A stretch of DNA of 64,000 nucleotides, taken from contig NW_026928756.1 in NCBI RefSeq assembly GCF_032062105.1, positions 124,001 through 188,000 on the forward strand, written 5' to 3'. Position numbers and translations under genes: made by a program. The notes beneath the pieces were generated by a model that was not told where the DNA came from, ran no database searches, and saw only the letters and a list, made by a program, of their open reading frames with translations. This stretch comes from Saccostrea cucullata (Eukaryota). Positions 1 to 64,000 of the stretch are shown here, piece by piece (the stretch's first letter is position 1; the number at the start of each line of letters is the position of its first letter).

Positions 1-13600: not shown

Positions 13601-15963
13601 ATGCTGGAGGAGGAAGAAATGCAAAAATCGTTAGGTTTGTGAATCTTGATACATATAATAGTTTTCTATCATTTAAAAGTTATTAACCCCTCCCATATTA
13701 TTAAAAATATGTTCGACACTGTGTAAATTGAAAATTTAAAATTCTAAGTCATTATTTTGTAAGAGTGACTTGTATAACCTTAGTAATGTTTATTATTTCA
13801 TTTTTGGTACATATTAGAATAAAATGCATGTAGATGAATTATGAAAGAAATACCGCTCTGAAATCATATCCATTAGAAGACTTAGCGCTTTGAAATAATG
13901 GTACTATGATTCGATTTTAAATTACTTTTCATCCTTAAAAAAAAACAACATTGAAGTGAATAAAATGCTTTTGAATGCTATAATTTACAGTGGTAGGGGT
14001 CTCAAGTTCGTTAATTTTTTCCGTGGTTTTGGCTTGGATGAGTGTTTGGTTCTAAATAATATCTATGGAAGTAAATCGAAGCAAACTTCGAATTTTTGTA
14101 CAGAGGTTAAGTTTTGGAATGAATTAACATTTTTTTCCTGAACTTTATGTACAGAATATGACAAATGTCATTGTCCTGTAAGAATAATTTAATTTGTCCA
14201 GAATATTAACAACATATACATGTCAGTTCTGAGTCCAAAATTAGGCACGCAGGAAACTGATCAAGAAAATTTTTTTCGACCGGTGGGTGTGGAAAAACAT
14301 ATTAATGTCACTCTCAATTCTTATATTCGGTCAAATAATGAAATAAGTCCTGACAGATGTTTTGTTAAATTAAGGAGTGGACATGGAGAAAGACGTCATA
14401 ACATGTCCGGTGCCATACGGAGGGATGCTACTGTTCAATAACCTGACTCCGCATCGTAGGTAAGTAATTACATATACAGAAATTAAACAAAAATGAGGTT
14501 TTGTTGTCAAGGAAAGACGGGCTCCTGAATGTGAAAGGAAATTATTTGACAAAACAAGATTTTAAAGTTAATTAAAACTGCTTCATCAAAATATGTACTA
14601 CTAATTTTTATCGTATATTATTATTCATATACATCAAAGACATATCACTGAGTAGGAGTTGAATACTGTTTTCAATGAAAAAAGATGGTCTTAAATAAAT
14701 ATTATTAAATTCTGTTTCTCAGGAAAACTGATACCACCATTAACATAACAAAGTAAATAATCTTTATTTAAAACATACTCGTACATTAACTTATAAAAAT
14801 GAAACATACATAATAAACCATATAGATATGTTGATGTAGAAGTAGACGAATTTTTTCCACTTCTTATTAGCTTACTTTGCAATTCATTTTTCAGTCTTCC
14901 CAACATTTCTAATCAAATTCGCTGGGCACTTGATCTTCGATGGCAACGACCTGACCAGCCATATGGTTTATTCAACCTGAAGGATGGACTACTTCTGCGC
15001 AAAGACGGCAAAAACGTTGAACGAGACTGGGAGAAATTCGAGTCTGTGGACAGAACCATTGTACAAAAGAAATCCGTGGAAGGCTTTGTTGATGTTAGTA
15101 TACATTAAGCACTAAATTAAATTTATGTAACTTTAAAATATATTTATTAAAGTAAAAAAGAATGTATTCTTTAAGTCATCGAAGTTTTGAATATTACTTA
15201 ATAACTGTCAATTGTCCTCTTCGTTCCTTGTGGAGCATGGGGCTGCCACAGTCACTCTAGATCTCTACTTTTCTCTGTTTTGGACTGTGCTTTTTGCCTC
15301 ATTCTAGGTCTTTCCAATGTTTTCAAGTTCTTTTAATCCTGTTCTCCTAAACTTAATAAAAATCAGCAAACAAAATTATCAAAATGTTGCATACCTCGTA
15401 AAATCTGGTATTGTAATTTTTTTTAATTTTGAAATATGTTATACAATAAACAAAGAAGCCTATTTGTGGAATTCTCGGATTAGTTTCAATTAAATTAAAT
15501 GCACATAAAGGAAATAGAGAAATAAAATAGAAAACGTATTATTATTTATAAACAATTGCATAATTCATGTACTTAGTATTTGATAAACTAAACACTTTTG
15601 CAGTGCATTTCATCAATGTGTAACATTTAAAAAAAAATAAAGTGTGATTGTCAAAAGAGCGTAGGGTGAAAACGCCATGAAATGTCAACTTGTTTGTCTT
15701 TATCTCTTAAAAATGATTTTTTTAGAATAAAAAAATTATTATATACAATTTGTAATCTGACAACAAGCTGATTTTCTAATGTATTAAATGACACAACTTT
15801 TAAAAATCTAAACTGTGGCCTGACTTTCTATTATCCTTTTAAAAATCAGGTGATAGTTGACGAAGAATTTGACACCACAATTCAAGGTCCTTGGATGAAG
15901 AAATGGAAAATCACACATATGAATGCGCATACAGATGCGCATGACCGTGCAGAGAGGAAGTGA
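1620..15963 (+). CDS. Phytanoyl-CoA dioxygenase (PhyH) family Fe(II)/2-oxoglutarate dioxygenase, 9 coding exons, ~368 aa
   Basis: Exons 1620-1763, 7616-7736, 8014-8114, 8556-8697, 10337-10431, 13529-13634, 14375-14459, 14895-15093, 15850-15963. All introns are GT-AG with compatible phases; total 1107 nt. Motifs: 'QFFEEGYILVED', HxD 'PWHQDSGY', 'TAWIPL..T...NGGMQV', distal His 'LFNNLTPHRSLPN' and 'IRWALDLRW'. Confidence 0.9.
3665..6147. mobile_element. Non-autonomous Tc1/mariner element containing a nested HINE
   Basis: TIRs CAAGGGGTTATCAAAAAGTTC...GAACTTTTTGATAACCCCTCG, with TA on both sides. Confidence 0.85.
3798..5225 (+). mobile_element. Helentron-associated non-autonomous element (HINE/DINE-1-like), copy 1
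   Basis: T-rich insertion site, subTIRs TACGCCCGTC / GACGGGCGTA, 5' hairpin, (GTCC)n microsatellite. Homologous to 8924-10228. Confidence 0.8.
6265..7411 (+). mobile_element. HINE-type element, second family
   Basis: subTIRs GTTCCCCAAACG / CGTTTGGGGAAC, (TTA)n microsatellite, internal ~130-bp repeats, 3' hairpin GTAACGGTCCCCGTTAC, ends CTAGTT. Confidence 0.75.
8924..10228 (+). mobile_element. HINE/DINE-1-like element, copy 2
   Basis: Same termini and first ~600 bp as 3798-5225; (GTCY)n tract. Confidence 0.8.
11537..12020. mobile_element. MITE with CCC termini and 2-bp TSD (EnSpm/CACTA-like)
   Basis: AT|CCCTAATGGGA...TCCCATTAGGG|AT. Confidence 0.6.
12028..12433 (+). repeat. ~205-bp tandem duplication
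   Basis: CTTAAAATAAATGGAATTTGCATA...GTGGTGCCGTGGTAA occurs twice, head to tail. Confidence 0.9.
12415..12680 (+). mobile_element. tRNA-derived SINE (degenerate)
   Basis: A-box-like GTGGTGCCGTGGT and B-box GTTTGAATCC. The tail '...ATATGAGTGAAAAAT' resembles 17040-17110. Confidence 0.6.
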
Positions 15964-16899
15964 CGTTTGACTTGAGGATGTAGAGTGAAAGAAACATAGG
16001 TCGAAGTTGGATCTGTGATATCATCATTACAGATTGGGTCTCTATAATTATATCTGAAATATTTTCATGTTTACTTTCAAGTTATGAATTTATAATCACC
16101 ATTATTTTGTACTCATGTATTTACTTAGTGTGTAAGTGACGTGTATTATGAGTGTTTTTAAGAAAATAATATATTTATAGTTTTTTCGAATTTTTTTTTG
16201 AAAAATCTATTTTGTGTATCATCAGGGATGTATTGCAATAATGTTGATGACATTAACAATAAAATTGTATACTTCTTAAATAGATTGAAAAAGAAACAGG
16301 GTTTTTGATAGTAGTTTCAATTCTGATAATTGGACATAATTTATCATCACATTTTTATACTTGAATGTTTATTTTTATGGATTTACATTAATTTCATAGA
16401 AAAAAAACATTCCACAAATAAATGCTGCTATTTAAAATGTCAATGATTATTTTAAGTGATAATTTTTCAGTCTTTAACTGTAATTTACGGTTAATTTTAT
16501 CAATGAAAGAAGTTTTATGAGGACAGCAAATCAGCTTGACTTTTTTTCAGATTAACTGCAATGAAGAAACCATTTAATGTATTACATGCGTAAGCAAAAC
16601 CATGTGCAGATTTATTTAAGATTTATATGATGTAAGCCATGATTGTCATGATTCAAGACTTTTTGTATGTTATGTATTTTTATTTGAAATAAACAGTTTG
16701 AAGAAAACAGATCAACAAACTTTGTTACCTCCTGTATATATTTGATTTTTTTTTTTTTTTCTAATGTAAATTGTAGGTTTGAATTAAGATTCAATTTATC
16801 TTGGATACTAAAAGAAAATTTCGACTCTAAGATATTTTAAACTAGAGAGAAATATATGTAGACAGTAACTATTCTTTTACCAAGAGGTCGACACCGTGA

Positions 16900-17110
16900 A
16901 GAAGAAATTTTGGATCTTCAACGAGATCTTTTATAAAACGAGGAACTGTGTCACGAGGGTGTTGGAATGATATTAATTCCTGACTGTTAATGTCCTTGGG
17001 TGCCGACTGAAGGTTTAAATTTGAAACCCTTCTTTGGATGTGGTGTCTTCACTGTATGAGTAAAAAATTCAGATCGGGAGGGACGTTCAACAACATTCAT
17101 TCAATCAATC
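16900..17110 (+). mobile_element. Degenerate SINE 3' portion
   Basis: Tail 'GTATGAGTAAAAAATTC...GGGACGTTCAACAAC' followed by (CAAT)n; similar to the SINE at 12415. Confidence 0.45.
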
Positions 17111-18268
17111 GATCTTAATAGCGCTTCAAGACTGCTGTGACGAATTTACACGATAATTTAGATCACGTATATAGCGTAACTCAATTTATCTTACGCGGAA
17201 AGACTTTTGCGCACTTACAGTATTTTAAATAATAATGTATGCATGTCACATATATTTACAAAAACACTATAAACACCCATTAAAGGAGCATTAGAAAAAT
17301 ATGAATTTCTGACTTACATGTAGATTAAATATACATGACTTCGCATTGTGTTACACTCTTCTGTTTAAGTCCATAGTCACAACCGAAATAAAGTTTTAAA
17401 TGACCTGACAATGAAACTGACCCACTGTTACCTATCAAATATTACTAGAAAAAAATTCAGCATAATAAATCTTTCTGAAAATATTGATACACACCACGTT
17501 AAGTACCATTATATCTATCACCCCCTTTAAATTCGCTTCCTACGTGGCCACAGTATTGTCTTTTTTAATCCCTTACGACAATTTCCCAAACCTGTACACT
17601 AAAAACGTTTCGTTTAACAGTGGAACGGTAAAGAGAAGGCTCGAAAAAATTAAGGTAGGTTGAATACGACGAATAATAAATATTTATTTTAATTGATTAA
17701 TCATAATGAATGAGTTTTTGATCGAATTGTAATTAATGAATAAAATATGATTTTAAAGTGTTTTTAAAATTATTAGTAAATTGGGGGGAAAAATTTATCT
17801 ACTGAAAATATTTCATTGGCAATTTTCATATTTAAAGAAAAAAAAAATATGGACCATTCGAGTTTATTGATTAAATAACCAGAAAAGATTTTCCTGTTAA
17901 ATAAATCTAGAAGTTTAAAAAAAAAACTACTTTCCTATTCCTTCCGAGATAGTGTTATAATATTTCTTGTACATGGAGTTATTTCATAATAACTTGAAGT
18001 TGTCTTTAATACTGACATCCAAGATTATATTTATTTTGAAACTAATAGATGGATATATATATACTGATTAGAGTATTATACTGTTGTTAGAATTTATTAC
18101 ACGACGTTTGTTTACTCAGCGAATGAGCAATTTAAATCACTGACTTTTTGTTTTATTAGAATCCTCCTACGTGTAACACGCGATTTTTTTCCTTCTAGTA
18201 AATAGGTAAAATAACAAAATCTTTTAAATGAATTTAAACATGCTTTTAATTTACGCAGAGAAAACAAG

Positions 18269-20531
18269 ATGGGTTGTGGTGACTGCTGTTCGAAGTTTTT
18301 TCTTGTTGTTTTCAACATGATATTCCTGGTAAATACAAGTTCATTATTCATTTTAACACAGAACATTTACTGAAATTGCACATATAAATTACGAAAAGTT
18401 ATCGATTTTACGAATCACCCTTATATATACATTAAATAGTTATCAAAAAGCGAGTAACTAAGGTTAAAAGCATTATATTGAAATCTAACTATTTTAAAGA
18501 TTTATTTGTTTTGTAATTTCATGAATTAAAATCTCATTTTTGTTACGTCATTATATTTCCTTTAAAGCTCTTCGGAGGCGCATGTCTGGGTTTGGGAATT
18601 TTTGTCCTAGTGGACAAGAACGAGATTTTGGTCCTGACCCGCAGCGTGGATACCAGCAGTCTAGATGTACCCTCCCTCCTAGAGTCAGCCGCCTATGCCC
18701 TCATTGCTGGGGGAGGATTTATCTTCTTTGTGGCCTTCTTAGGATGCTGTGGCGCCATCTTGAAAAACAAATGCATGCTGCTTGTGGTATGTTTCATGAA
18801 GCACACATTGTGGACATGTGATATCTGTTTTGTTCTTCAAAAAAAATGATTTTCATATCAAGAAACAGATTTTTATATCTGTCATAGTTTTGTCAACTAT
18901 CATGAAAAAGCTAGAAAACTTGATACTTGATTTTTTTTTCATTAACGGTTGTGATGTCCAAACTATGGAAGTTGAAATTTCAAGTACTTAAGATATGAAA
19001 TTCTAGAGAGAGATAAAATAATTTTGTTCAATAAGAATTTTCTTATATTTTTCATATTGAATAACGCTTCCAGTACGCAGTTATTGTGGGATTGATTTTT
19101 GCTGTGGAGGCCTCGGCGTGTATCTTGGCAGTTCTTTACAAAAGTGATGTAAGTACAGTTTAAAATCAGCAAATATCACAATGAATATTATGGGGTTTTT
19201 AAATAATTTTTTTTTCAATGGCATTTTTGTGTTTGCAGTTTGACAAATACGCAAAAAGCAATCTGAACACTCTGTTGGAGACGAGATACAAAGGACCATA
19301 CGACACCTCTGACGCCATCAGCTTGGCTTTTGATCTTGCATTTATCATTGTAAGTTAGTGTAATGTTATATCCACTCTCTCATTCGGAATTTCCTCATTC
19401 CGAGGAACAAACATTGATTTAAATGTAGACAAAACATAGATAAATTAAAGAAACTACAGTGATAAATTGATTTTTTTTTCTATTAAACTCCTCGATTATG
19501 AAGTCAGCATGATAACATCCATCAATCTACTACTTTTCCCATGAAATGAATGCATCTATTTCATATTATTGAATAGATGCTTATATTTTAGAATAAATGT
19601 ATACATTGTTATATTGATGTATTTCAAATGTTACAGCTGGAATGTTGCGGAATCGAGTCCGGTTTGGAATTTAATTCTACGGTAACGAGCTGGAATACGA
19701 CGTATGTCTATGAGTCTGGGGGTAGTTATACCACAGCCACGGCGGTAATTCCGCCCACTTGCTGTGAATTCACCAACAAGGACGCTTTCCCGTCCGATCC
19801 CGTAACATTTTACAATTCCATGACAAATAGCCAGTGTCCAACCAATGCCGCCAACTCTTATTACAATCAGGTAAAATTTCACTACATACAATTCACTTTT
19901 TGTTTCGTTAATGTACAGAGATTTCTATTGTATAACTCATGTTAATTTTCATAGTCTATAAGTATAACCAAGCATGTTTAAAAAGATGAATATATGTATG
20001 TTGTAACGACATTAAACTTGTGTTATGTGCAAGTGCTTCAAATTCAGACTTGGAAATTGAAGAATTTTAATACAAATTAAGAAAAGGATGAAAATTTATG
20101 ACGTTTAAAGAAGAATACTTAGAAATAAATTTTGAATGACTTTCACTTTGATTTAGGGATGTTATGATCAACTGCAGTCAAAGTTTGAGGCATATCTTTA
20201 CATTCTTATCGGAATAGCAGCGGGCGTCGGAGCGTTAGAGGTACCCGTGTATATAATTATTTATATAGATAATTTTTATACCAGGTTCCATTATTTGTTT
20301 TGTTCAAAAGCGACATACAATACATTTGCTTGCTTCTGAATAACTAGATTCAGCTGGAAAACTTCATTTAATTTCCCAAAGGGTTTATAAACCCTATTTT
20401 GCATTTATTGAAAAGTATTAATCTAAATTATTTGATTTATTTTTTATTTTTAGTTGATTGGCATAATAGCAGCTTGCTGTTTAATGAAAAAGGATAAAGA
20501 TTCGGATATATCAGATGCAGCAAAAGCTTAA
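18269..20531 (+). CDS. Tetraspanin, 7 coding exons, ~286 aa
   Basis: Exons 18269-18328, 18568-18786, 19074-19148, 19239-19349, 19637-19870, 20157-20240, 20454-20531 (GT-AG, all phase 0, 861 nt). Four TM helices, 'FLGCCGA' after TM2, and a large loop with CCG, PxxCC and GC motifs. Probable 5'UTR exon donor near 17655. Confidence 0.95.
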
Positions 20532-21019
20532 GGGACCAGAAAGGACAGGGGACTAATTAACATTGCGCTATGTGTACCGACCAAAAGAGATTTGAGAGTG
20601 CTCTCAACAAGGAGTGACGTCACATACTGCTGAACTATAGTCTTAGCATAATTTATTTTTAAATATTTGTTATACGTTTTGTTATGCTTTACTACCTTAT
20701 TCCTGTTAACAATAAAATAATAATAATCGAAAAAATTGACGATTTTTTAAATACTTTAGGAGAGTGAGGCAATGGTTTCAATTTTGCAAATAAACATCTA
20801 ATAAAAAAAAATCGATCTTTTGGCATGCAGTTGAAAAGTTATATTCAATTTAGTTTCAATAATATATTTTTTAAAAAGTTTCCAAAAAATGTTGCAAAAA
20901 CTATAATCAAAATGTTTCAGTTGTAGTAGAAAGAATTAATTAATTAAATGTTTTGAATAAACATTTTCACTGCCTTGAATGTCTAACTAAGAACGATATT
21001 AAGAATGTTTTAAAAATAT

Positions 21020-21650
21020 GCTTTTTAGAAAAGTTCACGCATATCTTTTTGCGTCAAAACTATTTATTAAAATACAATTTTTATAACATATTGAAATTCA
21101 ACAATTTTAATGATTTAACATTCAATGAAAAAACAGTTAAAAAAAAGACTACAAAGAAGCAAGATTTATAAGGGACTATTTCTTGTGGTGGAAGGATATT
21201 GAGCAGATAATTCTGCAAATCGGCATATTTATTAAATTGAATACCTTGGAACTTTAGCCTCATATACATTTACTCGGAGAATATTTTCCGTTATGATATT
21301 GCTAGGAATATTAAATATAGGTCTTAATTTATATTTTTAGAACAAGTTTTACACCTTCCTTCAACAAACTTTGCCAAAAAATAAAGATATGTCAAATAAG
21401 TCTAGATAAGATTTATACCATTTTTCGCTGAAAATCACATATTTTGACCAATATTTCAAAATTAACATCACTGACAACAACTTCTTCTTTCCTTATTTTA
21501 AAGTACTCGATACTTGTGACTGATCAGCACTTAATTAAGTCGTGAAAGGCTTGATTTATTAAAATGATTTATTGCCTGTTTAGTTTTTACATACCCCAAA
21601 TATGTTATTTTTAGTGCAAAAAGGTCACACAATAATTTACGTGCATGATA
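21020..21650 (-). mobile_element. Truncated inverted copy of the Kolobok-like MITE at 23112-24046
   Basis: Reverse-complement similarity to 23420-24030, e.g. GCTTTTTAGAAAAGTTCACGCA and AAGTACTCGATACTTGTGACTGAT. Confidence 0.8.
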
Positions 21651-23111
21651 ATCGTCATGCATGCTGTGTCAGAAAAAAATATTCTGTAAAAATTTCATAT
21701 TCCTCTGCAGTTAATCAATGATCTGTTTCGAGGCTTGCGAGGTGCATGACAGTCGTAGTTTTAAACACAATTAACTACTCTTGTCATTAAAATAAGTAGT
21801 TGTCAGGACTGAAATGCAATAAAATTTAATCATGGCGGCTGCCGATTTTAACCATGGCGCAGCTCTTTTAACCATGGCGCACAAAAATTTATCATGGAGG
21901 GCCGCCATGGTAGAACCCCTTGTGGAGAACCCTGTGATAATAATATGATATTTGAAAGCTAATTATACTTTTTAAATCATTATCTAAAACGTTTATCAGA
22001 CATTTAAGAAAAATGTTCCTTAATCAATATTAAGAATGTTTCAAAAACATTTTGACAATGTTACTTCCAAATGTTTCAGAAACGTATTCATACAATGTTT
22101 CAGATTTATGGAAAAGGAATGTTTCATTTTAAGTTTTTAGAACGTTTTTAAAACGTAATATAAAAATCTGTAATATTTGAAAGCTTAACATACCTTTTGT
22201 ATCATTTTTAAAACGTTTCAAAAATATTTTAGAAAAATATTTCCAAAAAAGGTTTATCTTAAGCTTCTTGAAAACATTTTTAAACTGTTATAATGAGAAG
22301 AGGAAATGTTTTAAAAATATTTTTAAAATGTTTAGTCTGAAATGTTTTGAAAAAAAACCTTTTTACAACACTAATAAAATGTTTTGTGCTACCTGGGAGA
22401 ATTCAATGACATGTAATAAAACAGATTATTTTGATTACTGTAGTAGTGGAACGCACTCCAATCCAACATTGAGCATCAAATATATACAATACATGTATTG
22501 TCTATCTAAACTGATAAAATGAATAAGGTTGATTTAGTTGTATACATTGTATACCTCAGGTATATGTACCTCTGAATAGTACACGTTCCACAAATTAACG
22601 AGAACATTAAGCGAGGTCCAAAAGCTGCTAAATGCATACGGCGAGCTTAGTTTCAATAAAGTATAATACCCAGTATGTTGTGCCTACGCTTTATTACAAG
22701 ATTTTCTTTGAAGTTGCAGACTGGCTTATTCAACAAAGTCATCACCAAGATGGTAATTATTAATATAAGTCTCGTTAACATAAGAGAGGCTCTAATGAGA
22801 TACGTATGAGAAAGCATTTTCACGTGACAATACCCCAGACTTTTGAGTGTTAATTAATTTTTCATGTACATGTGATGAAAGAGTGATTTAAAATAAATGA
22901 AAGTCACAATCTAAATACCGTGTTGATTTCACTGTAAAGTAAATACAGCCTCAAAAGCTGTTGATAAAGAACAAAAAAATAATTAGTAATCGTCAACATC
23001 TAACAAATAGATCTCTATAGGTACCGTGTAACATTAGATGTATATACATCAGTTCGTTTGCTCTTGTGGAAATGTCAAAGACACACACAATTATTTTTTC
23101 CCTTTTCTGAA

Positions 23112-24046
23112 GGTATGTCACTCGTGAAATTTGTTAAATCTGAGATTTTTTTAGAAGTATATTTTGGATTAGTACTCATATAGTATGACTAAACAACGCA
23201 CAGAAAATAGTGGGTCAGTGTGCATCTTACTGAGCTACGTACGGTACAATTAAGTTGACCTTTCTGCACTTCAATTTTAACTCTTTGGTTAATTACTCGT
23301 GTTACTTTAACCGTTATCATATTTTATCAGATGTAAACATAGCAAAAAATATAATCCTATTTTACGTAAAATAGTTTGAATAATATTTATCATTGAACAA
23401 ATCTTGCAAATTAATGCGCAAAAAGCAAAAATTATTGTGTGACTCTTTTGCACTGAAAAAGTAACATATTTGGGGTATTAAAAATCTAAATAGGCATTAA
23501 AATATTTTCTTATATAATTTTTTTACGACTTAAGTGATAATCAGTCACAAGTATCGAGTACTTTAAATAATGAAAGAAAAAGTAGGGGTCAGTGATGTTA
23601 ATTTTGAAATATTGGTCAAAATATGTGATTTTCAGGCAAAAAACTTTATCTTGACTTCTTTTACATATCTTCATTTCTCGGCGAAGTTTGCTGAGGGAAG
23701 TTGTAAAATTTGTTTTAAATTATGAATTGAGACCTATATTAAAAGTAACTAGCATATCATAACGGGAAATATTCTCCGAGTAAAAGTATGTGAGGCTAAA
23801 GTTCCAAGATCTAAAATTTAATAAATGTGCAGAATTGCAGAATTTTCTGCTAAATATCCTTCCACCACAAGAAACAGTCCCCAATAAATTTTGCTTCTTT
23901 GTGGATTTTTGAGCAGTTTTTTCACTGAACGTAGAACAATTTACATTGTTGAATTTCAATATGTTATAAAAATTGAATTAGAATAAATAGTTCTGAAGTA
24001 AGAGGTTCTGCGTGAACTTTTCTAAAAAGCTGACGAGTGACATACC
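23112..24046. mobile_element. Kolobok-like non-autonomous DNA transposon
   Basis: TIRs GGTATGTCACTCGT...ACGAGTGACATACC; TTAA on the right, TGAA on the left. Confidence 0.7.
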
Positions 24047-24357
24047 TTAAGCTTGAATAAACAAAGGAAAGGACAGAATGCTTTGATAATTTTTTGAGAT
24101 TTGATTAAGTTCATATTCTTGGCACACATACTGTACGTTTTGGAGATACTTCACTAAGTGTTGCTGAAAATGAGTAATGAGTATATTTTTTCCAGTGCAT
24201 ATTCATGTATTTAGCATTCTGGTGGTTTTAAATATTGCACTGTAATTCTTGTGTACTAGAATGGTACTTTAGTGATTTTCTCGCAGTTTATAAATCAATA
24301 TTGTGAGTTAATCGAATTATTTTTAAAACTCTGTAACTCAAAACTCAAACGTTAGAC

Positions 24358-24746
24358 TTTTTAGGTCACCTGTGTAAACTCTGGTGACCTATTGCTATCC
24401 GTTTTCGTCCGTCGTCCATCGTCCGTCATGTGTTAATATTTGAACATTTTCAGCTTCTTTGCAACCGCTCAACTATTTCAACCAATTTCGGCACAAAGTA
24501 TCTATGGGTGAATGGAACAAAAATTGTGAATTTCATGGCCCCTGCCCCCTTGGGGCTAGAGGGGTGGGACCAAAACCACTAAAATTAATGCAATCTTTAA
24601 AAATCTTCTTTACTCCTGGACATCAAGCAGTCAAACTGTTGGCATGATTGTAATTAATATTGCGTCCTCTACCAAAATTGTTAAATTCATGGCCCTGGGG
24701 ACAAAGGGTTATAGTACTAGGTCAGGGCTATATAGATTATATAATG

Positions 24747-24780
<34 letters not shown>

Positions 24781-25474
24781 TGGGTATTAAATAAACTAAA
24801 TAGGTACATACCCGTATAACGGGTATTTTTTACGTGCTGCTAATTTTTACGAGTTTTATAAATCCGTAAAATTTAAACGCGTAAAATTTCACATAATTTA
24901 TAAAACGGCTCGTGTAAATTTTCAACATCGTATGTGTAAAAGTAATGCTAATTGTCATTAAGCCCACTCCCTGGAGGCTACATAATTAGTGTACTGTTGG
25001 TATTTAGAATTTTGAATCATCAATTGGGATGAAACAGGTAAGTCTCAATTAACTTGTATAAATTATACAAACATCGTCAATTAATTAATCAGTTAGACCT
25101 ACCTGGTTACTCTTTTTTAAAAGTATTTTTACGAGACACATAACTTCTGATAATCATAATGACTTAATAATTACAGGTCTTCCAATTATACCCGTGTTTT
25201 CAATCTCTGACACTTTCGTCTGTTTCATGTGCTTTGAATAAAATTTCTCGACTTCTTAATTCACTGTACATGTATACATTCACTTCAATTATGATAGTTT
25301 GAGCTGTCTCTCTTTGTTTTTGGTAAATACCAGACGAGCACGTGATGTGCCTAGACATGTGTTTTATAAAACACGAATAAATGAAGGGTACATTGTTCAT
25401 GTATATAAAGGTAAATGATTAAAAAATATATACAAAATGTAATTTGTTGCATTGTTTATATTGTTATAATTTAA

Positions 25475-25513
<39 letters not shown>

Positions 25514-26849
25514 TCGGGTTTTCGGACACAATATTTTTACGTAAACGCATTCAAAGTGCTAACAATCAGTGATATGGAATTTTACATCATTCTGATGATT
25601 TTAATTTTTACGGACTTGTTCAATTTGTAAAAAAATTAACGCGTAAAAATTTAAATCACCCTTTTTTGACCAAAATTTGTTAAAATTTACAGCAGTAAAA
25701 ATTACCCGTCATACGGTAGTTATGATGAGCAAGAGTGCCTCTTACAAAATTGTGAATTTTATGGCTCCAGGGTGAAGGGTTCTGGTGTTAGGGGACTCTT
25801 TTAATAATATATTTGTGAGAATGCATTAATTCTTTGAAAGACTTTTTCTCTGCTCCTGGGTATTGAATAAACTAACTAAGTACATAGTTATGATGAGTAA
25901 GAGTGCCTCTTCCAAAATTGTGAATTTTTTTGCTCCAGGATCAGGGGTTCTGGTGTTAGAGAATGGCTCTATTGATTATATAGTGAAAATGCATTAATTC
26001 TTTGAAAATCTTCTTCTCAGCTCTTGGGTATCAAATAAACTAACTAATACATAGTTATGATGAGCAAGAGTGCCTCTTCCAAAGCTGTGAATTTTATGGC
26101 CCCTGGGTTGGAGGTTTTGGTGTTAGGACGGGGCTCTATTGATTATATATTGAAAATGCATTAATTCTTTGAGAGTCTTCTTCTCTGCTCCTAGGAATTA
26201 AATAGACTAACCAAGTACATAGTTATGATGAGCAAGAATGCCTCTACCAAAATTGTGAATTTCATGGCTCCAGGATCAGGAGTTCTGGTATTAGGGCGGG
26301 GCTCTATTGATTATATAGTGAAAATGCATTAATTCTTTGAAAAACTTCTTCTCTGCTCCTTGGTATTGAGCAGATGAAGTACTTATATAGTTATGATGAG
26401 CAAGGACACTTCTTCCAGAATTGTGAATTTCAAGGCCCCAGATTCAGGGGTCCCATGGGGGGGGGGGCTCTTCTTATATACTGAAAATGAATTAATTGAT
26501 TGAAATCTGCTCCTTGGTATTAACCAAACAATAATTTGATAAGCAAGGGTGCCTTTTTAAAAGTTGTGCAATGTATGGACCAAGGGTCAGGGGTTTATGT
26601 GTGGTAGGGGCACTACTGATTATTGCTGAATATTACTGATTATAGTTGAAATGCGTTTTTGTTCCCCTACCCTGCCTATGGGTATAAAGTAACCAAACTA
26701 AGCAATTGCTAAGAGTATAGTTATGATGAGCAATGGTGCCTCTTTCAAAATTGTGAATGCCATAGCATCTAGCTTAAAACATGAACCAAATTCAATCACA
26801 GTTGTTGTATGTTGCTCAGGTGACCTAAAAGGCCCATACGCCTCTTGTT
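24358..26849 (+). mobile_element. HINE carrying an internal array of ~167-bp satellite units (Cg170-like)
   Basis: subTIRs AGGTCACCTG / CAGGTGACCT, (CGTC)n tract, 3' end GGCCCAT..GCCTCTTGTT. Units 'ATAGTTATGATGAGCAAGAGTGCCTC...' start near 25718, 25884, 26052, 26220 and 26388. Confidence 0.85.
24811..25716. mobile_element. TA-TSD MITE inserted into a satellite unit
   Basis: TIRs CCGTATAACGGGTA...TACCCGTCATACGG. It splits the unit GTACATA|GTTATG with TA duplicated, and contains (CT)n near 25480-25508. Confidence 0.8.
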
Positions 26850-27232
26850 ATATAGGGATTCAAATTTGTTCTGGGGGTAGGGCGGAGCCACAATGGACGA
26901 TCAAAGTTTTACATAAGAAATATAGGAAAAATCTTTGAAAATCCTCTCCTTGAGAACTGCAAAGCCATAATTGGTCATAGTTATATGGAAATATCCTCAG
27001 GTGGTGTAAATTCAAATTATGATCCCCGGGGATAGGACAGGGTCACAATGGACGATCAAAGTTTTTCATAGATTCAAGTTTACATAGATTCAAGTTTGTT
27101 CAAATCATACCTCCAACTCATTTTAGAATCGGGACCACTTATTCATTTACTGAATTTATTTTTGCTTTTTTTTTTCCCTAGCTAGTAGCTACACTGCTAA
27201 GGTGAGCGATATTGCACAAGGACCTCTTGTTT
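26850..27232 (+). mobile_element. 3' fragment of another HINE
   Basis: Ends AGGTGAGCGAT..GCACAAGGACCTCTTGTT; has internal short duplications. Confidence 0.55.
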
Positions 27233-27249
27233 CTTTAGATAGCATTTTA

Positions 27250-28010
27250 ATCAGACCTTCCTTCGCTTTTTTCCCCAGGAATTTCAAAGAAATTTACAAA
27301 AGACCTAATTAATTAAGGATGTGTATATTCTCATTTCCGTAGAGGATAAAAATAGAACAAGGCGTGGCAGGGTGAGAAAAGACATGTTACTGCTGGGATT
27401 TCTTCCTTATAGAAATATAACGGAGCTGTTCAGACCCTACTATACTTTTCATGCAATTAGATGGAGAAATTACTGCATAAACATGTACCTCAAAATTTTA
27501 AACTTTTCATGCAGGAAGAGGGCGAAATCCTAGTAAGTTGGAAGATTTTGAGCCCAGTCTTATTGTGTATATATTTTGTTTAATTCAGTTCGACTGTTTT
27601 GAAGATGGTATTTCTTAATTAAAATTTTGCATTAAAAGTCACCTTCTTTTGTTGCATAAAGGTATGCAAAAAGAGACAATATGAAGTAAAAAAAAACCTA
27701 TATTTTCTGGCCATGGATGGTTCATTCAAACTCAAATCTCAATGTTTAAATATGCTTATCTTATTAAGTTATTATTATTATTATCTTATTATATCTTATT
27801 AACTTTGACATCATTCTAATAAGACCTTTCTTTGTTCTCCCCCAACAATTTCAAAGAAACTTACAAAAGACCTAATTGAGGATGTGTATATTCTCATTTC
27901 CGTAAAAGATATAACAAGAACAAGGCGTGGCAGAGGTTGCTGCTGAGATTTCTTCATAAAGACAGGAATAAAACGGAACTGTTCCGAGTCCGTTGTACTT
28001 TTTCTGCCAT
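27250..28010 (+). repeat. Local diverged direct duplication (~200 bp)
   Basis: 27250-27460 matches 27820-28010 (AATTTCAAAGAAA..TACAAAAGACCTAATT..GGATGTGTATATTCTCATTTCCGTA..AGAACAAGGCGTGGCAG). Confidence 0.8.
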
Positions 28011-28854
28011 TTGATGAAGAAATAAAATAAACTAAAAGCATGCATACTCAGTAATAACTGTTCAAAATCAAATCCGCCATCTAGTGTAAATGTGCAAAAT
28101 ATTCAAAATATAGACAATAACATTGGATATAGTGACCGCCGTTTGACATGCAAATTATACGGCATTATTAAATTTAAATGATTATGATAAAGTGGACATG
28201 CTGTATAATTTTTTTCTCCTATTTGGAAATCTCAATCTAAATAATTATAAAGGGGTTATTCATTAAATCAACATTTATTAAGACAGATCTAGAGGAAATT
28301 TTGCTTTTCGCCTTATTTAGTATATGTTTTATTTTACTACATCATTTAAGGATACTTGTTTGCACCTAACTTTCTTATCATGAAATTTCTGTAATTTTTA
28401 TAACGTGTTCACAGTATTTTATAATCTCAGAAATTTTAATAAATACCGGCATGTTAACAACAGTTTTCATTTCTTTGCCATAATTGCCATACTGCTATGC
28501 TTGATAATCGTTCTTCTGTTAAACAATAAATTGTGAATAATACATGTTTCTTTTTAAATGCTATTCCTTTTTTTCAAATTTGAAATGTGAAACTAACAAA
28601 GCAATCACATAAAACAATCACAAGAACATACAGAATAAATTTGAATCTTTTAAAGCAAAATGAGGCGCAACTTTGATGTCGGATTTTTTTGTTGCAAAAT
28701 TGTAATTACTAGTACCTATTTCAATGACAGAAAATAATAATAAACTTCTGTTAGTATCCATATTTGCGATGGAAGATCTGTTTTAAAGCTTCGATTGAAT
28801 AGAAATTACATTATTGTCGTTCTGTACAATAATGATGTTTAATATAAAATTGTA

Positions 28855-29064
28855 CACTGTAAAATCTCATATTTTCGAGGGGTCAAATTTTCGTGGTTTG
28901 AGGAAAATATGTTGCTTTGTGGGAGATTTGATTTCGTGGTTGAAGAATTATTCAGTAGTAATATATGTGTACAATTGCATTTCATGGTGGTCATAAATTT
29001 GTGGGTCTTTTCATACCTTGAAAAAACGAAAATTAAACCTCCATGAAATTTAGTGATTTCACAC
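28855..29064. mobile_element. Short MITE
   Basis: Imperfect TIRs CTGTAAAATC...GATTTCACA with internal TTTCGTGG repeats. Confidence 0.5.
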
Positions 29065-29350
29065 AATTGGATTGTATAAATAAGTCTTTTTTCTGCTTTA
29101 TTTTAGTCTAATTGATCATAAAGGTTTAAGTTACATACACATTTATCATAATAACACATTTAAGATTTTTTTCAAAAATGCAGCTCATATTCCTTTAATT
29201 AACAGAGCAATATAACATTAACTAGACAAAGGCATTTGTTTTTACATGTAGCTAGCCATTTAAACACTAAAGCGAAGATTTGATCAATCGTAAAATATAT
29301 TTGGAACAATATCAAAGTTAAAAAAACTTTATAAACATGTATTTATACGA

Positions 29351-32300
29351 TCACAATTCGTCAGTTATAGAACTATAAGGTATTGTGTATTGCGTTGATA
29401 ACATTGGTGATATGTTTGACCACGTGCCGTTATGTTGAGGATTTGGATTTATTTGAAGAATCTTGCACATCAGCTGATATAATTCTACATTATAGAATGG
29501 TTTACTGGTATAATTTTTCTTAAATTCTGAAAAAAAAAGTTTAGATAATTTGACTTTTAGTCTAAGAGTAGTATTTAAAAAAAGGATTCAAAACAAACCT
29601 CAATATAATATTTAAGTGATAGAAAATTCAATAGCAATTATCATACTTATACATGTGTATCACGAATTCGAATATAATTGCAAATTAATTAACACAATTT
29701 TCAATTAAACAGAAGCAATAAATTTACTTACATATTATTTTTCCTATTTAAATGGTTTTGAAATATCTTCTGAGACTTGCAATGAAAGGTCTTAGAATTT
29801 TATTTAATTTAACAAAAATTATAATGTTGAAAAGTATCGTACAAAAATATACTGCAGGTATATAAATTTCCATATGCACTAACCTGGTCCAGATGCCAAA
29901 AATATCGCCCGCATATCGGGATCAGTGTTGTCATAGCCATGCATCCCTCTGATTGGCCCAGTTCCCTCATAATTATAAACGTTCGCATAAGGTATAGTCT
30001 AAAACAAGATGTTTATAATATTCATACATGTTATTATATTTCTTTAATTTTAACTTTTAAATCGTTGAGTCCGAATTTTTCAAAGTCATATATACAACAA
30101 GTATGAAGTATTCAAAATAAAATTAGACATTCGTAGGGAAATATGTTATAAAAATATGGTACAAAGAATAATGATAATAGTTTTTAAAGATTTACATTAC
30201 AATTCCATGTCTTTACATATATGGAAGGTGATCAATTTAAAAATGCAGACAAAATGTATATTTTTCTATGGAAATATAAACTAACATTAATTGTGTTACA
30301 ATGCTTGATATTTGAGTTTTAGATCATCAAACTACAACTTTAACTGTAGAAATACAAATAGACAATACAAATGATAAAAAAATTACTAAACAATAACAAA
30401 AAATACAAAATTTTAATTTTACATATTATCTGGATTTTATTTCAACACGGTAACTCTCCATTTGAAATATAGCTGCACAACTTACACAAGGTGAGCAGCC
30501 CACACATTTACAGGGCAAGGTGATATACACGCCATCATCCGCCTCTATGAATATTGGTGACACCCGATAATGTTTCTTAAGGTTGTATCGTTCTGGAATA
30601 TTGTCCTTCCTGTAGACAGTGAACTTCTTTCCTTCAGCTTCCGCTTGAAGAGCATCATAAACCTGATAAGAACTATGACATTTATTTCTGACACTGTAAT
30701 ACAAATCGACTAGATGAAATAGTATTTTTTATGTTCATATTCCAACTTTTTGCTTCTGTCTGTATTTTACTCGTCCCAATTTGTGTAAAACTTTCATAAG
30801 TAGTAATGTATTTTCCTTCCATGCCCCCCAACCCCGTAATCGAAGATTCGGGGGTATATAGTGTTTGCCCTTTCCATCTGTATGCCTGCCTTTTTGTCTG
30901 TTTATCTGATTGTTTGCTAAAACTTTAACCTTGTCAATAACTTTTGTATTTCTTGTGACAAGAATTTTCTTAGGGTACTACCAAATTGACTCCCTGACTT
31001 TGACCGCAGAATTTGAACCTCTATTGAACACAGTGAACATGATTTTAGCTTAGTTTTGGATAATTTCGCTTTTATTTATTGTACAGCTCGATATAAAGGC
31101 ACTCAGAAGAAAAGAATCGACAGGGTAAAATTGTTTTTAAGGTATCTAATCATTACGAATACAGTGATCATTTAAGATATATAATACAGGGCATTATTTA
31201 TTAGCCTTTTTAAAAAGATATTTAATTAGATGTTAAAATTTAAAAATTTCTTACCTTATCAATAGCACCATCTTTAGGCCAAATTTTGATATTCGCTCCC
31301 TCTGGGATTAATACTGATATATCATCCATATTAATTTTACCACTTAAATCTACTGTTTCTTTTAGGTTCGCCATTCCATGATCAGAAAATATCATAATAC
31401 TGACGTCATCTAAACCTAATGATGTCATTTGTTCTTTGAATTTGTAGATTTCATGGTCAGCTTCTATGATTTTCTCTTTCAGCTGTCTGGAACCAACGCC
31501 GTATTTGTGTCCATAATGATCCACTATTTCACTGTAAATGCCTAAAACAGAAACAAACAATGATAAAGTAATGAAATACATCTGTATATATTTCATTATA
31601 TAATCGCAATTAAACTATACAATGCAATTATTATTGTAATTAATGTAACGATTATTACTATGACACTTTTTTTATAGTTAGGTTATTTTGACGTTCCATT
31701 TAAGATATATAAATACAAATCGAAATGAAAATAATTATTCAAAGTTAACCACAGAGAAGAATATCTTTTCCCATGCATTTGCTGTTGAGGAATAGTAGAA
31801 AATAAAAGTGCATTTACGCAATTTAACAGACACCAAGTTAAACATATATTGGTAGATCTAAAGGTTTAATGTAATGCGTGAAACCTACCTATGAAATCTG
31901 CGGTGTGGTTTTGCAAAAGCTTCAGTGATTCATTAAAAGAAATCTTCATTTCTGGAATTCCAGTCATGCCTTTCCTGGGCATACAATAGGTTGGTTTAAC
32001 TCCCCTTATGGCCACTTCGCACTCTCTCCAGTAAAAGAAGTATGTCTTCTTACCCTAAAGATAAAAATACATTGTAAAACTTTTTCAGATGACTGACACG
32101 TTTCCTACAGCCCTTAAGAAATGAATTCCTAAATATGATACAGCGCAAAATACATACATGTACATGTATGAAACTTCAGGGATGTGCAAGAAAAAGGTAC
32201 ATTTTTTGCATGAATTTTATTTGACGCTTGCTTTTTAACTCCTAGACACATTTAAGCTTATTATCCAAATCACCATATATACTTTTTTAAGAAGTAAATT

Positions 32301-33040
32301 TTAAAATCTATTCAGTAGTCAGTTCGATTTTAAAAATATATGTGAAAAATCATATTCTTCCGGTTTCTTAAGGTTATATGAATGTTTTCTTAGACTTTTC
32401 CACGCCTCAAAATTATGTTTATTTTTTCAATTATAATTTGTTGAAATAATTCACTTGATTTTCGGCAGTCACCCACAAAGGTTCCGCATCGTCCCACCAA
32501 TGGGCATTGTGCTTTTCCTGATGAAACGCCCCTTGGTCCATGAACAGGTTTGCTCCATGTTTTTCATCAAACATAAAATTGGACACATAGCCATGGTCTT
32601 CACTATGCACACCTTTACATAAAATATTTTAAGATCCTCCCTTGCCCCCCTAATGGGTGGGTGGGTAGATCAAATACCTGCATTAAAAATAGATCATTGC
32701 ACTTAAAAATTTTCGTGAAAAAATTATTGAATGGTTAAATCGTTATCATAGCAATCTTAAAAAAACGAGGTAAATAAATCTCACCTGTCATTATGGAGTA
32801 GTAATTAGGGTAAGACAGAGTTGGATAAACGGGGAGCATGTATTCAGCCTTCACCCCTTGTTCAAAGATACTTTTGAAACCAGGCAACATTTGTCCATCT
32901 TGTTCAAGGTAGTCCCATCTGAATCCGTCCAGTAAGATAACAAGTAGACGTGACCCCGAAACGTTTGATCCAGTTAAAATCAAATATAGAAAGGACAATG
33001 ACAGTGAGCAGTGCCTGGTCTGATGGTAACGGCTCTTCAT
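29351..33040 (-). CDS. ENPP6: ENPP6-like ectonucleotide pyrophosphatase/phosphodiesterase, copy A, ~444 aa, C-terminus -TDEL
   Basis: Exons (minus) 33040-32785, 32612-32455, 32054-31889, 31541-31255, 30662-30486, 29998-29884, 29526-29351; 1335 nt in frame. Signal peptide, 'DGFRWDY', Ser-nucleophile motif '[14 protein letters not shown]' (ENPP6-type), 'WWDDAEPLW', 'DHYGH', 'SDHGM', 'GMHGYDN', 'HNGTW'. Confidence 0.88.
30820..31020 (+). mobile_element. HINE 5' fragment in an intron of ENPP6-A
   Basis: ATGCCCCC...GGGGGTATAT hairpin, (CTGT)-like tract, AAACTTTAACCTTG. Confidence 0.5.
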
Positions 33041-36000
33041 TTCCTCTATAAGATTTCATACAAACACAGTGTACTTATTTTAATCTGTTTTAAATACTGA
33101 ATTCTAGCAAGAAATTTATTTAAACATGACAGTTGTAATTAGATAAGATAAATATTATACAAATTAATTGTCTGAGAAAGAAGTGGGAGGAGAAAAGAGT
33201 GTGTATGTGTACATGTACGTGTGAATCAAGAATTGAACGTACATTGTGCTAATACTTACTTTATTGATACATAAACCTTTCGTACTTTTTCATGTTGGTT
33301 TTATGATTTTTAAAAAGAATATTACCTAAGTATCGCTTTTATTATGCATAATCTATGTCCATATTTTTATTTGCAATAAATAAAACAGATGCCTTAAGGA
33401 TCCCGTCTGCATTATATTATCCAACTGCTTTAAAACTTAATTATATCAGTATATGCACAAACAAGATCATTCTTTAAATCTATATAAATACGTTAATTCA
33501 AAAACAAAATATATGTACATGCATACCATATCGTAAGAAGCAATTTCAGTTTGAAGGCAGCAGGCCGGAAATGTGTCATCTTACAGAAAAATTTTTACAA
33601 GGAACAAAAAGAAAATGGTCACGAGACCTTGATAAGGGGGATATACTTGTAGATTAGCTTTGTTTTTCTACAATTTTTTAAAGGAGAACAATTATCTTCA
33701 TTATTAGACGGGCATTCACCCCATATCCCGGACCTTGCATACATGCATCGATTTGTTTTTCATAATGTTTATAGTACGCCGTTATTATCTAAATATTTAC
33801 AAAGGGAAAGGCAGGCAAATATTAACATGTTCTGGACTTTTTTTTAATAAATTGGTATATTCAATAATACTCTTTTTGAAAAATGGAAAAAGTATCAATA
33901 ATGTAAAATAAAGCTTTAGCTTTCCAACTTTTCGACTCACCTGCACTATTTGTTGGTATTTCCCTCTGTTAAATACCTCACCGATTGTAAACTGTCATGT
34001 TCAACATTTAAATACGGGTAGAGGTCAAGCATTTACTAAGATAAGTTTTCTGGGACGAAGAGATCAGGGTAATATTGATAAAGAGGTCTATTTAATCAGC
34101 GGTTTGTTTAATATAACTTAGGAACATTTTTGATTAAGGGAAAATGAACAGATAGTTACATTGGAAAAGTCTTTAAAAAATATCTAAAAACGTTTCATGT
34201 GTTATTACATCATTTTTGAATCCATTATGCAACAAAATGGTAATAGTTGATCGACATACATCAATAATCAATAAATTTTGCCAGATTTTTTTTCATTCAA
34301 TGTGTACATTAATCTCCAAACTAATTTTTTGATGGAAAGTTGCTTTTTTAATGCCTTTTTTCTGGTTACTTTTTTATATAATCAGTTTTCTAAATTGACT
34401 GAGAAATCAATGAAGTTTATCTTTTTTATACACTTTCAACAGTCATGCTTATATATTTTTTGGATGAATTCTTAGCTTTTTTCTTAATTCATTTCATTTA
34501 CACTGTACATGTATCTTAATGAACCATGAAAAATTATCATTTTTAATGAAATAATCAGAATTATTTACTTATGAAACTTGGAATTTTCTTGAAGTGTATA
34601 CGTTTATGAATAGCAAAAAAAATTCCAAATCCTATCGGAAAATTTTAACAAGTCTTTTTTTGATGGGATGCGCCGCACTCTCGATTTGATGAAACAATCT
34701 AATAATCATGTAGGATTTACCGCTTAGGTTCAATCCCTTCCATATTCTTTTTTACCACAAAATACTTTTTGCAAACAGAATTTTCTACACATAATGTCAA
34801 AATCGTATACATGTACCTATTAATATAAGAATCTTGTCTTCAAAAATATATACAATTTTACAATAAAAAGATTATTGAGTCTTTATTTAATCTGCTGTGT
34901 GCATTTTCAAATTAGCCTTATTTGACAATATTTGAATATGTAAGGTAACAAACTTGTCAGTTTATTGGCTTTAATCAAATGCTTCGAAAGATTTGGTCAA
35001 ATGCGAAACTAATGTCATTTGTCGTTCAGCTGATTACATGTGTAGGTTATTAAAAATGTGTGCATTCAAAAACATAATGGAATTCATCACCAGTCTTATA
35101 AAGATCACATAAAGTACAAATCCTTTGTTCTCTTGGAAGACCATTCCATCTCCCAGTTTCAATAGGGAGTTTACAGTTGTTACATCTAAATTTACATAAC
35201 AAAAATTGAAAATTTTCTAGGTAGATTAACAAGACATCTTTCTGGTTCTAGTATTTCTTTATAAATACGATAATTTACACCCTTTGATGAGTTAAAAATA
35301 TTACTTTGCCAGTTTTGGATATTTTTGTCAACAAGTATTCCTTTTATTTCATTTTTACCCATGCTACACTGTACATCTGTTGTGTTGTCCATAAATAAGA
35401 TAATCCAAAATCATCTAAAATGTTTTAACATAGTTAGCCCAAGGCAAATTATGCCTTGACGCTATTACATACATTTTTGTAGCAAATTTATCCATCGTTT
35501 GAGAAAAATGTAGTTTTGCCCAAAAAGAAATCATTCTCACCTTAATATTAAGGTTAAGCGGGAATCTGCCACGTTCTTCATATACCATGTAATTTGGTGT
35601 TTTAGTGTTCAAACCTAGTATATATTTACAATATTTTAAGTGAAGTTTTTCGATCGGAGTTTATTTTGTAAATCCCCATATTTCACGTCCATATAACAAA
35701 ACTGGCTGTACAATTCTGTCAAACAAATCTATCTGACAATCAATAGAAAGATTATGTTGTTTACATTTTGATATCACTAGATACATAGCTTTTACAGATT
35801 TATTGTATTGTTCTTTTATATTTTGATTGAAAGAACCTAATTTTGAAAAATATATTCCTAAGTACTTATAACTATCAACAATCTCTAGACTTAAACCATC
35901 ATAGGTAAAATATAAATCCTGTGTTATTCGACCTCTTCCCAAAATCATTATTTTTGTTTTGTCGACATTTACTTTTAACTGCCATTTTATACAAAAATCA

Positions 36001-37390
36001 TGAAAACAATTCAACATACTTTGTAATGACTCAGGGTTTTCAGCAAATAAAACAGTGTCATCAGCATACAACAGAGCAAAAAGCTTAAAATATACATGAA
36101 GTTCATTCTCAATAATTTCAGATAATTTCTCTAGACCAGTTATATCATTCATGGTGAGGAATGATTCTAAATTATTTAAATAGAGAGAGAACAGAAAAGG
36201 GGATAAATTTTCACCCTGTCTTACACCAAGTTGACAAGAGAAAGTACTCCTTTTGCACTTGGTGTAAGAATGCTACAGGTATCGTTTACAATTTTGTCAA
36301 TAAAATCTGTATCGATTTCTTCCTCTTTAATATTGTCTAGAATTCTACATAAATTGTTAATTTCAAGATTTTTCTGAACTAATTTTTTAAGAAAAATGTG
36401 TTGCAAGTCATCATTCCAACCTTTAGCTTTTTCTTTTTGTTCGCTATTACAAGTATTTTCATTATTAGTATTTCGCTTCTCTTGGTTAATTGTCAATGAT
36501 AGTTCTACATAAATAGGATTATGACAATCAGAATATAGTTTTGAAAAATCATGAACTTAATTCGAAATTTTTAACAACAGTCAAAAATTCAGTATTACCT
36601 ATGCAATAATCTATGACACTAATACGTTTACATGTAGTTTTACCAGTACATCTATCATTTCCCATACGACCATTCAAAATAAAAAGATCAGTACGTTTGC
36701 AAAAATCGAGTAAAAGTTTTCCAAAATTATTCTTGACTAGGTCTTGTGATGAACGTTGAGGTGGAATATTAAGTAAGTCTAATACATATAAGCTTTCAGG
36801 TAAAAAATCACAATAAGTGTCACAGTTAGTAGTGTAATCTGGGTCTATTCCAGTTCTTGCATTAAAATCACCAATTAAACAAACGTATTTACACTTATTA
36901 GAAAAACGAACACATTCTTCTTCAAATTCTTCAAAAATATCACAAGATACATATTTAGTATTCAGGTGGTACGTAAATAGCGCCTAAAAGTAATGTTTCA
37001 TTGAACACTTTTTTTATTAAGGTTGAATTTTAACCATAAAACAATATTATCACAGATAATTCAATTTATGCCGCTATGAGAAATATATTATATTTTACAC
37101 CTAAGGATAATTCTGCATATCCCTGCGCAGTCTGCAGGATATGCGCCCTTATCGCAGCGCAATTATCATAGAATCTTTCATTGCGAAATCGCACCTTATT
37201 TTGCTTGACAGAGTTATCCAATCAAAATCCTTGATTTTGTTGCGCCATTTTGGTTAGCCTGGCAGTGCATTGAAAAAACTTAAAATGCTCAAGCTCCTCT
37301 TATGGATTCTATGTTGATATCTGTGTTGAATGGCAAATTTTTCATTCAAATTCATTTTCTCCAACTCGTACTGCCAATGAACATCATATA

Positions 37391-37565
37391 CAGTAAAACT
37401 CGGTTATAACGAAGTCGCTGGGACGCATGAAGTTACTTCGCTATATCCGTAATTCATAACAACCGTACAAGAAATTTATTAAATTTATACAGCTGGGGAT
37501 CCAAATTGAATTCGCTATATCCGTGAATTCGCATTATCTGTGTTCGTACTAAACGAGTTTCACTG
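37391..37565. mobile_element. Tc1/mariner (pogo-like) MITE
   Basis: TA|CAGTAAAACTCG...CGAGTTTCACTG|TA. Confidence 0.85.
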
Positions 37566-37799
37566 TATAGAGTAGTCAGCACCTGTTATTCATTTAATGT
37601 GTAAAATAAGATTTGGCAATATATTAGCTTCTTATGTAACATTAATTGTTCTATCATTGATGTTGTAAATCTGGTCATTAGTCCAGTAAAGTGTTTATCA
37701 AATATTCCACAATGTACATCCTCTATAGTCATCAACTCTGTATAACTCAGCTCAATTTTAAAGTCTTCATAGTCGGCTTACTGATATCAATGAGTTCAG

Positions 37800-38395
37800 C
37801 ATTTAAACTTGCCTGCATAGTCTTTGAGCTACATGTAAGATGACGGCTACTGATTTAAATTGTATGTTGAAATCTACCCGCATAGACTTGAGTGAAGATA
37901 CATAGTTCAGCAGAGAGCTGCTTATGTAAATTGTGCTTCAAAATCTGCTTGCATAGTCTTGAGTTAAGATACATTAGTTGAAGTTCAGCGGATAGCTGCT
38001 CATGTGAATTGTGCTGCAAACTCTGCTTGCATAGTCTTGAGTTAAGACACAAGAGTTCAGAGGATAGCTTCTCATGTAAATTGTTTGTTATAATCTGCTT
38101 GCATAGTCGAGAGTTAAGATACATGACTTCAGCGGATAGCTGCTCATGTAAATTGTATAATAAAATCTGGCTTGCATAGTCTTGAGTTAAGATACATGGC
38201 TTCAGCGGATAGCTGCTCATGTAAATTGTATAATAAAATCTGGCTTGCATAGTCTTGAGTTAAGATACATGGCTTCAGCGCATTGCTGCTCATGTAAATT
38301 GTGTGTTAAAATCTGCTTGCATAGTCTTAGTTCAAGATACATGAATTCAGCGGATAGCTGCTCATGTAAATTGTATGTTAAAAACTCTGGCTTCT
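37800..38395. repeat. 72-73-bp minisatellite, ~8 units
   Basis: GCTTGCATAGTCTTGAGTTAAGATACAT..TTCAGCGGATAGCTGCTCATGTAAATTG at 38097, 38170, 38243, 38315, plus more degenerate upstream copies. Confidence 0.9.
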
Positions 38396-38539
38396 TTTGA
38401 TCCACAATTTAACAGCTAACAGGTGAATGTTAATGTCTTTGTTGCATCAGTACTTGTTATTTGTCAAGAACACCTAGTCTAAAATGTATGTGATATCATA
38501 TGAACTTCAACTTCAATGTTGTTTTATGTATTTGCAAAG

Positions 38540-38573
<34 letters not shown>

Positions 38574-40589
38574 TTCAAAAAATGCTGTAAATTTCAGTAT
38601 TTTTACTATTTTTATAAAAATTTTTTGTTTTGATTTTTCTCCTTGTTTGGTGTCTTAACCCCTCACTGCGTGACACTGCAACATGAGGGCTTGTGGTGCA
38701 ATTGTTTGACGCCTCCAAGGATTTACTCATTTATGTTATATTTTATGCATATTTACATGTACTCTTATATGTTCACTGCATGTAAATTTCTAGTCAGTCT
38801 CAGGGGGATCACACTTGTACCTTTCACCTGTGTACATGTAACCTGTATTGTTTAATATTAGATGATCCCCCTTAATGATTTGTTATACATTTTACTATAT
38901 GTCATTGAATAAAATGACATATTCGACTAAACTGCATATCTGTGTTTGGTTGTTTTTCACTCCACTTTCAGGCATGTATTTTCATAGGAGGCATAAAACA
39001 ATATTATCACAGATAATTCAATTTATGCCGCTATGAGAAATATATTATATTTTACACCTAAGGATAATTCTGCATATCCCTGCGCAGTCTGCAGGATATG
39101 CGCCCTTATCGCAGCGCAATTATCATAGAATCTTTCATTGCGAAATCGCACCTTATTTTGCTTGACAGAGTTATCCAATCAAAATCCTTGATTTTGTTGC
39201 GCCATTTTGGTTAGCCTGGCAGTGCATTGAAGAAAAAAAACCCACCACCCACCCTTTTTGGGGTTTTTGGTTATATATTATTTTGCATTTTAGTCCAGAT
39301 TTGTATTTTTCTAACTTGTCATATATTTTTTGATTGGCGCAATTGTTTGAACGCCCCCAAAGATTTACTCATTTATGTTATATTTTATGCATGACATGTA
39401 CTCTGATATGTTCACTGCATGTAAATTTCTTAAAAGCACAGTCTCGTACGACAATGTTTGGACGCCTCCAAGGATTTACTCATTTATGTTATATTTTATG
39501 CATATTTACATGTACTCTTATATGTTCACTGCATGTAAATTTCTAGTCAGTCTCAGGGGGATCACACTTGTACCTTTCACCTGTGTACATGTAACCTGTA
39601 TTGTTTAATATTAGATGATCCCCCTTAATGATTTGTTATACATTTTACTATATGTCATTGAATAAAATGACATATTCGACTAAACTGCATATCTGTGTTT
39701 GGTTGTTTTTCACTGCACTTTCAGGCTGATATTTCTCATAGGAGGCATAAACAATGTTTACTTGCAGTATCTATTAATTCTAGTGAATTGACGAGTGTTT
39801 CTCTAACAAAACCAACAATAGCACCTGATTTAAAGCGAGATAACTCGCGAAAGTGCTTTCCAAACATTTTAAAACCAGGTATTATTACATGATCTGTATC
39901 ATCAGTTTTAGATTCATTTACACATATATGATATCATGATTTGTGATATATTCAATAAAATCTGTACAGTTAATTTTACTTATTAAACCACAGACATTAA
40001 CGAAGTGAAACAGGATATTTCACCACAGGAACTGCGTCCATCCTTCTCAAGTCCCTAGTATCCTGATTGTCCGGAATGATTGAAGTCCATTGGGGCGGAT
40101 CCGCTGACTGGACTTTAATTCAGTTTTCGGTAGCGTTATTTCAATGTTCACTGACCTGAGGCAGTATCGTAGTTCGTCGTATAAAGAAATTGTGCAACCT
40201 TCTCCAGACCGAACCAGTTTTCCAACTTTAAGCCAAATAGTAAGTACATTTGTAAATCAGGTCAAGACAATATATTTATAAGCAAATTTTGTTTCTCTAG
40301 AATTTTGATGATTTTAAACAATCTGTTGAGAGAGTGATATGGAAATTTTGAATGTGTTAAATTCAAGATGATTTAATTCATTCGGATCTTCGTTGTACAT
40401 CGAAAATATTTACATGGTTTATAAAGATGACACAATTTTTATTTTGACAGAAGGTATGCCGATTGCGTAGTAAATTTTCTCTGAGGCACCTTTATGATTT
40501 CTATATCGAGAAGGGAAATTCCCAATTCACCTCTCCTTTAATTGTTTCTTTTTGCATTTTTTAGGGTTTTCCTTTGGTGAACAGATATT

Positions 40590-53540: not shown

Positions 53541-54994
53541 TAGAATAAAAAATGTACTGAAAAATCTTAAATAATTGAGTTTATATTATTTCAATTCTTC
53601 ATGTGTAATTTATATACATTAGTATTGTTCTACTTTTTACGAGGAGAGTTTGTATCATGTAAAAAAATTAATTTTGTTCATGTAAGGTTTGACTTATTTA
53701 ATTTAATAATGTAAAAATTATTCAAAAATAAATTAAAATAAAATCAACATGTCTAATCAAGCATATTTTTCCAAAAAAAAAAAAAAATAAATAAATAAAA
53801 TAAAATTTTTCATACCTTAAGTATATTTGATTATTATTAATTTTTGAAAACAATGGTACAAGTTTATTACGCTAAACAACACCGTTGATTTTGTGTAGAT
53901 AACCGATGACAATTATCATAATGACGTCAACTTTGGAACCATGCTCCCTCGTATCATTAATATTAACGACCAACAGTTTTTTTTTTTTTTTTTTTTTTTT
54001 TTACATATATTGATATAATCAACATGTAATGCGAGATAACCTCTTTAGATGTTTTATACATAACATTGTATATATATATATGTAGTATGTATATATTTTA
54101 CTTGACTTTTGTTTAAATCAGTTAAATTAGAAATGAAGCTTTTTGACTTATCTCATACTTTCAATATCGATATCATTGTGTGAATTTGAGTACTAATCAA
54201 AAAGCAAAACCTAGAAGTCGGATTATGCTAAAAGTAGCGAGTATATTTTCTACAGATGTAAAAGGAATCCTTCAAGAAAAAAATCTGCAATTAAAACTGA
54301 TTTGCGGCATTTGAAACACAAACAGACTACTAAGCACAAGCAGAAGTTCAGACTAGCAAATTCACGACATACCTGCATGTACGAAAGTGAAAAAGTCATA
54401 GTACCTCGAAGGTCAAGCAAAATAGCAAGCCAAAATGAGCCAATTAAAATTGCTAAAAGAAGAATGGATTAATCCTTGAACCAATTATCTTTATCATATG
54501 GGATCTTGTGCGGATGAATATCAGCAATTATTAAAACGTAAAAACCCATATATAATCGTAGGTACATGTACAAAGTACATAACTAAAATTAGAACAAAAG
54601 CCTTGTTGACAAGAATGGTCCTGAACAAACAAAAACACAGCAACAATACAATATAGAAATTAGTTCATCTAATGAAACACAATATACCAGAAAATAATGT
54701 GATAAGAGGTATCCACTCATAGGCCTTATTAACTATCGCTATGGTTTGATGTTTTTATCGATAACTCATTACCGGAACTTGTTCACAGCATGTACGAAGC
54801 ATGCAGCTAAATGTTGTTTTTTAAAGAACCACCTTTTTAGGTTGCGATGGGACAAATATCAGATTGCTATACAGCACAAACCGGCTATTCAATGAAAATC
54901 AATCGTACTTAACTCCGAAATCTCAGGTTTTTTTAATCAGAATACATTTTCCATTAAACTTGCTCTTCAGTTTGAATTTGGAATGCTTTTACTT

Positions 54995-55160
54995 CTGTAT
55001 ACAGGGTTATTTTTGCCCCGTTTTAAATTTGCCCTGTCAAAGTTTTGTTTAAGTACTTATACTGTATTATATGAATTTGCCCCGTTATAAATTCGCCCAA
55101 ATGAGGCTAGGGCGAAAGGGGCGAAAATAAAACGGGGGGCGAAAATGTCCCTGTATACAG
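54995..55160. mobile_element. MITE (degenerate second copy at ~55788-55952)
   Basis: CTGTATACAGGG...CCCTGTATACAG|TA with TTCGCCC / GGGCGAA repeats. Confidence 0.75.
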
Positions 55161-56009
55161 TATGTTAACGTTAGCACGTCATATTCAGTTGAGAAATAAC
55201 GTGAAATTATATGAATTAAAATTCATAGAAAATATTTTAAAGTCAAATTAATATTTTTTATAATGTCTTAAAACTTCTTTCAAGACATTTAATTGTGCTT
55301 ATCTTATGATCCCATGCTGATTATTCCTCTAATAGAAACATTTGTCACATTTGGGAAATTTTGTCCTGAAAACAGAATATTGAAATAATCTGCTTTTATT
55401 TCCCATGATGTGCAACTTGAAACGTTAATTGAAAACCTTATTATTCTGTACATTGACTTAACTAATGCTCTTAGATATATATATTTTTAATTTTATTTAT
55501 ATATTCTCTTTACACTTTCCCTCCCTAGCTGACTCACTAAATTCAACAACAAAATATATATAAATTTGTACTGTCAGTAATTTTTTTTAATTTTTCATGT
55601 TTTCGAGAGTGGACAGAAAGAGAAAACATAGATATATATTCACTTTGTATTACATTACGGGCACCATTGACCTTAATTTAAATTGCATTGTTAAATAATG
55701 TTTTGACAGAAACTGTCTTTTATCTCTAAATTTCATTAAGTGTTATTCCATACTATTCATATACATAGAAATAAAGGGCAAGAAATACTGTACATAGGGT
55801 TATTTTCGCCTGTATGTTTGCACGTACGACAATTTTGCCCCGTTTTAAATCGCCTAGTTATAGTTCTGTTTAAGAAATTATGCTGTGTTCCTTGAATTCT
55901 CCCTGTTTTTTATTCGCTTAACCATGAAGAGGGCGAAAGTAGCTCCTGTACATGCAATTCCTGATTTTCACAAAGAGACTATGAGACAAAATTTCACGTG
56001 ATGCGTTTT

Positions 56010-56760
56010 TCAAAAACTCTGTAGTTCGACGTTGCAAATAAGTGCTGGTTGTCTGTTTTCTGCCTTTAAAAGTCTTTCACTGAAAATGAAATACGCATAT
56101 TTAATATTTAGATTTACCTTCCAATAAAATCAAATAAAATACAATTAACTTACATCATGCAAAGATGCTTTTAATCAAGATATATATTATATTTTAAGCA
56201 ATTTTTTCTGTATCATTTTTAATCTTTTAAAAGTGATATTTAGTCATCATATTACCTTAGGAAGTACTTTTTTGTTTTTCTACAACGAAGATAAACAACC
56301 GTTTTAAGACTTTGTATAGTTTCAATGTCATAGCAGAGATGTTTAATACAGCATCACCAATGTAAATAGATAAAATTTACCTCCTTTTCCAGTTAATTGC
56401 CAGAAATAACCATGAAATAAAGACAGCGATACCCCCTCCAACTATAATTAACAGATCTGTAAAAGAAATAATAAATCTTATAAACTTAAGGAAGTCTTTT
56501 CCAGTATTATTCTATACACTGTAATTGTTTGATAGATGTATATGAGTATGATTGAAGAAATAAACTTCTTATTCACTCACAAAGTGATGATCCTTTATTG
56601 ACTTCAGTATCTTCCTTCAGTGAACATTCTTGTTGGTGTCTTGATCCCCTTCCGGGGGTTGTCTGCCCAGCTGGACATTTTGTACACGACAGTTGACCTT
56701 CCTTCTCCTGATAACTACCAAAGTCACACTTTTCACAGGTACTGTCTATATAGAATCTTC
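56010..56760 (-). CDS. 3' end of a single-pass membrane protein gene with an Ephrin_rec_like (GCC2/GCC3) Cys-rich domain; upstream exons not found in window
   Basis: Exons 56760-56581 (GRFYIDSTCEKCDFGSYQEKEGQLSCTKCPAGQTTPGRGSRHQQECS...), 56456-56381 (TM: LLIIVGGGIAVFISWLFLAINWKR), 24-nt microexon 56279-56256 (KTKKYFL), 56079-56010 (ERLLK...ELQSF*). Canonical splice sites, consistent phases. Confidence 0.8.
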
Positions 56761-58014
56761 CTGGAGAACATTTAACTGGAAAAGGGAATCTTTAACATAG
56801 TTGCATTCGATAAATAAATACTAGATTTAGTATAAGCATGGGATATAAATTTTATATATTATCGAATATGACTTGTTTCATTTTGTAACATATTCTATGG
56901 TAATGAAACCAACATACACACTTATTAAAAATGTAGTATTTAAGGCAGAACCATACTCGAGTGACGTCACCAAAACTTCATAAAAAACATAATTATCCAA
57001 AACAGAATTGATGTAAATCTTAATTTAAAATGATTTTGCATTACATGTAGTTGCAGTGCAGTAAGAATTTGATTTCGCCTTTTTATCTTCAAGTTTACAA
57101 AGTATTATAATTGACATACATGTACATGCATATTCTAACTGCTATCTACTGTTCATACAGTATTCACAATAACTTATCGTTGAAAATTGTGAAGTTTTTT
57201 TTGTCTTAACAAATTTCTCTTACTGTTTCTCAAACAAATAAATGACGCCAATACTATTCGTAATTTTAATCATTTTCAAATAAAATAAAGTTTTCGAACA
57301 CGCTTTTATTATGTTTCCATGTGAAATATTCTAGTAGCATATTAATAATGATATTACACAGAAAAAATGAGTATTTATTTCAAATCTTTGGTCAAATCCA
57401 TTTAATAAATTAAGTAAAAAAAAACATTCCTGTATCCAAACAGGAAACTACTTTAAGGGATACCGGTATGTAGAAATATGAAAAATACCGAAATACCACA
57501 ATAGAATTTGATGGCTGTAGATATTTTGGGCATTTTACTCCGCTTTCTGCGCTGGCTACGTGTATACGTTTATGAGTAGTAAAAAAAATTCCAAATTTTA
57601 TCGGAAAATTTTAACAAGTCTTTTTTTTTTGATGGGATGCGCCCTACTCTCGATTTAAGGATTTTGATGAAACAGTCTGATAATCATATAGGATTTACCG
57701 CTTAGGTTCAATCCCTTCAATATTCTTTTTTACCACAAAATACTTTTTGCAAACAGAATTTTCCACATAAAAGTAATGTCAAAATCGTATACATGTACCT
57801 ATTAATATACAAAAATATAAATAATTTTACAATAAAAGATTATTGAGTCTTTATTCAATCCGCTGTGTGCATTTTCATATTAGCCTTATTTGACAATATT
57901 TGAATATGTAAGATAAGAAACTTGTCAATTTATTGGTTTTAATCAAATGCTTCGAAAGATTGGGTCAAATGCGAAACTAATGTCAAATGTCGTTCAGCTG
58001 ATTACATGTGTAGG

Positions 58015-61000
58015 TTATTGAAATGTGTGCATTCAAAAACATAATGAAATTCATCACCAATCTTATAAAGATCATAAAGTACAAATCCTTTGTTCTCTTA
58101 GAAGACCATTCCATCTCCCAGTATCAATAGGGAGTTTAAAGTTGTTACATCAAAATTAACAAAATTGAAAATTTTCTAGGTAGATTAACAAGATATCTTT
58201 CTGGTTCTCGTATTTTTTTTTATAAATACGATAATTTACACCCTTTCATGAGTTAAAAACATTTCTTTGCCAGTTTTGGATATTTTGATCAACAAGTATT
58301 CCTTTTATTTCATTTTTTACCCATGCGACACTGTACATCTGTTGTGTTGTCCATAAATAAGATAAACCACAATCATTTAAAATGTTTTTAACATAGTTAG
58401 CACAAGGTAATTTATGCCTTAATGCTAATACATACATTTTTGTAGCAAATTTATCCATCGTTTGAGAAAAATGTAGTTTTGCCCAAAAAGAAATCATTCT
58501 CACCTTAATATTAAGGAAAAGTGGGAATCTGTCAAGTTTCCCATATACCATGTAATTTGGCGTTTTATTCTACAAACCTAGTATATATTTACAATATTTT
58601 GAGTGAAGTTTTTCGATTAGAGTATTTTTTGTAAATCCCCATATTTCACATCCATATAACAAAACTGGCTGTACAATTCTGTCAAACAAATCTATCTGAC
58701 AATCAATAGAAAGATTATGTTGTTTACATTTTGATATCACTCCATACATAGCTTTTACAGATTTATTGTATTGTTCTTTTATATTTTGATTTTAAAAACC
58801 TGATTTTGAAATAAATATATTCCTAAGTACTTATAACTATCAACAATCTCTAGACTAAAACCATCATAGGTAAAATATAAATCCTGTGTTATTCGACCTC
58901 TTCCAAAAAACATTATTCTTGTTTTGTCGACATTTACTTTTAATCACCATTTTATACAATAACATGAAAACTTTTCAACATACTTTGTAATGACTCAGGA
59001 TTTTCAGCAAATAAAACAGTGTCATCAGCATACAGCAGAGCAAAAAGCTTAATTTGACATGAAGTTCATTCTCAATAATTTCAGATAGTTTCTCTAGACC
59101 AGTTATATCATTCATGGTTAGGAATGATTCTAAATCATTTAAATAGAGAGAGAACAGAAAAGGGGACAAATTTTCACCCTGTCTTACACCAAGTTGACAA
59201 GAAAAAGTATCTGAAAAACCACCATTTACTTTAAGTTTTGCCTTGATACCCTCATACCTTTTCTTGATTATTCTAAAACATTTTCCATCTATATTGCAAT
59301 CAAATAGTATTTTGTTCCAGAGTCCTATTCTCCATACAGAATCAAAAGCTTTTTCAAAATCAATAAAGGCACAATATATTCTTTTTTGAAAACCTTTTCG
59401 AATATTTCGATGATCGTATGCAAAGAAAATATATTATCAATTGTACCATAATTTTTACGAAATCCAGCTTGATTTTCTTGTATTGTTTTGAATTCTTCTG
59501 AATATCTGTTAAGTCTATTATTTAAAATGGATGTAAATAACTTTCCAACACAACTAATTAAAGTTATTGGGCGATAATTTGTGGGTTCAGTATCATCACC
59601 ATTACTCTTATAGATAGGAATAATTTCACCACACAACCACTCGGAGGGGAAACAACCACTGTTAAGAATTTTGTTGAATATTTTTTTATAGAGGGGCACC
59701 ATTATGTTGAATGAGCTTTTAATATATTCATTGTATATGTCATCACTTCCACATGATTTGTTTCTTTTAAGACTTTTTATACTTTGCATTATTTCATCAC
59801 AAGTTATCGGTTCATTTATAGACTCATTACACTGTAAATTAGAGAGAATATCTATATCCTCATTTGATAAAACATAGTCAGGTATTTCATTATCTTTTTC
59901 CGTATTTAAATCTTTAAAAAATTCATATAATTCCTCAGCAGGTGCATTTTCATTATTTCTATTTTTTCTCCCAGAGTTTATTATTTTCCAGTATTCTTTC
60001 GGGTTTGTCGATTTTAGTGTTTTTTCAATTTTTCTTTTGTTTGATTTTTATGGTTATTTACACACATGTTCAACATTTTTTAAATATTTTTTTTACTATA
60101 CATATCGTATTTGAGATCTTTACTTCTATATCTCTGGAAGCGTTTTTTAGCCTTACGAAATGTTTGTCGTGCGTTGTAACATTCTATTGTAAACCAAGGG
60201 TGGTGAAAATCTATTTCTTTGATTATTTTTTATCCCAAATGTTTCTTTTGCACTTGTAAGGATGCTATAGGTATCGTTTACAATTTTGCCAATAAAATTT
60301 GTATCGATTTCTTCCTCTTTAATATTGTCTAGAATTCTACATAAATTGTTAATTTCTATATTTTGCTGATCTAATTTTTCAAGAAAAATATGTTGCAAGT
60401 CATCATTCCAACATTTAGCTTTTTCTTTTTGTTCGCTATTACAAGTATTTTCATTATTAGTATTTTGCTTCTCTTGGTTAATTGTCAATGATAGTTCTAC
60501 ATAAATAGGATTATGACAATCAGAGTATAGTTTTGAGAAATCATGAACTTCAAAATTTTTAACAACAGTCAAAAATTCAGTATTACCTATGCAATAATCT
60601 ATGACACTAATACCTTTACATGTAGTTTTACTAGTACATCTATCATTTCCCATACGACCATTCAAAATAAAAAGATCAGTATGTTTATAAAAATCGAGTA
60701 AAAGTTTGCCAAAATTATTCTTGACTAGGTCTTGTGATGAACGTTGAGGTGGAATATTAAGTAAGTCTAATACATATAAGCTCTCAGGTAAAAAATCAGA
60801 ATAAGTGTCACAGTTATTAGTGTAATCTGGGTCTAATCCAGTTCTTGCATTAAAATCAACAATTAAACAAACGCATTTACACTTATTAGAAAAACGAACA
60901 TATTCTTCTTCCAATTCTTCAAAAACATCACAAGATACATATTTAGAATTTTCAGGTGGTATGTAAATAGCGCCTTAAAGTAATGTTTCATTGAACACTT

Positions 61001-61280
61001 TTTATTAAGGTTTAATTTTAACCATTAACGATGTTTACTTGCAGAATCTTTTAATTCTAGTGAATTGACGAGTGTTTCTCTAACAAAAACAACAATACCG
61101 CCTTATGTAAAGCGGGATAACTCGCGACGGTGCTTTCCAAACATTTTAAAACCAGGTATTATTACATGATCTGTATTATCAGTTTTAGATTCATTTTCAC
61201 ATATGATATCATGATTTGTGATATATTCAATAAAACCTGTACAGTTAATTTTACTTATTAAACCACAGACATTAAGTGAA
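58015..61280 (-). mobile_element. Decayed non-LTR retrotransposon ORF2 (RTE-X-like), copy 2
   Basis: Endonuclease ('SLNVCGL', 'DFNARTG', 'SDCHNP'), RT ('NYRPITLISCVGKLF', 'QAGFR', 'SPFLFSLYLND') and C-terminal Zn motif; many frameshifts. Confidence 0.92.
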
Positions 61281-61977
61281 ACAGGATATTTCACCAGAGG
61301 AACTGCGTCCATCCTCCTCAAGTCCCTAGTATCCTGGGGCCCGTTTCACAAAACTATCTTAAGATTTGTCCTTAGACAGATCTTAAGACAATCTTAAAAT
61401 CTGACTTACGACAATCATAAGATTTGTCACTGCTGTTTCACAAAACTGTCTTAAGTAGCTGAAATCTTAAGACAAGTTTTAAGATGTATCTCGCGCCACA
61501 ATGTTATAGAGAATGTTATAAAGGACAAATTAAAACAAAATATTAATAATTTTTGTTCTAAGTTAAGATTTCGTCAAATACATTTATGTGTAGATATTTT
61601 CAATGTTGTAAATAAAAGTTTTCTTAAATATTGTAAAGGAGTTTTTTGATCGAAAATAAAATGTTAATTTTCTTAATACATTTACAGTGTTCACATTTTT
61701 GGAGGGGCAGGGGGGGGGGTCGGATTGGAAGCAATAATGCTGATTTGTGAAGTCATATGTGTGAAAAAAAGAAGACAAATTTGTATGTCAAAAAGTATTT
61801 TAAAAATGCATTTGTTTGATAAAAAATAAATATCAATTCTGTTTAAAATAAATTTAAATTTGATCCACCAACGCATTTGCCTTTGCATACAAGTAATGAA
61901 TGGTGTTCGAATGTATTTATCTGTGACCACAAAACGGATACAAAGTCTGTGCGCTCGGAAAGAAATCTACTAAGAAA

Positions 61978-63111
61978 ATGGCTCTGAAAAGAAGCCCAAA
62001 GTTCAGTTTGGCCGAAATCACTGTGTTAACGGACGAAGTCGAGAAAAGAAAAGACATTCTCTTTTCCAAGAAAAATTCAACAGTTTCCAAATCGTTGAAG
62101 AAGGAAACATGGAACAAAATAGCTACAAAGGTAAATGCTGTAAATGCGTCAGACCACATCAGGTCCGGAGAAGAAATGGATCTGCTTAAGCAGCGAAAGC
62201 AGAAAAAAACTAGCTTTGAAAAGAAGAGAACAGAAAAAGACAGGGGGAGGATCCTTGCCATCTGGGGCTTGCGACCAATAGATTAAAAAATTGAGGGGAT
62301 CATCGGGGAAACATCCATTTCGGGAGTTGAGGGGGGCATTGACGTTTTAGAGGCAGAGATGGTACGGGAAACGCCACCAAGCGGGAGCACAGATGTTGTA
62401 AATGGTATGTGTAAGACTGATACAAGTTCAAATTTCCGGTAACAAAAAAGGGGGGGTCTACAATTTCTTATCTATTTAAGCAATCCTGTAAATGGTGAAA
62501 AGTAAAAAGCATGTTATTTTCCGTAAAAATAAAAGTTAAATAGCTTACGTAAAATTTCTTACAAAGGTACTAGAGGATACGCAGAGCGGATATTCTCTAC
62601 ACTGTAAGAAAAGTCGTATGCAATATAGAGGAATGATTTTTGTGTGATATTTTTTTGTTTTGTTAATTTTTCATAAGATTATGTAATACTCCACATGAAA
62701 TTTTAAATTAAGATAAAATAAACAAAATTAATGTTTTAATATTTTTTAAGAAAAAAAGTTTTGTGATTTTGTTTACAAAAATTTCGTATTCTTGGTTGTA
62801 AAATATGAATTTTGTTTACAGAAAAAAGACTTGCCGATGAAAAGCCAGCAAAGAAACGAATGAAGAAATTTCTTAATCCCTGTAATGAGGCCCTCACATT
62901 AAAACTTGTTGAAGCAGAGGAAGAGATGCTGGGTGTGGGAAAAAAGGGGTTAGAAATCGAGGAAAAACGATTGAAAATTGAAGAACGGTGACTTGAAGTT
63001 GCAGAGCAGCAACTTCAATTACAACGTGAACAACAAACGCTTCACCTCTGTCAGCTTGGAATAGTTAGCAATGCGACAGTAACAGTCAATGCCCCTTCTG
63101 ATAATAAATAA
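61978..63111 (+). pseudogene. Harbinger Myb/SANT-like DNA-binding protein, 2 exons, disrupted
   Basis: 'RSPKFSLAEITVLTDEVEKRKDILF...W..IA..VNA' trihelix motif. Intron ~62405-62821, coiled-coil exon 2. Frameshift near 62180-62280 and an in-frame TGA near 62989. Confidence 0.8.
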
Positions 63112-63396
63112 AACGTATAGTAATGTGTTCAATTTACTACTTGTTGTTTATTTTTGTTGGTCATTACAATCACAAGATACAGAACACATGTTTCATTTAC
63201 CTTTTATGAAAGTTATCAATATTTCATGAAAATTAAATCACATTCAATAACAATTGTGTAATATACAAATGGACAAAATATTTCTAAGAAACATTACTGT
63301 ATTGTTGGTTCTGAATCCATGCTTTACTATGATACAGAAATTGAAAACGTCACAACATTTTTACAATACACAAACAATTCTTGTTTGTGGCACAAC

Positions 63397-64000
63397 TTAA
63401 AATCTAGAAAGAATCAATCGTTGGCGGATCTCGGTCCCGTCATTGTTGGGTCCATGGTAGATGTAGTTGTCTGGTGGATTAAGATATGCTCCAGGGTTTT
63501 GTGCTTGTGGTACTGGAACATTGTGATCAGTACACATGTTGTGGAGAACAACACAAGCAGTCACAATTTTACATACTCTTGCTAGATGAAAAAGTAGCGT
63601 TCCACCAGAATGATCAATGCACCGAAGGCGCATTTTAAGCATACCGAAGCTTCTTTCAATAGGGTTTCTCGTCTTAGCAGCCGCACCGTTGTACGCTAAT
63701 TCACGGAGATTGCTTGGGTTGAGCACTGGTGTCATCAGATACTTTATCAGAGGGTATGCACTATCCCCAAGCATCAAACCTCTTCTGATACCCCCATTTT
63801 CAAAGAGATCACTTAGTGATGAATTTGTCCACACAAAAGCATCGTGTGATGACCCAGGCCATCTGAAAACTATGTTAGTAAATTTTGTACTAGAATCAGA
63901 CTGCCATAACATTAATAGAATGAAAATTTTTCCTGTTCACAAACAGATGCTCGTCATTTTTCGGGGCTTTAATTAGTACATATACATGAGTTCCATCTAT
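63397..64000 (-). pseudogene. Harbinger (HARBI1-like, DDE_Tnp_4) transposase, C-terminal part
   Basis: 'IDGTH', 'NRKNFHSINV', 'WPGSSHDA', 'GDSAYP', 'RNPIERSFGMLK', 'ACVVLHN'; frameshift near 63900. Confidence 0.9.

What the first reader, a model, noticed from the sequence alone, without database searches (positions are those of the whole stretch)
37035..39755. Non-coding split-direct-repeat element: candidate non-autonomous tyrosine-recombinase retrotransposon with its empty site in the same window
Seen: the layout is A1 - internal region - B1 - A2 - B2. The 240-bp A copies look identical and the ~285-bp B copies differ mainly in their last ~35 bp. There are no TIRs or LTRs and no RT, RNase H or YR ORF. 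The left end (aac|CATAAAACAAT|att), the internal B1/A2 junction (gag|GCATAAAACAAT|att) and the right end (gag|GCATAAACAAT|gtt) share one core, which matches the uninterrupted LINE site in copy 2 (aac-CATTAACGAT-gtt, 61023-61032). Known: split direct repeats define Ngaro/PAT DIRS-group elements, which integrate a circular intermediate with a tyrosine recombinase. Inference: this is a recently active parasite of such an element, keeping only the cis signals and integrating by recombination between its circle junction and a look-alike genomic sequence.
Basis: partly seen in the sequence, partly recalled or inferred. Interest (0 to 1): 0.85.

Follow-up and report, generated by a model that had tools for sequence, protein, structure and literature searches.

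The report
Gene-less Ngaro-type tyrosine-recombinase retrotransposon copy
This 2.7-kb stretch is a young, gene-less, internally deleted copy of a Ngaro-type (tyrosine-recombinase) retrotransposon family of a bivalve genome; one copy elsewhere in the genome still has all three reading frames open, so this is a well-supported example of a known kind of mobile DNA, not a new kind.

Summary
The layout is A1 (37035-37274), internal region, B1 (38699-38998), A2, a 216-bp spacer, then B2 (39452-39751). There is no ORF, TIR or LTR. A paralogous LINE copy in the same window is uninterrupted at the insertion point.

A and B are dispersed: 192 A-starts and 30 B|A junctions in the genome. All 13 composite copies sampled have the same order. 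A1/A2 and B1/B2 of one element share private variants (99-100% within an element, 97% median between elements). So both copies are remade at each transposition, like LTRs.

Solo A-B units occur. One locus exists in both composite and solo form.

The ends overlap the internal junction GGAGGCAT-AAAA-CAATATT in an AAA run. There is no target duplication. Flanks resemble the junction (AT-AAA-tAAyaTT).

Coding relatives exist. L025 has the same A1 followed by an RT/RNase H ORF and a decayed recombinase. By coordinates, contig C7816 carries A1, open frames of 382 aa (ORF1), 613 aa (RT/RH) and 332 aa (YR), and the same B|A junction.

There is no room for a methyltransferase domain, so the family is Ngaro-type. 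The circular intermediate and the exact crossover point are inferred. Novelty: a new member of a known kind.

The parts
36250..37037 (.). Left flank: the host LINE copy that the element interrupts
   Evidence: Aligns at 94% to the second LINE copy at 60245-61028.
37038..37041 (+). Left end: the AAAA run in which host and element sequence meet (CAT-AAAA-CAAT)
   Evidence: In 16 independent left ends AACAAT is invariant, and the A-run is 2-6 long.
37035..37274 (+). A1, the 5' split direct repeat
   Evidence: Identical to A2 apart from the 3' edge. Near its start it holds the palindrome ATTATC-aca-GATAAT.
37279..37391 (+). Internal region joined directly to A1, marking a deletion of about 4.8 kb relative to the long copies
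   Evidence: In L003 this sequence lies 4.8 kb downstream of A1.
37392..37563 (.). Nested MITE with CAGTRAAACTCG inverted ends and a TA target duplication
   Evidence: Its empty site is seen in L003, and it is also absent in L002 and L024. The same MITE sits at the same place in L001, L004, L005, L011, L012 and L013.
37856..38383 (+). Tandem array of 72-bp units, 7.2 copies
   Evidence: Tandem Repeats Finder result. The array is also present in the long copies.
38536..38570 (+). Internal A35 run inside a ~99-bp stretch that L003 lacks
   Evidence: Not explained.
38699..38998 (+). B1, the internal copy of the 3' repeat, with AATAAA at 38908-38913
   Evidence: 98% identical to B2. Its last ~35 bp carry a private cluster of changes.
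38976..39040 (+). The B1|A2 junction (GGAGGCAT-AAAA-CAATATT) inside an imperfect palindrome
   Evidence: The junction is constant in all composite copies and occurs 30 times in the genome. It folds as a hairpin with z = -3.86.
38992..39231 (+). A2, the internal copy of the 5' repeat
39236..39451 (+). Spacer between A2 and B2: about 100 bp of unique sequence S plus a partial copy of the first ~100 bp of B (39336-39430)
   Evidence: S plus 0-2 partial B copies is found in all composite and solo copies.
39452..39751 (+). B2, the 3' repeat, ending in GGAGGCATAAA, with AATAAA at 39661-39666
   Evidence: GAGGCATAA(A) is invariant in 17 right ends. Family reads diverge after 39751. RNA fragment ends pile up at 39680.
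39752..40065 (.). Right flank: the same LINE copy continues
   Evidence: Aligns at 93% to 61023-61336.
61023..61032 (+). Uninterrupted paralogous site (CATTAACGAT) in the second LINE copy

Best explanation
Window 37038-39751 is one young insertion of a non-coding, internally deleted member of a Ngaro-type retrotransposon family. These are tyrosine-recombinase retrotransposons of the DIRS order with split direct repeats.

The family's integrated form is A1-[body]-B1|A2-spacer-B2. One copy on another contig has open ORF1, RT/RNase H and recombinase frames, and other Ngaro families of this genome do too. Those could supply the proteins. Which of them does so is not shown.

Inferred mechanism. A plus-strand transcript starts in A1 and is polyadenylated inside B2, about 70 nt before the element's end. 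Reverse transcription uses the internal B1|A2 copy to restore the missing ends. This gives an intermediate whose B end is joined to its A start, classically drawn as a circle. The recombinase then exchanges strands between the AAA(A) of that junction and an AAA in a genomic look-alike of the junction. No target duplication results.

After insertion, recombination between A1 and A2, or between B1 and B2, leaves solo A-B units.
For: Shown:

- The repeats are dispersed and keep a constant order in 13 composite loci. There are 192 A-starts and 30 B|A junctions.
- A1/A2 and B1/B2 of one element share private variants. Seven of 8 A pairs are 99-100% identical. The 13 B pairs range from 95.3 to 100%, and 10 of them reach at least 98.3%. 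The median between elements is 97.4-97.6%. In the older element e06 both pairs are 95-96%.
- Left ends always carry (A)nCAAT and right ends always carry GGAGGCATAAA. The junction holds only four A, so the two ends overlap in AAA, and there is no duplication beyond it.
- Flanks resemble the junction. The right flank matches 62 of 119 positions against 38 expected, and the best of 35 control offsets gave 47. The left 'AT' matches 19 of 32 against 10.7. In this window the host site inferred by joining the two flanks, CAT-AAA-CAAT, matches the 11-nt junction core CAT-AAAA-CAAT except for one A fewer in the run.
- L025 has a family-type A1 and 5' region in the sense orientation. It then has an intact 613-aa RT/RNase H ORF (RVT_1 3e-6, RT_RNaseH 4e-4, both below Pfam's cut-offs; E = 1e-16 to a DIRS1-like RT). 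A frameshifted recombinase follows immediately.
- The 5' region plus the start of the ORF is collinear in four loci at 90-100% identity. Non-coding copies share its first 750-910 bp.
- On the minus strand of contig C7816 lie: A-starts at 67529 and 60404 that share a private variant; the B|A junction at 60391-60420; and open frames of 382 aa (ORF1), 613 aa (RT/RH, 96%) and 332 aa (YR, 94%).
- L010 and L023 are the same locus in composite and solo form.
- The same nested MITE sits in at least 7 copies at different loci. So the non-coding form itself is copied.
- Family reads appear in a poly(A)-selected RNA run while the flanks read zero. Fragment ends pile up 14 nt after the AATAAA.

From the literature:

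- Ngaro has the layout A1-[ORFs]-B1A2B2 and leaves solo AB repeats (PMC8547959).
- Ngaro lacks the methyltransferase domain, and its internal repeats lie downstream of the recombinase (PMC4157794).
- DIRS-order elements are thought to integrate at a trinucleotide shared by the circle junction and the target (PMC7192593).
Against: - No DNA of C7816 could be fetched. Its open frames, A-starts and junction are known only from coordinates and frame lengths. Its B2 and its catalytic residues were not seen.
- L025's 3' end was not seen, and its recombinase and ORF1 are broken.
- No circle, cDNA or recombination event was observed. Reads that join a B end to an A start cannot be told apart from the internal B1|A2 junction.
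- The RNA library appears unstranded and its depth profile follows copy number. Transcription of this particular copy is therefore not shown.
- For DIRS-1, experiments favour mostly linear single-stranded cDNA (PMC7192593). The circle may be wrong in detail.
- The A-run at left ends varies from 2 to 6, so the crossover point is not fixed to the base.
- This 2.7-kb deletion form was found only here.
Confidence: 0.88

Rival explanations
1. The element is a non-autonomous rolling-circle element (Helentron/HINE-like) that carries a satellite array. The A..B-A..B order would be a head-to-tail dimer made by read-through of a terminator.
For: A 72-bp tandem array sits in the body. From general knowledge, bivalve Helentron derivatives carry such arrays. 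The ends lie in an A/T run, and a 6-3-6 palindrome lies 4 nt from the A start. Monomer-like A-B units exist.
Against: - Private variants shared by A1/A2 and B1/B2 are not expected for a dimer copied as a whole.
- The two 'units' have different bodies.
- The coding relatives carry RT/RNase H and a tyrosine recombinase, not Rep/helicase.
- Solo units are explained by recombination seen at one locus.
Confidence: 0.03
2. The element is a tyrosine-recombinase DNA transposon (Crypton-like) or another circle-integrating DNA element. It would move without reverse transcription and be inserted twice in tandem.
For: There are no TIRs or LTRs. The ends carry a short shared core, and the target resembles the joint. 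Cryptons have short direct repeats thought to be recombination substrates, and they have abundant non-autonomous derivatives (PMC3212892).
Against: - The family's coding members hold an RT/RNase H ORF upstream of the recombinase.
- The split direct repeats are regenerated within each element.
- An AATAAA with a pile of RNA fragment ends lies in B.
- Published Cryptons lack long direct repeats (PMC3212892).
Confidence: 0.04
3. This copy is a dead relic. It was a full-length non-coding (or coding) element that lost 4.8 kb by deletion after insertion, so the 2.7-kb form was never mobile as such.
For: The A1|internal deletion joint at 37278/37279 was found in no other locus or run. Other copies carry different internal deletions (L010, L012).
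Against: A1 and A2 are still identical over 240 bp, so little time has passed. A deletion during reverse transcription would look the same. This rival concerns only this one copy's history and is compatible with the family assignment.
Confidence: 0.45
4. The pattern is a local tandem duplication or an assembly collapse, not a mobile element.
For: None beyond the repeat pattern itself.
Against: There are hundreds of dispersed copies with different flanks. The paralogous site is uninterrupted. The family is present in runs from many studies.
Confidence: 0.01

Closest known systems
Ngaro retrotransposons (DIRS order; Goodwin and Poulter 2004, as described in PMC8547959 and PMC4157794)
   Same: The split direct repeats follow A1-[body]-B1A2B2. 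The coding relatives have the ORF order ORF1, RT/RNase H, tyrosine recombinase. There is no methyltransferase domain. The internal repeats lie downstream of the recombinase. There is no target duplication. Solo AB repeats occur.
   Different: This copy and most family members have no ORFs at all, and tandem repeats fill their bodies. A 100-430-bp spacer (unique S plus 0-2 partial B copies) lies between A2 and B2. Non-coding members far outnumber coding ones.
PAT-like elements (DIRS group with split direct repeats)
   Same: Same repeat layout, and same enzyme set apart from one domain.
   Different: PAT elements encode a methyltransferase-like domain (PMC4157794). In L025 recombinase homology starts 52 nt after the RT/RNase H ORF ends, so there is no room for that domain.
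DIRS1-like elements (inverted terminal repeats plus an internal complementary region)
   Same: A tyrosine-recombinase retrotransposon for which integration at a trinucleotide shared with the junction has been proposed (PMC7192593). One such 4.8-kb element is nested inside A2 of the C18423 copy.
   Different: DIRS1-like elements have inverted repeats, not split direct repeats. Their RT is only 23% identical to this family's RT.
Solo LTRs and the non-autonomous LTR derivatives LARD and TRIM
   Same: The repeats are regenerated at each cycle and so are identical at insertion. Solo forms arise by intra-element recombination. Non-coding derivatives depend on proteins supplied in trans.
   Different: The repeats here are split (A and B), not whole LTRs. 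There is no TG..CA end, no fixed-length target duplication, and the enzyme is a recombinase rather than an integrase.

Membership tests
Ngaro (YR retrotransposon) | Split direct repeats in the order A1 ... B1 A2 B2, with A1=A2 and B1=B2 | tested here: met
   met in the window and in 12 other composite loci; the pairs are identical or nearly so within one element.
Ngaro (YR retrotransposon) | Family members encode RT/RNase H | tested here: met
   L025 ORF of 613 aa: RVT_1 3e-6 and RT_RNaseH 4e-4, both just under Pfam's cut-offs. BLASTP gives E = 1e-16 to a DIRS1-like RT. More than 1600 bivalve and other homologues carry PF00078. The ORF is linked to A1 and the shared 5' region in four loci.
Ngaro (YR retrotransposon) | Family members encode a tyrosine recombinase downstream of the RT | tested here: met
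   tblastn with a 332-aa Pfam-positive recombinase (PF00589, 3e-15) hits L025 6151-7081 in three frames. The C7816 copy is 94% identical there and lies in a 332-aa open frame. Catalytic residues of the family's own recombinase were not inspected.
Ngaro (YR retrotransposon) | No methyltransferase domain, which separates Ngaro from DIRS1 and PAT | tested here: met
   The RT/RNase H ORF ends at L025 6099 and recombinase homology begins at 6151. No further Pfam domain was found.
Ngaro (YR retrotransposon) | Internal repeats (B1A2) lie downstream of the recombinase in the same orientation | tested here: met
   On the minus strand of C7816 the recombinase lies at 62287-61907 and the B|A junction at 60420-60391. 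A1 and A2 starts are at 67529 and 60404. This rests on coordinates only.
Ngaro (YR retrotransposon) | Integration without target duplication, at a short sequence shared with the junction | tested here: met
   Sixteen left ends and 17 right ends overlap the junction in AAA, with no further duplication. The paralogous empty site agrees. True orthologous empty sites were not available.
Ngaro (YR retrotransposon) | RT and recombinase cluster with reference Ngaro sequences in a phylogeny | not tested
   No reference Ngaro proteins were available by reference. The classification rests on structure alone.
Ngaro (YR retrotransposon) | Moves through an RNA copy and a joined (circular) cDNA | not testable with these tools
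   Only indirect signs exist: family reads in a poly(A) RNA run and fragment ends after the AATAAA. Junction reads are ambiguous with B1|A2.
PAT-like | Methyltransferase-like domain between RNase H and the recombinase | tested here: not met
DIRS1-like | Inverted terminal repeats plus an internal complementary region | tested here: not met
   No inverted terminal repeats. By contrast, the element nested in C18423 has them.
Helitron / Helentron / HINE | Rep/helicase partner, a 3' hairpin terminator, and copying as a whole without regenerating the repeats | tested here: not met
   The coding relatives carry RT and a recombinase. The repeats evolve in concert within each element.
LTR retrotransposon / LARD / TRIM | Two whole LTRs and a fixed-length target duplication | tested here: not met
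Retrozyme / Penelope-like | Hammerhead ribozyme in the repeats | tested here: not met
   An Rfam scan at E <= 1 gave only three chance-level hits and no ribozyme.

The most novel reading that the evidence does not exclude
The family gives a sequence-level picture of how a eukaryotic tyrosine-recombinase retrotransposon chooses its sites. It integrates into genomic look-alikes of its own B|A junction (about AT-AAA-tAAyaTT against CAT-AAAA-CAATATT), with the exchange in the AAA. The junction lies inside a palindrome that could be the recombinase's binding site. In addition, gene-less copies outnumber coding ones and spread a 72-bp satellite array and a hitch-hiking MITE through the genome. Neither point is established in the open-access papers I could search.
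Probability: 0.35. Interest if true: 0.55.

Novelty: new member of a known kind. Interest (0 to 1): 0.35.

Why it matters
- Tyrosine-recombinase retrotransposons are the least understood order of retroelements. Their integration specificity has not been measured directly (PMC7192593).
- This family is young and moderately abundant. Its junction, both ends, many flanks, its solo forms and a copy with all three frames open are all readable, so it is a convenient natural data set for that question.
- It shows that a non-coding derivative can dominate a Ngaro family. It also shows such a derivative carrying satellite arrays and a nested MITE to new loci.
- For genome annotation, 640-850-bp A-B units and ORF-less 2.7-9-kb elements in this bivalve should be filed under DIRS/Ngaro, not under 'unknown' or Helitron-like repeats.
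- It is not a new class of element.

Tried and rejected
- Fetching the coding copies failed. C7816, C5422 and C16017 were therefore mapped by coordinates only.
- A scan for recombinase genes (PF00589) gave at least 1184 candidates. The 12 loci fetched had no DNA similarity to A, B or the body, so that route to the partner was abandoned.
- The database protein search with the L025 RT found only relatives of at most 62% identity, from Pinctada, Saccostrea and Mizuhopecten. It gave no near-identical protein, so public contigs could not supply the partner.
- The long ORFs between A2 and B2 in the C18423 copy first looked like the partner in reverse orientation. They are a nested DIRS1-like element with its own inverted repeats, inserted inside A2.
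- The Helentron/HINE reading and the simple TSD reading (CATAAACAAT as an 11-bp duplication) were both considered and rejected. All other copies carry the same element-borne AACAAT and GCATAAA whatever their flank.
- Rfam gave no ribozyme or tRNA-like part.
- Reads gave no empty allele. Flank depth in the only raw DNA run was 1-4. They also gave no usable circle junction.
- The earlier-findings look-up returned nothing by place or by sequence.
Full report
**1. Observation**

- A1 (37035-37278) and A2 (38992-39235) match over 244 nt. The single difference sits at the 3' edge, so about 240 nt are truly repeated.
- B1 (38699-38981) and B2 (39452-39734) are 98% identical. Their differences cluster in the last ~35 nt of B1. 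That variant end is found in no other locus held.
- Between A2 and B2 lie ~100 nt of unique spacer and a partial copy of the start of B.
- The body holds a nested MITE, a 72-bp tandem array (7.2 units) and an A35 run.
- No ORF is credible. The longest, 131 aa, lies on the minus strand inside the array. No terminal inverted or long terminal repeats exist.

The flanks belong to a LINE that has a second copy in the window.
- 36250-37040 aligns to 60245-61028 at 94%, and 39746-40065 aligns to 61023-61336 at 93%.
- Only six bases of the paralogue are used by both alignments.
- So the whole A1..B2 block is one insertion of about 2.7 kb.

**2. A dispersed family with a fixed order**

- Searches of the window's own 1.17-Gb genome found at least 312 candidates for A and 315 for B. 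The 40 scored for each were 92-100% identical.
- A 29-nt A-start pattern occurs 192 times and the 30-nt B|A junction 30 times. Both have zero hits in the reversed controls.
- Thirteen loci have the composite form A1-body-B1|A2-S-(partial B x0-2)-B2.
- Most have a 6.5-9-kb span and a body without ORFs but rich in tandem repeats.
- The window copy is an internal-deletion derivative. Its A1 is joined at 37278/37279 to sequence that lies 4.8 kb further in.
- L017, L018 and L022 are solo A-S-B units with clean flanks. L013 is a solo A-body-B unit.

**3. The repeats are remade at each cycle**

- Across elements, A copies differ by about 2.6% (median identity 97.4%).
- A1 and A2 of the same element share private variants. 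Seven of 8 A pairs are 99-100% identical.
- The 13 B1/B2 pairs range from 95.3 to 100%, and 10 of them are at least 98.3% identical.
- Elements e03, e04, e10 and e24 are clear cases.
- In the older element e06 both pairs have drifted to 95-96%.
- In e02 and e20 only the B pair is low (96.6% and 95.3%). There the first ~100 nt of B2 are of the partial-B type.
- A dimer copied as a whole would not behave this way. It is what LTRs do, and what split direct repeats of DIRS-order elements are expected to do.
- The same nested MITE (TA duplication; empty site seen in L003) sits at the same position in at least seven copies with different flanks. So the non-coding form itself is what is copied.
- L010 and L023 share both flanks at 95-97% but are composite and solo respectively. 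This shows that solo units arise by A1/A2 recombination at a locus. The same was proposed for solo AB repeats of Ngaro in Cafeteria (PMC8547959).

**4. Ends and targets**

- The internal junction is constant..CATAGGAGGCAT-AAAA-CAATATTATC...
- All 16 independent left ends carry AACAAT preceded by an A-run of 2-6. All 17 right ends carry GAGGCATAA(A).
- Joining the two ends would give more A than the junction has. The ends therefore overlap in about AAA, and nothing else is duplicated.
- The flanks are not random:

| Flank | Matches to the junction | Expected | Control offsets |
|---|---|---|---|
| Seven bases after the right end, against CAATATT | 62 of 119 | 38 | mean 38.9, maximum 47 (35 offsets) |
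| Two bases before the left A-run, 'AT' as in the junction | 19 of 32 | - | mean 10.7, maximum 16 |

- In the right flank, A at +2 occurs in 14 of 17 ends and T at +7 in 15 of 17.
- In this window the host site inferred by joining the two flanks, CAT-AAA-CAAT, matches the 11-nt junction core except for one A fewer in the run. The paralogue reads CATTAACGAT.
- The junction lies inside an imperfect palindrome. GGCATAAA pairs with TTTATGCC of A, around the inner ATTATC-aca-GATAAT. It folds with z = -3.86, and 1 of 200 shuffles folds as well.
- This fits the published idea that DIRS-order elements integrate at a trinucleotide present both at the junction of the element's ends and in the target (PMC7192593). 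That a recombinase makes the exchange here is inference.

**5. Coding relatives**

Locus L025 (contig C6057) begins with a family-type A1 and the family's 5' region.
- It continues in the same orientation into a 613-aa ORF with RT and RNase H matches. These are RVT_1 3e-6 and RT_RNaseH 4e-4, both just below Pfam's cut-offs.
- That ORF is 23% identical, E = 1e-16, to the RT of a DIRS1-like element.
- It has more than 1600 homologues, mostly from bivalves, annotated with PF00078.
- Immediately after it, recombinase homology runs through three frames (tblastn with a Pfam-positive 332-aa recombinase).
- An ORF1-like frame upstream is broken by a few stops.
- The stretch that spans the shared 5' region and the start of the ORF is collinear in four loci at 90-100% identity. 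Non-coding copies share only its first 750-910 nt. So the ORFs belong to the family and are not a chance nested insertion.

Contig C7816 could not be fetched, so it is known by coordinates only. On its minus strand:

| Feature | Position | Detail |
|---|---|---|
| A-starts | 67529 and 60404 | share a private variant |
| B\|A junction | 60391-60420 | one mismatch |
| ORF1 match | 64490-64756 | 96% identity, in a 382-aa open frame |
| RT/RH | 62650-64302 | 96% identity, 613-aa open frame |
| Recombinase | 61907-62287 | 94% identity, 332-aa open frame |

- That is the canonical A1-[ORF1, RT/RH, YR]-B1A2 layout with this family's junction.
- There is no room for a methyltransferase domain between RNase H and the recombinase. 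By the structural classification of PMC4157794 the family is therefore Ngaro-type, not PAT or DIRS1.
- Other Ngaro families of this genome have RT/RH, recombinase and a GDSL/SGNH-type hydrolase ORF.

**6. Reads**

- Twenty public runs from 12 studies hold parts of the stretch.
- In a poly(A)-selected RNA run the element is covered on both mates while the LINE flanks read zero.
- Eight fragment ends pile up at 39680, which is 14 nt after the AATAAA at 39661-39666. This fits a plus-strand transcript that ends inside B, short of the element's end, as the split-repeat model needs.
- The evidence is modest. The depth profile follows copy number, and the library seems unstranded.
- Reads that join a B end to an A start exist in both RNA and DNA runs. 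They cannot be told from the internal junction of other copies.
- No read skipped the insertion. Flank depth in the raw DNA run was only 1-4, so polymorphism is untested.

**7. Rivals**

- A Helentron/HINE-like rolling-circle dimer was my main alternative at first, because of the satellite array, the A/T-run target and the terminal palindrome.
- It fails on the concerted repeats, on the different bodies of the two 'units', and on the RT/recombinase partner.
- A Crypton-like DNA element fails on the RT ORF and the regenerated long repeats.
- LTR-type, retrozyme/Penelope and local-duplication readings fail on the tests listed under membership.
- One question stays open: was this copy's 4.8-kb deletion made during reverse transcription or after insertion? 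The deletion joint was seen nowhere else.

**8. Verdict**

- An earlier follow-up in this scan reached the same verdict for a 7.4-kb gene-less element of this genome. That length matches the long form here (7.35 kb in L003), but I could not check that it is the same family.
- The element is a new member of a known kind. Its value lies in the clean definition of the junction, the ends, the target look-alikes, the solo forms and the open-frame copy.

Noticed in passing
window 37392-37563: A ~172-bp MITE with CAGTRAAACTCG inverted ends and a TA duplication is nested in the element. The same insertion is carried by at least 7 family copies at different loci, and its empty site is seen in L003. The MITE therefore spreads by hitch-hiking on the retroelement.
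   Followed up: yes
L014:6363-10000 with L015:1-3163 (G000:C18423 about 594363-599163): A 4.8-kb DIRS1-like element with inverted repeats lies on the minus strand. Its ORFs are a 303-aa ORF, an RT of 437 aa, an RNase H-like ORF of 198 aa, a 180-aa ORF, and a 266-aa ORF with a Phage_integrase match (2e-10). It is inserted inside A2 of a family copy at the position equivalent to window 39060-39069. AAGGA appears on both sides.
   Followed up: partly
L028-L033 (for example L028:820-3494, minus strand): Another Ngaro-like family has RT/RH, a 332-aa recombinase and a ~208-aa GDSL/SGNH-type hydrolase ORF (weak Pfam match). Six loci carry a 332-aa recombinase frame, which suggests it may be active. 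Its RT is about 44% identical to that of L025.
   Followed up: partly
window 38950-38991: The last ~35 nt of B1 in this copy carry a cluster of changes (G>C, TGA>ATG and a 1-nt deletion). These changes are absent from B2 and from every other locus held, even though A1 and A2 are identical. The cause is unknown. It could be an error of reverse transcription or a local conversion.
   Followed up: partly
window 38468-38570: A ~99-nt stretch ending in an A35 run is present here but absent from L003. It may be a small retroposed insert or a tail-like tract inside the element.
   Followed up: no
L010 (C3994) and L023 (C19388): These two contigs hold the same locus, with flanks 95-97% identical. One has a composite element and the other a solo A-B unit. 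They are probably haplotigs or a recent duplication.
   Followed up: yes
L020 (C15906) and L021 (C12869): These two contigs hold the same insertion with the same right flank. They are likely haplotigs, so copy counts in this assembly are somewhat inflated.
   Followed up: no
L025:8074-9999: An ORF with aspartyl-protease and RT matches (RVT_1 3e-22), typical of LTR retrotransposons, follows the decayed recombinase region of the coding relative. It is probably a nested insertion that separates the element from its 3' repeats.
   Followed up: no
G000 contigs C1140, C2071, C2332: A related subfamily has an A-start variant (CACGG), a junction variant (CAATTTT) and a constant A1-to-junction spacing of about 5.0 kb. 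Its internal region is 70-72% identical to that of L025. Its coding status is unknown.
   Followed up: no
window 36250-37037 with 39752-40065, and 60245-61336: Two copies of one LINE-like repeat, 93-94% identical, lie 24 kb apart in the window. Only the first is interrupted.
   Followed up: partly
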